In this document: positions 1-64,000 of the stretch, piece by piece
Layout of the letters: every line of letters begins with the position of its first letter
Numbering within the stretch: the stretch's first letter is position 1
From: Desulfosoma sp.
Lineage (GTDB): Bacteria > Desulfobacterota > Syntrophobacteria > Syntrophobacterales > DSM-9756
Assembly (NCBI GenBank): GCA_037481835.1
Contig: JBBFKW010000003.1
Span: forward strand, 1 to 64,000
Length of the DNA: 64,000 nucleotides
Direction: 5' to 3'
The notes under the pieces: generated by a model
Database searches by the model: none
Seen by the model: only the letters and a program-made list of their open reading frames with translations
What the model was told of the DNA's origin: nothing
Translations under genes and position numbers: made by a program

Positions 1-11
1 GGTTCTGTGAG

Positions 12-49
12 AGGGATGAGATCGGATTCATTATCCGGTCTCACCCTAC
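12..49 (-). repeat. Palindromic hairpin starting with GTAG on the minus strand (REP-like)
   Basis: AGGGATGAGATCGGAT-tcatt-ATCCGGTCTCACCCT-AC; the reverse complement begins GTAGGGTGAGACCGGAT; intergenic. Confidence 0.4.
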
Positions 50-92
50 TCGATTCATGCGAGGCGGCTGACGAGACGAGGGGGGACATGGG

Positions 93-1088
93 TTGAAGGA
101 CGTCTGGGTGCAGCTCGATCACTGGGATAAGGATATGGTGGCCACGGCGCTGGAATCGGGCGCGGACGCCGTCGTGGCGCCTCAAGGCCTGGCGGAAAAG
201 ATCCGCACCTTGGGACGCATCGCCGTGGTGAGCGAAGACGGGGACCGGGTGCCGGGACGGGATGTGCACTTTGTCAGCGTGCGAAACCCGGAAGAAGAAC
301 AGCAGGCCGCGCGCCTTTTGGAACAGGGCGCCGTCGTGGCGGTGACGCATGCCGACTGGGACATCATCCCAATGGAAAATTTGGTCGCCCGATCGGGGTG
401 CCTTCTTGTGGCCGTGGATAGGGAAAGCCGCCTGGAGACGGCCCTGGGGATCTTGGAAAGGGGCGTTTCCGGCGTGATAGTCCGCGCGCCGGATCCGGCG
501 ACCTTGCGCCGATGGGTTTTGAAAGTGCGCGCCGCCGTTCCGGCGGAAATGCTCGTGGAAGCGGAAATCGTGTCCGTTCGGCCTGTGGGCTTGGGCGATC
601 GGGTGTGCGTGGACACATGCCTCCTGATGGAAGAGGGTCAAGGGGCTTTGGTGGGAAACAGCGCCGGCTTTCTTTTCCTCGTGCAGGCCGAAACCCGCCC
701 AAATCCCTATGTGGCGCCCCGACCGTTTCGCATCAACGCCGGGGCCGTCCACGCCTATGTGAAAGTCCCCGGCGGGCGGACGCGCTACCTCTGTGAACTC
801 GGTGCCGGCGATCGCCTTCTCGTCGTTGATCCGACCGGTGCCGCGGTGGAAGCGGTCATCGGCCGCTGCAAGATCGAGCGGCGCCCCTTGCTTTTGGTGG
901 AAGCGGTTTCCGGGGACCGTTCCGGAAGCCTCCTGGTTCAAAACGCGGAAACCATTTGCCTGACTGCCGCCGACGGAAGCGGCCTGTCCGTCACCCAACT
1001 GGAGCCCGGCCGGCGGGTCCTGGTGGCCGTTGCGCCAGAAGGCCGCCATTTCGGCATGCCGGTTTCGGAAACCATTACGGAGCGCTGA
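93..1088 (+). CDS. aroB': 3-dehydroquinate synthase II (archaeal-type)
   Basis: WDIIPMENL, GDRVCVDTC, RPFRINAGAVHAY, QNAETI, GRHFG motifs; TTG start; directly upstream of pheA-aroE-aroA. Confidence 0.9.
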   Translation: MKDVWVQLDHWDKDMVATALESGADAVVAPQGLAEKIRTLGRIAVVSEDGDRVPGRDVHFVSVRNPEEEQQAARLLEQGAVVAVTHADWDIIPMENLVARSGCLLVAVDRESRLETALGILERGVSGVIVRAPDPATLRRWVLKVRAAVPAEMLVEAEIVSVRPVGLGDRVCVDTCLLMEEGQGALVGNSAGFLFLVQAETRPNPYVAPRPFRINAGAVHAYVKVPGGRTRYLCELGAGDRLLVVDPTGAAVEAVIGRCKIERRPLLLVEAVSGDRSGSLLVQNAETICLTAADGSGLSVTQLEPGRRVLVAVAPEGRHFGMPVSETITER

Positions 1089-2209
1089 TGAAAGAACATC
1101 CCTTATCCCAATACCGTCAGGAAATCGATGGGCTGGACCTGCGCATCCTGGAACTCCTCAACCAGCGCATGCGCCTGGTGCAGGAAGTGGGACGCATTAA
1201 AGCCCAGCTGGGTATGGACACCTTCGACCCCGGCCGCGAAGAAGCCGTCTGTAAGAGGCTGGTGGACCTGAACCCGGGCCCGCTGAGCGGCGCTTCGGTC
1301 CGGGCCATATACCGGGAAATCCTGGCCGCGTCGCGCACGCTCCAGCAGCCCCTGAAGGTGGCCTTTCTCGGACCGGAATGGACCTACAGCCACCTTGCGG
1401 CCATTTCCGTCTTCGGCCACACGGCCCGTTACGAACCTCAGGCCACGCTCCTGGACGTCTTCGACGCCTTGTGCAAGGGTTTGGTCCACATGGCCCTGGT
1501 GCCCATCGAAAATTCTCTGGAAGGCGGCATCGGCCAGACCATGGACCTGCTCTATGAGCGGCCTGTGCGCGTTGTGGGGGAATGCTATCTGGAAGTGGCC
1601 CACTGCCTGTGCTCGGCCGCACCCGATCTGAAAACCGTGCGGAAGATTTACGCCCATCCCCACGCGGTGGGACAATGCCGCCGATGGCTTTCGGAAAACC
1701 TTCGAGGAGTGGAAATCTTCGAGTGCGCCTCCACGGCCCGGGCCGCCCAATCGGCGGCGGCCGACCCGGTGGCGGCGGCCATCTGCAACACCAAGGCGGC
1801 CGAGAACCACAACCTCCACGTCCTGGCCGAACGCATCGAGGACCATCCCGGAAACACAACCCGTTTCATCGTCCTGGGCCTCAAGGAAAACGCCCCCACC
1901 GGAGACGACAAGACGTCGCTTCTGTTCGCCGTGGCGGACAAGCCGGGAGCCCTCTACAAGGTGCTGGAATCCTTCACCCAGTATGGGCTGAATATGACGC
2001 GCATTGAATCGCGCCCCAACCGGGTCCATCCGTGGCAGTATTTATTCTTTGCCGACATCGCCGGCCACGAACGGGACGAAACGGTGCGCACCGCTTTGAA
2101 CGAGGCCTCTGAGCGGACCACGTTCCTCAAGGTGTTGGGATCTTACCCCCGGGCCAATCCCATGAAACCCATTCGCTTCGATGTGGAACGATCCCGGTTC
2201 GGCGGCTGA
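1088..2209 (+). CDS. pheA: Chorismate mutase / prephenate dehydratase
   Basis: N-terminal CM (RQEIDGLD), PDT motifs VPIENSLEG and NTTRF, ACT domain (IESRP); ATG overlaps the upstream TGA. Confidence 0.95.
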   Translation: MKEHPLSQYRQEIDGLDLRILELLNQRMRLVQEVGRIKAQLGMDTFDPGREEAVCKRLVDLNPGPLSGASVRAIYREILAASRTLQQPLKVAFLGPEWTYSHLAAISVFGHTARYEPQATLLDVFDALCKGLVHMALVPIENSLEGGIGQTMDLLYERPVRVVGECYLEVAHCLCSAAPDLKTVRKIYAHPHAVGQCRRWLSENLRGVEIFECASTARAAQSAAADPVAAAICNTKAAENHNLHVLAERIEDHPGNTTRFIVLGLKENAPTGDDKTSLLFAVADKPGALYKVLESFTQYGLNMTRIESRPNRVHPWQYLFFADIAGHERDETVRTALNEASERTTFLKVLGSYPRANPMKPIRFDVERSRFGG

Positions 2210-2222
2210 AGAGGGGGGCGGG

Positions 2223-3068
2223 ATGGGCGCTTCGGTGCGATCGGTCCAACACGATCTTTACGGGGTGGTCGGCCGTCCGGCGCGGCACAGCCTGAGTCCC
2301 GCCATGATGCGGGCGGCGTTCGCAGTCCTGGGGATCCATGCCTGTTATTTGGCCCTGGAAGCCGATGATCTGGCGGAGGCCTTGGACACCCTGGATCGAG
2401 TGGGATTTCGGGGGCTCAGCGTGACGGTCCCCTTCAAGCAGGACGCTTTCGCCCTGTGTTGCCACGTGGACGCTCCGGCTCGATCCATCGGGGCGGTGAA
2501 CACGCTGCGTCGCACCGAGGCCGGCTGGGAGGGGCGGAATACGGACTGGCTCGGCGCCGTGCGGGCTCTGGAAAGGATCGTTTCGCTCCGAGATGCCCCA
2601 GCCCTTGTCATCGGGGCGGGTGGAGCCGCCCGTGGTGTGGTCTACGGCCTGACGGAGCGCGGGGCTCAGGTCCTCATCGTCAACCGCACGGAACATCGGG
2701 CCCGGGATCTGGCCGCCGCTTTCGGATGCGCGTGGGCCCCGCTGAGCGAACTGGGTTCCGTGAAACCAGAAATCGTCGTCCACACCACAAGTGGGGGGAT
2801 GTCTGGAAATCCTTACGATTTTACGATTCCCGAGGGTTTTTTCACCCCGGAGATGGTTGTCATGGACATCGTGTACACCCCGTTGGAGACGCCGCTTTTG
2901 CGCCGAGCCAAGGCGGCCGGAGCCCTGGTGGTGGACGGGTTGGAAATGTTGCTCCACCAAGGGGTGGAACAGCTTTCGTGGTGGCTGAACAGGCCTGCGC
3001 CGGAAGCGGCCATGCGGCACGCCCTTCGACGGGCCGCACGGGGGCATGGAAGGGTTTCCCATGGATGA
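2223..3068 (+). CDS. aroE: Shikimate dehydrogenase
   Basis: HSLSP, VTVPFK, GAVNT, NTDW, GAGGAAR, DIVYTP, GLEMLLHQG. Confidence 0.95.
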   Translation: MGASVRSVQHDLYGVVGRPARHSLSPAMMRAAFAVLGIHACYLALEADDLAEALDTLDRVGFRGLSVTVPFKQDAFALCCHVDAPARSIGAVNTLRRTEAGWEGRNTDWLGAVRALERIVSLRDAPALVIGAGGAARGVVYGLTERGAQVLIVNRTEHRARDLAAAFGCAWAPLSELGSVKPEIVVHTTSGGMSGNPYDFTIPEGFFTPEMVVMDIVYTPLETPLLRRAKAAGALVVDGLEMLLHQGVEQLSWWLNRPAPEAAMRHALRRAARGHGRVSHG

Positions 3069-4374
3069 ATCGACGAATCAACGGGCGGTGCCGTGCGTCA
3101 TGCCGGTGCGGGGCGCCGTGCCCATTCCCGGCTCAAAGTCGGTCACGCACCGGGCCTTGATTCTCGCGGCCTTGGCCGACGGCGAAAGTGTCATTGAAAA
3201 CGCCTTGGACGCCGAAGATACGCGGATTACGGCCGAAGCCCTGCGTCGTCTCGGCGTGCGTGTGCACTGGGACGGGACCACCGTGCGCGTGCGCCCTCCA
3301 GCGCATCGGTGGAACTGCCCCGCCGAACCCTTGGCGCTCGGCAACAGCGGGACGAGCCTTCGGCTGCTCATGGGGCTTGCGGCGGTAGGCCGAGGCACTT
3401 TCGTTTTCGATGGATCGGCCAGGCTGCGCCAGCGCCCTGTGGGGCCCTTGGCCGAGGCGCTCAAACCCTTGGGTGTTACGATTCGCTACTTAGGTGAAGG
3501 GCCCTGCCCGCCCCTCGCTTTGGAAACCGGAGGGTTGCATGCCGGGCGAACCCTTGTGGATGCTTCGGAAAGCAGCCAATACCTGTCTTCCATGCTCATG
3601 GCCGCCACCCAGGCGCGAGGGCCGGTCTCCGTGCGTTGGAAGGATCCCGTGGCGTCTTTTCCTTACGTGACCATCACCTTGAAGATGATGGCCGAGGTGG
3701 GTCTGGATTTCCGATGGGAGGGGCCCCACGAGATCGCCGTTCCCGCCCCGCAGCGCATCGCGGCGTTTCGCATGGAGGTGGAAGGGGACTGTTCGTCCGC
3801 ATCCTATTTTTGGGCCGCTTCGGCCTTGACGCACGGCGATGTGCTCACATACCCTCTGAGCCCGGATGCGCTGCAAGGCGACTGCCGGTTTTTGGACGTG
3901 CTGAGCGCCATGGGCTGTGCCGTCAGGTGGGAAGATCGCGGCGTGCGCGTGCAGGGTCCCGAGCGGCTGCTGCCCGTCGACGTGGACATGAACGCCATGC
4001 CGGACATGGTTCCCACGCTGGCGGTGGTGTGCGCCTGCGCCGACGGGATTTCCACGATCCGCAACGTGGCGCATCTGCGCATCAAGGAATGCGATCGGCT
4101 GGATGCGGTGGCCGCCGAACTCCGGCGCATGGGCGTGCGAGTGGAACAAAACCCGGACGGATTGCGCATCCAAGGCCCTCCCCGGCAGGGCGCCGTCATC
4201 CGCACCTACGACGACCACAGGATCGCCATGGCTTTTGCGGTTTTGGGACTGAGGGTTCCAGGGACGATCATCGACGGCGCGACCACGGTGGCCAAATCCT
4301 TTCCCGGCTTTTGGGACGTCTTGGATGAACTTGTCCGGCAATCCACGGCGGACCGCCTGGAACATCATGGCTGA
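3061..4374 (+). CDS. aroA: 3-phosphoshikimate 1-carboxyvinyltransferase
   Basis: PGSKSVTHR, GNSGT, SSQYLS, RIKECDR, DDHRIAM, KSFP. Confidence 0.95.
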   Translation: MDESTNQRAVPCVMPVRGAVPIPGSKSVTHRALILAALADGESVIENALDAEDTRITAEALRRLGVRVHWDGTTVRVRPPAHRWNCPAEPLALGNSGTSLRLLMGLAAVGRGTFVFDGSARLRQRPVGPLAEALKPLGVTIRYLGEGPCPPLALETGGLHAGRTLVDASESSQYLSSMLMAATQARGPVSVRWKDPVASFPYVTITLKMMAEVGLDFRWEGPHEIAVPAPQRIAAFRMEVEGDCSSASYFWAASALTHGDVLTYPLSPDALQGDCRFLDVLSAMGCAVRWEDRGVRVQGPERLLPVDVDMNAMPDMVPTLAVVCACADGISTIRNVAHLRIKECDRLDAVAAELRRMGVRVEQNPDGLRIQGPPRQGAVIRTYDDHRIAMAFAVLGLRVPGTIIDGATTVAKSFPGFWDVLDELVRQSTADRLEHHG

Positions 4375-5857
4375 GACGATGCTGAGACTCTATCGGACCT
4401 TTGCCCTAGGGCTCGCGATCTTGAGCGCCGTTCTCATGCCCGTCGGGGCGCCGGCCGCGAAAGAGACGAAAAAGGCGGCGCCGAAGGCCCAGGCCTCCAC
4501 GTGGGCGGAGCATTTGCGGGAGATGCAGGCGGCCTGCGGCGATCTCAGCGTTCAGGTTGTCGCCGTGCCGTCGGGGGCGGTTCTTTGGGAGTATCAAGCC
4601 CACAAACCCCTGGTGCCGGCATCGCTCATGAAACTACTCACCAGTTACGCCGCCTTGAAAGAGTTGGGCGCCGATTACCAGTTCCCCACCGAGGTATGGA
4701 CGGACCGGAAGCCGGTTCAAGGAGTCATTTCAGGCAGCCTGTGGATCAAAGGCTACGGGGATCCCTATCTCATTCCCGAACGGGCCTGGCTCCTCGGGCA
4801 AAAACTGCGCTCCCAAGGCATCCACAAGGTCCTGGGTGGGATCTACGTGGACGATTCGGCCTTCGACCCGCCGTATGAGCACCTGTGTTTGGACAACAAA
4901 TGCGAAAGGCCGCACAACCCGGTGATTTCGGCCACGGCGGTGAACTACAATACGGTGACCGTGGAGCTCCTCCCCGGTGACGACGGGCGGACGGCCAAGG
5001 ATGTGCGGACGTTTCCTCCCACCGATTATGTGACCATCCGTCAGGAATGGCAGGCGCAGGGAAAGAACCCGTGGGTCGGGTTGGTGTCGCTGGGAGTCGG
5101 GGACGACGGCCGGGAAACCTTCCGCGTCCACGGGACAAAACCCGGCGAAGAAGTCCTTCCCGCGGAATACCGCATGAACATTCAAGATCCCCAGCGGTTC
5201 GCGGCCCTCACCTTCCGGCGTATGCTGAAGGAAGCCGGCATCCAGGTCATGGGATCCGACGCGGGCCCCAGCCCCGTTCCGTCACAGGCCGCTTTGCTCT
5301 ACCGCTTGGAATCCCCGCCGCTCAGCGATGTCCTCTACGGGTTGAACCGCTACAGCAACAACTTCATGGCGGAAATGATCCTGAGGGTTCTCGGAGCCCA
5401 CGTTTATGGATTTCCGGGATCCGCGGCCAAAGGGTGCCGTGCCGTGGAAAACGTCCTCGCCCGACTGGGCGTGCCTTCCAACGAAATGACCTTGGATTCC
5501 GGGTCGGGACTCACGCGGACGACGCGCGTGAGCGCCGCGGCGTTCAACACGGTGTTGATGGCGGCGCATAGGGATTGGGACATAGGCCCTGAGTTCCTGG
5601 CGTCTTTCGCCCGCTCCGGCGAAGAAGGCACCCTGAGAAAACGCATGAAGGAGTGCGTGTCCGAATACACCGTTCGAGGCAAAACGGGCACGCTCCGCGA
5701 CGTCGTCGGCTTCAGCGGCTACATCGGAAACCTTTCCGGCACCGCCTACGCGGTCACGGTGATCATGAACGGGGTTCCCAGTCCTTGGGACGCCCGGGCG
5801 GCCCTGGACGCCTTTGTGATCCATATTCCACGCCTGGCTTCGGCCGAAGAAAAATGA
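4367..5857 (+). CDS. dacB: D-Ala-D-Ala carboxypeptidase/endopeptidase (PBP4, peptidase S13)
   Basis: Signal peptide; PASLMK (SxxK), SNN, DSGSGL, KTG motifs. Confidence 0.9.
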
Positions 5858-6861
5858 CCCGCGTGATTTATCCCGTTTTTGTCCCTCACCGAGGGTGCCC
5901 CTTTCGATGCGTCTACTGCGACCAGCACATCCTGACCGCGCACAGGGACGATTCCGCCGCCCTGTCCGAGGATTCCACCAAAGATCAGGTGCGGGTCATG
6001 GCCGCCGCCGCCTTGAGAAAGGCCCGTCCCGGTGAAATCGCTTTTTACGGCGGGACTTTCACCAACATCGAACCCGCCCTTTTGCAATCGCTCCTGGAAG
6101 AGGCATCATTGTGGGTGCAGGCGGGAGCCTTTACGGGGATCCGGTTTTCCACACGGCCGGACGCCTTAGCACCGGAGGTGCTGGAAAGGCTTGCCGGTTT
6201 TCCGGTGCGAACGGTGGAAATCGGAGCGCAGAGCCTGGACGATGGGGTTCTCGACCGGTGTCGCCGAGGCTACACGGCCCGGGATGTCGTCGAGGCGGGC
6301 CGGCGGGTGCAGGCTGCCGGCTACGCTTTGGGCGTGCAGCTCATGGTGGGCCTTCCCGGGGAAGACGCGGCGTCCTTTGAGGCGACGCTGCAAGGCGTGG
6401 TTGCGTTGCATCCGGATTTTGTGCGCCTCTACCCGACGTTGGTCCTTCGAGGGACCGTCTTGGAACAGTGGTTTCGCCGCGGAACCTATCGGCCTTTAAC
6501 GGTGGACGAGGCCGTGGAAAGGTGCGCTCGAGCTTTCGAAATTTTCGGCGAAAAGGGGATCGGAGTGGCCCGCATCGGGCTGCAGACGACGGAACAATTG
6601 CGCCGAAACGACGTCGTGGCGGCCGGGCCCAACCATCCCGCCTTGGGTTATCTCGTTCGGGTGCACCTATGGCGCCGCCGCGTAGATGCTCTTTTGGCCC
6701 GAAACCCATACCATGGCAAGACGGTGCGCATCGTCTGCCCGGCACAGCGCCTGAGCGAGGTGATCGGGCCGGGTCGGGCCAACGTGGCCTATTGGAAAGA
6801 ACGCTGGGGGCTTGAGGCCTTGGAAGTCCGTGGTCTTGCTGGGACCGAAACGGGTCGTTAG
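5854..6861 (+). CDS. Radical SAM protein, Elp3/YhcC-like
   Basis: CPFRCVYC (CxxxCxxC), [24 protein letters not shown] overlap with dacB stop. Confidence 0.85.
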
Positions 6862-6887
6862 AATCCGGCCGAAGCGCGCCGAAGGAG

Positions 6888-7973
6888 GTGAGAGTGGAAA
6901 CGGGGCAGCGTCGCAGAATATCGCGCCGGATTCATATCGGCAGTGTTCCCGTGGGCGGGGCGGCCCCGGTGGTGGTCCAGTCCATGACCAACACGGACAC
7001 CCGGGACGTGACGGCAACTGTTGCCCAAATCCAAAGGCTGGAGAGGGCGGGCTGTGAGATCGTTCGCGTTGCGGTGCCGAACCGGGAAGCCGTCGAAGCG
7101 TTGGGACGCATCAAAAAGGTTGTGACGGTTCCCATCATTGCGGACATCCACTTCGATTTCCGCTTGGCTCTGGGGGCCTTGCAGGCCGGAGCGGACGGGC
7201 TTCGAATCAACCCCGGAAATATCGGCGGTGAGGAAAAAGTGCGGCTGGTGGCCCGCGAAGCCCGGCAGCGCGGGGTGCCGATCCGCATTGGGGTCAACAG
7301 CGGTTCCGTGGAAAAGGATCTCTTGGCCAAGTACGGCGGTCCTACGGCCGAGGCCATGGTGGAAAGCGCCCTCCGCCACATGGCCCTCTTGGAGGAATGC
7401 GGCCTTGAGGATTTCAAGGTTTCCCTGAAATCCTCCGATGTTCTGACTACAGTGGATGCCTATCGCGGGCTGGCGGCGAAGTCCGATGTGCCTCTGCACC
7501 TTGGGGTCACGGAAGCGGGCCCGGGGGTCCTCGGCGCCGTGAAATCCGCTCTGGGAATCGGGCTTCTTCTGGCCGAAGGCATCGGGGACACGATCCGCGT
7601 GTCCGTGACGGCCGACCCGGAAGAAGAGCTTCCCATCGCCTACGGCATCCTGCGCTCCCTGGGGCTCAGGTACCGCGGAGTCGATCTCATCAGTTGCCCG
7701 ACCTGCGGTCGCACGGAATGGAACCTCATGGAAGTCGCCCAAGAGGCGGAACGGCGCCTGCGCCACGTGGTCACGCCCATCAAAGTGGCCGTCATGGGCT
7801 GCGCCGTCAACGGTCCCGGGGAAGCCCGAGAAGCGGATGTGGGCATTGCGGGGGGGCGAGGCCAGGGGATCTTGTTCAAGAAAGGCATGCTGGTGGAAAA
7901 ACTGCCGCAGGAAAAAATCTTGGAGCGGCTGCTCCAGGAGGTGCAGGCCATGACGGGGGAGCGCATCCTTTGA
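6888..7973 (+). CDS. ispG: (E)-4-hydroxy-3-methylbut-2-enyl-diphosphate synthase
   Basis: VQSMTNT, ADIHFD, RINPGN, CPTCGR, MGCAVNGPGE. Confidence 0.97.
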   Translation: MRVETGQRRRISRRIHIGSVPVGGAAPVVVQSMTNTDTRDVTATVAQIQRLERAGCEIVRVAVPNREAVEALGRIKKVVTVPIIADIHFDFRLALGALQAGADGLRINPGNIGGEEKVRLVAREARQRGVPIRIGVNSGSVEKDLLAKYGGPTAEAMVESALRHMALLEECGLEDFKVSLKSSDVLTTVDAYRGLAAKSDVPLHLGVTEAGPGVLGAVKSALGIGLLLAEGIGDTIRVSVTADPEEELPIAYGILRSLGLRYRGVDLISCPTCGRTEWNLMEVAQEAERRLRHVVTPIKVAVMGCAVNGPGEAREADVGIAGGRGQGILFKKGMLVEKLPQEKILERLLQEVQAMTGERIL

Positions 7974-7992
7974 ACCCGAGGCGATAAGGGTC

Positions 7993-10140
7993 GTGATGCA
8001 ATATTTCCAAATTGAAGATCAGGTGTTGCGCTATTTCCCCGAGGCCGATGTGGGGCTCATGCGTCGTGCCTACGCCCTGTGCGCCAAAGCCCATCGAGGC
8101 AGGCCCAGGCTGCCGTCCGAACCGTACCTGGAACATTACCTGGAAACCGCCTCGCTCATGGCCCGCCTCCAGATGGACGATCACACGGTGGCGGCGTGTT
8201 TTGTCCACGACGCCCTGGACGATTCCGTTCTTTCCGCCGAAGAGTTGAAAAGCCATCTGGGTGAGCACGTGGCGGCCATTATTGCCGGGGTGCATCGGGT
8301 GTCCCAGTTTCGGTTGGAAGAAGGCAAGGAAAAACAGGCGGAAGATCTTCGCAAGATGATCCTGGCCATGACGCGCGATGTGCGCGTCATCTTCATCAAA
8401 CTGGCCGATGTGCTTCACGACGCCCGGGTGATTCACCGATTTTCCCCCAAAGACCAATCGGCTTTGGCCCGAGAAGCCATGGAAATCTATGCCCCCCTGG
8501 CCAGCCGCCTGGGTGTGGAATGGATGAAGGTGGAACTGGAAGACAGGGCCTTCGAGGTGCTTTACCCGGACGCCTTCGTGCAACTCCAAACGCGCCTGCA
8601 AAAGACGGAAGCCGAACGCCGCCGGTACATCGACGAGGTGCGGGGCATCCTCAGCGCCAAGTTGCAGGAGAGCGGCCTGAAAGGCCGCGTTCTCGGTCGG
8701 CCCAAACATCTTTACAGCATCTACCGCAAAATGGTGGCCCAGCATCTGGACCTGGACCGCATTTACGATCTCATCGCCTTCCGGATCATCACGGATTCCG
8801 TGCCCGCCTGCTACGAAATTTTGGCCATGGTTCACGCCACCTGGGAACCCGTGCCGGGCCGCTACAAGGACTACATCGCGCGGCCCAAGGCCAACATGTA
8901 CCAGTCCCTGCACACCACGGTGATCGGGCCCCATCAGGAACGCATGGAGGTGCAGATCCGCACTGAAGAGATGGATCGGGTCGCCAACGAAGGCATCGCT
9001 GCCCATTGGCTCTACAAGGAAGGGCGTCCCCTGGAAGGGGTGAGCCGGGAGGAAACGGAAAGGTTTTCGTGGCTGCGCCAGCTCCTGGAACCGGAAAAAG
9101 GGTGGCGGGACCCCAAGAGCTTTTTCCAAAACTTCCAACTGGACCTTTACCCCGACGAAGTCTACGTGTTTTCGCCCGACGGGGACGTCAAGGTTCTGCC
9201 TCGAGGAGCCACTCCCATCGATTTCGCCTACGCCGTGCACACGGAAGTGGGGCACCGGTGCGTGGGCGCCCGGGTCAACGGGAAGATCGTCCCCCTGCGC
9301 TCGGAACTCAGCAACGGGGACATGGTGGAAATCATCACCGCGCCCAACCACAAGCCCAGCAAAGACTGGTTGAATTTCGCCAAGAGCAGCAAGGCGAGAA
9401 GCCGCATCCGCCACTGGATCAAAACGGAGGAGCGCGATCGGTCCATCGCCATGGGCCGTGAGATCTGCGAGCGGGAGTTCCGAAAGCGGGGTCTCAACTT
9501 CAACCACTACATCAATTCTCCGGAATTGCTGGAAGCAGCGCGGCAGTTTTCCCTGCGTACCATTGACGATCTCCTGGCCAGCGTGGGCTATAAGAAGGTG
9601 TCCCCGGTGCAGCTCATCGGGCGGCTGCCCTTACCCGAGGCGGAAGAAGAGGACTTTCGCGAAGAAAAACCGCCGGAGAAGAAAAAACCGGCCAAAGCCG
9701 ACGAAGGGATCCGGGTGCAGGGCGTGGACGACGTGCTCTTTCGCATGGCCAAGTGCTGCAACCCCCTGCCTGGGGAGCCCATCGTGGGCTACATCACAAG
9801 AGGCCGGGGGGTCACGATCCATCGCCAATCCTGCAAGAACGCCGGGACCGGGGACGAAGAGCGCCGCATCGACGTCCAGTGGGACACGGGGGAAGCCCAA
9901 ACATACCCCGTGGACATCAAGGTGGTTTACGACGGGGACCGGGCCACCGTAGGGGCTTTAAGCACCCTCTTGGGACAACTGGATGTGACAGTGAACGACT
10001 TTCGCATCCACCGCACGGGAGACGGCCTGGCCCAGTGCCGTTTCCGCGTGGAGGTGCGGGACAGTGAACATCTGAACCGCGTGATGACGGCGCTTCGAAA
10101 CGAAAAAAACGTCTACGAAGTCGTTCGCACAAGCGAATGA
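7993..10140 (+). CDS. relA: Long RelA/SpoT homolog, (p)ppGpp synthetase (HD-SYNTH-TGS-ZFD-ACT)
   Basis: GRPKHLYSIY, YQSLHT, EVQIRT, GIAAHWLYKE, TPIDFAYAVHT, KCCNP; start may be ATG 7996. Confidence 0.93.
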   Translation: MMQYFQIEDQVLRYFPEADVGLMRRAYALCAKAHRGRPRLPSEPYLEHYLETASLMARLQMDDHTVAACFVHDALDDSVLSAEELKSHLGEHVAAIIAGVHRVSQFRLEEGKEKQAEDLRKMILAMTRDVRVIFIKLADVLHDARVIHRFSPKDQSALAREAMEIYAPLASRLGVEWMKVELEDRAFEVLYPDAFVQLQTRLQKTEAERRRYIDEVRGILSAKLQESGLKGRVLGRPKHLYSIYRKMVAQHLDLDRIYDLIAFRIITDSVPACYEILAMVHATWEPVPGRYKDYIARPKANMYQSLHTTVIGPHQERMEVQIRTEEMDRVANEGIAAHWLYKEGRPLEGVSREETERFSWLRQLLEPEKGWRDPKSFFQNFQLDLYPDEVYVFSPDGDVKVLPRGATPIDFAYAVHTEVGHRCVGARVNGKIVPLRSELSNGDMVEIITAPNHKPSKDWLNFAKSSKARSRIRHWIKTEERDRSIAMGREICEREFRKRGLNFNHYINSPELLEAARQFSLRTIDDLLASVGYKKVSPVQLIGRLPLPEAEEEDFREEKPPEKKKPAKADEGIRVQGVDDVLFRMAKCCNPLPGEPIVGYITRGRGVTIHRQSCKNAGTGDEERRIDVQWDTGEAQTYPVDIKVVYDGDRATVGALSTLLGQLDVTVNDFRIHRTGDGLAQCRFRVEVRDSEHLNRVMTALRNEKNVYEVVRTSE

Positions 10141-10385
10141 GGGCCCTGGGAAAGACTCCGCTTTCGGATCTCAGCGCTGAGGGTCGTTTTTGCACCACGC
10201 CCGGGGCCGAAAAAGTGGATCAATAAGCCCCCATTCCTGAGGAGCCGGCGTGCCGACGATGGACGTTGGGGGCGCGTCCGCCCCTTCGTGTGTCGAATGG
10301 CAGGCGAGAGGTTCCGAAACCCCGGGAGTGGCGGCCGCGGTTGCTCCCCCAATGAGCCGCACGAGCTCTTCTCTGACGGAGACTC

Positions 10386-10994
10386 ATGCACACGGAAGAC
10401 GACTTCCTCGACGCCCTGAAAAGGCCCAGACCCGATCCGGGAGGAGGATCCGCCGCCGCCCATGGAGCCCTCATGGCCGCCTGCGTGCTGGAAAAAGTGG
10501 TCGTCCTGGAAAAGAACCGGACCAAGCCGGAAGACGCCGAGCGGGGATGGTGGGACAAGGCGCTGGAAGAAGTCCGCCGCTTGGAAGACGACCTGGTGCG
10601 GCTGAGGGCGGAAGACGTGGAGGCTTACCGCGCGCTCGCTTCGGCACTTAAGGTGGAAAGGCGGGACGCAGGCCGGGACGATGCGGCGGAAGCGGCGCTT
10701 CGAGTTCCTTTGGCCATCATGGACACGGCAACCGAAGCCCTCCGGAAGGCGGAGGCGATCGGCCTGCGCTGTGCCAGGCACCTCCAGCCCGATGTGGCCG
10801 TCGCCGCCGAATTTTTGGGATCCGCCGTCCAAGCCGCCTATTGGATCGCCCGGGCCAATGCTCTTCTTGTGGAAAACCCCCAACGCCGAGCCCGCCTTCT
10901 CGAATCCGTGCACCAGCGCCGCAATACGGGCGCGTTTCTGTTGCGGGCGGCACGAAGGGAGCTCAGAAAGCACGGTGAAGCTTGCCGCCGATAA
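10386..10994 (+). CDS. Cyclodeaminase/cyclohydrolase family protein (FTCD C-terminal-like)
   Basis: PDPGGGSAAA motif, helical protein with D.EAY, VPL and D..VA patterns. Confidence 0.8.
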   Translation: MHTEDDFLDALKRPRPDPGGGSAAAHGALMAACVLEKVVVLEKNRTKPEDAERGWWDKALEEVRRLEDDLVRLRAEDVEAYRALASALKVERRDAGRDDAAEAALRVPLAIMDTATEALRKAEAIGLRCARHLQPDVAVAAEFLGSAVQAAYWIARANALLVENPQRRARLLESVHQRRNTGAFLLRAARRELRKHGEACRR

Positions 10995-11751
10995 TCTCAA
11001 CGCGCTGAACTCACGGGTCGCCCAAGCCATGCGGGATCTGGACCCGGAGCCGATCCGGGATCTGGTAAAGCGCTGCGCCGGGCCCGGTGTGCACTACATC
11101 GACATCAACCCAGGTTTCCTTTCGTCGCGTTACGAAGATCGCATGGCCTTTCTGGTCGAAACGGTGGAGGAAATGACCGATTGCGGCCTTATTCTGGACA
11201 GCCCGAACCCCAAAGTGCTCGCTCGGGGCCTGGCCGCCTGCCGCCGCACCCCGATCCTGAGCGCCCTGTCCCTCGAACCGCACAAGATCGACGGCATCCT
11301 GCCCTTGGCCGCCCAATACGGAACCCCCCTGGTCGTCCTGCTCATGGACGAGCGCTCCCGTGTTCCTCTAAGCATGGACGAACGGCTCGCCCTCGCCGTG
11401 CAACTCAGGGAAAGGGCCGTGGCGGCGGGACTGGACCCGTCGCAGCTCATCTTCGATCCCGTGCTGCCCAACCTGAGCTGGCCCGATGCGGCGCAGCACC
11501 TTCGCGAAGTGGTGGGGACCGTGCGCATGCTTTCGGGATGGTCGGTCTTCGGCGAACCGGCACGCACCATGGTGGGCTTGTCCAACCTGCGAAGCGGCTT
11601 GAGGAAGAAATACCCCTTTGAAGTGGAAGCCCGCTGTTTGGCTGTGCTTGCCGGGGCGGGTTTGGAAATGGTCCTGGCGGATGTCCTCCAGCCGGGCTTC
11701 ATGAGCTGTTATAGGTCTGTGGCGGAGCTTCTCTCCTCCGGGGAAGGTTGA
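10975..11751 (+). CDS. Pterin-binding methyltransferase (AcsE/MeTr-like, DHPS fold)
   Basis: ADNLN, YIDIN, ILDS, IFDP, GLSN motifs; GTG start overlapping the upstream gene. Confidence 0.75.
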   Translation: MKLAADNLNALNSRVAQAMRDLDPEPIRDLVKRCAGPGVHYIDINPGFLSSRYEDRMAFLVETVEEMTDCGLILDSPNPKVLARGLAACRRTPILSALSLEPHKIDGILPLAAQYGTPLVVLLMDERSRVPLSMDERLALAVQLRERAVAAGLDPSQLIFDPVLPNLSWPDAAQHLREVVGTVRMLSGWSVFGEPARTMVGLSNLRSGLRKKYPFEVEARCLAVLAGAGLEMVLADVLQPGFMSCYRSVAELLSSGEG

Positions 11752-12031
11752 CAACACAGAGGACCGGCAATGAACACCAATCCACGGGAACAAGGTTTCG
11801 GTCGCGTCCCCATGTGCTGGGAGAGGCAGCTTCGGTCGTGTTTCTCGTCGCCTCCGTCCCGGATTTTTGTAGAGAGAGGCCGTGAGAGGATTTGAAAAGG
11901 AGGCTGCAAAAGATCAAGAGTCTCGTGCCGCAGGTCAAAAGAAACACGGCGGGTCCGGAACGCTTTGAAAAATCGCCCCGTCGCCGCCGCGTCAAAAGTT
12001 CGTGAATGAAAGCCCTGTAAAGAGAACCGCC

Positions 12032-12226
12032 TCAGGCAGGCTTGACGACCATGCCGGATCGGATGCAGCGCGTACAGGCTCGAACCCGCCGGATCGTCCC
12101 GTCGGCATGCACATGGCGGACACGCTGCAGGTTGGGATACCAGACCTTTTTCGTCTTGTTGTTGGCGTGGCTCACGTTATGCCCCACATGAGGGGTCTTT
12201 CCGCAGAATTGGCACGTGCGACTCAT
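12032..12226 (-). CDS. rpmB: 50S ribosomal protein L28 (Zn-binding type)
   Basis: [10 protein letters not shown]...[18 protein letters not shown]...CTRCIRSG. Confidence 0.97.
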
Positions 12227-12546
12227 GGTGCGGTCCTTTCTTCCCGTAACGGCGTTATCTTCTCGATATCTAAGCGTTTTCTCTTTCCGCTGGACTTTTC
12301 CGTAACGAGTGGACTCTGTTAGCACAAGCCTTTTCGGAGGGCAAGGCTTTTTTGGCCCCGATCCGTGTTCTCTGAAAGGGCGGGGTCTAACGGCATCCCT
12401 TCGGCTTCGGGAAGCCTCTATGGGCCGAAGGATGGGACCTTCACCCCGCGTTTTCGCTTTGGCTTCGGAATATGCTATAAAAGGTAAAATGACGGGAAAG
12501 CCCCCTTGGGGCTTTGGACAGTGCGTGGTCACGGTAGAGGTGATGT

Positions 12547-13689
12547 GTGAGTGAAGAGGTTGTCACCAAACCCATTCGAGTGCTTGTGGTTTTCGGGGAT
12601 TCGCAGCTTCGGCGAACCGTCAAGGCGACCCTCCGGCAGTTGGGATACGAGCGCGTCCATGCCGTGGAAAACGGCGCGGAAGCCCTGCAATGGATGGAAT
12701 CCGGGGAACGGGTGGATGTGGTGGTGACGAGCCTGCACATGACCCGGATGGACGGCTTTGAACTCTTGGAGCGCCTTCGTTCCCAACCCGCCACGAAACA
12801 GGTGCCGGTCATCCTCGTGGCCGGAAAAGCCACGGAACAGTTGGTCGCCCAGGCCATCGAAACGGACGCCGACGGCTATCTGCTCATGCCCTTCACCCCC
12901 GCCGATTTGGACCGTCGCATCGAAGAACTCATGGAGCTTCGCACCAAGCCGAGTCTCTATCAGCAGCTTCTCCTTTCGGGGCAGGCCACTTTGGAGACGG
13001 CGCCCCAGGAATCACTCATGTGGTTTCGGGAGGCTGTCAACGAAAATCCGTCCAACCCCATCGGCCATTACTGGCTGGGGCTCGCCTTGGAAAAAGTGGG
13101 TTCCGTGGAAGAAGCGGAGCAGGCCTATGAGCGGGCGGTGGAGTTGAACCCACTCCATGTGAAGTCCATGGACCGCCTCAGGGAATTGTATCGAAAGAGC
13201 GGCCGCACGGAGGCTCTTTACGAAATCCTGAGCCGCCTTTACAGCGCTCGGCCCAACCGCCGGGACATAGCCCTGGAATTGGGCCCTTTGGCCATGGAGC
13301 GGGGTGATGTGGACAAGGGGACGAGGTGTTTCGAATTCGTTGTGGGGACCGTGCGGCACAATCCCAAGGCTCTGGCGGCCGTGCTGGCCCGCTTCGCCCG
13401 ATTTGCGCCGCTTCGAGACGACGTGGGGAAGATGGCCGCCGGGGCTTTTGCCGAAGCCGTGGAAAAGGACCCCGAGACGGCCTATGTTCTTGCCCGGATT
13501 CTGCTCGCCTGCGGTTATGCGCCCCAAGCCCGGGACGGCTTGGTGAAGCTCCTGCGGCGGTCCAAGGAATTCCCGGCACCCTTTGTTGTCAACGTCCACC
13601 TGCTGCTGGCTCAGATCTATGAAAAGGTCGGCATCGATCGTCTGGCCCGGGAACACCGAGAAACGGCCAAGCTCATCCAGAGGTCCTGA
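12547..13689 (+). CDS. Receiver-like domain + TPR protein
   Basis: CheY-like N-terminus ([21 protein letters not shown]) followed by TPR helices (GHYWLGLAL...YERAVELNP). Confidence 0.8.
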
Positions 13690-13715
13690 TCCCTCGGGAC
13701 GGCGGCACGGCCGCC

Positions 13716-14750
13716 TTACCGATTGCAGGCATGGCAGCACAGGGTGATGCGGCCGTTGCCGTCCCGGCAATAAATTGTTCGCAGGGTGGCGCCGCACAGC
13801 TCGCACACCAAGGGGTCGAAGGCCCGCGTCACCGGATTCCACAAGACACTGATCCCCCGCTGCAGTTTCCGGTACTGGAGGGTCAGCATGACCTGGACCA
13901 CGCCCACGAGGAGGCGCACCGCCCCCGCCGGCCGCACAGTCAGCCGTATGCTGTATTTCTGCCTCAGGTCTTCGATCTTGCGGGCCGCTTCATCGGGAAG
14001 CGCTTGGATTTTGGCGGCTCTTTCCGCCTTCTGGCTTTCTCCCAGCGTGGGGTGTTGGAGCCCCGCGATCATTTCCTTTTCCAGAGCCCGGTAATACTCG
14101 CGGGTGTTGCGCACGTCCCGATGGAGCCTTCGGGTCATGCTGTGGATAAACTCGGCCAAATCCTCCCGGGCGAGTTCTTGAGCTCGGGACAAGGCGGCTT
14201 GGGCGGCCTTGGAGACATCGGTTGGGAAGTGGGGCGGCACGTCCCCGGGTTGGAAGAAAGCGGGCTGAAACCACATCCAGTTTTCCAAAAACCCTTCGAG
14301 GACGGCTCCCGATTTTTCCTGTACGGCAACTCCCACTTGGCCTTCCTTGCGCTCGTCGCTCAGAGCCGTGTAATGAACAAAAACCACCATGTAGGTCGAA
14401 CGGCTGTCCGCCGTTTGGCCCAGGCTCAGCCGGGCGTTAGGAAAGGAAAAATCCCGGGCGAGGATCTGTTCGAACCCGGCTTTTTTCAGATAGCCGGGAT
14501 CGATGGCTCCGTAGACGACGGGCGGTGCGGCCGTGGCCTTGCGGATCATGCGGTCCAGAACGGGGCTTCCCAGTTGCAAGGGGATGTGTCCTTCCCCGAG
14601 GATGGTTTCTTCCGGGAGTTCCAGTTCTTCGGCGAGATCCGAAGGGAGAAGCACCTTCAAGGCGTTGCCTTCGCGTTCGGCGACGCCGCCGGCACCGTGG
14701 AAAAACCGTTGAGCAAACTCGAGGACACGTTCCAGGCCGTCCATGATCAC
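13716..14750 (-). CDS. YqhG-like partner of SNF2 helicase, C-terminal Cys cluster
   Basis: Overlaps the helicase stop; coiled-coil region; C-terminal CELC...C...CCHAC. Confidence 0.6.
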   Translation of the reverse strand: MIMDGLERVLEFAQRFFHGAGGVAEREGNALKVLLPSDLAEELELPEETILGEGHIPLQLGSPVLDRMIRKATAAPPVVYGAIDPGYLKKAGFEQILARDFSFPNARLSLGQTADSRSTYMVVFVHYTALSDERKEGQVGVAVQEKSGAVLEGFLENWMWFQPAFFQPGDVPPHFPTDVSKAAQAALSRAQELAREDLAEFIHSMTRRLHRDVRNTREYYRALEKEMIAGLQHPTLGESQKAERAAKIQALPDEAARKIEDLRQKYSIRLTVRPAGAVRLLVGVVQVMLTLQYRKLQRGISVLWNPVTRAFDPLVCELCGATLRTIYCRDGNGRITLCCHACNR

Positions 14751-17083
14751 ATCCCGAAGTCGTCTTGAAAGAGGGTTTCGTCCAGGGCCTTGGTTTTTTC
14801 GTAGGCTGTGCGGGCCCTCTTGATTTGGGACGCCAAGGACTCAAAGGCTTTGTTCCGAGCCTCCTCGTCCGCATGGCTCACCCAGAGCTCGTAAACCAGT
14901 TCGGCGAATTCTTTTTCGCCCTGGAGGCGCCCAAGGATCATGTCGATTTCCCCGACGACCAGTTCGAACATGTTGATCTTGCGGTCCAGAACGTCCAGGA
15001 TGCGGTCTTCGATACTCCCGGAGGCGCAGAAGTTGTAGATCTGGACGGGGTGTTGCTGGCCGATGCGGTGGATTCGGCCGATGCGCTGTTCGATTTCCAT
15101 GGGGTTCCACGGCAAGTCGTAGTTGATCATGGCGTGACAGAACTGGAGGTTGTGACCTTCCCCGCCCGTGCCGGTGCTCAGGAGCACTCGCCGTCCGTTT
15201 CGGAAGGCGTCCACGGCCTGCCTTTTCTGCTCGTTGTTCATGCCCCCTTGAAAGAGCACGTGGTCCACGTGGTGCTTTTCGAACAGCTCATGCAAGGTGA
15301 GCAGGGTGGCCCGGTGGTTCACGAAAAGAATGAGGGGATCTTTGGATGCCCGCACGAGGTCCAAAACCCTGTTCGCCTTGGCGCTCTCGGTCAAGGACCG
15401 GGCTTCTTCGGCCAGTTCTCGGGCACTCCGACCGAAGCCGTTTCCCTGGTGAGCCAGGTTTTCCAGGAGGCCGGCGGCTGCGGGAGGCGAGGAGCCCACG
15501 GCTTCCAAGACCTTGCGCAGCTGTTGCTTGACAAGGGCGCTGGGGGCTTTCGCCGTCTGTTCGCGAACGAAAGCGTTCACCGCATCGTAAAAGGCCGCCT
15601 CCCTCGGAGCGGGATCGACCCGGATGGTCATGGCGAAACGGGGCGGGAGCTGGACATGGGCGACCGAGCGGGTGTTTCGCACCATCACTTCCCGAAGGAG
15701 AGACCGAAGTTTTTCCCGGTTGATGGGGTCGGAAGGGTTTCCGCGGGCGACGAACTGTTCCTTGAAGGCTTTGCGCGTTTGCAGGTGCCCGGGTTTGAGC
15801 AGGGTGACCAGGTTGTAGAGTTCTTCCAGGTTGTTTTGGACGGGGGTGGCCGTGAGCAGCAAAAGAAAGTTCTTTTTCAGGGTATTGACCAGTTTCCAGT
15901 TGACGGTCGTATGGTTCTTCAGGTGATGAGCTTCGTCCACGATGACCATGTCGTAAAAGCGGCTGGTGACGGCATCGAAATGGCGTTTGGTGCGCGCCGT
16001 CTGCAGGGACGCCAAAACAAGGGGGGAGCGCCAGAACCGGTCCGGGTCCTGCTTGAAGAGTTCATCGTTGGTGGAGACGAAATCCAAGCCGAATTTGTGC
16101 TGAAGTTCCGCCTGCCATTGATTCACCAGGGCGCTGGGCACGAGGATCAACGCCTCCTTGACCAGCCCGCGCACCATGTATTCCTTGAGGACCAAGCAGG
16201 CTTCGATGGTCTTGCCCAAGCCCACCTCGTCGGCCAAAATGGCGCGGCCTCGAAAATGCTTCATCACCTTGCGGGCCGTTTCCTGCTGGTACCAGAAGGA
16301 TTCCACGCCGGCCAGGGAATTCAGGCACAGGAGCTCGTCGTAGGTGGCCTGAAAGGAGACCTGGTACGCTTCCAGGGCCACGTCCAGGACTTCCTTGGGC
16401 ACTGCCGTACCCGCGGCCACAACGCGCAGGATGGGCCCAGGGTCCGCTTCCGCAAGAAGGGAAAGTTGGGGGAGGTCTTCCGGAGGTTCGGCTTCCACGG
16501 CCGAGGCCGCCTGGGTGGGAGGGGCGGATTCCGGCACGGCATTGTGGGAACTGGGCGCTTCTTCGCGCGTTGTGGATTTCAGCGGTTCTTCGGCCTTTTT
16601 TTTCTCAATGAGCGTCGAGACGGTGCTGCTCTTGAGTCTTGCGATAAGGTCGCGATCGCGTTTCGTGAGCCGACCGGCATACGCCGACCCGTTGTGTTCC
16701 AGCTCATCAAGGACCGATTTCATGAGGGCCCTGTTGACATATTCATAGGACAACCGGGCCAGTTCCAAGAGATCTTCTTTGTTTCTCAGAAGGCCGTTTT
16801 CAAACCCGTATCGAAGGGCTTCGTACAGATAGACACGCGCCTTGGTGAATCGTGCCGATGCATGAAGCATCAAGAAAAGGATATGGTTCGGGGGCAGGGA
16901 CCTTCTCATTCTATCGGCGACTTTCCATGCCCGTTCGTATTGTCCCTGCATCATGTCGTTGTCGAACTCGACCTGTAGATCCCTCATGCGCGCCGCGGCG
17001 GCTTCCCGTTGTAAGGCTGCGCGGCGTTTCGCCTCTTTTTCCTTGCGTTTCCTTTTCCTTTTGAGGTCCTTGTCCACAGCCAT
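14747..17083 (-). CDS. SNF2-family (YqhH-like) helicase with N-terminal extension
   Basis: ILADEVGLGKT, DEAH, LTATP, GGEGHNLQ, DLPWNP, EQRIGRIHRIGQ; start uncertain (17083 or 17185). Confidence 0.9.
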   Translation of the reverse strand: MAVDKDLKRKRKRKEKEAKRRAALQREAAAARMRDLQVEFDNDMMQGQYERAWKVADRMRRSLPPNHILFLMLHASARFTKARVYLYEALRYGFENGLLRNKEDLLELARLSYEYVNRALMKSVLDELEHNGSAYAGRLTKRDRDLIARLKSSTVSTLIEKKKAEEPLKSTTREEAPSSHNAVPESAPPTQAASAVEAEPPEDLPQLSLLAEADPGPILRVVAAGTAVPKEVLDVALEAYQVSFQATYDELLCLNSLAGVESFWYQQETARKVMKHFRGRAILADEVGLGKTIEACLVLKEYMVRGLVKEALILVPSALVNQWQAELQHKFGLDFVSTNDELFKQDPDRFWRSPLVLASLQTARTKRHFDAVTSRFYDMVIVDEAHHLKNHTTVNWKLVNTLKKNFLLLLTATPVQNNLEELYNLVTLLKPGHLQTRKAFKEQFVARGNPSDPINREKLRSLLREVMVRNTRSVAHVQLPPRFAMTIRVDPAPREAAFYDAVNAFVREQTAKAPSALVKQQLRKVLEAVGSSPPAAAGLLENLAHQGNGFGRSARELAEEARSLTESAKANRVLDLVRASKDPLILFVNHRATLLTLHELFEKHHVDHVLFQGGMNNEQKRQAVDAFRNGRRVLLSTGTGGEGHNLQFCHAMINYDLPWNPMEIEQRIGRIHRIGQQHPVQIYNFCASGSIEDRILDVLDRKINMFELVVGEIDMILGRLQGEKEFAELVYELWVSHADEEARNKAFESLASQIKRARTAYEKTKALDETLFQDDFGM

Positions 17084-17224
17084 GATGGAATCCTCTGGGT
17101 TCGGTCGCCTCGGTCCCGGCCGATCTGATGCGGTGGCGCGGTTCCCGTCCCCGGCGGGGTCGGGTCCGGCCGCACAATAAAGCATGTCCCATCCGGTCGG
17201 GCAAGGGAGTTTGGAGGCAGGATT

Positions 17225-19135
17225 TTACAAGCGGCGAAGCCGATCTTTCAGCGCACGGCGCCTCTCGGAGCTCAGGTCTTGATCCCTGTAGACGGCTTGA
17301 TAAAAATCCCGGGAAAAACTTAGGGCCCGTTCCCGAAGGGCGGCGTCCTGGAGGGCTCGAGCCGATTCTTCCACCCCTTGCCAGTCCTTCAGTTCGTAGC
17401 CGTACCGTTTGAGTCGCCGGGCGTAGGCCGTGCGAAGGTCTCGGGCCGGGTCTTGTTTTACTCGGCGCCGCACGGCAAAGCATAAGCCTACGAAGGCCGC
17501 CGCGCCCGTCATGATTAGAACCGCCGTGCCCATTGCCTCCTTGGATGGGCCTTTGGGCTTTCGAGATAAGGAGGACGCCAAGGCGTGCGCCCGTCGGACC
17601 AGGGCCCGCTGGGTTTCCATGTCGTAGTCCACGACGATGCGGAACCACCAATAGTTGATCGTATCCATGAGAACTCGCCATCGGGCGAGAAGAGACCGGG
17701 TGTAAAGCTCAGCTGGCGTGACGGCTGCAAGCGGCGTGGGATCCAGGCGCACCCACCCCGTTGCTTCCAGGTACACTTCCGCCCACACATGGGCGTGCTT
17801 TTGCAAGACGAGATAGTATCCTCCCGCCTGGTTGTAATAGCCTCCCCGGTATCCCCCCACAAGTCGGGCGGGAATTCCGCAAAAGCGCGCCAAGACGGCC
17901 AGGGCCGAGGCGAAATACTCACAGTTTCCCCTCCGGTTTTGAAGCAGAAAGTCTTCCAGATCGCTCGGCAGATTTTCCAGGGCATACTGAAACCGCGGAG
18001 GCTGTAGGAACTCTAAGATGGCGCGAATTCGTTCCCCAGGGGAAGGGATACCTTTCCAGGGTCGAGCCAGTTCCGAGATGCGAGGCGACAGAGCAGGCGG
18101 TAGATGGAGCAGGTCCGGGTCCGGGGGATCCTCTTCCACGAAGGGCGTAGGCGGCCGGGACCAGACTTCGTAGCGCGTTTTCTTGAAAATGGGTGAAAAA
18201 ACCCGAAACGTCCCGTCCTCGGTTCCCCGCACCGGGATCCGTTCGATGGAAACGGGCCGATCCAAACCGAACAAGACATCCATGCCGAAGGGTTCCATGA
18301 AGATGACCTGGTGCACATCGCCGGTCTTCACAGATTTAGATGGATTGAAACCGAATCGGTGGGAAGGGCTCCATGCGGTGCCGTCGAAACGGTCCAGCAC
18401 GAGGCCCCGCCAGTAGAGATCCTTTTCGGGCAGCGGGGCCGTTTGAGCGCGGAAGACCGCGGCGGCGTCTTCCTGGATGGCCGTGACCTCACCGAGACGC
18501 ACGGTTTCCGAAAAGCCCGTCCGCCCGGCTCCGGCTTTTCCGAACGCCGTAAGGAGATTGAGCAGAGGGAAGTTCGTTCTCGGAAGGATGACAAAAAGGA
18601 TCAAAGCCACGGGAACCGTCAGCCCTCCCATGGCCGCGGCCGTGAAAGCCAGTTGGGTAAAAGCTCGGCGGGGAAGTTGCCCTTCGGGCTCGGCGGCCTC
18701 CACGGTGAGCAGCAGTAGGGACAGGGTCAGGAAAAAGGCCAGGGGGATGAGGTAGAAGAGAAAGGAAATGCTGAGCGAAAGGAGGCCGAACCCGAGGAGC
18801 AAGAAGAGGCACAGGAGAAAGATCTGTAGGTAATCGCGGCCCAAGCGGGCTTCCAGGAGTTTCACGCCGAGAAGCACAAGGACGCCGTCCACCAGCGGTT
18901 CCACGAGAAGATCGGGGCGGATGCGGGAAAGGGAGAGGATCATGACGGCCACGGCAAGGCCGTTGAGAAGATTTCGGGAAAGAGGAAAGGGCCGCAGGAA
19001 GTGGCGGAGCGCCGACAAAGCGGCCAGGCCGAGAAAGGTAGCGTGGGCGCCCGGGTGAACAAAGGAAAAGACGGCCCCGTAGCTCAACGCGGCGGAAAGA
19101 TAGGTCACCGATAAAAGAGCGGTTCTAGTCTTCAC
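17225..19135 (-). CDS. DUF3488/transglutaminase membrane protein (TgpA-like)
   Basis: N-terminal TM helices, LYWRG, catalytic GNCEYFAS / HAHVWAE / DPTP. Confidence 0.88.
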   Translation of the reverse strand: MKTRTALLSVTYLSAALSYGAVFSFVHPGAHATFLGLAALSALRHFLRPFPLSRNLLNGLAVAVMILSLSRIRPDLLVEPLVDGVLVLLGVKLLEARLGRDYLQIFLLCLFLLLGFGLLSLSISFLFYLIPLAFFLTLSLLLLTVEAAEPEGQLPRRAFTQLAFTAAAMGGLTVPVALILFVILPRTNFPLLNLLTAFGKAGAGRTGFSETVRLGEVTAIQEDAAAVFRAQTAPLPEKDLYWRGLVLDRFDGTAWSPSHRFGFNPSKSVKTGDVHQVIFMEPFGMDVLFGLDRPVSIERIPVRGTEDGTFRVFSPIFKKTRYEVWSRPPTPFVEEDPPDPDLLHLPPALSPRISELARPWKGIPSPGERIRAILEFLQPPRFQYALENLPSDLEDFLLQNRRGNCEYFASALAVLARFCGIPARLVGGYRGGYYNQAGGYYLVLQKHAHVWAEVYLEATGWVRLDPTPLAAVTPAELYTRSLLARWRVLMDTINYWWFRIVVDYDMETQRALVRRAHALASSLSRKPKGPSKEAMGTAVLIMTGAAAFVGLCFAVRRRVKQDPARDLRTAYARRLKRYGYELKDWQGVEESARALQDAALRERALSFSRDFYQAVYRDQDLSSERRRALKDRLRRL

Positions 19136-20003
19136 CGTAGAGGGCCAAAACCTTCAGGAGTTTTCTTTTGTGATGGAGCGAAGCCGCCGGTTCGTAGCGC
19201 TGAGCGCCGGCCACCAGGCCAACGGCCGTTCCACGCCGGACCGCCGCGTTGATGACGAAAGCCGCGCAGGAAAGGGCTTTTTCCACACCCAGGCCCCGCA
19301 GCTGATCCAGATCCACCATGACGCTGTCCCGGGCCGCCGTTGAAAATTCCTTGGTGAGCCATCGTCCCGTTCGGGCCGAAGACTTCCAGTGGATCTTCTT
19401 GAGCGGGTCGCCCGCCTGGTATTCCCGGATGCTGCGCAAATCATGATCTTCCAACCCGCGATGTTCGGATGCGGTCTCTTCGCCTTTCGTCGGCCGGTGG
19501 GTAGGGGGAGGAGGCAAGGTGCAGGGTGTGGGTTTGGGGAAAACAAGCACCGGCGGGATGGGATCCGCCGGTCGGATTCGAATGAAGAAGCCGAACGGGA
19601 AGGGCGAGGCTACCCAGACCGGGATGGGGGGGCTGAGGCCCCTTCGGGCGAAACGGATGGGGATCGTACGGGTGGCTTCCCCTGACCGGTCCACATAGGC
19701 AAAGGAGACCTCATCATCCGGCCCCACGTGCACCGAAATGAGAAACACGGGAAGAAACCGCCGGCGGTTGCGCACATGCACAACCACGGGGGCCGGGCTT
19801 TCGGCGTAGATTTCATCGGGAAGAGCGATTCGAACCTGCACGGCTTCCAGATTGGCCTTTCCCGCGATTCCGGAAATGAGCATGAAGCCCAGCAGAACGG
19901 ACGTGATGACGTAAACGAGGTTGTTGGCCGTGTTCACGGCGGCGAAACCCACCGCCACGGTCAGCACCACGTAAATCCAGCCGGCCGCCGTGATATGAAT
20001 CAC
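19125..20003 (-). CDS. DUF58 domain protein
   Basis: NNLVY TM segment, PFGFF, REYQAGD...IHWKSSAR. Confidence 0.88.
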   Translation of the reverse strand: MIHITAAGWIYVVLTVAVGFAAVNTANNLVYVITSVLLGFMLISGIAGKANLEAVQVRIALPDEIYAESPAPVVVHVRNRRRFLPVFLISVHVGPDDEVSFAYVDRSGEATRTIPIRFARRGLSPPIPVWVASPFPFGFFIRIRPADPIPPVLVFPKPTPCTLPPPPTHRPTKGEETASEHRGLEDHDLRSIREYQAGDPLKKIHWKSSARTGRWLTKEFSTAARDSVMVDLDQLRGLGVEKALSCAAFVINAAVRRGTAVGLVAGAQRYEPAASLHHKRKLLKVLALYGED

Positions 20004-20932
20004 GCGGGAACGGGAACCTTTTCCAGCATCGATCGGACGATCTCCTTCTTGTCCGCTGAAGCGTATTCGTCCCGGAAGAAGACCCGGTGCGGGATGACGT
20101 AGGGGGCCACCGCCTTGACGTCTTCCGGGATCACGTAATCGCGCCCTTCCATGAAGGCGTGGGCTCGAGACGTGTGAAGCAGGGCCAGGGACCCCCGGGT
20201 GGAAAGCCCGGCCGTCAAGTATTCCGAGCGGCGCGTTTCTTCGATGAGCCGCATGATGTAGTCCAGAATGGGTTCCGAGGTGATGACGCGTTCCCGAATG
20301 AAACTTTGAATTTTGAGCACCGTATCCTGGTCCACCACGGGGTCAAGGTTGTAGAGTTCGCGGCGTTTGCTGCCGCCGCGCAAGATTTCCAGTTCCGCTT
20401 CCCGACTGGGATAGCCGATCCGGATCCGCATCATGAACCGGTCCATCTGAGATTCGGGAAGGGGAAAGGTGCCGAACTGTTCCGCCGGGTTTTGTGTGGC
20501 GATGACGAAGAAGGGTTTGGGAAGGTCCATGGTGCGCCCTTCCAGGGTGACCTGCTTTTCCCCCATGGCCTCCAGCAGGGCGCTTTGGGTCTTGGGGGTC
20601 GCCCGGTTGATTTCATCAACCAAGATGATGTTATGGAAAATGGGGCCTGGATGAAATTCGAAGACGCCGGAACTCTTGTTGAAGATGGACAATCCCGTGA
20701 TGTCCGTGGGCAAGAGGTCGCTCGTGCATTGGATGCGCCCGAAGGAGAGGCCGAGGACCTTGGCGAGCCCGATGGCCAGGGTGGTTTTGCCCAACCCGGG
20801 TAGGTCTTCGATGAGGAGATGGCCGCGCGAGAAAAAGCAGATAAAAGCGAGGCGCAAGGGTTTTTCCTTGCCGTGCAGGTAGCGGCCCAGGGTACGGGTC
20901 GCCTGGGCGATGGCCGCGTGGGCCCGTTCCAT
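20000..20932 (-). CDS. MoxR family AAA+ ATPase
   Basis: HLLIEDLPGLGKT, RIQCTSDLLP, DEINRA, ATQNP, QMDRF; start moved to ATG 20932 because the 21037 GTG lies inside a REP. Confidence 0.9.
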   Translation of the reverse strand: MERAHAAIAQATRTLGRYLHGKEKPLRLAFICFFSRGHLLIEDLPGLGKTTLAIGLAKVLGLSFGRIQCTSDLLPTDITGLSIFNKSSGVFEFHPGPIFHNIILVDEINRATPKTQSALLEAMGEKQVTLEGRTMDLPKPFFVIATQNPAEQFGTFPLPESQMDRFMMRIRIGYPSREAELEILRGGSKRRELYNLDPVVDQDTVLKIQSFIRERVITSEPILDYIMRLIEETRRSEYLTAGLSTRGSLALLHTSRAHAFMEGRDYVIPEDVKAVAPYVIPHRVFFRDEYASADKKEIVRSMLEKVPVPA

Positions 20933-21013
20933 GTCCTCATGGGGGAAAAGGGCCTGGCCGGGGGTGGCGTCCAAGGCAGAGTCAGCGACCTTGTGCACGG
21001 TTTTCCTTGGGGT

Positions 21014-21051
21014 GGTGTTGGGGGTCGCTTCGCTCACCCCAACCTACGGGT
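21014..21051 (-). repeat. GTAG-family REP element, copy 1
   Basis: Minus strand GTAGGTTGGGGTGAGCGAAGCGACCCCCAACACC; 37/38 identical to 37082-37119. Confidence 0.8.
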
Positions 21052-21073
21052 GGCGTTGGTTGGGACGGCGGCG

Positions 21074-22117
21074 CTAGAGCAGCCGTACCGGCGGATCCTC
21101 AGGGTCGCGCGCCGTGATTTCGCCGATCCGATAGGCCTTGTATCCCATGGCCGCCAAGCGGCCCAGGATGTCGTCCGAATCCGATGCGGCCACGACCATG
21201 ACGTACCCGATGCCGCAGTTGAAGACATGGTACATTTCCTCTCGAGACACTTTCCCGGCTTCCTGGAGAAAGCGGAAAACAGGCGGCAACTCCCACGAGG
21301 ACCTGTCGATCACGGCCTGGCACTGCTTGGGAAGGATCCGCGACACGTTGTCCGGAAATCCTCCTCCCGTAATATGCGCCATGCCGGCGACTTGGAATTG
21401 GCGGATGATGCGCAGCACCGCGTCGACGTAAATCCGCGTGGGTTCCAGGAGTTCTTCGGCCACCGTGCGGCCGCATTCCTCCAGGTAGCTGTCCGGCTTC
21501 AAACGCAGCTCATCGAAGACGATCCGCCGCACCAGGCTGTATCCGTTGGAATGGAGGCCGCTGGAAGCCAGCCCGATGATCTGGTGGCCGACCCGGATGG
21601 TGGTGCCGTCGATGATATCGGGGTTGTCCACGATTCCCACGGCGAAGCCGGCCATGTCGTATTCGTTTTGCCCGTAAAACCCCGGCATTTCCGCCGTTTC
21701 CCCGCCGATGAGGGAACAGTTGGCCTGCTTGCACCCCTCCACGATTCCGCGAATGATGGCCTCCACCAGGTCCAACCGGATGGATCCCATGGCCAGGTAA
21801 TCGAGAAAAAACAACGGGCGGGCTCCTTGCACGACGATGTCGTTGACGCACATGGCCACGAGATCGATGCCCACGGTGTCGTGCTTATCCGCCCAGACGG
21901 CCACCTTGAGCTTGGTGCCCACGCCGTCCGTGGAAGAAACCAAAACGGGGCTTTTCATTTGCGTGCAGTCCACGCTGTAAAGGCCGCCGAATCCCCCGAT
22001 GTCGGTGATCACGTTGGCATGGAACGTGGTCTGCACCAAGGGGCGGATTCGGGAAACCAGCGTGTTGGCTTTCTCCAGGTCGACTCCGGCATCTCGATAG
22101 CGCGATTCGTCCGCCAT
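21074..22117 (-). CDS. purM: Phosphoribosylformylglycinamidine cyclo-ligase
   Basis: YRDAGVD, TDGVGTK, GGETAEMP, GLHSNG, HITGGG. Confidence 0.97.
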   Translation of the reverse strand: MADESRYRDAGVDLEKANTLVSRIRPLVQTTFHANVITDIGGFGGLYSVDCTQMKSPVLVSSTDGVGTKLKVAVWADKHDTVGIDLVAMCVNDIVVQGARPLFFLDYLAMGSIRLDLVEAIIRGIVEGCKQANCSLIGGETAEMPGFYGQNEYDMAGFAVGIVDNPDIIDGTTIRVGHQIIGLASSGLHSNGYSLVRRIVFDELRLKPDSYLEECGRTVAEELLEPTRIYVDAVLRIIRQFQVAGMAHITGGGFPDNVSRILPKQCQAVIDRSSWELPPVFRFLQEAGKVSREEMYHVFNCGIGYVMVVAASDSDDILGRLAAMGYKAYRIGEITARDPEDPPVRLL

Positions 22118-22198
22118 AGGTTGAGGGTCCCCGTTGGGTTAGAGGTTTGGCATCCATGGCTTTGGAACGGACAAGGGTGAGCCCGGCACCGGCTTGGG

Positions 22199-22228
22199 AT
22201 TCTAAGGCGCGGCCTCCACCCGTGTCAA
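22199..22228 (-). promoter_or_regulatory. Putative sigma70 promoter of purM
   Basis: Minus strand TTGACA-N18-TAGAAT about 80 nt upstream of the purM ATG. Confidence 0.55.
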
Positions 22229-25200
22229 TCGGCCGAATGGGCGGCTCCTGCAATCGCGGTTTCCAGCCATGCCGAGAGAGCCCGGTCCAGAAGCACTTGG
22301 GCGCGACGGATATCCAGCCGGTATTTTTCCGGAATAAAGCACAGATCCACCGTCCAGATGCCCCGTACCCGATCGAGAAATGGCGATCGCTCGAGGAGGC
22401 TTTCGGGCGCATGGGCGAGATAGCTCATGACCGCGTTGAGGATGGGCTTGCAGCTCTTGATCTTGGCGTTTTGCACGCAATAGTTGTTGGCGAGAAAGCG
22501 GGGTTTCTCAAAGGGTAGACCGCCCCGGGACGCTTCTTCTAAAACGCCGTCTTGGAGAAGCCAGAAAAACGGCGCCACGACAGCCAAGCCGGCGGAAACT
22601 TCCGTTCGTCCCATCCGCTCACAGAGGGAAAGCAGGATGTCTTTGAGCTTCTCTCGATTCGGGTCCATGTCCAAAACGGGCACGGGCCCCAAGGATCGTT
22701 CCAACGGCTCGCGCACCGCCTCGGCGCACGGAGCGGCGCACACCACGGCGAGTTTGCGGCCGGCGTGCGCGGCAATGGCCTTGAGGGCTTCCACGGGAAG
22801 TTCCGTCGGATCCTTGATGACGAGCACGGTCAGGCCCAAACCGCCGTGCTGTTGAACCGGCTCGAGGGCCGTGCGCACTCTTTGGGCGTCGGGCAGAAGG
22901 CACTGGGCGATGCCGTCCAGGTCGTCCTTTTCGATAAAGGCCACTTCCGCGGCCTGGACCACATGGTCCACGGCCACCACCTGAAGAATATGCCTATGGT
23001 AATCGAAGGGCGTGTGAGGCACGGCCCATTCTTCGTAGGTCAAGATCTGCAGTTCGGTTTTCAGAGCCTGGGGCAGCCGTTCGATGCTGTCTTCCCCGCG
23101 CAGGTTTTGCTTCGGGACGATGCACGTGGTGCACCCCGCATCGGCGGCGGCTTCCAGCTTGATGGCGATGCCGCCCACGGCGGTGATCCGCCCGTGGGTG
23201 TCGATCTCTCCCGTCATGGCCACGTCCCGGCGGATGGGTTTGCCGGACAAGGCGGAAGCCAGGGCCAGCGCGATGGCGCCCCCCGCGGAAGGGCCGTCCT
23301 TTTGGGTTGAGCCGCCCATGAAGTGGAGGTGGATCGGCGAAGAGACATGGCGGGCGTCGATCTGAAGCCCTTCGGCGCACTGAAGGATACCGGTCATGGC
23401 CACCTTGCGGCTTTCGTCCATCACCTTCTGGATGTTTCCCGTGGCATGAACCAGGCTCATGTACCCTGCCGGGCTTTCCAGGGGAATTTCCGCACCGAAC
23501 CGGATGGGCGTCGCCTGGATGGGGATGACCGATCCTACCCCCAGTTCCACATTGACCCCCAAGGCAAGGATTTCTCCCACGCGGTCTTCGTCGCTGATCT
23601 TCCAGGGCCGGATGGGCGCATCCAAGTATTCCTTGATTTTTTGGCGGGTGATCCATACCGGCTTCGGAGCGCCGTTGACCAGTTCTTTTCTCTGGATTCG
23701 GAAAAAGAGCGTGCGCAGGATGCGCTCCAAGTCCCGCACGCCCGCTTCGTAGGTGTATTCCCGAACCAGGTGGCGCAGCAGGTCCTGCTCCTCGTCGGGA
23801 GGAAAGGCGATGTCGGTTTCCCGAATATCGTAGCGGGCTCTTAACCGGTCGATGAGATGATATCGGGCGATGGCCACTTTCTCTTCCACGCTGTATCGAT
23901 CCAAGAAGACGATTTCGCAGCGATTTGCCACCGCAGGGGGGACGGTTTCCAGGGTGTTGGCCGTTAGGATGAAATGGCAGTTGCTCAGGTCGATGTCCAC
24001 CGTCGTCTGCGTATACTTGTCATGGAAGAGGTGGTTTTGTTCCGGGTCGAGGATTTCCAGCAGGGTGGCGATGGCGAACTTTTCGGTCTTATCGGCTTCG
24101 TCCAGGATGAACATGCCGTTCATGCAGCCCATCTTGATCAGCCCTTGGACGATGGCTCCCGGCTTGGACCCCTCGTAGGTGAACCCATGGCCGCGAAGAT
24201 CCGATTCGTCCCGCATGCCGCCCAGAGAGATCTTGTGGTAGGGAATGCCCAGGTTCTGCGCGATGGATATGGCCAAGGATGTTTTCCCCACACCCGGAGG
24301 GCCCACAAAGAGAAAAGAACTTCCGGTGCGTTGCCAACTTTCGGCTCGGGACGGATCGAACCGGCGGTATCGGCGGATGAGGTTCGTAAAGAAGTCGCAC
24401 ACCATCTCCTTCGGGCGATCCAGCCCGTAATGCGTCCGATGGAGCCCCTCTTCGAAATCCTTCACGGTCACCTTGATGGGTTTGAGTTTTTTCCAAGGGA
24501 TGGCAAGGAGCGTTTCGATGAGTTCGCTGTATTTGGCGCCGCTGTGTCCTACGGCGAGGGTTTTGTTCTTTTCGATGATTTCGATGACCTGAGGGGGATA
24601 GGAGGGATCGGTTTTGGCTTCCTCGATGCGGTCCTTGAGACTCTTGACGACCACGGACGGCTTGGGGGCTTCGGGGGGCTTGGAAGGCACCGCCTTGGGG
24701 ATCGGCCCGGGTTTTTGCAGGAACATTTTGCAGTGCGTGGCAAAGAGCCCGAAAAGGGCGTCGTCGTCCTTGCGTTCCACCTCTTCTTGAGGGACGCCCA
24801 GTTCGTGGAACAAACCCCAGAGGCCCCAACGGTCTCGGAAGGCCATGAGGGTTTTCGGGGCATCGACGGGATCCGCTTCCAAGATCTTGTCGAAACCGTA
24901 AAAGAGTTTGTGCAAGAAGGCCGTGCGTTGTACGAGGGACAAAAGGGTCTGGCGGCTGCGGTTCCAGCATTCCCCCAGAGCCTGGACTCGGCAGTCGGCA
25001 TCCAAGCCGATGAGCACTTGGGCGAAAAGCTCTTCGCCCACATCGGCGAGCCACGAACAGGCCCTGAGAGCCATGCGGTAGACCACGGATTCGATGGGAG
25101 AGCCTTTGGCCGCCGCATCGAAAAGACTCAAATAGTCCGCGCCCTTGATTCCCACCATCTCGTCGCCCAGGATGTGCACCAGGAGGCGATAGAACGTGGG

Positions 25201-25674
25201 ATCGTCTTCCGCCTTTTCCAGGGCGAAAGCCACGTCGGCTTCGATCACAGCCGTTTCCCCGGTCTTGGGGTATAGAAGGTGTTCCATCTGGTGCCTGAGG
25301 AGGAATTCGGCAAAAGCCAAAGCCCGGCGTTCCTCGTCGGTGCCTTCCGTGACCAAACCCTTGGAATCGGTCGGGAGCACGAAGGCCAAGTAGTCGAACA
25401 GCCGCTCATGCACGGCAATAACCCATTGCTCCTCGCGCCGAAAGAGAAGACTCAGGGGGGCGATGACACGCTGGTCGTCTTCCAGGCGTTCGATGCGCGT
25501 GCGGTCCATAACCAGGGCGCTGTGCCGGGGGTCCGTGCCGCGTCGCGTCCGGAAATGGGGGACGACCCGCCCTTCCAGGATGGTTTTCAAAACCCCAATG
25601 ACTCGGGCGATGTCTTCGTCTTCAGGGTAAGGCAACCCCTCGAGCACCTGTCGGTCAAAGGTCACCGGAAACAT
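22225..25674 (-). CDS. Lon-like ATP-dependent S16 protease with non-canonical N- and C-terminal domains
   Basis: Walker A GPPGVGKTS, Walker B ILDEADK, LLEILDPEQN, catalytic KDGPSAG and VGGIAIK; RBS GAGGAGG. Confidence 0.88.
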   Translation of the reverse strand: MFPVTFDRQVLEGLPYPEDEDIARVIGVLKTILEGRVVPHFRTRRGTDPRHSALVMDRTRIERLEDDQRVIAPLSLLFRREEQWVIAVHERLFDYLAFVLPTDSKGLVTEGTDEERRALAFAEFLLRHQMEHLLYPKTGETAVIEADVAFALEKAEDDPTFYRLLVHILGDEMVGIKGADYLSLFDAAAKGSPIESVVYRMALRACSWLADVGEELFAQVLIGLDADCRVQALGECWNRSRQTLLSLVQRTAFLHKLFYGFDKILEADPVDAPKTLMAFRDRWGLWGLFHELGVPQEEVERKDDDALFGLFATHCKMFLQKPGPIPKAVPSKPPEAPKPSVVVKSLKDRIEEAKTDPSYPPQVIEIIEKNKTLAVGHSGAKYSELIETLLAIPWKKLKPIKVTVKDFEEGLHRTHYGLDRPKEMVCDFFTNLIRRYRRFDPSRAESWQRTGSSFLFVGPPGVGKTSLAISIAQNLGIPYHKISLGGMRDESDLRGHGFTYEGSKPGAIVQGLIKMGCMNGMFILDEADKTEKFAIATLLEILDPEQNHLFHDKYTQTTVDIDLSNCHFILTANTLETVPPAVANRCEIVFLDRYSVEEKVAIARYHLIDRLRARYDIRETDIAFPPDEEQDLLRHLVREYTYEAGVRDLERILRTLFFRIQRKELVNGAPKPVWITRQKIKEYLDAPIRPWKISDEDRVGEILALGVNVELGVGSVIPIQATPIRFGAEIPLESPAGYMSLVHATGNIQKVMDESRKVAMTGILQCAEGLQIDARHVSSPIHLHFMGGSTQKDGPSAGGAIALALASALSGKPIRRDVAMTGEIDTHGRITAVGGIAIKLEAAADAGCTTCIVPKQNLRGEDSIERLPQALKTELQILTYEEWAVPHTPFDYHRHILQVVAVDHVVQAAEVAFIEKDDLDGIAQCLLPDAQRVRTALEPVQQHGGLGLTVLVIKDPTELPVEALKAIAAHAGRKLAVVCAAPCAEAVREPLERSLGPVPVLDMDPNREKLKDILLSLCERMGRTEVSAGLAVVAPFFWLLQDGVLEEASRGGLPFEKPRFLANNYCVQNAKIKSCKPILNAVMSYLAHAPESLLERSPFLDRVRGIWTVDLCFIPEKYRLDIRRAQVLLDRALSAWLETAIAGAAHSAD

Positions 25675-25691
25675 GACGCCTCCTCATGGGC

Positions 25692-26144
25692 TTACTGGAC
25701 CACCCAGACCGTGCATTCCCGGGCTTCTCGAATGATTTTGCTGGAAACACTGCCGAAAAGGAACTCTTCGCGTTTGCTCATGCCGCGCCGCCCTACCACC
25801 ACCGTGTGATACCCGCCCCGCCTCTGCTCATCCAGGAGAGCGCTCGAAACATTCTCGCCCGGGTCGCACACCTGGATTTTCAAAGCGATGCGATCCGGCG
25901 GGACGCCGATTTCCGCAAGGCGCGCCGCCATGGCTTCCAGTTGCCGGTGCGCACGGCGGTGTCTCTTGTCCAGCTCTTGTTCTCTTTGGGCCGCGTCCGG
26001 GTAGATGTCGGGCTGGGGGCCGACCAAAACATGAAAGAGGGTGATGGCGGCGTCATCGTGGGGCCGGAGCATGGCACCCACGTAGTCCACCGCTCTTTGG
26101 GCGTTGGCCGAACAATCGATTCCCACAAGGATCCTATGACCCAT
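25692..26144 (-). CDS. Universal stress protein
   Basis: ILVGID.S, VVVGRRG...GSVS; RBS GGAGG before ATG 26144. Confidence 0.9.
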   Translation of the reverse strand: MGHRILVGIDCSANAQRAVDYVGAMLRPHDDAAITLFHVLVGPQPDIYPDAAQREQELDKRHRRAHRQLEAMAARLAEIGVPPDRIALKIQVCDPGENVSSALLDEQRRGGYHTVVVGRRGMSKREEFLFGSVSSKIIREARECTVWVVQ

Positions 26145-27120
26145 AGGGCACCTCCCACAGAAACGATCGAAAGGCAATCTCCAGGTCCTCGATGAATTCG
26201 TGGGCCGATTCGTAAAAGACCTCCGCCCCGGCGGCGAAATGCATGAGCACCTTGTTCAAGGTTTCCCGGACGTAGGGGAAAATCTTTTTAAGGTTCATCA
26301 GGCGGTTGGGGAAGAAGAGAGAAAAGTCTTCCTCGCGCAGATCCGAAAGCACGCTGTGAAAGGCCGATCGGGAGGATTTAAGATCATGAAGGGTGTGGAA
26401 TCCTTTGCCCGCCGCAAACAGGAGGATGTTTCCCAGCCCGAAAAGATCCACGCCGTAAGGCTGACCCGGCCATTCGTAAGTGTAGTCGAAGTCGATCCAG
26501 CGGTAGCGCCCGCCGTCGTGCTCGATGAGGAGGTGATCGTTCCGGATGTCCCCGTGGATTTCCCCCATCTGGTGCAGGTCCTTGATGGCGTAGAAAGCCT
26601 TCATGAGGTTGGAAAAGATGCCGGGAAACACTTCGTAGTAGTACGTCTCGTGGTCCATTTCCAGTGAGTGGATCAAGTCGTAGAAGGTCTTTGCCGCAAT
26701 GCGTTCGATGACCCGCACGGGATTTCCCGCATCGTCGTAAAGCGTGTGGCCTTGCATGAACCGCGTGTCGCCCGCCGTGCGTTCCAGGATCCTGGATTCC
26801 TTGTGGGGACTGCGAAAGCACCGGATGCGTTCCTCGCCGAGGTGCATGAAGAAGGATTCAAAGAAGGCGAGCTTGAGAATTTTTGAGGTGCCGTCGTGGA
26901 GGTCGATGACACGCTTGACCCAGAACTTGGGTTCTCCGTCCAAGCCGAACCGGCCTTCGAATTCTTCCCCTTTGACGTAAAACAGCCGGCCTTCCACCGC
27001 AATGCAGTCGCCGGCCTTGATGTCCATGAACTGGGTGGTGTCCGTGTGGATGCGGATCTTTTCAGGAACGGCAAAAGGCGTGTGGGAGCGAATGAGATCG
27101 CGCACGTGGGCGGGGAACAT
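26134..27120 (-). CDS. Atypical protein kinase-like protein
   Basis: beta3 Lys (KILKL), alphaC Glu (KE), catalytic loop HGDIRNDH, DFD, later D.FGLG. Confidence 0.7.
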   Translation of the reverse strand: MFPAHVRDLIRSHTPFAVPEKIRIHTDTTQFMDIKAGDCIAVEGRLFYVKGEEFEGRFGLDGEPKFWVKRVIDLHDGTSKILKLAFFESFFMHLGEERIRCFRSPHKESRILERTAGDTRFMQGHTLYDDAGNPVRVIERIAAKTFYDLIHSLEMDHETYYYEVFPGIFSNLMKAFYAIKDLHQMGEIHGDIRNDHLLIEHDGGRYRWIDFDYTYEWPGQPYGVDLFGLGNILLFAAGKGFHTLHDLKSSRSAFHSVLSDLREEDFSLFFPNRLMNLKKIFPYVRETLNKVLMHFAAGAEVFYESAHEFIEDLEIAFRSFLWEVPYGS

Positions 27121-27147
27121 GGGCGTCGGGGTCCTTTCTGCGTTTCG

Positions 27148-28500
27148 TTAGCCGGGGAACGACTCCCGCTTGAGCACGGCTCGAGCGGCCAGCATGCCGC
27201 TTACGGACGCCTGCAGGAGCCCTCGGGTGATGCCCGCGCCGTCGCCTGCGGCGAACAGGTTGCGCACGGGGGTTTCCAAATCTTCACTGAGCTGGATGCG
27301 GTGGGAATAGAACTTGACTTCGACGCCGTAGAGCAGCGTATGACGCGACGCGGTTCCCGGGGCGATCTTGTCCAGCGCGTGCAGCATTTCCACAATACCC
27401 AACAAGTGGCGATAGGGGAACACGTAGCTCAAATCCCCGGGAACGGCTTCGGGCAGGGTCGGGCGCGTGAGGCATCGGGCGAGTCGCTCCCGGGTGCTTC
27501 GGCGTCCCGCCATGAGGTCTCCCAGGCGCTGGACAATAACGCCCTTACCCAGCAGGTTAGCGAGCCTCGCGATATAGCGCCCGTACGCGATGGGATCATC
27601 GAAGGGTTCCGTAAACGCGCTGCTCACCAGCAGGGCGAAGTTGGTGTTGGAGGTTTTCTTCCCGGCGTAGCTATGGCCGTTGACGGTAATCATGGAGCCG
27701 TTGCGTTCTTGAACGACCTCTCCGTACGGGTTCATGCAGAAGGTGCGTACTTTGTCGTCGAAGGTTTTGGTGTAGTAGACGAGTTTGGATTCGTAAGTGA
27801 TGTCCGTGATTTCCTTGAAAACCACGGCGGGCAGTTCCACGCGCACGCCGATATCCACGGGACTTGCCCGGCTCGGAATCCCAAGGTTTCGAGCCTGCTC
27901 CTTCATCCACGGGGCGCCGGATCGGCCCGGGGCGGCGATGACGTACCGGCACCGGACCACCCTCCCGTCGGAAAGTTCCACGGCGCGCACCGCACCCTCA
28001 TCCGCCAGGATTTTCACGGCCTGGCAATTGGTGCGAATGTCCACGGACCGCCCGACCGCTTCTTTAAGCCGTTCCAGGACCACGAGGCAATTTTCCGTCC
28101 CGATATGCCGCACGGTCATGGGGATGAGTTCCAAATCGGCGAGTCGGGCCCGGTCGGCGAGGGCTTCGATTTCCGGCGTCATGCCGCCGTAGAGGCGGTC
28201 GGGAGCCCCGAACCGCACGTAAATCCCGTCGGCTTCGGCCATGAGGTCCTTGAGCGCCGCAATGCCCACAAGGTCGCCGAGAAAGCCGCCCACCTCGGGC
28301 GACAGGGTGAGCTTGCCGTCGCTGAAAGCGCCTGCTCCGCCCCAGCCGCAGAGCATGTCATTGGCCCCGTGGCGCTTGCGGTCCTTGATGTCCTTGCCTT
28401 GTTCCACGAGAAGAACCGGGGACAGGCCCGCTTCGGAGAGCGTCAGGGCGGCGAAGATGCCCGCCGGGCCCGCTCCGATGATGACCACCTTGTAATCCAT
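27148..28500 (-). CDS. NAD(P)/FAD-dependent oxidoreductase
   Basis: IIGAGPAG, GWGGAGAFSDGK, RTFCMNP, AGDGAG. Confidence 0.88.
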   Translation of the reverse strand: MDYKVVIIGAGPAGIFAALTLSEAGLSPVLLVEQGKDIKDRKRHGANDMLCGWGGAGAFSDGKLTLSPEVGGFLGDLVGIAALKDLMAEADGIYVRFGAPDRLYGGMTPEIEALADRARLADLELIPMTVRHIGTENCLVVLERLKEAVGRSVDIRTNCQAVKILADEGAVRAVELSDGRVVRCRYVIAAPGRSGAPWMKEQARNLGIPSRASPVDIGVRVELPAVVFKEITDITYESKLVYYTKTFDDKVRTFCMNPYGEVVQERNGSMITVNGHSYAGKKTSNTNFALLVSSAFTEPFDDPIAYGRYIARLANLLGKGVIVQRLGDLMAGRRSTRERLARCLTRPTLPEAVPGDLSYVFPYRHLLGIVEMLHALDKIAPGTASRHTLLYGVEVKFYSHRIQLSEDLETPVRNLFAAGDGAGITRGLLQASVSGMLAARAVLKRESFPG

Positions 28501-28680
28501 CGCCGCACTGTCCTTTCAGGCCGCTTCGGTCTTGATTCCGCATGGATTGCCTTCAGACTATCAAAGGAGAAAACGCGCGGCCAAGGTATTTCTTCCATTC
28601 TTCCGGCCGACAATCCGATTGACAGAACCAGGAGGTCTATTAGAAAGCATGAGGCGGCCGAAAGGACGGAGCAGAAAGGC

Positions 28681-30003
28681 GTGCGGGAAAAGAACCAAGA
28701 CCTTGGGAAAGAAACAGCGAGGCGAAAGCGGCTGCGCACGGGATTCAGCACGGGAACCGCCATGACCGCGGCGGCCCGTGCGGCCCTGCGAACTGTCCTC
28801 ACGGGGGAAGCCCCGTCGTGGATCGCCGTTCGCCTGCCTGTCGGCTATTATTTGGCCGTGCCCGCGACGATCCTCGAGGCCACGGGGCTGCAAGCCCGAG
28901 CCCAGGTCATCAAGGACGCCGGGGACGACCCGGACGTGACGCATCGGGCGGCCATCCACGTCCGAGTGGCGATCACAGCCACAGACCCGAATGGAGGGGA
29001 AGATGCCTGCGCGCACCCTCAGGAATCTTCAGGCGGGGACACGGGGGCGGGAATCCGCCTTTATGCGGGACCCGGCGTGGGCGTGGTGACCAAGCCGGGC
29101 CTTCCGGTCCCCGTGGGAGAAGTCGCGGTCAATCCCGTGCCGCGGCAGATGCTCGCGGAAAACATGGCCGAAGAACTGAAGCGGTGGGCTCGGGCGCTGC
29201 CTCCGGAAGGCCTCCGAATGGCCGATCTTTCCCAATTCGGGTTTGGCGCGTTGGGCCAAAAACACTCCATCCGGCTGGCGCTCCCGCACATTCCGGGGCT
29301 TTCGGAGCCCGTGGTCCTCCACGTGATGGTTTCCATCCCGCAAGGGGAAGAGCTCGCCCGCCGCACCCTCAACCCGCGCTTGGGCATCCAGGGGGGATTG
29401 TCGATTTTAGGCACCACAGGGCTTGTGAGGCCTCTTTCCCACGAGGCGTACGAAGAAACCATCGCGGCGGCGCTGGCCGTCGCCAAGGCCGGCGGATGCC
29501 GAACCGTGGTGCTCAGCACGGGAGGCAAGAGCGAAAAACTCGCCCGAAAAATCCTTGGCGACGAACCCAATGAAGCCTTCGTGCAGATCGCCGATTTTTT
29601 CGCCTTCGCCGTGAGGCAGGCGGCCCGATTGGCGTTCGACACCGTGGTGCACAGCGTCTTTTTCGGAAAAGCCGTGAAGATGGCTTCCGGTTTGCCGTAC
29701 ACGCACGCTCACAAAGCCGCCATGGACTTGAAGGTCCTGGTTCGATGCGGGGATCGGGTCGGGTTGGAGCGTTGGATTCTGGAAAGGATCGCTCAAGCCA
29801 ATACGGCCCGGCACGCTTTGGAAATCCTTCTCGAAAACGGGGCTCGGGACGTGGCCGGTGCCGTGGCCGAAGAAGCCCTAAGTTGGTCGCGCCGGTTTGC
29901 CGGAACGGGCGTGCGCCGCCTGAGGCTCCTTCTTTTCGACTATGAGGGGCGGATCCTGGCCGATACGACGCAGGAGAGCGGCCCTGAGGAGCACAGGGGA
30001 TGA
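28681..30003 (+). CDS. cbiD: Cobalt-precorrin-5B C1-methyltransferase
   Basis: LRTGFSTGT, KDAGDDPDVTH, GVVTKPGL, TLNPRLGI.GGLSILGTTG; start approximate (GTG 28681). Confidence 0.93.
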   Translation: MREKNQDLGKETARRKRLRTGFSTGTAMTAAARAALRTVLTGEAPSWIAVRLPVGYYLAVPATILEATGLQARAQVIKDAGDDPDVTHRAAIHVRVAITATDPNGGEDACAHPQESSGGDTGAGIRLYAGPGVGVVTKPGLPVPVGEVAVNPVPRQMLAENMAEELKRWARALPPEGLRMADLSQFGFGALGQKHSIRLALPHIPGLSEPVVLHVMVSIPQGEELARRTLNPRLGIQGGLSILGTTGLVRPLSHEAYEETIAAALAVAKAGGCRTVVLSTGGKSEKLARKILGDEPNEAFVQIADFFAFAVRQAARLAFDTVVHSVFFGKAVKMASGLPYTHAHKAAMDLKVLVRCGDRVGLERWILERIAQANTARHALEILLENGARDVAGAVAEEALSWSRRFAGTGVRRLRLLLFDYEGRILADTTQESGPEEHRG

Positions 30004-31286
30004 GGCCGGATCCGGAAAAATGGACGCCGCCTTTGATCGCCGTTGTGGGGATCGGCACCGGGGGCGGCATCTTAACCGTGGAAGCCCTCCGGTGGATCGA
30101 ACGGGCTGAGGTGCTCGCGGGCGGGATCCGGCACTTGGATTTTTTCCGCGATCATCCGGGAGAAAGGATTTCCGTTCGCGGACCGCTGGAAGCCGTCCTG
30201 GAAGCCGTCGATGCCGCATCCGTCCGACGACGCGTCGCGGTTCTGGCTTCTGGAGATCCATTGTTTTTCGGGATCGGCAGAGCGCTGTCGGCCAGGTTTC
30301 CCCGCGAGCGATTGTACTTCATTCCAGGGCCCACATCCGTCCAAGCCCTTTGCGCCGCTTTGGGCCGATCCTGGGACGATGTGCAGGTATTCAGCCTCCA
30401 CGGCCGCGACCCTTCCTTTGAATGGATGTGGTATCTGCGCCAGGGCCGTGCCGTGGCTTTCCTCACGGACAAAGAGCACCCTCCCGGGTGGATCGCCGCC
30501 CGGTTGCACCAAGCCGGCTTCGAGGACCACCTGGTCTACGTCGGCGAAGATTTGGGACTGCCGGCTGAAAGGATCACCGTCTGGACGCCCGAGGAAGCTT
30601 CCGGCAAGGATTTCTCTCCGCTCAACGTTGTCCTTGTGACTCCGCCTCAAAACGCTTCACCTTTCGGGGCAGCCTTCGACGGCGGTTTACCGGCCCGGCC
30701 CTCCAAGGATGCGCGACCGGCCCCGGACGACGCCGATTTCCTTCACCGGGAAGGGCTCATCACCAAGAAGGAAGTGCGCAGCGTGGCCGTGTCTTTACTC
30801 CGACTCGCGCCCGGTCATGTCTTCTGGGATCTCGGGGCGGGAAGCGGGGCCGTCTCCGTGGAAGCGGCCTTGCTGTGCCCGTTGCGGAGCGCCTGGGCTG
30901 TGGAAAAGGTCCGGGAAAGAGCGGAGGACATCCGGGCCAACGTGCGGCGGTTTCGCTGCGGAGAAATTCACGTGGTGGTTGATGACGCCCTGAAGGCCGC
31001 TTCCTCCCTGCCCGCTCCGAATCGCGTCTTCGTGGGGGGCTCGGGGGGCGCTCTGGGTCCCCTTCTCCAAGCGATATGGGCACGGTTGGCTCCCTTCGGC
31101 CGGGTTGTCGTCTCCGCCGTGACGGTGCGCACCCTTGCCGAGGTTGAGGCTTTTGCGGCATTGGAAAACGTGCGCCTGGAAGCGGTCCAGGTGCAGGTGA
31201 GCCGAGGGATACCCATCGGGTCGAGCCTGCGGTTCGAGGCTTTGAATCCCGTGTTTCTGTGCGCCATGGAAAAGAGCGGCCCGTGA
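30000..31286 (+). CDS. cbiET: Precorrin-6Y C5,15-methyltransferase, CbiE-CbiT fusion
   Basis: LASGDPLFFGIG, SLHGR, ITKKEVR, WDLGAGSG. Confidence 0.92.
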   Translation: MRPDPEKWTPPLIAVVGIGTGGGILTVEALRWIERAEVLAGGIRHLDFFRDHPGERISVRGPLEAVLEAVDAASVRRRVAVLASGDPLFFGIGRALSARFPRERLYFIPGPTSVQALCAALGRSWDDVQVFSLHGRDPSFEWMWYLRQGRAVAFLTDKEHPPGWIAARLHQAGFEDHLVYVGEDLGLPAERITVWTPEEASGKDFSPLNVVLVTPPQNASPFGAAFDGGLPARPSKDARPAPDDADFLHREGLITKKEVRSVAVSLLRLAPGHVFWDLGAGSGAVSVEAALLCPLRSAWAVEKVRERAEDIRANVRRFRCGEIHVVVDDALKAASSLPAPNRVFVGGSGGALGPLLQAIWARLAPFGRVVVSAVTVRTLAEVEAFAALENVRLEAVQVQVSRGIPIGSSLRFEALNPVFLCAMEKSGP

Positions 31287-31355
31287 GCCTTGGGATATCC
31301 ATGGCCGCCCGATGCCAATGGAGCCAATGAGTGGAGAATTAAGAATAGAGGATTT

Positions 31356-31489
31356 GGGAAACTCAAGTGCAGGGTGTGAAAAGGCCGGAGTATCATGGCT
31401 TGTTGCCTTGACAAGACCACGAACCATGAGAGTTCGGCGCTCCAACCCACCCGCCGGTGGGATATCCACGGGCGGTTTGACAGTGTCCC
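31356..31489. other. Structured intergenic element (candidate ncRNA or miniature inverted-repeat element)
   Basis: Terminal inverted repeat GGGAAACTCAA / TTGACAGTGTCCC enclosing a long interrupted stem GCCGGAGTATCATGG...CCATGAGAGTTCGGC. Confidence 0.35.
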
Positions 31490-31511
31490 TTAACTTTGGC
31501 GAGGAATCTGC

Positions 31512-32336
31512 ATGCCCCCCAACGCCGACCCGCCGCAACCGCAAACCAAGAAAACGAGCCCCGAAAATCCTTCCTGCCTCGTGGCTTTCGTCGGAGCCGG
31601 CCCCGGAGACCCGGAACTCATCACGGTCAAGGGGCAAAGGCTTCTTCGGGAAGCGGACCGTGTGATCTACGCCGGCTCCTTGGTTCCGCCAAGCCTTCTC
31701 GGCCTGTGCAAACCGGAAGCGATGCTCACGGACAGCGCCTCCATGACGTTGGAGGAAACCCACGCCGCCATTATGGAAGGGGTGCGCCGCGGGGAACGGG
31801 TGGTTCGACTCCATACGGGAGACCCCAGCCTCTACGGCGCCATCCACGAACAGATGGATCTCCTGGATCGGGAAGGGGTGGCCTACGAAGTGGTGCCCGG
31901 TGTGTCGGCGGTTTTCGCCGCCGCGGCCGAACTCCAATGCCAGCTGACGCTTCCCCAGGTGTCCCAGACGGTCATCATCACCCGGGCGGCTGGAAAGACG
32001 CCGGTTCCCGACCGGGAATCCTTGGAAAGATTGGCGGCTCACGGCGCTACGCTCATTATTTACCTCAGCGTGCAGGTGATTGATGACGTGGTCCGAGCGC
32101 TGGGCACCGCCTACGGACCGAAGACTCCCGTGGTGGTGGCCTATCGCGTCGGCTGGCCCGATGAGCGGATCGTGCGGGGGACCCTGGAGGACATCGCTCA
32201 GCGGGTCCGCACGGCTGGCATCCGACGCCAAGCGCTCATCATGGTCGGCGACGTGTTTGAACAAACTCGGCGGCCGGTGCGCTCCCGCCTTTACGACGGG
32301 TCCTTCGCCCATGGTTTTCGTTCCGCCCGATCCTGA
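31512..32336 (+). CDS. cbiF: Precorrin-4 C11-methyltransferase
   Basis: FVGAGPGDPELITVKG, YAGSLV, RLHTGDPSLYGAI, RSRLYD..F.HGFR. Confidence 0.95.
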   Translation: MPPNADPPQPQTKKTSPENPSCLVAFVGAGPGDPELITVKGQRLLREADRVIYAGSLVPPSLLGLCKPEAMLTDSASMTLEETHAAIMEGVRRGERVVRLHTGDPSLYGAIHEQMDLLDREGVAYEVVPGVSAVFAAAAELQCQLTLPQVSQTVIITRAAGKTPVPDRESLERLAAHGATLIIYLSVQVIDDVVRALGTAYGPKTPVVVAYRVGWPDERIVRGTLEDIAQRVRTAGIRRQALIMVGDVFEQTRRPVRSRLYDGSFAHGFRSARS

Positions 32337-33459
32337 TCTCCCGCACCCCATCGCGGTCATCTCCGTGACGCGACAAGGGACGGCGCTTGCCTTGAGGCTC
32401 ACGGCCGCGCTCCCGAACTGTTCGGCTTATGTTCCGGCTCGGCATGCATTCGCCGTCGCCATGGGCGGAAAACCTTACGATCGGCTTCGCGACCTTTTTG
32501 CGCGGCTGTGGCTGGAAAATCGAGCTCTGGTATGCATCATGGCCGCCGGCATCGTCGTTCGGTGTATCGCGCCTTTGATCCGGTCCAAGACCCGGGATCC
32601 CGCCGTCGTGGTCGTGGACGAACGAGGGTCATACGCCGTCAGTTTGCTTTCGGGCCATCTCGGAGGCGCCAACCGGCTGGCTCAAATCGTCGCCGACCTT
32701 CTGGGAGGCCGGGCGGTGATCACCACGGGGTCCGATGTGTCGCGAAAACCCGCCGTGGACACCATGGCCGCTTCAGCGGGTCTCGTCATGGAAGACATGA
32801 CCTGGGCGGCTCGAGTGACAACGGCCGTCTTGGACGACGAACCCTTCTGGGTGTACGATCCCGACGGCCATCTGGCCAACTACCGTGAAAGCCTTCCCAG
32901 TGCCCTGTGGATTGCGGATGTGGTGCCGCACCCCGACGAGCATCCTTTGGAGGCCTTGGAGGGCGGTCTTTGGGATGCCGCCGCCCGCGCTGCGGGAATG
33001 GATCTTCGAAAGGTTCCAGGCCTTTGGGTTTCCGAGCGCATAAAACCCGACCCATATCCGGCCGTGGTGCTCCGGCCCCGGTGCCTCACCGTCGGGATCG
33101 GCTGCAATCGAAAGACACCCGCGTGGGAAATCGTCCAAGCGGTGCGCGACGTGTTTTACCGCAATCGGCTGGCCCCGAATTCCATTCGGACTGTGGCCAG
33201 TGTGGATGTCAAAGAGGACGAAGCCGGGCTGCGGGAAGCCGCCCGAAGGCTTGAGGTCCCGATTGTTTTCTTTTCCAGGAAATCCTTGCAGGGGCAGCGG
33301 GTTCCCAATCCGTCGCCCATGGTGCACCGGCACATAGGAGTGTCCAGCGTATGCGAAGCCGCAGCCCTCATGGCGGCCTGGAACGGCCGCTTGATCGTGG
33401 AAAAACAGAAAACCCCCAACGTGACCGTGGCCGTGGCCAAGGACGGCTCTGGATCGTGA
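32311..33459 (+). CDS. cbiG: Cobalt-precorrin-5A hydrolase
   Basis: MAAGIVVR, DPAVVVVD, SLLSGHLGGAN, VGIGC, SVCEAAA. Confidence 0.92.
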   Translation: MVFVPPDPDLPHPIAVISVTRQGTALALRLTAALPNCSAYVPARHAFAVAMGGKPYDRLRDLFARLWLENRALVCIMAAGIVVRCIAPLIRSKTRDPAVVVVDERGSYAVSLLSGHLGGANRLAQIVADLLGGRAVITTGSDVSRKPAVDTMAASAGLVMEDMTWAARVTTAVLDDEPFWVYDPDGHLANYRESLPSALWIADVVPHPDEHPLEALEGGLWDAAARAAGMDLRKVPGLWVSERIKPDPYPAVVLRPRCLTVGIGCNRKTPAWEIVQAVRDVFYRNRLAPNSIRTVASVDVKEDEAGLREAARRLEVPIVFFSRKSLQGQRVPNPSPMVHRHIGVSSVCEAAALMAAWNGRLIVEKQKTPNVTVAVAKDGSGS

Positions 33460-34223
33460 GCCTCGGGCCGGGCTCCTCGGAACACCTCACGCCGAGGGCC
33501 GCAGCAGCCCTGAGCGAAGCCGAGGTCGTCGTCGGCTACAAGACCTACGTCGGGCTCGTCTCAGATCTCATTCAGGGAAAGGAAATTCGCTCCAGCGGCA
33601 TGCGAAAGGAAATGGACCGATGCCGGGAAGCTCTGGAGCTGGCCCTGCAAGGCCGACGTGTGGCCTTGGTTTCCGGGGGGGATGCGGGGATTTACGGCAT
33701 GGCGGGCCTCGTGTTCGATCTGTGTCGAGCCCAGGGGGTCGCCGTCCGGGACGGCCGAGGGGATACGGAGGATTGTTCCGAGGCTTTGCCCGTGGAGGTG
33801 ATTCCAGGGGTGGCGGCCTTCAACGCCGCGGCCTCCCTTCTCGGAGCGCCTCTCATGCACGATTTTGCGGCGGTGAGCCTAAGCGATCATCTGACGCCGT
33901 GGGACGTCATCGAAAGGCGCCTGGAAGCGGCGGCCGAGGCCGATTTCGTCATCGCCGTCTACAACCCGCGAAGCGCCACCCGGCCCGACGGCCTGGATCG
34001 CGCCCGTTCCATCCTGCTGCGGCATCGGCCGGGGGACACTCCCGTGGGAGTGGTCCATAAAGCCATGCGGGACGGGCAGCGGCGCCTGCTGACCACCTTG
34101 GCGGGCCTGGACCCGGAAGATGTGGACATGCAGACGGTTCTTCTCGTGGGCAACAGCCGCACCTATGTCTGGAACGGCTGGATGGTCACTCCCCGCGGCT
34201 ACCTGGACAAGTATGGGAGCTAA
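33351..34223 (+). CDS. cbiH: Precorrin-3B C17-methyltransferase
   Basis: SLGPG, VGYKTY, SGGDAGIYGMAG, GAPLMHDF, LSDHLTPW, YNPRS, TPRGY; start ambiguous (33351 or 33456). Confidence 0.92.
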   Translation: MRSRSPHGGLERPLDRGKTENPQRDRGRGQGRLWIVSLGPGSSEHLTPRAAAALSEAEVVVGYKTYVGLVSDLIQGKEIRSSGMRKEMDRCREALELALQGRRVALVSGGDAGIYGMAGLVFDLCRAQGVAVRDGRGDTEDCSEALPVEVIPGVAAFNAAASLLGAPLMHDFAAVSLSDHLTPWDVIERRLEAAAEADFVIAVYNPRSATRPDGLDRARSILLRHRPGDTPVGVVHKAMRDGQRRLLTTLAGLDPEDVDMQTVLLVGNSRTYVWNGWMVTPRGYLDKYGS

Positions 34224-35071
34224 GAAAAACTCGAAGCTTCGGTCTCGACAATGTGCCGAATGGATTCCTCGAGGACTGCCAGCTTCTCGGGGCCCAACTT
34301 GAGGGCTCGAGCGCTTGGTACTGGCGCAAGATCTAAATCGGGCCGCTTGGTCGGTCCCAGTTCCAGCTTGTGGCAGAAGGCGTTGGCCAAATGCACGATC
34401 ACCGTCAGAGCCGGCATGAACTTGGCGGCTCCCGGCCGATGGTGACACCCGATGGCCTCGACGATTTCTTCGGGAAAACGCCATTTTGCCGCAAGCAAGC
34501 GCCCGACCTCGGCATGATCGAAACCAAAGGCATCCTTTTCGAGGGCGGGGAAAGATAAGTCCGGGTCGTTATAAACGTCCTGGATGATGCGGCGCATGGG
34601 TTCGGGATGGTGCGTCAAGAGGATCATCTTGCCCACGTCGTGAAGCAATCCGGCCAGAAAGCATTCTTCCGCCCGTGAAAAGCGCAAGCTGACCGCCAGC
34701 GTTCGAGCCGCCAGGCCGCACCCTACGGCGTGCTCCCACAAGAGTTTTTCCGTAAGGCCGAAAGGGTCGAAAAGATCTCGGGTTATGGACGCAAGCACCA
34801 GGGTTCTCACGGTCTTGAGCCCAATGACCACGACGGCGTCACGAAGCGTGGCGATCGTTCGAGACCGGGCATAGAAAGAGGAATTGGCCAGCTTGAGAAC
34901 CCGCGCCGCCAAGGCGGGATCCCTTGCGAGAACCTTCTGGATTTCGTCAGCGCTGCTGTCCGGTTCAGCAATCTTGCGCAAAGCCTCCGAAGCCACGTGA
35001 GGCATGGGAGGAAGGTCCCCGGTGAGCTGAATCAATGAGTGGAGTTCGGTGGTTGTTGCTGTGGTTTCCAT
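34220..35071 (-). CDS. HDOD domain protein
   Basis: LPPMP, DPALAARVLKLANS, GLLHDVGK, FGFDHAEVG, W.FP, HH. Confidence 0.9.
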   Translation of the reverse strand: METTATTTELHSLIQLTGDLPPMPHVASEALRKIAEPDSSADEIQKVLARDPALAARVLKLANSSFYARSRTIATLRDAVVVIGLKTVRTLVLASITRDLFDPFGLTEKLLWEHAVGCGLAARTLAVSLRFSRAEECFLAGLLHDVGKMILLTHHPEPMRRIIQDVYNDPDLSFPALEKDAFGFDHAEVGRLLAAKWRFPEEIVEAIGCHHRPGAAKFMPALTVIVHLANAFCHKLELGPTKRPDLDLAPVPSARALKLGPEKLAVLEESIRHIVETEASSFS

Positions 35072-35208
35072 GCGGCATCCTTGCGCTCGTGACGGTTGGC
35101 CCTCCGTATCGTTTTCTTATTCGGCACGGCATTGAAGCCTCTTGAGAGGAAAAAAGCTCAAAGGCGCGGGACCATGGCGCCTGCGTTCATTGCCGCTCTG
35201 CGTAGAGC

Positions 35209-35724
35209 TCAGCGAGGTTTGGAGCGGAGGACGTTATAGCTCAAGACGACCAGATCACGGCCCAGCCTTTGGACGTCTTCGAGAGCCAGGTCCATGGAAA
35301 TTTCCGAAGAAAACAAAGAAATGCCGGTTCCGAAGATTTTGGGCGAGACGGTCACGACGAGGTGATGGACGAGGCCCTCGGCGGCGAAAAGCGAATTGAC
35401 CAAGGCCCCGCCGGCGACGACGGCTTCGGTGTAGCCGAGGGATTCCAGCCAGGTGAGGATGCGCCGGGGCGAATCCGATGTGAAGACCAAGTTCGTCCAA
35501 GGGGAGGTGCGGGAGGCGTCCCGGGTCATCACGACGTTGAGACGCCCGGGGAGGGGCTTGCCGAGCGTGTCGAAGGTCCGCGACCCCATGATGACCACCC
35601 CGGCTTTTCGCGTGCGTTCCGAAAAGAACTTCTTGTCTTCCGGCGGGGTCCAGTCAGGGAAATGGTCGGCGTGTTGCGCGATCTTACCGTCCAGAGTCAT
35701 GGCCATAAGCACGGTCACGTCCAT
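35209..35724 (-). CDS. Dihydrofolate reductase / RibD C-terminal family protein
   Basis: AMTLDGKIA, IMGSRTF, PLPGR.N, GG, P.IFG.G. Confidence 0.85.
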   Translation of the reverse strand: MDVTVLMAMTLDGKIAQHADHFPDWTPPEDKKFFSERTRKAGVVIMGSRTFDTLGKPLPGRLNVVMTRDASRTSPWTNLVFTSDSPRRILTWLESLGYTEAVVAGGALVNSLFAAEGLVHHLVVTVSPKIFGTGISLFSSEISMDLALEDVQRLGRDLVVLSYNVLRSKPR

Positions 35725-35739
35725 CAAGCCCCCCTCCGC

Positions 35740-36870
35740 TCAACGGGATTGAAACAGCGGTGCGTATTGGCCGTAGCCTTCCTTTTCCAGATCTTCGGCG
35801 GGGACGAACCGCAGGGCCGCCGAGTTGATGCAGTAGCGCCGCCCCGTGGGAGGCGGGCCGTCATCAAAGACATGGCCCAGGTGCGAGTCCCCGTGGCGGC
35901 TTCGCACTTCAGTGCGGACCATGAAAAGGGACCTATCGGCCCGTTCCACGATGTTGTCCGGCTCGAGAGGGCGGGTGAAACTGGGCCAGCCCGTTCCGGA
36001 ATCAAACTTGTCAATCGAGCTGAACAAAGGTTCCCCGGACACCACATCCACGTAAATGCCCGGGCGTTTGTTGTCCCAATACTCGTTTTGGAACGGAGGC
36101 TCCGTGCCGTTTTGGCGGGTGACCTTGTACTGCATGGGGGTAAGAATTTTTCGCAGCTCCTCGTCCTTGGGCCTGGAAGTGAAGCGCCGCGACGGATCGT
36201 GCGCCTTGGCGCCGGCGTTATCCTTCCAGACGCTTTTCAGGAAGGCGTCGCGCCCGGAAGTCGCCCGGTAAAAATGGTATCGGACCGGGGATTTTTGGTA
36301 GAAATCTTGATGGTAGTCTTCGGCCTTGTAAAATTTTTCAAGCGGGAGGATTTCCGTCACAATGGGCTTGGAGAACCGTCCCGATTCCTGAAGCTTCTGG
36401 CGGGACGCCTCGGCCAGGCGCTTTTGAGCCTGGTCGTGGTAAAAGATGGCCGTGCGGTATTGGGGCCCTCGATCCACGAATTGCCCGCCCGGGTCCGTGG
36501 GGTCGATGTGCCGCCAGAAAACATCGAGCAGCTGTTCATAGGTCACCTTGGAAGGGTCGTAGACGACCTGCACCGCTTCCACATGCCCGGTGCGTCCCGA
36601 TGAAACGTCTTCGTACCTGGGGTTTTCCACATGGCCTCCGGTGTAGCCCGAGAGGACTTCCAGCACTCCGTCAACCTTTTCAAAATCCGATTCCAGGCAC
36701 CAAAAACATCCGCCGGCGAATGTCGCCGTCTTTCTCTCATGCGTTTCATCCCTCATGGCATCCGCTCCGTAGCCCCAAAGGGCCGATAATAAAAAAATCG
36801 TGATTATCGCCATTGTGACACGCCGAAAAGGTCCTCGTGCCTTCATGAGACCAATTGCCGCCTTGATCAT
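35740..36870 (-). CDS. msrAB: Bifunctional peptide methionine sulfoxide reductase with N-terminal hydrophobic leader
   Basis: GGCFWC, AEDYHQ (MsrA); [20 protein letters not shown] (MsrB); RBS GGAGG before ATG 36870. Confidence 0.93.
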
Positions 36871-37054
36871 CGCCGCCTCCGTGGATCGCACGTCTTTTCC
36901 GGTCCATCTCATTTGTCCACGGGATTTCATTAATCACGACAGGGCATCCCTGCACGGCCCCAGTCGACGCAGCGGCACCCGCCGACATGGCGGCCAACCA
37001 CGCACGGGGGCGCCGTGGAGGTTTTGCAGGAAAGCAAGGGTTGTTGGGCATCGG

Positions 37055-37186
37055 TGAGTCGGTGTTGGGGTTCTCTGACTCGGTGTTGGGGTTCGCTTCG
37101 CTCACCCCAACCTACGGGTTTACGGAAGGGTTTCCAGCCTCGGAATCTCGAATGGAGGTTGGGATATGCGCAGCGCACCCCAACAC
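37055..37186. repeat. REP cluster: intact REP, inverted degenerate partner and tandem partial copies
   Basis: 37082-37119 matches 21014-21051; inverted copy GGAGGTTGGGATATGCGCAGCGCACCCCAACAC at 37154-37186; TGA(G/C)TCGGTGTTGGGGTTC repeated at 37055 and 37076. Confidence 0.75.
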
Positions 37187-37233
37187 GAACCGGCAACAAG
37201 CAACCATCGGCCCCAACCGGAACACCGCAATCC

Positions 37234-37266
37234 AAAAAAAAGAGGGCGCCCCAAGGCACCCTCTTT
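37234..37266 (-). terminator. Rho-independent terminator after the FmdB-family gene
   Basis: Minus strand AAAGAGGGTGCC-ttgg-GGCGCCCTCTTTTTTTT. Confidence 0.8.
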
Positions 37267-37285
37267 GCGCATGGAACCCGACGGT

Positions 37286-37450
37286 TCAGCTTTTCTTACT
37301 CGTTTGCGCCGTGAAGACGGACATGAGCTGTTTGACCTTGGCGCTCTTGCATTCAGGGCATTGGACCGGGTTTTTCCCATGCTCAGAAATGCTCTGAATA
37401 ATGGTGAATTCCTTTTGGCAGGACTGGCATTGGTATTCGTACGTCGGCAT
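37286..37450 (-). CDS. FmdB family zinc-ribbon protein
   Basis: MPTYEYQCQSC...CPECKS...LMS.F; RBS GGAGG. Confidence 0.88.
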   Translation of the reverse strand: MPTYEYQCQSCQKEFTIIQSISEHGKNPVQCPECKSAKVKQLMSVFTAQTSKKS

Positions 37451-37585
37451 GGCGTCCTCCTCTTGGATTGACAAGGAATCGTGTCACGCCTCTCGGCGGA
37501 AAGCGCCCTGGGCGCTTTTCCCTTTATACGTATCATGGCGGGTCGGAGCCGCCAAGATGCCCTTCCGATACTCGTCCGCAAGGCC

Positions 37586-37882
37586 TCAACAACATCCCGA
37601 ATCCAGGCTGCAGCAGCCCTCCCCCGAACGGCCGATCATGGTGTTCAGCACCGCCTGGGCGCACCCGACGCCGGCCTGGACGAAGATGGCGTTCGCCGGG
37701 CAGTTTCGCGCACACGCGCCGCACTCCATGCAGGCGTCCCGATCCACCATGCGCGTCGTCCCGTTTTCCCGGACAAAGACACCATGAGGGCACACAACGG
37801 AACAGAGACCGCAGCTTACGCACTTTTCGGGATCCCATCGGAGCGTCACCACGTCCTTCAAATACACAAAACGGCCGATCAT
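37586..37882 (-). CDS. hgcB: Mercury methylation ferredoxin HgcB
   Basis: Two 4Fe-4S motifs incl. CMECGACA.NCP, GVGCA, C-terminal Cys pairs; follows hgcA; RBS GGAGG. Confidence 0.93.
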   Translation of the reverse strand: MIGRFVYLKDVVTLRWDPEKCVSCGLCSVVCPHGVFVRENGTTRMVDRDACMECGACARNCPANAIFVQAGVGCAQAVLNTMIGRSGEGCCSLDSGCC

Positions 37883-37925
37883 GAAAGGCTCCTCCACGGG
37901 GCGAGGCAAGGGACGCAGGTCCCCA

Positions 37926-39086
37926 TCACGCCCCAGCACACAGCGCCCACAGCCACAACCCCACAAGTCCGGCAAAGAGGGCGATTTCCAAGGGTACGGC
38001 CCAACGCATTTCCCGGCGCACGCCGGAAAGGGAAGTGTAGGTCGAGGCTCCCGTAAAGTTCATGGCGAGGAAGGCGGAGACGGCCAAGAGGCCCGAAATC
38101 CAAGAGCCGGCTTCCAGAGGACGGCGAACCGCCGGGTCCAGAAAAGGCCAAAGGATCGCGACGAGAATCCCGCCGGCGAAAAGCCCTTTCGTCGTAAAGG
38201 CCCGGCCGGGAAGCCATGGGAGCAAAAGAGGAGTGAGGACGGCTCCGGCGGCGATTCCCGCCGCAAGAGCGGTCAGGGGACTCCAAGACGCCCTCCATGC
38301 CGCGCTCAGGAAAGGGCCTTTCGAAAGGATCCCGCCGAGGACGAAAAAAGCCACCGCCGCAAGCCCCGCCCATTTGAGGCTGTGGACCAGTTCCACGGGG
38401 ATGAGCGCCATTCGTTCGCGGAAGGGAAATCGTTTGCGCCGCATGGCCTCCGAAGCCTTGTAGCCTTCATCCAAATAGGCGGGAAGGTCTCGAGCGTCCA
38501 CGGGGCCGAAAAGGGCCCGGAATCCCGTTCGAGCCTTGACATGCCGGGCCGCCACGCCGGGGGCCGAAAGCTGAGGCAGGACCACGGTGCCGTGAGAAAC
38601 GATTTCTTTAAGGCGGCAGGCCTGGATGCGGAAAACCACTTCATCCGTGCCGAAGGTGCCTTTGCCCGCAGCGCACCACACATTGATCCCCTTGGTGTCC
38701 ACAACCAGGATCCACGCGTCTCGTCCCGGCAAAGCCGCTCGCAACGCGTCAAAACTCAATTTGTAATTGGCCGTGACCAAGACGGGATCTTTCGGGCCGG
38801 GATTTCCCAAGGCGTACAAGCCGGGATCCACCCTGTAGCGCATCCGCCCGTATCCCCAGCGGACCTTGAAGGCGCCCCATCTATCCCGGGCTGTGAGAGC
38901 GGACGAAACGCGCGGCACGGGGCCGACGGATGTTTCCATGCGGCCGACGACGAAGGGCTGATCCATCCGAGGGGGGCTCACCTGAGCCCGCCTTTTGGGC
39001 GGTCAGCACGAAGATTTCGGCGTCAGCACAGGGCCGCAGCACGGTTGGGCGGTTTGGCGAAGAACATCTGTCGTTCGTGTATCCAT
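37926..39086 (-). CDS. hgcA: Mercury methylation corrinoid protein HgcA, predicted selenoprotein (UGA at codon 28)
   Basis: Cap helix GINVWCAAGKGTFGT, VTANYKLSFD, LPQL.APGV, C-terminal TMs, NFTGASTYTS.SGV; the frame stays open from 38981 up to ATG 39086 except for TGA at 39003-39005. Confidence 0.93.
38974..39005 (-). promoter_or_regulatory. Putative bacterial SECIS element of hgcA
   Basis: TGA-CCGCCCAAAAGGC-GGGCTC-AGGT-GAGCCC: 6-bp stem with a G-containing tetraloop beginning 19 nt after the UGA. Confidence 0.65.
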
Positions 39087-39206
39087 CCGGGGCATCCTTT
39101 CGCGTCGTGGGGAACAGTTTTCACCCAGCCGTGAACTAACCCCGGCAAAGGATTTTTGTCAATCGCCGACGTCTGCCCTAGGATTCCCCCAGGCAGGCGG
39201 ATCCCC

Positions 39207-40481
39207 TCACGGAGGGTTTTCCCGTTCGCAGGCCCTCTTTTCAGCGCCGTCCGGATTGGGAGCAATGCCGAGGAAGGCCAGTGCGGCGCCGGTGGCCAAA
39301 AGGCCCAGGGCCGTGTGGCCGTGCAGGCTGTGGGTGTGCTCCCAGAGCCACGGGCCCGTCAAGGCTCCGGCGACGCGGCCGGCCACAATAAGGCTGTAGT
39401 TGGCCGAAAGCCAGCGGCCTCGCGCGTTGGGGTTGAGTTCCGAAACATAAGGGAAGGAGCTGACCACGGTAAATTCGAAAGAATAAGCGATCCAGCCGAA
39501 CACGGCGATGGAGACGCCGAGAGAGGCCGGCGCGACCATGAGGGCTGCATAGGCCGTGGCCGCGCCCAGAAGCCCTGCGGCAAGAGCGCGTTTCTTGCCC
39601 AATCGATCCACGATCAGAGCGACACTGAGCTCCGCCGCCAATTCCATGAAACCGATCACCGTGGAAAGCAGGCCCAAAGAACCGATGCCGACGTCAAAGC
39701 GCGTTTCCATCCATGCGCCGTAGACGAGCATCAGGCTCTCGTTGGCAAAGAGTGCAAAGAAGGTCACCCCCAAGGCGGGCCAAAGCTTCCGATGGGGCGT
39801 GGAGCGCGAGGCCCTGCGGGCCGCTTGGCCGGGCCCATGCCCCGAATCCGGCCTTCTCATATCCGGGATTTTTCCGGCGCACTCATGCCGCCTTTGGTAA
39901 GGATCGAAGCCCGTCCCGGAACCCTGCGGCGCCGCGGGGAGGCGTGTCGTTGCCAGGAAAAGAGCGATCCCGATCAGTCCCAAGGCCGCATAGGGGACAT
40001 GCCAGCCGTATCGGGCGATGAGAAACCCGCCCAGCGGCATGCCGACGAACCATCCCATGGACCAGGACGATTCCAGCAGCCCCAAGGCCCGGGCTCGTCC
40101 GGCATAGGGGACATGAGCGCTGACGTAAGACTGGACCGCCGGATTGTAGACGGCGTGGGCCAACCCCATGAGGACGAAGCCCGCGAGGACCCACGGGTAG
40201 GTTCGATAAAAACCGATGAATAGACCGCTCAAGGCAAAAAAGGCCAGGCCCGTGAGGAGCCCGACCTTTTCTCCCTTCTTCTCGGAAAGGATGCCGAAGA
40301 CAATGCCGGAAAGGCCGACGAAGGACCGTGCGGCCACCAGAAACCCGGCCTGTTCCATGCCGATCCCCAGACCGCGGGCGATGGTGGGAAGGAAAGGGTA
40401 GGCCAACCGCACCCCGGCATTGAGCCATAGGCGGCTGAAGATGAGAATCCACCATCGGCTCGGCGGCATTCCCAAAAGCAC
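39207..40481 (-). CDS. MFS transporter
   Basis: About 12 hydrophobic segments, motif A-like G.LSEKKG and DRLGKK; AAGGAGG 8 nt before GTG 40481. Confidence 0.85.
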   Translation of the reverse strand: MLLGMPPSRWWILIFSRLWLNAGVRLAYPFLPTIARGLGIGMEQAGFLVAARSFVGLSGIVFGILSEKKGEKVGLLTGLAFFALSGLFIGFYRTYPWVLAGFVLMGLAHAVYNPAVQSYVSAHVPYAGRARALGLLESSWSMGWFVGMPLGGFLIARYGWHVPYAALGLIGIALFLATTRLPAAPQGSGTGFDPYQRRHECAGKIPDMRRPDSGHGPGQAARRASRSTPHRKLWPALGVTFFALFANESLMLVYGAWMETRFDVGIGSLGLLSTVIGFMELAAELSVALIVDRLGKKRALAAGLLGAATAYAALMVAPASLGVSIAVFGWIAYSFEFTVVSSFPYVSELNPNARGRWLSANYSLIVAGRVAGALTGPWLWEHTHSLHGHTALGLLATGAALAFLGIAPNPDGAEKRACERENPP

Positions 40482-40641
40482 CTGAAGGGCCTCCTTGGAG
40501 CTTCGGCATGATAGGCCCGCAAGAGAATACCCCCTGGCGGAGGTGGTCGTAGTCCCGGCGGGCCGCCCAAAGCCCGGGACATTACCAGAAGGCCCTCCCG
40601 TTGTCGCGCAAAAACAGCTCGAGATCCCATGCCGTCGAGCA

Positions 40642-41004
40642 TCAACTCCAATGGGCTTCCGCATTCGGGGCCGTCGAGGGGGTGAGCTCGCCTTTTTGGA
40701 AGCAGGCGATAGCTTCCTTTACGGTACCCGAAACCCCCACGTAAACGGGAATGCCTGCGGCCTGAAGCACCTGGAAAGCCTTGGGACCGCAGTGCCCGGT
40801 GAGGACGGCGTCGGGTTTCTTTCTGGCGATCAAGGATGCCGCCTGCACGCCGGCGCCCTGAGCGGCCTGAAGATTTTGGGTGTTGGAGACGACCTCAAAG
40901 GCCAGGGTTTCCGTGTCCACCAAAAGGAAACACGCAGCCCGGCCGAACCTCGGATCCACCTGGGAATCCAGATCCTTTCCCGTACAGCTCACGGCGACTT
41001 TCAT
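40642..41004 (-). CDS. NifB/NifX family (FeMo-co-binding-like) Orp-type protein
   Basis: VDPRFGRA..F, GAG.QAA, TG.CGPKAF..L, C-terminal HW. Confidence 0.88.
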   Translation of the reverse strand: MKVAVSCTGKDLDSQVDPRFGRAACFLLVDTETLAFEVVSNTQNLQAAQGAGVQAASLIARKKPDAVLTGHCGPKAFQVLQAAGIPVYVGVSGTVKEAIACFQKGELTPSTAPNAEAHWS

Positions 41005-41064
41005 CCGCGCTCTCCTTCCAACGGTTTCATCATGTCCAACGGTTTCAGCATGCGGCCGACTCGG

Positions 41065-42324
41065 TCAATGATCGCAGACATTGGCGCCGCATTCCAAGGT
41101 GCCTTCCAAATAGCGCCGCACAAGATTGCGGGGATCGTCGGCGGGAGCACCCGTCAGCACCCGGATCCCCCTCTCTTCAAAAAGACCGATGGCCCGTTGT
41201 CCCATCCCTCCGGCAATGACCATCCCCACACCCTGATCGGCCAGCCAACGCGGCAGAAGGCCGGGCTCATGAGGAGGTGGTGTCACTTCGGTGTGGTTTT
41301 GGATTTGCGAGTCGCGGACGTCCACAAGGACGAACTTTTCACAATGCCCGAAGTGGTTGCAAAGCTTTCCGTCGGCGGTGGGAACGGCGATGCGCAAGAC
41401 GTTCGGTTCCATGGCGGGTTTCTCCTCGTTTTGATCTGTCGGGCCTTTTTCGGTTTTGAAGCCGAGCGGCGGGGAACACCGTTCGATGACCTGATCCGTC
41501 AAAGCGTTCAAGGCGCAGGCAAACGGACCGTTTTCCGATCGACCGAGCTGCAGGGTCGTTCCGGCATCCCCGGCGTTCACCACGCTGAGATCGAAGGGCA
41601 AACTCCCCAGGAAGTGAACCTGCATCCGCTCGGCGGTTTTCCGGCCCCCTCCGGATCCAAAAAGGGGCACTTCCTTGCCGCAATGCGGGCACACCAACGC
41701 ACTCATGTTTTCCACCAGGCCCAGGATCGGCACATGGGCCTGACGGCAGAAGTTGATGGATTTTCGAACGTCCTGCAGCGCGATTTCCTGGGGCGTGGTG
41801 ACGATCACGGCGTGAACGTCCGGGATGGTTTGCGCAATGCTTAAAGGCTCATCGCCCGTTCCCGGCGGGCAGTCCACGATCAGGTAGTCCAGACTGCCCC
41901 AATGGACCTGACCGATAAACTGCTTGATGACCCCATGTTTCACGGGCCCTCTCCAAATCACGGCGGCATCGGGATCATCCAGCAGGAGCTGGATGGACAC
42001 CACATGGAGGTTTTCCGTCAGGGCATGGGGAACCAATCGCTTTTGGTCGTCCACGTGAAAAGTTCCCTGAACCCCGAGGATCTTGGGGATGCTGGGCCCG
42101 TGGAGGTCCACGTCGAGGAGCCCCACCATGAAGCCTCTTCGTGCCAGGGCAACGGCCAAGCCCGCCGCCACACTGCTTTTGCCCACCCCGCCTTTCCCGC
42201 TCATGACCAACAGCTTGTGGCCGATGCGGCGCAATTGTTCGTGCACCAAACGGTCCTCGTCCCTTTCGGCATGGGCCGTCTTGGCCGAGCATTCAGAATC
42301 TCCGTGATGACATGCCTGCGTCAT
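41065..42324 (-). CDS. Mrp/ApbC Fe-S carrier ATPase fused to NifB/NifX domain (MrpORP-like)
   Basis: SGKGGVGKS, DVDLHGP, WRGP, DCPPGTGD, ENMS...CPHC; C-terminal HFGHC and PPPHEPGLLP; RBS GGAGG. Confidence 0.9.
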   Translation of the reverse strand: MTQACHHGDSECSAKTAHAERDEDRLVHEQLRRIGHKLLVMSGKGGVGKSSVAAGLAVALARRGFMVGLLDVDLHGPSIPKILGVQGTFHVDDQKRLVPHALTENLHVVSIQLLLDDPDAAVIWRGPVKHGVIKQFIGQVHWGSLDYLIVDCPPGTGDEPLSIAQTIPDVHAVIVTTPQEIALQDVRKSINFCRQAHVPILGLVENMSALVCPHCGKEVPLFGSGGGRKTAERMQVHFLGSLPFDLSVVNAGDAGTTLQLGRSENGPFACALNALTDQVIERCSPPLGFKTEKGPTDQNEEKPAMEPNVLRIAVPTADGKLCNHFGHCEKFVLVDVRDSQIQNHTEVTPPPHEPGLLPRWLADQGVGMVIAGGMGQRAIGLFEERGIRVLTGAPADDPRNLVRRYLEGTLECGANVCDH

Positions 42325-42409
42325 GATGTCTTGAACCTCCTTTGCATGAACGCGATGAATCCGTGCATGGCTTGAAAAAGTTTTTAGGAATGAACCCCGT
42401 GAAGCCATA

Positions 42410-42426
42410 GTCAAGGACCGTGCCAG
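42410..42426 (-). promoter_or_regulatory. Sigma54 (-24/-12) promoter
   Basis: Minus strand CTGGCACGGTCCTTGAC (TGGCAC-N5-TTGA) about 90 nt upstream of the Mrp gene. Confidence 0.65.
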
Positions 42427-42768
42427 GCGCGCGTTCCCATGGCGGGCCTTCTCCGAATGCTTTTGGGAGGTGGGAAACCGGGGGGGCGCGGAGCCGGCGC
42501 GGACCCGGCCGGGCGAAGAAAAGGGAACAAAATGCATCCCCTAAAATTTCTCCCGGTGCCGTTTTGAGGCGACGGGGCGGGGGAGCGGGCTGGGGCGATG
42601 GCGCGGGAGTTTCGGGGGTTTTATTGATCTGTGGGCAAGGAAACAGTGTTGGGGTTCGCTGGGGCGGTGGTTTGCGGAGGGAAACTCTCTTCGGCTTGGA
42701 AGGCGGGACGGGCCCGAAAAGACAGTGCGCAGCGGGAGGAAGGGAGCCGTGGGGGAAGGGCGCAGGGG

Positions 42769-44196
42769 TCAGGAGGCGGCGGGGGTGGAGGAGGATTTGC
42801 GAGCTCTGGGCGGGATGAGGGAGTCCAGGCGGTGTCTGAGGATCTTTCGGCGGAGCGTGTTCTTGTCGATGCCCAGTTCGCGGGCCGTCGCCATGCGTTT
42901 CCACTGATTGCGCTCCAAGGCTTCCCAAATGGCGCGCTTTTCAATGTCGTCCAGGCTCCAGCCTCGGGGCGGTTCGAAGCCTTCCCGCACTTTCTGAAGA
43001 TGCTCGGGCAGATGTTCGGGGCGGATCCAGCCTTCGCGGCACAAGATGAAGGCGTGCTCCACGGCGTTTTCCAGTTCCCGGATATTGCCGGGCCAGTCAT
43101 GTGTCATGAAGATGTGCAGGGCTTCATGGCTCAAGCCATAAATTTTTTTGTTTTGCACGCGGTTGAAGCGCTCTACGAAGTGGTTCACCAACAAGGGGAT
43201 GTCTTCGCGGCGTTGGGACAGGGGCGGCAGCCACAGCTTGACCACATTGATCCGGTAAAAGAGATCTTTCCGGAACAGCCCCTCTTCCACCAGCTGCTCC
43301 AGATCCTTGTTGGATGCGGCGATGATGCGCACATCGGCCTTGCAGCTCTTGGAAGAGCCCAAGGGTTCGTAGACGCGTTCCTCCAAGACCCGAAGGAGCC
43401 GAACCTGCAAGGCCGGCGACACATCCCCGATTTCATCCAGAAACAGGGTCCCGCCTTCCGCCAGGGCGAAACGGCCGCTTCGGTTTCGCTTGGCGTCGGT
43501 GAAGGCGCCCGCCACGTGCCCGAACAGTTCCGATTCCAAGAGGGTATCGGGTAAGGCCCCGCAGTTGACGGCCACAAAGGGCCCCTTGGCCCTTCGGCTC
43601 AGCGAATGGATGGTTCGCGCCAGGACTTCCTTGCCGGTGCCGCTGTCTCCCTGGATCAGCACCGTGCTTTCGCTTTGGGCGATCTGGGGCAGGATGGTGA
43701 AAAGGCGCTGCATGGCGGGCGCCTTGGAAAGAATGTCCCCGAACCGGTACTTCCTGTGGATTTCGCGGCGCAGCGTTTCCACTTCCGTAAGGTCACGGAA
43801 GGTTTCCACGCCGCCCACCGTATGCCCGGCATCGTCTTTGAGAAGCGCGGTGCTGATGCTGATGGGGACTTCACGGTTTTCGGCGTTGAGGATCGCCACG
43901 GCCTGTTCCACCACGGCTTTGCCCGTTTCCATGGTGTGGCGCAAGGCGCAGGCCGCCTCACAGATGTTGGCCCGAAAGACTTCGCAGCACGGCCGGCCTA
44001 GAGCCTCTTCCGCAGGAACCCCCGTGATTCTCTCCGCCGCCTTGTTGAAGAAGGTGATGCGAAAATCCGCATCCACCGTGAAGACCCCGTCGGCGATGCT
44101 GTCCAGAATGGTTCGCGCCCATTCCAAAGGCGGAGGGGATTTCGGATCTGGTGACGACACCCGCCCAGGGGTTGTCTCAGTTCGAGTGTCCGGCAT
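42769..44196 (-). CDS. PAS-domain sigma54 enhancer-binding protein, OrpR-like
   Basis: PAS with CC.....C...C, GDSGTGKE, GAFTDA, FLDEIGD, WPGNIRELEN, C-terminal HTH. Confidence 0.9.
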   Translation of the reverse strand: MPDTRTETTPGRVSSPDPKSPPPLEWARTILDSIADGVFTVDADFRITFFNKAAERITGVPAEEALGRPCCEVFRANICEAACALRHTMETGKAVVEQAVAILNAENREVPISISTALLKDDAGHTVGGVETFRDLTEVETLRREIHRKYRFGDILSKAPAMQRLFTILPQIAQSESTVLIQGDSGTGKEVLARTIHSLSRRAKGPFVAVNCGALPDTLLESELFGHVAGAFTDAKRNRSGRFALAEGGTLFLDEIGDVSPALQVRLLRVLEERVYEPLGSSKSCKADVRIIAASNKDLEQLVEEGLFRKDLFYRINVVKLWLPPLSQRREDIPLLVNHFVERFNRVQNKKIYGLSHEALHIFMTHDWPGNIRELENAVEHAFILCREGWIRPEHLPEHLQKVREGFEPPRGWSLDDIEKRAIWEALERNQWKRMATARELGIDKNTLRRKILRHRLDSLIPPRARKSSSTPAAS

Positions 44197-44246
44197 AAAC
44201 CGAGCCCCAAAAACCCGCACCGATCCCCGCCTGGCCTAAAGGCGCC

Positions 44247-44705
44247 TCAATCCCTCTTGACCACGATGACGGGTTGCTTGGCATGGCGGATCACATAGTC
44301 GGAAACCGAACCCAAAAGCACGGAACTCAGGTTGCTCCGGCCGTGGGAGCCCAAGATGATCGCCGACACGTTTTCCTCGTCGGCGACTTCCAAAATTTTA
44401 ACATGGGGAACGCCCTCTTCCAGCCGCGTTGTCACGTCAAAGCCCGCGGCCTTGAGCTCCTCTTCGATCGGGCGCATGTCCTCCCAGGCCTCCTGCCGAA
44501 GCGACTCCAGGACCTCTTTGAGGAAGGTGGCCACATCTTTTCCGGAAAGCGCCACACCCTTGGCGATGCACGCCATGGTCTTGTCGTTGAGCACCCGGAG
44601 GACGATGACGTGTTTGGCTCCGGCCCCTCTGAGGACTTTGAGGTATTGGAGCGCCTTGCGGGAGACTTGGGAAAAATCCGTGGGGTAGAGAATCTTTTCG
44701 AACAT
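44247..44705 (-). CDS. Universal stress protein
   Basis: KILYPTDFS, ILGSHGR...LGSVS. Confidence 0.92.
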   Translation of the reverse strand: MFEKILYPTDFSQVSRKALQYLKVLRGAGAKHVIVLRVLNDKTMACIAKGVALSGKDVATFLKEVLESLRQEAWEDMRPIEEELKAAGFDVTTRLEEGVPHVKILEVADEENVSAIILGSHGRSNLSSVLLGSVSDYVIRHAKQPVIVVKRD

Positions 44706-44718
44706 GAGGAGCCCCTCC

Positions 44719-45645
44719 TTACGCCTGCGCGGTTCCCATCCCCCGCGGACTCTGCTCCACAGGCTTGGGGACGCCGCACTCTAAGTTTTCCAGCAAAGCC
44801 TTCAGCCCGTTCCAGACCTCTTGAATGGATCGCACCACCGGCGTTTCACCGTAGTCCACCAGGCTCCGGCCGTCAACCTGAGAGCGTGTCACCAAGGGGT
44901 CGAAGGGGATGAAGCCGAGAAAGGCCGCCCCTCGTGCGCAGGTCTCTTGCGCAATCCGATGCGCTTCTTGGGGGTGCACGTCCCATTTATTCACACACAC
45001 GGCGGCGGGAACTCGAAAATGACCCGCCAGGGCAAGAACGCGTTCCATGTCGTGACGCCCGGTCACCGTCGGTTCGGCCACCACGAGGACGGCGTCGGCG
45101 TTGCCCATGGAGGCGATCACCGGGCATCCCACACCCGGCGGCCCGTCAGTCAGGATGAGATCGATATGGCGGCTTTCAGCGAGGCGGCGCGCTTCCCGCC
45201 GGACGAGGGCCACCAATTTCCCCGAATTTTCTTCAGCGATCCCCAGCCGGGCGTGGACCATGGGGCCGTAGGCCGTTTCGGACACATGCCAGAGGCCGCA
45301 AGTCTTTTCGAAAAAATCCACCGCGCGATCGGGGCACAAATGGGCGCATACGCCGCAGCCTTCACACAGCAGCGGTTCCACGCGAAAAGCCTCGTCGATG
45401 GCGTTAAACCGGCACCATTTCCGGCATAGGCCGCACCGGGTGCAGCGCTCCAGGTTGATTTGAGCGTCGTGGCCGGACACGAAATCGTGGGTTTCCAAGA
45501 TCCGAGGCCGGGTCACAAGGTGCAGGTCGGCCGCGTCCACATCTGCATCACACAAGACGACTTTTCCGGCAAGAGCCGCGAATGCCGCAACAAGACTCGT
45601 CTTTCCCGTGCCGCCTTTGCCGCTGATGACGACCAATTCCCTCAT
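44719..45645 (-). CDS. P-loop ATPase with 2x4Fe-4S insert (Orp-type MinD/CobQ family)
   Basis: SGKGGTGKT, DADVDAADL, two ferredoxin motifs, ENSGKLV, DGPPGVGCP. Confidence 0.88.
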   Translation of the reverse strand: MRELVVISGKGGTGKTSLVAAFAALAGKVVLCDADVDAADLHLVTRPRILETHDFVSGHDAQINLERCTRCGLCRKWCRFNAIDEAFRVEPLLCEGCGVCAHLCPDRAVDFFEKTCGLWHVSETAYGPMVHARLGIAEENSGKLVALVRREARRLAESRHIDLILTDGPPGVGCPVIASMGNADAVLVVAEPTVTGRHDMERVLALAGHFRVPAAVCVNKWDVHPQEAHRIAQETCARGAAFLGFIPFDPLVTRSQVDGRSLVDYGETPVVRSIQEVWNGLKALLENLECGVPKPVEQSPRGMGTAQA

Positions 45646-46553
45646 GCCGAAACCTCGCGCATCTCGGGCACTGAAGCCCGGCCTCCGGGTATAGCGCCGG
45701 AGCGGGCCTGCTTCAGTTCACGAGTCACGGCGTCGTAGAGCCGCTGCATCATCTCTTTCCATTCGGGAAAAACTTCCACGAGGAGACGCCCCTGGGCGTA
45801 GTGTTCTGCCACTTTTCGATCGAAGGGGATTTCCAGGAGTATGGGCAGGTTTTCTCGACGGGCGAAGTCACGGATGCGGTCGTCTCCAATGTCGCATCGG
45901 TTGACGACAAGCCCGCAGGGAATCCCCATCCTTCTCACGGCGGCGACGGCCAGGGCGAGGTCATTTAGCCCGAAGGGCGTCGGTTCGGTCACCAGAAGGA
46001 CGTAGTCGGCTCCCCAGAGGCTGGCCACCACGGGACAGGACGTGCCCGGCGGCGCGTCCACGACCATCACGGCACACTGCGGGATTTCCGAGGCCGCCCG
46101 GCGCACGTTTCGGATCAAGGGCGGGGCCATGGCTTCTCCGATTCTCAGCGTGCCGTTCACAAAAAGGATGGAGCCGCGACGCCCGGTGCGCCGCTCCCCG
46201 ATCTGTCGAGACCCCCACGAGATCGCCTCCGCGGGACACACCAGCGCGCAGCCGCCGCAACTGTGGCACAATTCGGGGAAGGCGAGGACGGTTTCGGGCA
46301 GCACTGCGATGGCCTTGAACCGGCACAGATCCTGACACGCCCCGCACAGGGTGCATTTTTCCGCATCGATGACCGGGACGTCCACCGTGACCGGGACCGT
46401 GTGATCCCATTGCGGTTTCAAAAACAAATGGGCGTTGGGTTCTTCCACGTCGCAGTCGGCCAAAACCACCGGATGCTCGAGAGCCGCCGCCAGGTTGCAG
46501 GCCACGGTGGTTTTTCCCGTCCCGCCCTTGCCGCTTGCGATGGCGAGGATCAT
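45642..46553 (-). CDS. P-loop ATPase with 2x4Fe-4S insert (paralog)
   Basis: ASGKGGTGKT, DCDVEEPN, two ferredoxin motifs, DAPPGTSCP, EPTPFG. Confidence 0.88.
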   Translation of the reverse strand: MILAIASGKGGTGKTTVACNLAAALEHPVVLADCDVEEPNAHLFLKPQWDHTVPVTVDVPVIDAEKCTLCGACQDLCRFKAIAVLPETVLAFPELCHSCGGCALVCPAEAISWGSRQIGERRTGRRGSILFVNGTLRIGEAMAPPLIRNVRRAASEIPQCAVMVVDAPPGTSCPVVASLWGADYVLLVTEPTPFGLNDLALAVAAVRRMGIPCGLVVNRCDIGDDRIRDFARRENLPILLEIPFDRKVAEHYAQGRLLVEVFPEWKEMMQRLYDAVTRELKQARSGAIPGGRASVPEMREVSA

Positions 46554-47197
46554 GTGGCATCCCCCCGCACCATGGCCTTCCCGCACTTGGGACAGGTCAT
46601 CTGCACGCATGGCACGCCTTGCCGATGGGGCACCTTTTCGCCGCAAGCGGGGCATACGCAGAAAGCGGGAGCCCCCTGGGCGCCGCGGCCCATGCCGGCC
46701 CCCTGTGCCGCTCCTCCCCGGCATCGACCGCCTTGTCCCTGGCCCCTGCCTGGCCCTTTCCCTGCACCCCCGCCCGAACCTCCGAAGCCTCTGCCTTTCC
46801 CCGGCGCCATGATCTTTTCTCCTTCCTTGTCCAAAGAGGACCGACATGATCGGTACCGCCTCGGCCCGCCACATCCCGGCAGCCAAAAGGCGGGCTGATC
46901 CAACCGCCCGCTGCGGTAGGCCCGGATCACTTCCTCCACCTCCCCCGCCACGCCGTGCAGCACGCGAAGGCCAAGGCCCTCGGCGTACAGGAGCAATTCC
47001 CGGCTGACGGCCCCGCAGATCAGGGTGGCAGCCTTTCGGGCTTTAAGCCTCTCCAGCCTTTCATATGGGTTGGAACCGCCCACATCCAAAACGCGTGCGG
47101 CCCAATCCCCCTCACCGCACACGTCGATGAGAAGAATCTGGCTACACCAGTCCAAAACCGGCGCCACCCGGCCCTTGGATACGGCCACAGCGAGCAT
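46550..47197 (-). CDS. NifB/NifX-like protein with Gly-rich linker and C-terminal Cys-rich zinc-ribbon
   Basis: RVAPVLD, LICGAVS, FWLPGC; GRG-rich stretch; CVCPACG...GVPC...CPKCG; RBS GAGGAGG. Confidence 0.75.
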   Translation of the reverse strand: MLAVAVSKGRVAPVLDWCSQILLIDVCGEGDWAARVLDVGGSNPYERLERLKARKAATLICGAVSRELLLYAEGLGLRVLHGVAGEVEEVIRAYRSGRLDQPAFWLPGCGGPRRYRSCRSSLDKEGEKIMAPGKGRGFGGSGGGAGKGPGRGQGQGGRCRGGAAQGAGMGRGAQGAPAFCVCPACGEKVPHRQGVPCVQMTCPKCGKAMVRGDAT

Positions 47198-47231
47198 GGG
47201 TTTCCTCCTCGTGGGGGTCGAAGACCGAAGG

Positions 47232-47248
47232 GGCAAGTTCCATGCCCA
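47232..47248 (-). promoter_or_regulatory. Sigma54 (-24/-12) promoter
   Basis: Minus strand TGGGCATGGAACTTGCC (GG-N10-GC) about 35 nt upstream of ATG 47197. Confidence 0.6.
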
Positions 47249-47433
47249 AGGCGGCTGGCCGTCCATGGGACTTCAACCCAGCGGCGCTGCACCTCAAAAA
47301 AACGCGGGAAAGGAAAGCCGGGCGGCGAAAGAACGACGGGGGAAAGTGCCCGGGGCCGAAAAAGGAAGGGTGCGCATCGTTCCCGATAAAAGGCAGCCAG
47401 GGAACGATGTGCACCGTCAAAAGAGCAGGCCGG

Positions 47434-47622
47434 TCATTTCTGGGATTTGTAGCTTTCTTGGAAAACCTGGGGGTTCACGTTGCCCGAACCGGGGCCGCCG
47501 CATTCCGGAATGTAGCAGGTCACATCGAGGAACTCACATTTTTCCTTGCACGAAGGGCATGTTTCCGGGGGGCTTACGGCATCCAGGGTGTGGCCGCACT
47601 TGTTGCATTTCCACATGGTCAT
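47434..47622 (-). CDS. Small rubredoxin-like metal-binding protein
   Basis: WKCNKCG...PETCPSC...C...TCYIPECGG; RBS GGAGGAG. Confidence 0.8.
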   Translation of the reverse strand: MTMWKCNKCGHTLDAVSPPETCPSCKEKCEFLDVTCYIPECGGPGSGNVNPQVFQESYKSQK

Positions 47623-47783
47623 GGCGTCTCCTCCTTCCAAACGATCTCGGCGATGGCAAACAGTTGAGAGTCGACCCCATAAAGAGCCGACTCGATCCTT
47701 TGTTTCCACCCATAACACACTTTGAAAGGAAAGACACCGTGATCCGGCGAATCCGAGGCGCCGGCGGAACCGGCCCCATCCCA

Positions 47784-49163
47784 TCAGTCTTCAGGGGCGC
47801 TCTCCTCTTTGCCGCCGTGCCCGTCGTCTTTGACGCCCATGAGGAAACCCCGCACGTGTTCCGGCAAAGCGCCGGCTTTCTTTTCAAGGCTCGGGCGCAC
47901 GTGCTCCCGGGTGAGGCTTTCCACGTCCCTGAACCGCATATTCAAGAGGCGCAGCCACTCCTCGTTGAACGGTTTCCACAGGGCCTCTTTCGACGCCCCG
48001 CCGATGGACTCGGCGCACAGGTGCGAGACATGGAGCATGGCCACGAGAGGACGCACCTCGACGGGCAGCTGTTCCGGAGGGCTGAAAATGGGGTAGTCCT
48101 GGAATTCCACGGCGCGGCAGACATTTTCAGGGATGTTCCATTCCTCCAACAAAAGCGCCCCCAGCTTTGCCGGATCCAGAATGTCGATGAGGACGGAAAG
48201 CTTGGGGTTTTGCTTTTTCATGAGCAGCAAGACGCTCTTGCCGATATCGTGCAACAGGGCGATGGTGCTCATCATGGAGGCCTGCTGGCGGTTGAACAGC
48301 TGTGCGATTTCGTAGGCCACATGGGAAATGACCACCGAGTGGTTGTGCAGGGCTCGAAACGGCGGCGTGTTGGGCATGGTGCGGCGCAGTCCGTCGGCGA
48401 TGACCAGCTGGTAGACCTGGTTGAAGCCCAGGAGGATGACGGCGTGCTGGAAGTCGGAAATTTTCTTTTGCCAATTGTAATAAGCGGAATTCACCCGTTT
48501 GAGCACGGCGCTCACCAAGGACGGGTCGTTTTTGGCCAAGGCGGCCACGTCCTTGGCCGACACGTTGGCGTCCAGGAGCATTTGGGCCAACCGGCTGGCG
48601 TACATGGGAAGCTGGGGCACTTTTTTCAGCATCCCCACGATCATTTCCGACTGCGTGTAATCCTGGGTGCGTTCCACGATGCTGCGGCGCACGAACCGGG
48701 TCATGAAATCGCACTGGGCAGCAAGGCTTTCCTGGCGGGCGACGGTCTCAGAGAGATGCCTCTGGAAAGTCTCCACGAGCTTCTTCGTAAGAAAGGCGGT
48801 GAGAGGCGGATCTAGCGTGTCCAGAATGCCCTCGGGAAAGGAAAGCACAACGGAAGGTTGTACCGCGACGGCGGCGACGAGAGTCCCCGGGGTGCCGGAA
48901 AAAACCGTTTCGCAAAAGGCATCGCCCGCACTCAAAAGGGCCGCTTGCCTCGCCGTGGCGCCCGCTCTTTTGACGAGTCGAAGGCATCCCTTGAGCAGCA
49001 AACGAATGGCTCGGTCGGGCTCCCCTTCGCGAAAGAGCACATCTCCCGGGGCGAGGTTTTTCAGCGCCCCCGCGTTGTAGAGCCCGATAAAGGTCTTTTC
49101 GTCCACCTCTCCGAGGCTCTTGGTCCCCTCGTGATCCAGCATCGTTTTCGGCGTTCCTCTCAT
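47784..49163 (-). CDS. cNMP-binding domain + HDOD protein
   Basis: GDVLFREGE...LLKG (cNMP); NDPSL...VNSAYY, LLHDIGK, W.IP (HDOD). Confidence 0.82.
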   Translation of the reverse strand: MRGTPKTMLDHEGTKSLGEVDEKTFIGLYNAGALKNLAPGDVLFREGEPDRAIRLLLKGCLRLVKRAGATARQAALLSAGDAFCETVFSGTPGTLVAAVAVQPSVVLSFPEGILDTLDPPLTAFLTKKLVETFQRHLSETVARQESLAAQCDFMTRFVRRSIVERTQDYTQSEMIVGMLKKVPQLPMYASRLAQMLLDANVSAKDVAALAKNDPSLVSAVLKRVNSAYYNWQKKISDFQHAVILLGFNQVYQLVIADGLRRTMPNTPPFRALHNHSVVISHVAYEIAQLFNRQQASMMSTIALLHDIGKSVLLLMKKQNPKLSVLIDILDPAKLGALLLEEWNIPENVCRAVEFQDYPIFSPPEQLPVEVRPLVAMLHVSHLCAESIGGASKEALWKPFNEEWLRLLNMRFRDVESLTREHVRPSLEKKAGALPEHVRGFLMGVKDDGHGGKEESAPED

Positions 49164-49237
49164 GGAGCGCTCCGTCTTAGGGTTTCGGACCGATCTCTTC
49201 CACTAGATCATTCGGTCGATCGGGTGCAAAAGGTTAA

Positions 49238-51363
<2,126 letters not shown>

Positions 51364-51386
51364 GATCCTTCCCTCCGCCGCCGGCC

Positions 51387-53639
51387 CTAGGGTGTGGTGC
51401 TCAAGGACAGGTCGCCTTCTTGGGCGAAGGTGCCGCCGATTTGCCCCAATCCGACCAGGACGAGGGCCAGGGTGACTTCCCTGTCCTCGGCTTCTTCCCG
51501 GTAGCTTAAGCGAATCCCCCAGCAGCCGTGCCGGTATTGGACACCGTAAATCTGCTTGAAGGATTCCTGCTTTTCGAAAGAATAGTCGTAGAGCGCGTAG
51601 AGGCTGAGGCGGGGATGGACCTGCACGGCCGCACTGCCGATGATTTCGTCCACATTGGGGGCCTCGCGGTACCGGTACGTCACGTGCGCCCAATCACCCC
51701 GATGGGAATTGAGCCACAGGGAAAGGTCGTGGAGGGTGGTGCGGGTTTGGGACGGGGAGTAAGTGGCGTCATAGGACAGGGTGAGATACTGCTCCGGAGT
51801 GATGTCCACGGCCAACTGGACGTCGGAAAAGCGCTTTCCCGGCTGGGTTTCGATGGGAGGTTTATCGATGTCGTCCTCCAAAAGATACGCCTGGTGCACC
51901 CCGACCCGGGCCCATTCCCGATACGCTGTCCACGGTTCCCTGGTTCCCGTGGTCAGGCCCGTTTTCTTGGTGGTAAAGAAGCTGGAAAAACCGTAAACGA
52001 CGGTGTTTTGGCGGCTGATCCGGTCTAGGGCATCGAACAAGGGAAGGTCGCCTTGGTCGATGTCGGGGATATAAGTGTAAAACAGGTCCGGCCGAATGAC
52101 GTGCTGCACGGCCAAGGTCTCGGACGGTCGATAGACCCGTTCCAGGCGCGTTGTGGCGCTCAGGCGCGCTTCCGGAACCCATCGCGAGTCGAAACCCGAA
52201 GCGCCGTCACTGTTTCCGTCCGTCTGGTACAGAGTGGATCGCAGTCCCACGGAAGGTTCCACGGCCAGGTAGGGAAACCACTGCAGGGGGGAAGACACTG
52301 ACGGGGCGATGTCGGTGCGGACTCCCGTTTCTCCTTCAGGGCGCCAGAAATGGACCACGGACGAATCCACCGTGTAGTACGCGGGCCATGACTCGATGAG
52401 AGAAGGGGTCACCGCGGCGCGGAGGTAGGGCAGGTGCTGGATCGTCGTTTCATCGAGCGAGCGGTCCAGCTGATCCCAATAGCGGACATCCATGCTGGCG
52501 ACGGCCGATTCCCAGCGCCGCAACAGGTACAGGCTCGACTCGCGGCTCGTCACCGTCTCGTCGTTCAGGATTTCCCGTTGGCTCACACGCCGAAAGGCGC
52601 GGTTCGTAGCCGTTTGGGAAACGGATCCGGACTTGAATTCTTTTAGAAAATTGCGGTCGCTCACCATGTCCAGATCCACGAACATTTCCACGTCGTGGGG
52701 CAGGGCCGCGCTGTGGCGGGCGCGCAGCCAGTAGCGGTCCTTTTCCTGGAAGGGGTATCCCTTGTCCGCAAGATGATCCCGGTCGGCCTGGTCTTCCAAG
52801 ACGTTCAGCATCCAGACTCCTTCGCCCAGTGTGGCATGGGCGATGCGGTATTCGGCGCCGAGCATGGCCCCTCGTTTTTCCATGGCGTTCACGGAAAAGG
52901 TCCAGTCCATGTCTTGCCGCCACGCCCAGTAGAAAGGCACTTCCACGTAAGGTCCATGAAGGGTGCTGGACCCGAAGGTGGGCATGAGAAAGCCCGATTG
53001 CCGCTCCCGGTTCACGGGAAAGAGGGCGAAGGGGGTGTAGAAGACGGGGATCTTGCCCAGGCGCAGAACGCCGTGCTTGGCCCAGCCCAGCCCGTCCACC
53101 GTGACATCCATGTCGGCGAAGGAGACGGACCAGTCCGGGGAAGACGGATCGCACGTGGTCAGGGTGCCTCGAGACACATGGTAGCGGTCTGGCCCTCGCT
53201 TCGTGATGCTTTTTCCCGAGACGTAGAAACCGTTATCGGAAAAGTACACCGTGCCGCCGTCCACCCATCCCGTTTCCGTGTCCAAATGCCAGATGACCTT
53301 GTCTCCCGTGAGCCAATCCGATCCGTATTGGATGCGCACGGACCCCGCCAATTGGGCTTCCTGGCGGTTGAGGTCCACCTGGGCCCAGTCGGCGCGGATG
53401 GACTTGTCTTGAGAGCTGATGCGCACGTCCCCTTCCGCCTGGTAGATGCGGTTGAGGGCGTCGTAGCGCAGGGTTTGGGCTTCAATGGACCACGGTGCAT
53501 CGCCTTGGGAAAAGAAGTTCTTGGCCTGGGACGGGTCCGCAGCGGCGGCGTGTCCGTCAGGGCACACAGGGCGCCACAGGAGCGCCGCCAGCCCGAGGGC
53601 CGCGAACCAAAGGGAGAGGAAAAAGCGACGTCGGCGCAT
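51387..53639 (-). CDS. lptD: LPS-assembly outer membrane protein
   Basis: Signal peptide, OstA-like N-domain, TTC...P.W, RQSGFLMP, long beta-strand region, CW near C-terminus. Confidence 0.88.
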   Translation of the reverse strand: MRRRRFFLSLWFAALGLAALLWRPVCPDGHAAAADPSQAKNFFSQGDAPWSIEAQTLRYDALNRIYQAEGDVRISSQDKSIRADWAQVDLNRQEAQLAGSVRIQYGSDWLTGDKVIWHLDTETGWVDGGTVYFSDNGFYVSGKSITKRGPDRYHVSRGTLTTCDPSSPDWSVSFADMDVTVDGLGWAKHGVLRLGKIPVFYTPFALFPVNRERQSGFLMPTFGSSTLHGPYVEVPFYWAWRQDMDWTFSVNAMEKRGAMLGAEYRIAHATLGEGVWMLNVLEDQADRDHLADKGYPFQEKDRYWLRARHSAALPHDVEMFVDLDMVSDRNFLKEFKSGSVSQTATNRAFRRVSQREILNDETVTSRESSLYLLRRWESAVASMDVRYWDQLDRSLDETTIQHLPYLRAAVTPSLIESWPAYYTVDSSVVHFWRPEGETGVRTDIAPSVSSPLQWFPYLAVEPSVGLRSTLYQTDGNSDGASGFDSRWVPEARLSATTRLERVYRPSETLAVQHVIRPDLFYTYIPDIDQGDLPLFDALDRISRQNTVVYGFSSFFTTKKTGLTTGTREPWTAYREWARVGVHQAYLLEDDIDKPPIETQPGKRFSDVQLAVDITPEQYLTLSYDATYSPSQTRTTLHDLSLWLNSHRGDWAHVTYRYREAPNVDEIIGSAAVQVHPRLSLYALYDYSFEKQESFKQIYGVQYRHGCWGIRLSYREEAEDREVTLALVLVGLGQIGGTFAQEGDLSLSTTP

Positions 53640-53644
53640 GGTCT

Positions 53645-54988
53645 TTAGGCCAGCAAGCGGTCATGCACTTGAGACGGTTCTCCGTAAAGCTCCTTCACTT
53701 CCCCGGCGAAATAAAGGGATCCGGTAATGCACACAACATCGTCGGGCGATGCCAGGGATTTGGCCTGAGCGATGGCTTTCGCCGGCTCGGGGATGACGTA
53801 GATTTTCTTGATGAGCGGGGAGGCAAGGCGCCTGAGCGTTTCCGGGTCAGCGGCCCGGCCGTAGCGCGGCCGAGTGAACACGGCCGTTTCCGCCATCGGC
53901 AGCAGGCGGCGGAAAATGCCGCGGATATCCTTGTCGGCCATGATGCCCATGACCAAGTGGAGACGGCGGTAGGCGAAGGTGGTCGTCAGGGCCGTGCGGA
54001 GGGATTCGGCGCCGTGAGGGTTGTGGGCTCCGTCCAAGACGACCAAAGGGGAGGTCTCCAGAATCTCCAGCCGGCCGGGCCATTGCACCTGCTCAAGTCC
54101 TTGGGAGACGAGCGTGGGATTCAAAAGGAGCGCGCCTTTGGCTTCGACGATTTCGAGGGCGGCCAAGGCTGTGGCGGCGTTGGTGTATTGGTGTTCTCCG
54201 AGAAGTCCCAAAGGAAGGTCAGGCCAATTGTGGGACAAGCCGTGATAGTGGAACCGTTGCGGGCCGTTTCGGCGCGACCGGAAATGGATACCGTAGCGGA
54301 AAAGGGGCGCTCTTTTTTTCAGGCAGGTGGTCTTCAGCGTGCTTTGGACGACGGGCTGGCGCGCGGCGGTCACCACAGGCGTGGCGTCCTTGATGATCCC
54401 CGCCTTTTCCCGCGCAATGGCCGAAAGGCCGGGCCCCAGGAACTCCTGGTGGTCCATGGCCACGTTCGTGATGACGGCCACTTCCGGGTAAATGACGTTG
54501 GTGGCATCCAATCGCCCGCCCATGCCCGTTTCCACCACGGCCCAATCCACCTTCTCCTGGGCGAAATAATGGAACGCCATGGCGGTGACGGCTTCGAAGA
54601 AGGTGGGCCACTCGTCCCCGGTCATCACGGCCATGAGCTCTTGAAAGACCTGAAAAATCCTATCCGCCGGCGCTTCACGGTCGTTGATGCGAAACCGTTC
54701 TGTAAAGCGCACCAGGTGGGGGGAGGTGTACAGGCCCACACGGAAACCGTGGCTCTTCAAAATGGAAGAGATCATGGCCGCCGTGGACCCCTTGCCGTTG
54801 GTTCCCGCGATGTGGATGGAGCGAAATCGCAGATGCGGGTTGCCCAGCCGTTGCAGGAGGTTTTCCGTCCGGTTCAACCCGAACTTGATCCCCACTTTCT
54901 GCAAGCGGCACAGAAAATCGACGGCGGAATCATAGTCAGGTATGGTGTTCGTCATCAGTGCGAACCGCGCGTGTTTAAGCCTCTCCAT
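53645..54988 (-). CDS. folC: Folylpolyglutamate synthase/dihydrofolate synthase
   Basis: HIAGTNGKGS, YTSPHL, ETGMGGRLDATN, WPGR, DGAHN, GSLY. Confidence 0.96.
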   Translation of the reverse strand: MERLKHARFALMTNTIPDYDSAVDFLCRLQKVGIKFGLNRTENLLQRLGNPHLRFRSIHIAGTNGKGSTAAMISSILKSHGFRVGLYTSPHLVRFTERFRINDREAPADRIFQVFQELMAVMTGDEWPTFFEAVTAMAFHYFAQEKVDWAVVETGMGGRLDATNVIYPEVAVITNVAMDHQEFLGPGLSAIAREKAGIIKDATPVVTAARQPVVQSTLKTTCLKKRAPLFRYGIHFRSRRNGPQRFHYHGLSHNWPDLPLGLLGEHQYTNAATALAALEIVEAKGALLLNPTLVSQGLEQVQWPGRLEILETSPLVVLDGAHNPHGAESLRTALTTTFAYRRLHLVMGIMADKDIRGIFRRLLPMAETAVFTRPRYGRAADPETLRRLASPLIKKIYVIPEPAKAIAQAKSLASPDDVVCITGSLYFAGEVKELYGEPSQVHDRLLA

Positions 54989-55139
54989 TCCCTCATGGGG
55001 CCGGCCCGGGCCGAAACCCGGCGTTCCCGCTCTTCAGGGCGTTGTCGGCTCTCTTCCTAGCACAGTTCGCTGGAGGATGAAAGGCGGGAAAAATTCGCCT
55101 TTGCGGGCCGCATCCCTATCCCGGATGCGGCCCGATCCC

Positions 55140-55751
55140 TCAGCTGGGTCTCGGCGTGTAAAGGACGGCTACGGCCCGAGCCGGCTTGTCGCCGACGCAC
55201 CGGAAACTGTGGCTCAGATCAGAATCAAAGTAAATGCTGTCTCCCGCCCGCAAGATTTCCACGCGATCCACGGTCCGGAATTCCACCTCCCCCTCCAGGA
55301 TGAACAGGAATTCCTCCCCTTCGTGGCTCTGGAACACCATCCGATCCGCGTCCTGAACGGGAAATTCCACCAGGAAAGGTTCCATGTGCTTGTAGCGCTT
55401 TCGAAATTCCAAGGACTCGTAAATGTAATTCGTCTCCCCCTTGCTCTGATGCGGGCGCCTTTCCAGCCTGGAGCGCTCCTCGGGCCGCGTAATGGAAATT
55501 TTTTCGTCCGTTTCCTGTTCTTGGAAAAAGTGGGCGAGGGTGACGTTCAAGGCCCGAGCCAGTTTCATGAGGGTGGCGATGGGGGGGACGACATGGTCGT
55601 TTTCGATTTGCGACAAAAAAGGCTTGGACAATCCCGTCTTTTGAGCCAGATCCTGCAAGGTGTACTTGTGCTGCTGGCGGAGTTCCCGCACTTTGTGCCC
55701 GATTTTCAACGCCTTCACAGCCAGGTGGATGTCGTCTTGACCGGCCATCAT
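55140..55751 (-). CDS. XRE-family HTH regulator with cupin domain
   Basis: TLQDLAQKTGLSKPFLSQIEN; HEGEEF, GDSIYFDS...H. Confidence 0.9.
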   Translation of the reverse strand: MMAGQDDIHLAVKALKIGHKVRELRQQHKYTLQDLAQKTGLSKPFLSQIENDHVVPPIATLMKLARALNVTLAHFFQEQETDEKISITRPEERSRLERRPHQSKGETNYIYESLEFRKRYKHMEPFLVEFPVQDADRMVFQSHEGEEFLFILEGEVEFRTVDRVEILRAGDSIYFDSDLSHSFRCVGDKPARAVAVLYTPRPS

Positions 55752-55844
55752 GCCTCCTTTTCCCTGTTCCCTGTGCCATGGGGTTTAGGCCCGACGAATA
55801 TGCATGCCCTGGGGAGAATGGGTGGAGGTGGAGACAAGATCGGG

Positions 55845-55879
55845 AAGATGGGCCCCCTGTCCTGTTGGGGGCCCATCTT
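55845..55879. other. Perfect 13-bp inverted repeat (hairpin or operator)
   Basis: AAGATGGGCCCCC-N9-GGGGGCCCATCTT between the cupin and XRE genes; no U-tract. Confidence 0.45.
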
Positions 55880-55955
55880 AGCGGAAACTTGATTTGATGG
55901 GAACAAAATTCTGGAGGCGGGCCTTTGGCACGGGGGTTCCAGGCGGAAGAACCTC

Positions 55956-56273
55956 TCAGATGGGCGGCGCGATGGTGACAACAACGCGCATGGCCGATCG
56001 GGCACGGATGCCGTGGGGTTCTGCGATGTCGCACACCACCATGTCGCCCGCCGCGACGGGGATTGTCTTATCGTCGCCCGCCAGGTAGTCCCCTTCGCCT
56101 TCAAGGATGAGCAGACTCACCTGGCCTTCGATGTCGTGGGCGTGCAGCGGCAGAGCTTGGCCGGGCAAAAAGTTGAAGTTGAGGATCTTGAAATAGGGCG
56201 AATCGTGGACGATGAGCCGTTTCATTCCCTTTTCCGAGAAATCGTTGGCGCGGATGATATTGATGTGTTTCAT
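55956..56273 (-). CDS. Cupin domain protein
   Basis: GQALPLHAH, EGEG, GD...PHG. Confidence 0.88.
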   Translation of the reverse strand: MKHINIIRANDFSEKGMKRLIVHDSPYFKILNFNFLPGQALPLHAHDIEGQVSLLILEGEGDYLAGDDKTIPVAAGDMVVCDIAEPHGIRARSAMRVVVTIAPPI

Positions 56274-57055
56274 GAGGTGGCTCCTTTCGAGGCTGCCTCG
56301 CGGGCTTCAGCGGCAATGACGGTTCGTGTTTCCAAAATGTCCCCGCGGACGCCGATGACGATGTCGTCCAAGGGGATCCTTGTGCCCGCCTTTTCCATGG
56401 CTTTTTTCACAACGCCCAAAAGAGCCGAACAGCATGGGACTTCCATGGACAGGACGGTCACGGAACGGATGGGGTTTGAAGCGAAGATTTGGGCGAACCG
56501 TTCCACATATTCGGCCACGTTGTCGAACTTGGGACAACCGATCATGACCACGCGGCCGTTGAGGAAACGGCCGTGAAAGTCGGGGACGGCCACCGCCGTG
56601 CAGTCCGCCGCGACCAACAAGTCCGCGCCGCGCAGGAACGGGGCGTTGGGGGGAATGAGCCGGATTTGCACGGGCCAATGGCCTAGGGCCGAAGCGGCCG
56701 AACCCGACGTTGGGGCCGGAGCCGGCGCTTTGTCCAGGATGCGAATCTGTTGGGACGGACACTGAGGGACCGCCGCCAGGACGTGGCTTTCGGAATCGGG
56801 GCGTGCCTGCTTGTTTTCCAGGTACCGCTCCACGGCTTCCGGGTCGAAATCCTCCGCTTCCCGTTCGATGAGCCGCAAGGCCCCCTGAGGGCATTCGCCC
56901 AGGCAGGCGCCAAGGCCGTCGCAGTAGGTGTCGGAGACCAGGGTCGCCTTGCCGTCGATGATCTCGATGGCCCCTTCGGCGCAGGCGATGACACACTGGC
57001 CGCATCCGTCGCAGCGTTCCTGATCGATTTCAATGATTTTTCGAAGGATCTTCAT
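56270..57055 (-). CDS. 4Fe-4S ferredoxin-domain protein (family often found with hcp)
   Basis: CDGCGQC...C.EGA, CDGLGACLGECP, WPVQ, ADC, GCPK.D, MEVPCC. Confidence 0.85.
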   Translation of the reverse strand: MKILRKIIEIDQERCDGCGQCVIACAEGAIEIIDGKATLVSDTYCDGLGACLGECPQGALRLIEREAEDFDPEAVERYLENKQARPDSESHVLAAVPQCPSQQIRILDKAPAPAPTSGSAASALGHWPVQIRLIPPNAPFLRGADLLVAADCTAVAVPDFHGRFLNGRVVMIGCPKFDNVAEYVERFAQIFASNPIRSVTVLSMEVPCCSALLGVVKKAMEKAGTRIPLDDIVIGVRGDILETRTVIAAEAREAASKGATS

Positions 57056-57102
57056 CGCTTAAGCTCCTCATGTCTCCGGCGGGCGCTCGTCGCCCGCCTT
57101 TG

Positions 57103-57804
57103 TTAAAACCTTTCTCCGTTGACCATCCGTTCGGCCATGGCTCGCGCCGCCTCGCTCATGAGAGCCCCAAGGGCGCTCTCCCGCAGGTCCCGAGCCCTTT
57201 CGGGATTTTTTGCCAGGGTTTCTTCCAAGTGCGCCAGGGTGTGGGCGTCCCGGACGCACTGTTCGTTGACGCCGCCCTCAGAGGCTGTCTCGGCCATGGC
57301 GGCGATGATGGTGCAGACTTCATCCACCAGGTCCGGGCGCGCTCCAAGCCGGGAGAGGATGTCCCGGGCCGCCTGGGAAGCCGCATCGGTTCCAGCCGCG
57401 GAACCGGCTTCGTGGAGCAAGGCCGCGATCAAGACCACTGCGGGTTCCGCGCCGAGGGGCATGGCCAGCTTTTCGGCGAATCGGGCGACTCGGCCTGCAT
57501 GGGCGATGCGTTTGAAGTCCCGCCCGAAGTGTTTTTTCATTTCCACGGCGACGCGATCCTTCAGAAGATTTTCCCTTTGGGCCAAAAGTTCCGGCGGCAG
57601 GTCCCCCAGGCACTGATCGGCAAACTTGCAGTAGGCCGCGCACCCGAAGTCCATCTGGGGGTTCACGAACTTATGGCCGCACGTGGGGCATTTTCTGCTC
57701 GTTTCGTCCTTGAAAAACTCCACCGTCCGGCCGCACTTGGGGCATTGGGCTTCAAAAATGGCCCCGGGCTTCCAAAACCGGCTGTCTTGTCCCGGACATC
57801 TCAT
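57103..57804 (-). CDS. Cys-rich zinc-ribbon + HD-like domain protein
   Basis: CPGQD...CPKCG...CPTCG...GCAAYC...C; RIAHA, ALLHE, DA. Confidence 0.75.
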   Translation of the reverse strand: MRCPGQDSRFWKPGAIFEAQCPKCGRTVEFFKDETSRKCPTCGHKFVNPQMDFGCAAYCKFADQCLGDLPPELLAQRENLLKDRVAVEMKKHFGRDFKRIAHAGRVARFAEKLAMPLGAEPAVVLIAALLHEAGSAAGTDAASQAARDILSRLGARPDLVDEVCTIIAAMAETASEGGVNEQCVRDAHTLAHLEETLAKNPERARDLRESALGALMSEAARAMAERMVNGERF

Positions 57805-57881
57805 GGTGTGGGCTCCTCTTTTCGCGGCATGGGGTCGTTTTCTTTCTGCATTCTCAATCTAAGGATGTTTCGCCTCCATCG

Positions 57882-57899
57882 CCTTGATTTAAGTCAAGG
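57882..57899. promoter_or_regulatory. CRP/FNR-family (HcpR-type) binding palindrome
   Basis: CCTTGA-TTTAAG-TCAAGG; -10-like TAGATT on the minus strand at 57856-57861, class II spacing. Confidence 0.65.
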
Positions 57900-58028
57900 G
57901 CCGGTTTTTTCTTCGTTCCCTCCGCCAGTCCCGCATATGCCCTTGCCAATCCGCCAAGATGCGTTAATTAAAGAGGGCTTTCGTCGAGGGTACTTTTTGA
58001 CTCTTTTCAATGCCGACGAGGCCGGCCG

Positions 58029-58853
58029 GTGAACTCTTCCCAGCGCCTGTGCTGTTTCTTGGACGAAGTCTATCATCGATATCATCGCCGCGAGATGGTG
58101 CCTCCGGACCCGCTGCAGTGCCTCTACGCCTACGAGGACCCTGCGGAAAGGGAAGTGGCGGCGCTGCTGGCCGCTTCTCTTGCGGTGGGAAAAGCCCAGA
58201 GCATCGTGTGCCAGGTGAGCGCCGTCCTTTCCCGAATGGGGCCCAAGCCGGCTTCTTTCCTGAAACAGGCGGATGCCGAGGAACTGCATCGGGTGTGTCG
58301 GGGGTTTCGGTACCGATTTTTTTCGGAAGACGAACTTCGGGCTTTTCTCGGCGGCGTGGCGGAGACCCTTCGCCTTTACGGCTCCTTGGAAGCGGCCATG
58401 GCCCGCAGCCTGAAAGGCTGCCGAGGGGACGTGCTCGGGGCGCTGGATCTTTTCGCCACCGAATTGTCCCGTGCCGCAGCCGCCGGAGGGGCGCCGAAAA
58501 ACCGGTTGGTGGCGTTGCCGTCGAGCGGCAGCGCATGCAAGCGATGGCATCTCTTTCTTCGGTGGATGGTGCGCTGCGATGACGTGGACCCCGGCGGCTG
58601 GTCGTGTCTCAAGCCTCGGGATCTTATCGTCCCCGTGGACACCCACATGTTCGCCATCGCCCGCACGTGCCGGCTCACAGGTCGCCGGCAGGGCGACCTC
58701 AAAACCGCTTTGGAAATCACGGAAGGGTTTCGGCGCATCCGCCCCGAGGATCCCGTCCGGTACGATTTTTCATTGACGCGAATGGCCATGAAAGACAAGG
58801 CATTGTTGGATTCATGGTGGCCGGCTTCGAACATAAAAGAAGGAGAGAACTGA
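58029..58853 (+). CDS. TIGR02757 family protein
   Basis: DPL, SACKR..LFLRWMVR.D.VD.G.W, VPVDTH, DPVRYDF. Confidence 0.88.
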   Translation: MNSSQRLCCFLDEVYHRYHRREMVPPDPLQCLYAYEDPAEREVAALLAASLAVGKAQSIVCQVSAVLSRMGPKPASFLKQADAEELHRVCRGFRYRFFSEDELRAFLGGVAETLRLYGSLEAAMARSLKGCRGDVLGALDLFATELSRAAAAGGAPKNRLVALPSSGSACKRWHLFLRWMVRCDDVDPGGWSCLKPRDLIVPVDTHMFAIARTCRLTGRRQGDLKTALEITEGFRRIRPEDPVRYDFSLTRMAMKDKALLDSWWPASNIKEGEN

Positions 58854-59662
58854 TGAGGCGAACACTCTTGATCACGGCAATGGTCTTTGCGGTTCTTTGT
58901 GCGGCCTTTTCCGCCCGGGCCGTCACACCCCACGAAATCTTCCAAGGAAGCACTCTGAACCAGATCCTCCAGAGGGGCACGCTCATCGTGGGCATGGAAG
59001 TGGAGTACTACCCCTTCGAATACGCCGACACCAACGGCAAGCCCATGGGTTTCGATGTGGATCTGGCCAAACTCATCGCCCAGGAACTGGGGGTTCAGAT
59101 CGAAATCAAGGACATCGAATGGACGGGCCTCATCCCGGCGCTCCAGAGCGGCAAGGTAGATCTGGTCATTTCCGGTATGACCCGGACTTTGGCTCGGGCC
59201 AAGACGGTGAGTTTCACCGAGCCCTACTTCACCACGGGCTTGTGCGCGCTGCTCAGCGCCAAGAAGGCGGCCGACGTCCAAACCGTGGATCAATTGAACG
59301 CGCCGGATCGAGTCCTCGCCGTCAAGACGGGAACCACGGGGGATCTTGTGGCCACGAAAAAGTTTCCCAAGGCGACCATCAACCGGTTCAAGGATGAGAC
59401 GGCCTGCGTGCGCGAGGTGGTCACGGGGCGTGCCGACGCCTTTTTCTACGACCAGATTTCCATCGCCAAACACCACGCCCAGAACAAGGACACAACCCGG
59501 GCCCTCTTGAAACCCTTCACCTACGAGCCGTTCGCCATGGCCATTCGCAAGGGGGATGCCGATTTCCTCAACTGGCTGAACATCTTCTTGGACACCATTA
59601 AGGGCGACGGCCGCTACGACGAGCTTTACCAAAAGCACTTGGGAGAAATCATCAAACCATGA
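58853..59662 (+). CDS. Polar amino acid ABC transporter substrate-binding protein
   Basis: Signal peptide, PFE, GFDVD, SGMT.T..R, GTTG; RBS AGGAG. Confidence 0.92.
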   Translation: MRRTLLITAMVFAVLCAAFSARAVTPHEIFQGSTLNQILQRGTLIVGMEVEYYPFEYADTNGKPMGFDVDLAKLIAQELGVQIEIKDIEWTGLIPALQSGKVDLVISGMTRTLARAKTVSFTEPYFTTGLCALLSAKKAADVQTVDQLNAPDRVLAVKTGTTGDLVATKKFPKATINRFKDETACVREVVTGRADAFFYDQISIAKHHAQNKDTTRALLKPFTYEPFAMAIRKGDADFLNWLNIFLDTIKGDGRYDELYQKHLGEIIKP

Positions 59663-60399
59663 TGTATCGGCTTTTCGTGCGCAGCCTCATCGGGGCCATG
59701 GTCGTGGCGACCTTGGCCCTTTTGTTGGCAACCTTGGAGTATCCGTGGAACTGGTGGGTGCCGTGGCAGTACCGAAGCCTGTTCTTGAAAGGTTTTGTCT
59801 TGACGCTCCTTATTTCCCTGGGAGCCATCGCTTTGGGGTTCCTCATCGGGGTCGCGGGGGGGCTCGCCCGCGTGTCCAAAAACGCCATCATCCACGTCTT
59901 GGCTTCGTATTACGTAGAGCTTTTCCGAGGCACCCCTTTGCTGGTCCAAATCTACATCTTCTATTTCTGCCTCGCCGCGGCGGCTCGCTACGATAACCCC
60001 GTGGTCATCGGCATGATCACGCTGGCTTTCTTTTCCGGGGCCTACATTACGGAAATGGTGCGAGCCGGGATCGAATCCGTTGATCCCGGCCAGATCGAGG
60101 CCGCCAAGTCCACGGGGCTCAACGAGCGCCAGACCATGCGTTATGTGGTTTTTCCCCAGGCTTTTCGCCGCATCATCCCTCCCGTCACAGGGCAATTCGT
60201 CTCCCTGATCAAAGATTCCTCCCTCCTTTCGGTCATTTCCGTCAGGGAATTGACCAAGGCCTCCGAAGTCATCAACGCCACCACCTACAAGACCTTCGAA
60301 GCCTACCTGCCTCTGGCCCTCTTCTACCTGGCCCTGACTTATCCCCTGTCGTACCTGACGCGAAAGCTGGAGCAGCGCCTCGCCAACGGCAAAAAGTAA
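59659..60399 (+). CDS. Amino acid ABC transporter permease
   Basis: FRGTPLLVQ, GQIEAA, PQA, LIKDSSL. Confidence 0.93.
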   Translation: MMYRLFVRSLIGAMVVATLALLLATLEYPWNWWVPWQYRSLFLKGFVLTLLISLGAIALGFLIGVAGGLARVSKNAIIHVLASYYVELFRGTPLLVQIYIFYFCLAAAARYDNPVVIGMITLAFFSGAYITEMVRAGIESVDPGQIEAAKSTGLNERQTMRYVVFPQAFRRIIPPVTGQFVSLIKDSSLLSVISVRELTKASEVINATTYKTFEAYLPLALFYLALTYPLSYLTRKLEQRLANGKK

Positions 60400-60549
60400 C
60401 TTCGGGATCAGTTCTCGGAGTTTCTATTTCCTCTCGGACGGAAGCATGGGGTGGGTTCGTCTTGTGTTGGCGGGCCTCGGCCTTTATGTTAGAAGGCATG
60501 GTGACGGAAAAAACGTGGCTCTTAACGCGGGACGATGAGGAGACGAGGC

Positions 60550-60804
60550 ATGTCCGAAAAGTCGGTCAAGCTGTATGCGCTGAGCACTTGTATCCATTGC
60601 CGCCACACCAAAGATTTTCTTAACGAGTGCGGTGTCAAGTACGAATGCGTGGACGTGGACACACTCCAAGGCGAGGAACGCCAGGCGATGATCGAAGAGG
60701 TCAAGCGCTTTAACCCCAATTGCACTTTCCCAACCATTCTCATCGGCGACAAGGTCATTGTGGGGTTTCGAAAGGACGAAATCGAGGAGGCTTTGAAACC
60801 GTGA
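60550..60804 (+). CDS. Glutaredoxin/NrdH-like protein
   Basis: LSTCIHC, TFPT, IVGF. Confidence 0.88.
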   Translation: MSEKSVKLYALSTCIHCRHTKDFLNECGVKYECVDVDTLQGEERQAMIEEVKRFNPNCTFPTILIGDKVIVGFRKDEIEEALKP

Positions 60805-61136
60805 CGGCTGCCGAACTGCTTGAAAAATTGCGCCCCATTCAGGAAGCCAAGGGGTACTTTTTTAACAAAGACCTGAAAGGGATGACCCTGCCTCTTTTGG
60901 AAAGCCTGCTCGTCAATAAGGAACGATACGGCTACATGGCGTGCCCGTGCCGCTTGGCTTCCGGCGATCGAGAAAAGGACAAGGATATCATCTGCCCGTG
61001 CGTTTACCGGGAACCGGACGTGGCCCAGTACGGCAGCTGCTACTGCGGATTGTACGTGTCCCGGGAATGGAACGAAGGGACCATCCCGCACGTCGCCGTG
61101 CCGGAACGGCGCCCGCCGGAAAAGATGTTCTTTTAA
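60801..61136 (+). CDS. Ferredoxin:thioredoxin reductase catalytic subunit-like
   Basis: CPCR...CPC...CYC.LY motifs; GTGA overlap with the glutaredoxin stop. Confidence 0.9.
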   Translation: MTAAELLEKLRPIQEAKGYFFNKDLKGMTLPLLESLLVNKERYGYMACPCRLASGDREKDKDIICPCVYREPDVAQYGSCYCGLYVSREWNEGTIPHVAVPERRPPEKMFF

Positions 61137-61180
61137 GGAGGCACCTTTCCCCGTCGAGAGCAACAGGAGGCCGACATTTC

Positions 61181-62173
61181 TTGAAAATCGGGACGGTGTC
61201 CGTGCCGACCCCTTACGTCATGGCGCCCATGGCGGATTTGACCCACGCGGCCTTTCGGGATCTGGTCGCGGAATGGGGGGGCTGCGGGCTCTATTACACG
61301 GAGATGCTCAACGCCCGGATCGTGGCCTCTTCCGATCCGGCGCAAGACCCCTACTGTGCTCCCGGATTCCTAGACACGCCCCGTGCCGCCCAACTGGTGG
61401 GGGACGACCCTTCGGTGGTGGCCAAGGCCATAGAAAAATTGCAGGGTCTCGGTCGATTTGATCTCTTCGACTTCAACCTGGGCTGTTCCCGGGGCGTTCC
61501 GGCTCGATACGGATGGGGAGCGGCCCTCCTGAACCGCCCGGATCGGGTCCGAGAGATTGTCACCGAGGCTCGCAAGGTCCTTCGAAGCCCTCTTGTGGTT
61601 AAAATGAGGATCCCCGAAGGAAGTGGAAACAGCCTGGAACTTTGGGCGCACTGGTTGGCGGACTGGGGCGTGGACGCCGTGGTGCTCCATGCGCGCTATG
61701 CGCAGGATCTTTTCAAGAGGCCGGCCCGCTGGGAGGCCCTCAAGAGGTTCAAGAGAGTTTTTTCCAAACCCGTCATTGGAAACGGCGATGTGTTTTCGCC
61801 CCAAGATGCCCTGCGCCTGATGGAGGAGACGGGCTGCGACGGGGTCATGATCGGACGGGCGGCCCTCATGCGCCCCTGGATCTTTTCCGATCTCGACCAT
61901 TACGCCAAGACGGGCCGCCTTCCCGATCCTCCCGATGCGGCTGCCGTCGTGGTGCGCTACGCCGACTCCGTGGCCGCTCGTTTCGAGGAAAGGGAAGCCG
62001 TGCGGCGGTTTCGGCTTTTCGCTTTCTGGATCTGCCAGAATTTCTCTTACGGGGCCCATTACTTCCACACGGCCTGTCGGCGGCCGACCCTGCGGGCCAT
62101 GGTGGAAACCCTGCAAGGTTTTCTGTCCCGGGAGACACTCCCGGGTTACCCGGTGCGACCGTTTTTGATGTGA
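61181..62173 (+). CDS. dus: tRNA-dihydrouridine synthase family protein
   Basis: APMA, TEM, NLGC, GAALL, HAR, IGNGD, GVMIGR, PWIF; AGGAGG before TTG 61181. Confidence 0.9.
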   Translation: MKIGTVSVPTPYVMAPMADLTHAAFRDLVAEWGGCGLYYTEMLNARIVASSDPAQDPYCAPGFLDTPRAAQLVGDDPSVVAKAIEKLQGLGRFDLFDFNLGCSRGVPARYGWGAALLNRPDRVREIVTEARKVLRSPLVVKMRIPEGSGNSLELWAHWLADWGVDAVVLHARYAQDLFKRPARWEALKRFKRVFSKPVIGNGDVFSPQDALRLMEETGCDGVMIGRAALMRPWIFSDLDHYAKTGRLPDPPDAAAVVVRYADSVAARFEEREAVRRFRLFAFWICQNFSYGAHYFHTACRRPTLRAMVETLQGFLSRETLPGYPVRPFLM

Positions 62174-62199
62174 TCCTAAGAGGCCAAGGTGCGGGCCCT

Positions 62200-63726
62200 A
62201 TGAAAGAATCCGGAAAACCCACAAGCGGCGTCGCGGCGGAGGGGGCTGCACCCCGCGGCGTCAATTATTGGGCCCGCATCATAGGTCGGGAAGAACTGCC
62301 CGTCCTGCGCCCAACGGTCATGACCATCGCCCGGATTTTTTCCCAGGTGGGGGCATCTTCTTCCGCCATGGCGGACGCGGTCGCCAAGGATCCCTTCATG
62401 ACCGCACGCCTAATTCGGATGGCCAACAGCGCCTATTACAATCCGGGCTTGAAAAAGGTGAGCGCGGTCCAGCGCGCCGTGGTGGTCGTCGGGTTCGACG
62501 GCGTGCGGCATCTGTGTGTGTCTGCTCGTTTTGTGGAAGAAACCTACGCCGGAGACAGGTTGGAAGAGATTCTGCGCCGCATCGCCTTGAGCTACAAACA
62601 GGCTCTCATGGCCCAATGGCTCGGCGAGACGCTTCGAGACCCCGCACCGGAAGAGCTCTATACGGCCGGGTTGCTTCTGGATATGGGGCTGCTCGGCCTC
62701 CTGGGCGCGGTGCCGGCCGAAGCGGTGAGCGCCTTTAGGAAAAAAACCGCGCGGAGCCCCCTGCGCGAACTCCCTTTGGTGGAAAGGGAGGTTTTCGGAA
62801 TCGAATCGCGCCGGCTCACCGTAAAGTTGGCCGAGGAATGGACCTTGGGGGAACTCGTCAAGCGGGCCGCCCAGGAGCGGGAAGAGCCGGACCTGCGCGT
62901 CCAATGTGTGCGCATGGGCGCCGCCCTCGTCACAGCGTCGGCACGGGGTCCCGACTGCGAGGAAGGGGCCGAGGCCATCCAGGCGGCCTCCGATCGCCTG
63001 CGGATTTCCGAAGCCGCCCTCATGCGTCTGCTGGAAGCAGCCGAAAAAAGGGCCCGGGATTTTTCCCAAGAACTCGGTCTTGGTGCCGAAACGCCGCCGG
63101 AGGCCCGGGAGAGGCCGAGGCACAAAGCAGACGAATCGTCCCCGGCAGGAGCTCCGGCCGAGCCGCCTGTCCCCGACCTCTGTCTCGTGGGAGACGTCCC
63201 TTTTAGGCCCGCCGACCCTGCGCGACAGTGGGAGCTCCTAGACGACATCCTTGCCTACCTCGTGGGACAAAAGCGCGGGCACACCCAGGGGCTGTTGGAA
63301 CGCGCCGCGTGCGGCCTGATGGAAGGCGCCGGCCTGAATCGGATCATTTTCCTGAGGCTTACGCCCGATGGAAAATTCCTTGAAGTGAAAAGCCTTTACG
63401 GCGCCTTCGACCTCCGCTGGCAGGGGCTTCTCATTCCAGTAACCGCCTATCCCAACGCCTTCGCCCAGGTGCTCCAAGACCCCCCGTGGCTATGGATCCA
63501 CGAAAACAGCCCAGCGTCTCTAAAGGCCCTTATTACGCCGGAGGTATTGCAATTTTTCCCATCCCGGGAGCTTTTTGCGGGTCGAGTAGGGCTGCCGCCA
63601 CAACCCTTGGGGGTTCTGGCTGCAGGGCGTCATCCCGGGCCCCCTCCGTTGAACGAAGAGGCCTTTCGCACCTTTCGGCGTTTGTGCGCCCTCACGTCCC
63701 TGGGCGTGGCCTTGCTTCATAGCTGA
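62200..63726 (+). CDS. HDOD domain protein with C-terminal GAF-like region
   Basis: ELP, KDP..TARLIRMANSAYYN, A.VVVG; HD motif degenerate (LLLD). Confidence 0.78.
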   Translation: MKESGKPTSGVAAEGAAPRGVNYWARIIGREELPVLRPTVMTIARIFSQVGASSSAMADAVAKDPFMTARLIRMANSAYYNPGLKKVSAVQRAVVVVGFDGVRHLCVSARFVEETYAGDRLEEILRRIALSYKQALMAQWLGETLRDPAPEELYTAGLLLDMGLLGLLGAVPAEAVSAFRKKTARSPLRELPLVEREVFGIESRRLTVKLAEEWTLGELVKRAAQEREEPDLRVQCVRMGAALVTASARGPDCEEGAEAIQAASDRLRISEAALMRLLEAAEKRARDFSQELGLGAETPPEARERPRHKADESSPAGAPAEPPVPDLCLVGDVPFRPADPARQWELLDDILAYLVGQKRGHTQGLLERAACGLMEGAGLNRIIFLRLTPDGKFLEVKSLYGAFDLRWQGLLIPVTAYPNAFAQVLQDPPWLWIHENSPASLKALITPEVLQFFPSRELFAGRVGLPPQPLGVLAAGRHPGPPPLNEEAFRTFRRLCALTSLGVALLHS

Positions 63727-63761
63727 AAACGGCATGCGGCGCAGTCATCTTCCGAGGCCGC

Positions 63762-63788
63762 AAAAAAGCCCGGCTCAAACCGGGCTTT
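63762..63788 (-). terminator. Rho-independent terminator (likely bidirectional)
   Basis: AAAAAAGCCCGG-ctcaaa-CCGGGCTTT between convergent genes. Confidence 0.75.
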
Positions 63789-63871
63789 GCTGCCTCCCAT
63801 TAAATAGGTTTGGGAGGCCAACGTACGCTTTTCTTTAAGAGGGGCGGCCGTAACCGCCATCGGCACCAGAG

Positions 63872-64000
63872 CTAGTGAAGCGTTTCACCTTCCGGGAGTT
63901 CTTCCCCGGCATCGCGCGCCCATTCGGCATGGAGCCGATCGGCCCACACGTCACCACCGCCGCCTAAAAAGTCAGCCACATTTTCCACACCCCAGTGGGT
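63872..64000 (-). CDS. 3' end of an unidentified CDS truncated by the window edge
   Basis: Open minus frame ...THWGVENVADFLGGGGDVWADRLHAEWARDAGEELPEGETLH-TAG followed by a terminator. Confidence 0.4.
   Translation of the reverse strand, partial: THWGVENVADFLGGGGDVWADRLHAEWARDAGEELPEGETLH

What the first reader, a model, noticed from the sequence alone, without database searches (positions are those of the whole stretch)
38974..39086. Hidden selenocysteine N-terminal extension of HgcA (CC...CU) with SECIS
Seen: upstream of the called GTG (38981) the frame reads MDTRTTDVLRQTAQPCCGPVLTPKSSC-UGA-PPKRRAQVSPPRMDQ from ATG 39086, which has AAGGA 8 nt upstream. The UGA (39003-39005) follows a Cys and precedes a GGGCTC-AGGT-GAGCCC hairpin at SECIS distance. 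Established: Cys-Sec N-terminal extensions have been reported for some HgcA proteins. Inference: a 386-aa selenoprotein with a CC/CU metal-binding arm, making Hg methylation selenium-dependent. Standard ORF callers truncate it.
Basis: partly seen in the sequence, partly recalled or inferred. Interest (0 to 1): 0.8.

Follow-up and report, generated by a model that had tools for sequence, protein, structure and literature searches.

The report
Selenocysteine arm of mercury-methylating HgcA
The mercury-methylating gene hgcA in this window almost certainly starts 35 codons earlier than gene callers say and reads one UGA as selenocysteine, which is a real feature but one already published for this protein family.

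Summary
On the minus strand, hgcA (NF040863, 429 bits) can be extended from the called GTG 38981 to ATG 39086, through a Cys codon and an in-frame TGA (39008-39003). A stable hairpin starts 13 nt after the TGA.

- **Machinery:** the genome holds tRNA-Sec, selA, selB and selD.
- **Relatives:** 18 of the 20 related genomes with an hgcA orthologue keep a TGA at the same codon. One has Cys-Cys there and one has Cys-Cys further upstream.
- **Hairpin:** it covaries; 5 of 6 pairs show compensatory changes and 0 of 500 shuffles reach the score.
- **Structure:** an AlphaFold model leaves residues 1-35 disordered, so this is a flexible Cys-Cys...Cys-Sec arm.

The feature is not new. Haft and Gwadz (bioRxiv 10.1101/2022.07.06.499078) reported that most HgcA proteins are selenoproteins with a Cys-Sec motif in an N-terminal extension. 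This scan has also met it before in other genomes. Here the local motif is S-C-U-P-P, not the published P-C-U-G-P.

The claim that methylation becomes selenium-dependent is not supported. Cys-type homologues are common. This genome also carries a Sec-shaped tRNA-Cys(GCA) beside a second selB, a published system reported to read Sec UGA codons as Cys.

Verdict: a real, ordinary new member of a known kind.

The parts
37926..39086 (-). Full-length hgcA coding sequence (386 codons plus the TGA stop at 37928-37926), read through the in-frame UGA. An alternative in-frame ATG lies at 39095.
   Evidence: NF040863 HgcA_corrinoid scores 429.2 bits against a cut-off of 275. Relatives align from the Met at 39086.
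39095..39099 (-). Shine-Dalgarno-like AAGGA, 8 nt before ATG 39086.
   Evidence: Read directly.
38982..39086 (-). The 35 codons that table-11 ORF calling omits. They encode the N-terminal arm with Cys16-Cys17 and Cys27-Sec28 (numbering from ATG 39086).
   Evidence: The AlphaFold2 model gives pLDDT below 50 for residues 1-35, numbered from ATG 39095.
39036..39041 (-). TGC-TGC encoding the upstream Cys-Cys pair in a P-C-C motif, conserved in the 4 genomes of this genus.
   Evidence: L020-L023 all have P-C-C ten residues before S-C-U.
39003..39008 (-). TGC-TGA encoding the Cys-Sec dipeptide; the UGA is at 39005-39003.
   Evidence: The TGA is at the same codon in 18 of 20 relatives' orthologues. 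It is replaced by Cys in L037.
38974..38989 (-). Upper SECIS-type stem-loop: a 6-bp stem and an A-G-G-U loop, 13 nt after the UGA.
   Evidence: for the fold. One search shows 5 of 6 pairs with compensatory changes. One search shows 91.2% of cells paired against 78.6% in shuffles (0 of 500 reach it), and 34-63% in slid controls.
38957..39007 (-). Extended hairpin that encloses the UGA in its base.
   Evidence: The minimum-free-energy structure (-28.3 kcal/mol, z = -2.47).
37586..37882 (-). hgcB (dicluster ferredoxin), with Cys rather than Sec at its ninth Cys and a tail ending in Cys-Cys. The ATG at 37882 is the likely start; the ORF is open from TTG 37975.
   Evidence: NF040864 HgcB_ferredoxin scores 114.6 bits against a cut-off of 99. 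The ORF is listed.

Best explanation
hgcA is a selenoprotein gene. Translation starts at ATG 39086, or less likely at ATG 39095. At codon 28 the ribosome meets UGA. The hairpin 13 nt downstream acts as a bacterial SECIS and recruits SelB carrying Sec-tRNA(Sec), so selenocysteine is inserted and translation continues into the corrinoid-binding and five-helix membrane domains.

The product is a 386-residue HgcA whose first 35 or so residues form a disordered arm carrying Cys16-Cys17 and Cys27-Sec28.

By inference, the arm is a soft-metal-binding 'fishing line'. It would chelate Hg(II), or take up the methylmercury product, and pass it to or from the methyl-cobalt corrinoid held under the cap-helix Cys. 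It would work alongside the Cys-Cys tail of HgcB.

What is shown here: the gene's identity, the UGA, the hairpin and its covariation, the Sec machinery, the Sec/Cys interchange in homologues, and the predicted disorder of the arm. What is inferred: actual Sec insertion, the start codon, and the metal hand-off role.
For: - **Gene identity:** hgcA and hgcB both score above their curated cut-offs. The cap-helix motif G-I-N-V-W-C-A-A-G-K is present, and its N-V-W-C core is invariant in 20 of 20 aligned orthologues.
- **Machinery in the genome:** tRNA-Sec at 74.5 bits, confirmed by ARAGORN as SeC with anticodon tca; selB at 411 bits; selA at 627 bits; selD at 377 bits, itself with one in-frame TGA.
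- **Conservation of the UGA:** 18 of 20 other genomes with an orthologue (E below 1e-80, out of 40 relatives searched) have one in-frame TGA at the aligned codon. The frame is open for at least 99 nt upstream of the TGA, with a start codon, in 19 of 19.
- **Downstream start is unlikely:** in 5 of 19 orthologues no ATG, GTG or TTG lies between the UGA and the conserved D-Q-P-F block.
- **Sec/Cys interchange:** L037 has Cys at the Sec column. All 18 readable loci, of 20 fetched among the 55 no-TGA matches of the phylum sample that cover the Sec position, carry Cys in the arm: 15 Cys-Cys, 2 C-G-C and 1 single Cys.
- **Wider sample:** in 72 readable loci of the 80 from named genomes, 27 have TGA exactly 60 codons before P-G-x-Y-A-x-G (21 preceded by Cys, 4 by Gly, 2 by Thr). 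That is the same register as in the window.
- **Hairpin:** covariation is documented.
- **Arm:** predicted disordered, with confident fold from about residue 41 (mean pLDDT 82.2).
- **Literature:** Haft and Gwadz state that most HgcA proteins are selenoproteins with a Cys-Sec motif N-terminal to the earlier predicted start (abstract and section 25 read). A 2026 review table lists HgcA NF040863 with motif CU (passage read).
- **Analogy for the role:** Cooper et al. describe the flexible Cys-Cys tail of HgcB as a possible carrier of Hg(II) or methylmercury (PMC7305189, passages read).
Against: - There is no direct evidence of Sec insertion or of the start codon, from either protein or RNA data. 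No RNA run was listed.
- The flanking residues are S-C-U-P-P, whereas P-C-U-G-P was 'perfectly conserved' in the 20 proteins of the preprint.
- No Rfam family matched the hairpin.
- The hairpin lies inside coding sequence for a conserved peptide, so part of its conservation could come from protein constraint.
- The relatives are kin, so the shuffle controls overstate significance.
- The genome also has a Cys-inserting Sec-like tRNA system, so the residue inserted may not always be Sec.
- The metal hand-off role rests on analogy only.
- Cooper et al. expressed what they called full-length HgcA of strain ND132 in E. coli. By Haft and Gwadz's reading, the then-annotated sequence lacks the arm; my inference is that the arm is not needed for expression of the protein. 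Which construct was used was not checked.
Confidence: 0.88

Rival explanations
1. The UGA is recoded, but wholly or partly as cysteine. A Sec-shaped tRNA-Cys(GCA) (selC*-like) and its neighbouring second SelB (selB*-like) would deliver Cys to the SECIS-marked UGA. The arm would then be Cys-Cys rather than Cys-Sec, perhaps when selenium is scarce.
For: - Contig C21 holds a 92-nt tRNA that scores over the tRNA-Sec cut-off (53.1 bits). It has anticodon GCA, an 8-bp acceptor stem, a long variable arm, discriminator U and an encoded CCA.
- About 1.1 kb downstream on the same strand lies a full-length selB paralogue (277.8 bits, covering model positions 2-579 of 581).
- The tRNA is conserved at 86-100% identity in 11 of the 40 relatives, including 7 of 8 in the same family; a twelfth relative gave only a 25-nt partial match.
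- Mukai et al. describe selC* tRNA-Cys with U73 and a GCA or UCA anticodon, followed by selB* in Syntrophobacterales and Desulfobacterales (PMC5389517, passages read).
Against: - The canonical tRNA-Sec, selA, selB and selD are all intact, and selD itself needs UGA recoding.
- Keeping TGA rather than TGC in 18 of 20 relatives suggests that Sec is selected for.
- Of the 18 relatives with TGA-type hgcA, 11 gave no match to this tRNA, so it is not needed for the recoding.
- The primary paper on Cys decoding (Vargas-Rodriguez 2018) was not held, so I know it only through citing papers.
Confidence: 0.08
2. The UGA is a true stop. A 27-codon upstream ORF would be a leader peptide, the hairpin a regulatory structure, and HgcA would start downstream at GTG 38981 or ATG 38966.
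For: GTG 38981 and ATG 38966 exist and are kept within the genus. The folded domain begins only at about residue 41, so a truncated protein could still fold. Selenium-sensing UGA leader ORFs have been noted elsewhere in this scan (unchecked notes).
Against: - The leader and the body stay in one frame in 19 of 19 orthologues.
- Cys-type homologues read straight through the same position.
- 5 of 19 orthologues have no start codon between the UGA and the conserved D-Q-P-F block.
- The residues after the UGA (P-P-K..A-Q) are conserved as protein within the genus.
Confidence: 0.03
3. The TGA is a sequencing or assembly error, or the gene is a decaying pseudogene.
For: None found. One relative (G012, L040) has an additional TAG and is split over two contigs.
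Against: Contigs of the independent run X3 are identical over the site, and the diverged strain in X4 keeps it. The same codon is TGA in 18 relatives. The rest of the gene is intact and scores 429 bits.
Confidence: 0.01

Closest known systems
Selenoprotein form of HgcA (Haft and Gwadz, bioRxiv 10.1101/2022.07.06.499078; listed under NF040863, motif CU, in the review PMC13188914)
   Same: A single in-frame UGA in a 5' extension of hgcA; a Cys-Sec dipeptide; an extended length within the published 363-400 aa range (386 here); Sec machinery in the genome; Cys-rich 'packed' versions in non-Sec homologues.
   Different: The pentapeptide is S-C-U-P-P, whereas P-C-U-G-P was invariant in the preprint's 20 proteins. 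This genus adds a P-C-C pair ten residues upstream. The sister genus, which includes Desulfacinum, has G-G-U-C or R-G-U-S, with no Cys before Sec.
C-terminal Cys-Cys tail of HgcB, and the vicinal Cys pairs of mer-operon proteins, as discussed by Cooper et al. (PMC7305189)
   Same: A disordered terminal segment carrying a vicinal pair of soft-metal ligands next to the corrinoid site. HgcB in this window also ends in Cys-Cys.
   Different: The arm is on HgcA, is N-terminal, and carries selenium. No mutagenesis or binding data exist for it, whereas the HgcB Cys pair has been tested in vivo.
Bacterial SECIS of the E. coli fdhF type (recalled, not taken from any call)
   Same: A stem-loop inside the coding sequence a few nucleotides after the UGA, with G and U in the apical loop, a bulged lower stem, and the UGA at the base of the extended hairpin.
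   Different: The sequence is unrelated and no Rfam model matches it. The spacing is 13 nt to the upper stem, or 9 nt if the three lower pairs are counted. SelB binding was not tested.
selC* tRNA-Cys with selB* (Mukai et al. 2017, PMC5389517; Vargas-Rodriguez et al. 2018, known only through citing papers)
   Same: The genome has a Sec-shaped tRNA with a GCA anticodon and U73 upstream of a second selB. This is the arrangement described for Syntrophobacterales.
   Different: It lies on another contig (C21) and has no shown link to hgcA. No cysS* was looked for.

Membership tests
HgcA (NF040863, mercury methylation corrinoid protein) | Profile score above the curated cut-off | tested here: met
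   429.2 bits against a cut-off of 275, residues 60-383.
HgcA (NF040863, mercury methylation corrinoid protein) | Cap-helix motif N-(V/I)-W-C-A-(A/G)-G-K with the cobalt-ligand Cys | tested here: met
   G-I-N-V-W-C-A-A-G-K is present. N, V, W and C are invariant in 20 of 20 aligned orthologues. The role of the Cys is taken from PMC7305189.
HgcA (NF040863, mercury methylation corrinoid protein) | C-terminal domain of five transmembrane helices | tested here: met
   The model has five long helices at 225-257, 262-294, 300-318, 326-345 and 356-388.
HgcA (NF040863, mercury methylation corrinoid protein) | Adjacent hgcB ferredoxin gene | tested here: met
   NF040864 scores 114.6 bits against a cut-off of 99. 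The gene starts 43 nt downstream on the same strand.
HgcA (NF040863, mercury methylation corrinoid protein) | Hg methylation activity | not testable with these tools
   Needs a culture or an enzyme assay.
Selenoprotein form of HgcA (Haft and Gwadz) | One in-frame UGA in a 5' extension, giving a 363-400 aa protein | tested here: met
   UGA at codon 28; 386 aa from ATG 39086.
Selenoprotein form of HgcA (Haft and Gwadz) | Cys-Sec dipeptide | tested here: met
   TGC-TGA at 39008-39003.
Selenoprotein form of HgcA (Haft and Gwadz) | Pentapeptide P-C-U-G-P | tested here: not met
   The motif here is S-C-U-P-P. Among the 18 Sec-type orthologues aligned, 14 have C-U, 3 have G-U and 1 has S-U, with varied flanks. 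This was an observation on 20 proteins in the preprint rather than a stated definition.
Selenoprotein form of HgcA (Haft and Gwadz) | Genome encodes the Sec insertion machinery | tested here: met
   tRNA-Sec, selB, selA and selD are all above their cut-offs.
Selenoprotein form of HgcA (Haft and Gwadz) | Selenium actually present in the protein | not testable with these tools
   Needs 75Se labelling or mass spectrometry.
Bacterial SECIS element | Stem-loop shortly downstream of the UGA with G in the apical loop (criteria recalled from the bSECISearch description, not from a call) | tested here: met
   A 6-bp stem starts 13 nt after the UGA, with loop A-G-G-U. z = -2.47 and 0 of 200 shuffles fold as well.
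Bacterial SECIS element | Structure conserved by compensatory change in orthologues | tested here: met
   5 of 6 pairs have changes on both sides. 91.2% of cells are paired, against 78.6% in shuffles (0 of 500 reach it) and 34-63% in slid controls. Caveats: the sequences are related and the region is coding.
Bacterial SECIS element | Binding by SelB and UGA read-through | not testable with these tools
   Needs a reporter or binding assay.
selC*/selB* Cys-recoding system (genome feature outside the window) | tRNA of at least 80 nt with a Sec-like shape, GCA or UCA anticodon and discriminator U, upstream of a second selB | tested here: met
   92 nt, 53.1 bits on RF01852, anticodon GCA, discriminator U, with selB paralogue at 277.8 bits downstream. 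The criteria are quoted.

The most novel reading that the evidence does not exclude
In this lineage the hgcA UGA is decoded in two ways. Canonical SelB with tRNA-Sec inserts selenocysteine. The conserved Sec-shaped tRNA-Cys(GCA) with its own SelB paralogue inserts cysteine when selenium is short. The metal-handling arm of HgcA would then switch between Cys-Sec and Cys-Cys with selenium supply, and the rate of methylmercury production would be tuned by selenium rather than simply dependent on it.
Probability: 0.2. Interest if true: 0.55.

Novelty: new member of a known kind. Interest (0 to 1): 0.25.

Why it matters
HgcA makes methylmercury, the form of mercury that accumulates in food webs. Surveys of hgcA rely on gene calls that cut off the selenium-bearing arm.

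This window adds one more well-supported case, in a relative of Desulfacinum (65-66% identity to its HgcA). It shows that the residues flanking Sec are more variable than the published P-C-U-G-P motif.

It also raises a practical caution. Where a Sec-like tRNA-Cys with a second selB coexists with the canonical machinery, 'UGA plus SECIS' cannot be read automatically as selenium dependence. None of this changes what is already known in kind.

Tried and rejected
- **Rfam:** a scan of 38850-39150 at E up to 10 gave only two weak plus-strand snoRNA chance hits and no SECIS family.
- **Promoters and terminators:** the scan of 37400-39400 found no minus-strand promoter-like site and no terminator. 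The single hit was on the plus strand, so it says nothing about the transcript start.
- **Expression data:** no RNA holder was listed, so only DNA contigs could be laid.
- **Earlier notes near this place:** only an unrelated envelope locus came up.
- **Primary paper on Cys decoding:** PMC6103700 is not held. I relied on passages in three citing papers.
- **Literature searches:** 'hgca' with 'selenocysteine' found 4 papers, and 'hgca' with 'n-terminal extension' found 2. Only the Haft preprint and one review bear on the matter. The preprint's supplementary alignments (Figure S7) could not be seen.
- **Phylum sample:** by my count of the table, 41 of the 119 HgcA matches hold an in-frame TGA. 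In one of these (G184) the alignment starts at residue 49, so its TGA lies elsewhere. Another 55 cover the Sec position without a stop, and 23 start after it. I did not inspect the TGA positions in this sample, and I fetched only 20 of the 55. Two of those 20 (L052, L058) gave no motif and were dropped.
- **Named-genome loci:** 8 of 80 loci had no motif and were dropped. Two flagged TGAs (L099, L149) were not in register, and I counted them as non-Sec.
- **Protein alignment:** L040 was left out of alignment A2 because it is cut by a TAG and a contig end.
- **Association with the Sec-like tRNA:** the tRNA is a lineage trait, not linked to TGA-type hgcA. Of the 18 TGA-type relatives, 11 gave no match to it. 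G004 is Cys-type yet has it, and three genomes without hgcA have it.
- **Not run:** a complex prediction, because HgcA-HgcB binding is textbook and the arm is disordered.

Full report
**What is in the sequence.**
- AAGGA lies at 39099-39095, and ATG 39086 follows 8 nt later.
- The open frame encodes a P-C-C motif (Cys codons at 39041-39036) and then S-S-C followed by TGA (39008-39003).
- It continues without a break into the ORF that a table-11 list starts at GTG 38981 (351 aa).
- Read through, the protein has 386 residues from ATG 39086. A second in-frame ATG at 39095 would add three more, but the Met at 39086 is the one that aligns with relatives in the same genus.
- The hairpin GGGCUC-AGGU-GAGCCC occupies 38989-38974, 13 nt after the UGA. 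The 66-nt stretch folds into a longer hairpin (39007-38957) with the UGA in its base, at -28.3 kcal/mol, z = -2.47, and 0 of 200 shuffles fold as well.
- The GTG that ORF callers choose sits in the apical loop of this hairpin.

**What the gene is.** The product matches the curated HgcA model (429.2 bits, cut-off 275). The next gene matches HgcB (114.6 bits, cut-off 99). The cap-helix motif with its cobalt-ligand Cys is present and invariant in 20 of 20 aligned orthologues. An AlphaFold2 model built on that alignment (mean pLDDT 82.2, pTM 0.73) shows the corrinoid-binding domain followed by five long helices. Residues 1-35 have pLDDT below 50 and confident structure begins at about residue 41. 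The extension is therefore a disordered arm in front of an otherwise standard HgcA.

**Is the UGA decoded?** The genome (99.4% complete) has the full machinery:
- tRNA-Sec at 74.5 bits, called SeC with anticodon tca by ARAGORN
- selB at 411 bits
- selA at 627 bits
- selD at 377 bits, which itself carries one in-frame TGA

Of 40 related genomes, 20 have an HgcA orthologue at E below 1e-80. Eighteen of these have one in-frame TGA at the aligned codon, one (L037) has Cys-Cys there, and one (L038) has Cys-Cys further upstream and no TGA.

In all 19 TGA-bearing genes, the window's included, the frame upstream is open for at least 99 nt and holds a start codon. In 5 of the 19 no ATG, GTG or TTG lies between the UGA and the conserved D-Q-P-F block, so a downstream start would cut into conserved, confidently folded sequence.

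The wider samples agree:
- In a phylum sample of 401 genomes, 119 have HgcA at E of 1e-60 or better. By my count of the table, 41 matches hold an in-frame TGA, 55 cover the Sec position without a stop, and 23 begin after it.
- I fetched 20 of the 55. Of these, 18 were readable, and their arms carry Cys-Cys (15), C-G-C (2) or a single Cys (1).
- Of the 80 best loci from named genomes, 72 were readable. In 27 the TGA lies exactly 60 codons before P-G-x-Y-A-x-G, the same register as in the window. It is preceded by Cys in 21, Gly in 4 and Thr in 2. The other 45 have no TGA in register, and many of them show Cys-Cys or C-x-C at the corresponding place.

This is the Sec/Cys interchange expected of a true selenoprotein site.

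**The hairpin.** In an alignment of the 19 TGA-bearing genes, RNAalifold places a 6-pair stem at the same distance from the UGA, and 5 of the 6 pairs show compensatory changes. Counting pairs gives 91.2% of cells paired against 78.6% in column shuffles (0 of 500 reach it), a covariation score of 0.425 against 0.226 (0 of 500), and only 34-63% paired when the partner is slid by 1-3 columns. Two caveats apply: the sequences are kin, and the region also encodes a conserved peptide. No Rfam family matches it.

**Independent DNA.** Contigs of a run from another study (X3) are identical over the TGA. A strain about 9% diverged (X4) keeps the TGA, changes the preceding Cys codon synonymously at 39006, and carries a +1/-1 indel pair at 39052/39058 that restores the frame of the arm. 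Both observations fit coding constraint upstream of the UGA. No RNA run was listed.

**Comparison with what is known.** Haft and Gwadz (bioRxiv 10.1101/2022.07.06.499078; abstract and section 25 read) extended 20 of 20 HgcA genes upstream through a single UGA to 363-400 aa. They found P-C-U-G-P around the Sec and concluded that most HgcA proteins are selenoproteins. They also noted Cys-rich versions and occasional Sec in HgcB, and they state that reference data were added to NCBI's annotation pipeline. A 2026 review lists HgcA (NF040863) with motif CU. Three earlier follow-ups in this scan reached the same reading on other genomes.

The window's gene is therefore a new member of a known kind. 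What differs is minor:
- The flanks are S-C-U-P-P.
- The genus has an extra P-C-C pair ten residues upstream.
- The sister genus, which includes Desulfacinum, has G-G-U-C or R-G-U-S, so the Cys before Sec is not universal.
- HgcB here has Cys, not Sec, at its ninth Cys, and it ends in Cys-Cys.

**How it most likely works.** The recoding step follows the established bacterial mechanism. SelB with Sec-tRNA(Sec) binds the hairpin and decodes the UGA.

The role of the arm is inferred. It is a flexible segment with two vicinal pairs of soft ligands beside the methyl-corrinoid site. That resembles the disordered Cys-Cys tail of HgcB, which Cooper et al. propose carries Hg(II) or methylmercury and whose double mutation cut activity by 95% in vivo (PMC7305189, passages read). 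I put about 0.5 on a metal hand-off role for the arm.

**Selenium dependence.** First, Cys-type orthologues are common. Second, contig C21 of this genome carries a 92-nt tRNA that scores above the tRNA-Sec cut-off but has anticodon GCA, discriminator U and a long variable arm. About 1.1 kb upstream of a second full-length selB (277.8 bits), it matches the selC*/selB* arrangement that Mukai et al. describe for Syntrophobacterales (PMC5389517). Later papers say this system decodes Sec UGA codons as Cys (the primary paper was not held).

The tRNA is conserved in 7 of 8 other genomes of the family, at 86-100% identity across the 11 relatives with a full-length match. It shows no specific association with TGA-type hgcA. 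It leaves open that the arm can be made with Cys when selenium is short.

**Verdict.** The core interpretation is supported and the selenium-dependence claim is not. The kind is already published, so interest is low to moderate.

Noticed in passing
Own genome, contig C21:7235-7326 (minus) and C21:4149-6113 (minus); loci L002 and L010. Outside the window.: A 92-nt Sec-shaped tRNA with anticodon GCA and discriminator U lies about 1.1 kb upstream of a second full-length selB paralogue. This matches the published selC*/selB* Cys-recoding arrangement. The tRNA is conserved at 86-100% identity in 11 of 40 relatives, 7 of 8 in the same family.
   Followed up: partly
Own genome, contig C9:80257-81183 (locus L017). 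Outside the window.: selD itself contains one in-frame TGA, so selenophosphate synthetase is probably a selenoprotein here too.
   Followed up: no
window 39207-40664 (minus) and 37286-37474 (minus): An MFS transporter gene lies directly upstream of hgcAB and a small FmdB-type zinc-ribbon gene lies downstream. The MFS gene is syntenic in 6 of 6 hgcA loci of the same family and the zinc-ribbon gene in 5 of 6. Neither is found in the 14 loci of the neighbouring family. The zinc-ribbon family is listed as a UxxU selenoprotein in a review table, but here it has Cys.
   Followed up: partly
L024-L026, L070, L076 (the sister genus, which includes Desulfacinum): The Sec in HgcA is preceded by Gly and followed by Cys or Ser (G-G-U-C, R-G-U-S), so the Cys-Sec order is reversed or the Cys is lost. 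L039 has S-U, and two loci have T-U.
   Followed up: partly
window 35740-36930 (minus); 40642-41004 and 41065-42537 (minus): The neighbours are a fused MsrA-MsrB methionine sulfoxide reductase, a NifX/NifB-like FeMo-cofactor-domain protein, and an Mrp/NUBPL-type P-loop ATPase fused to the same domain. No link to hgcAB was examined.
   Followed up: no
L040 (G012:C178) and G012:C35: The HgcA orthologue of one relative carries an extra TAG, and its halves match on two contigs. It may be a broken gene or an assembly break.
   Followed up: no
window 37926-37928 (minus): The true stop of hgcA is also TGA, 43 nt before the hgcB start. Termination there presumably depends on the absence of a SECIS. 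I did not look for a hairpin behind it.
   Followed up: no
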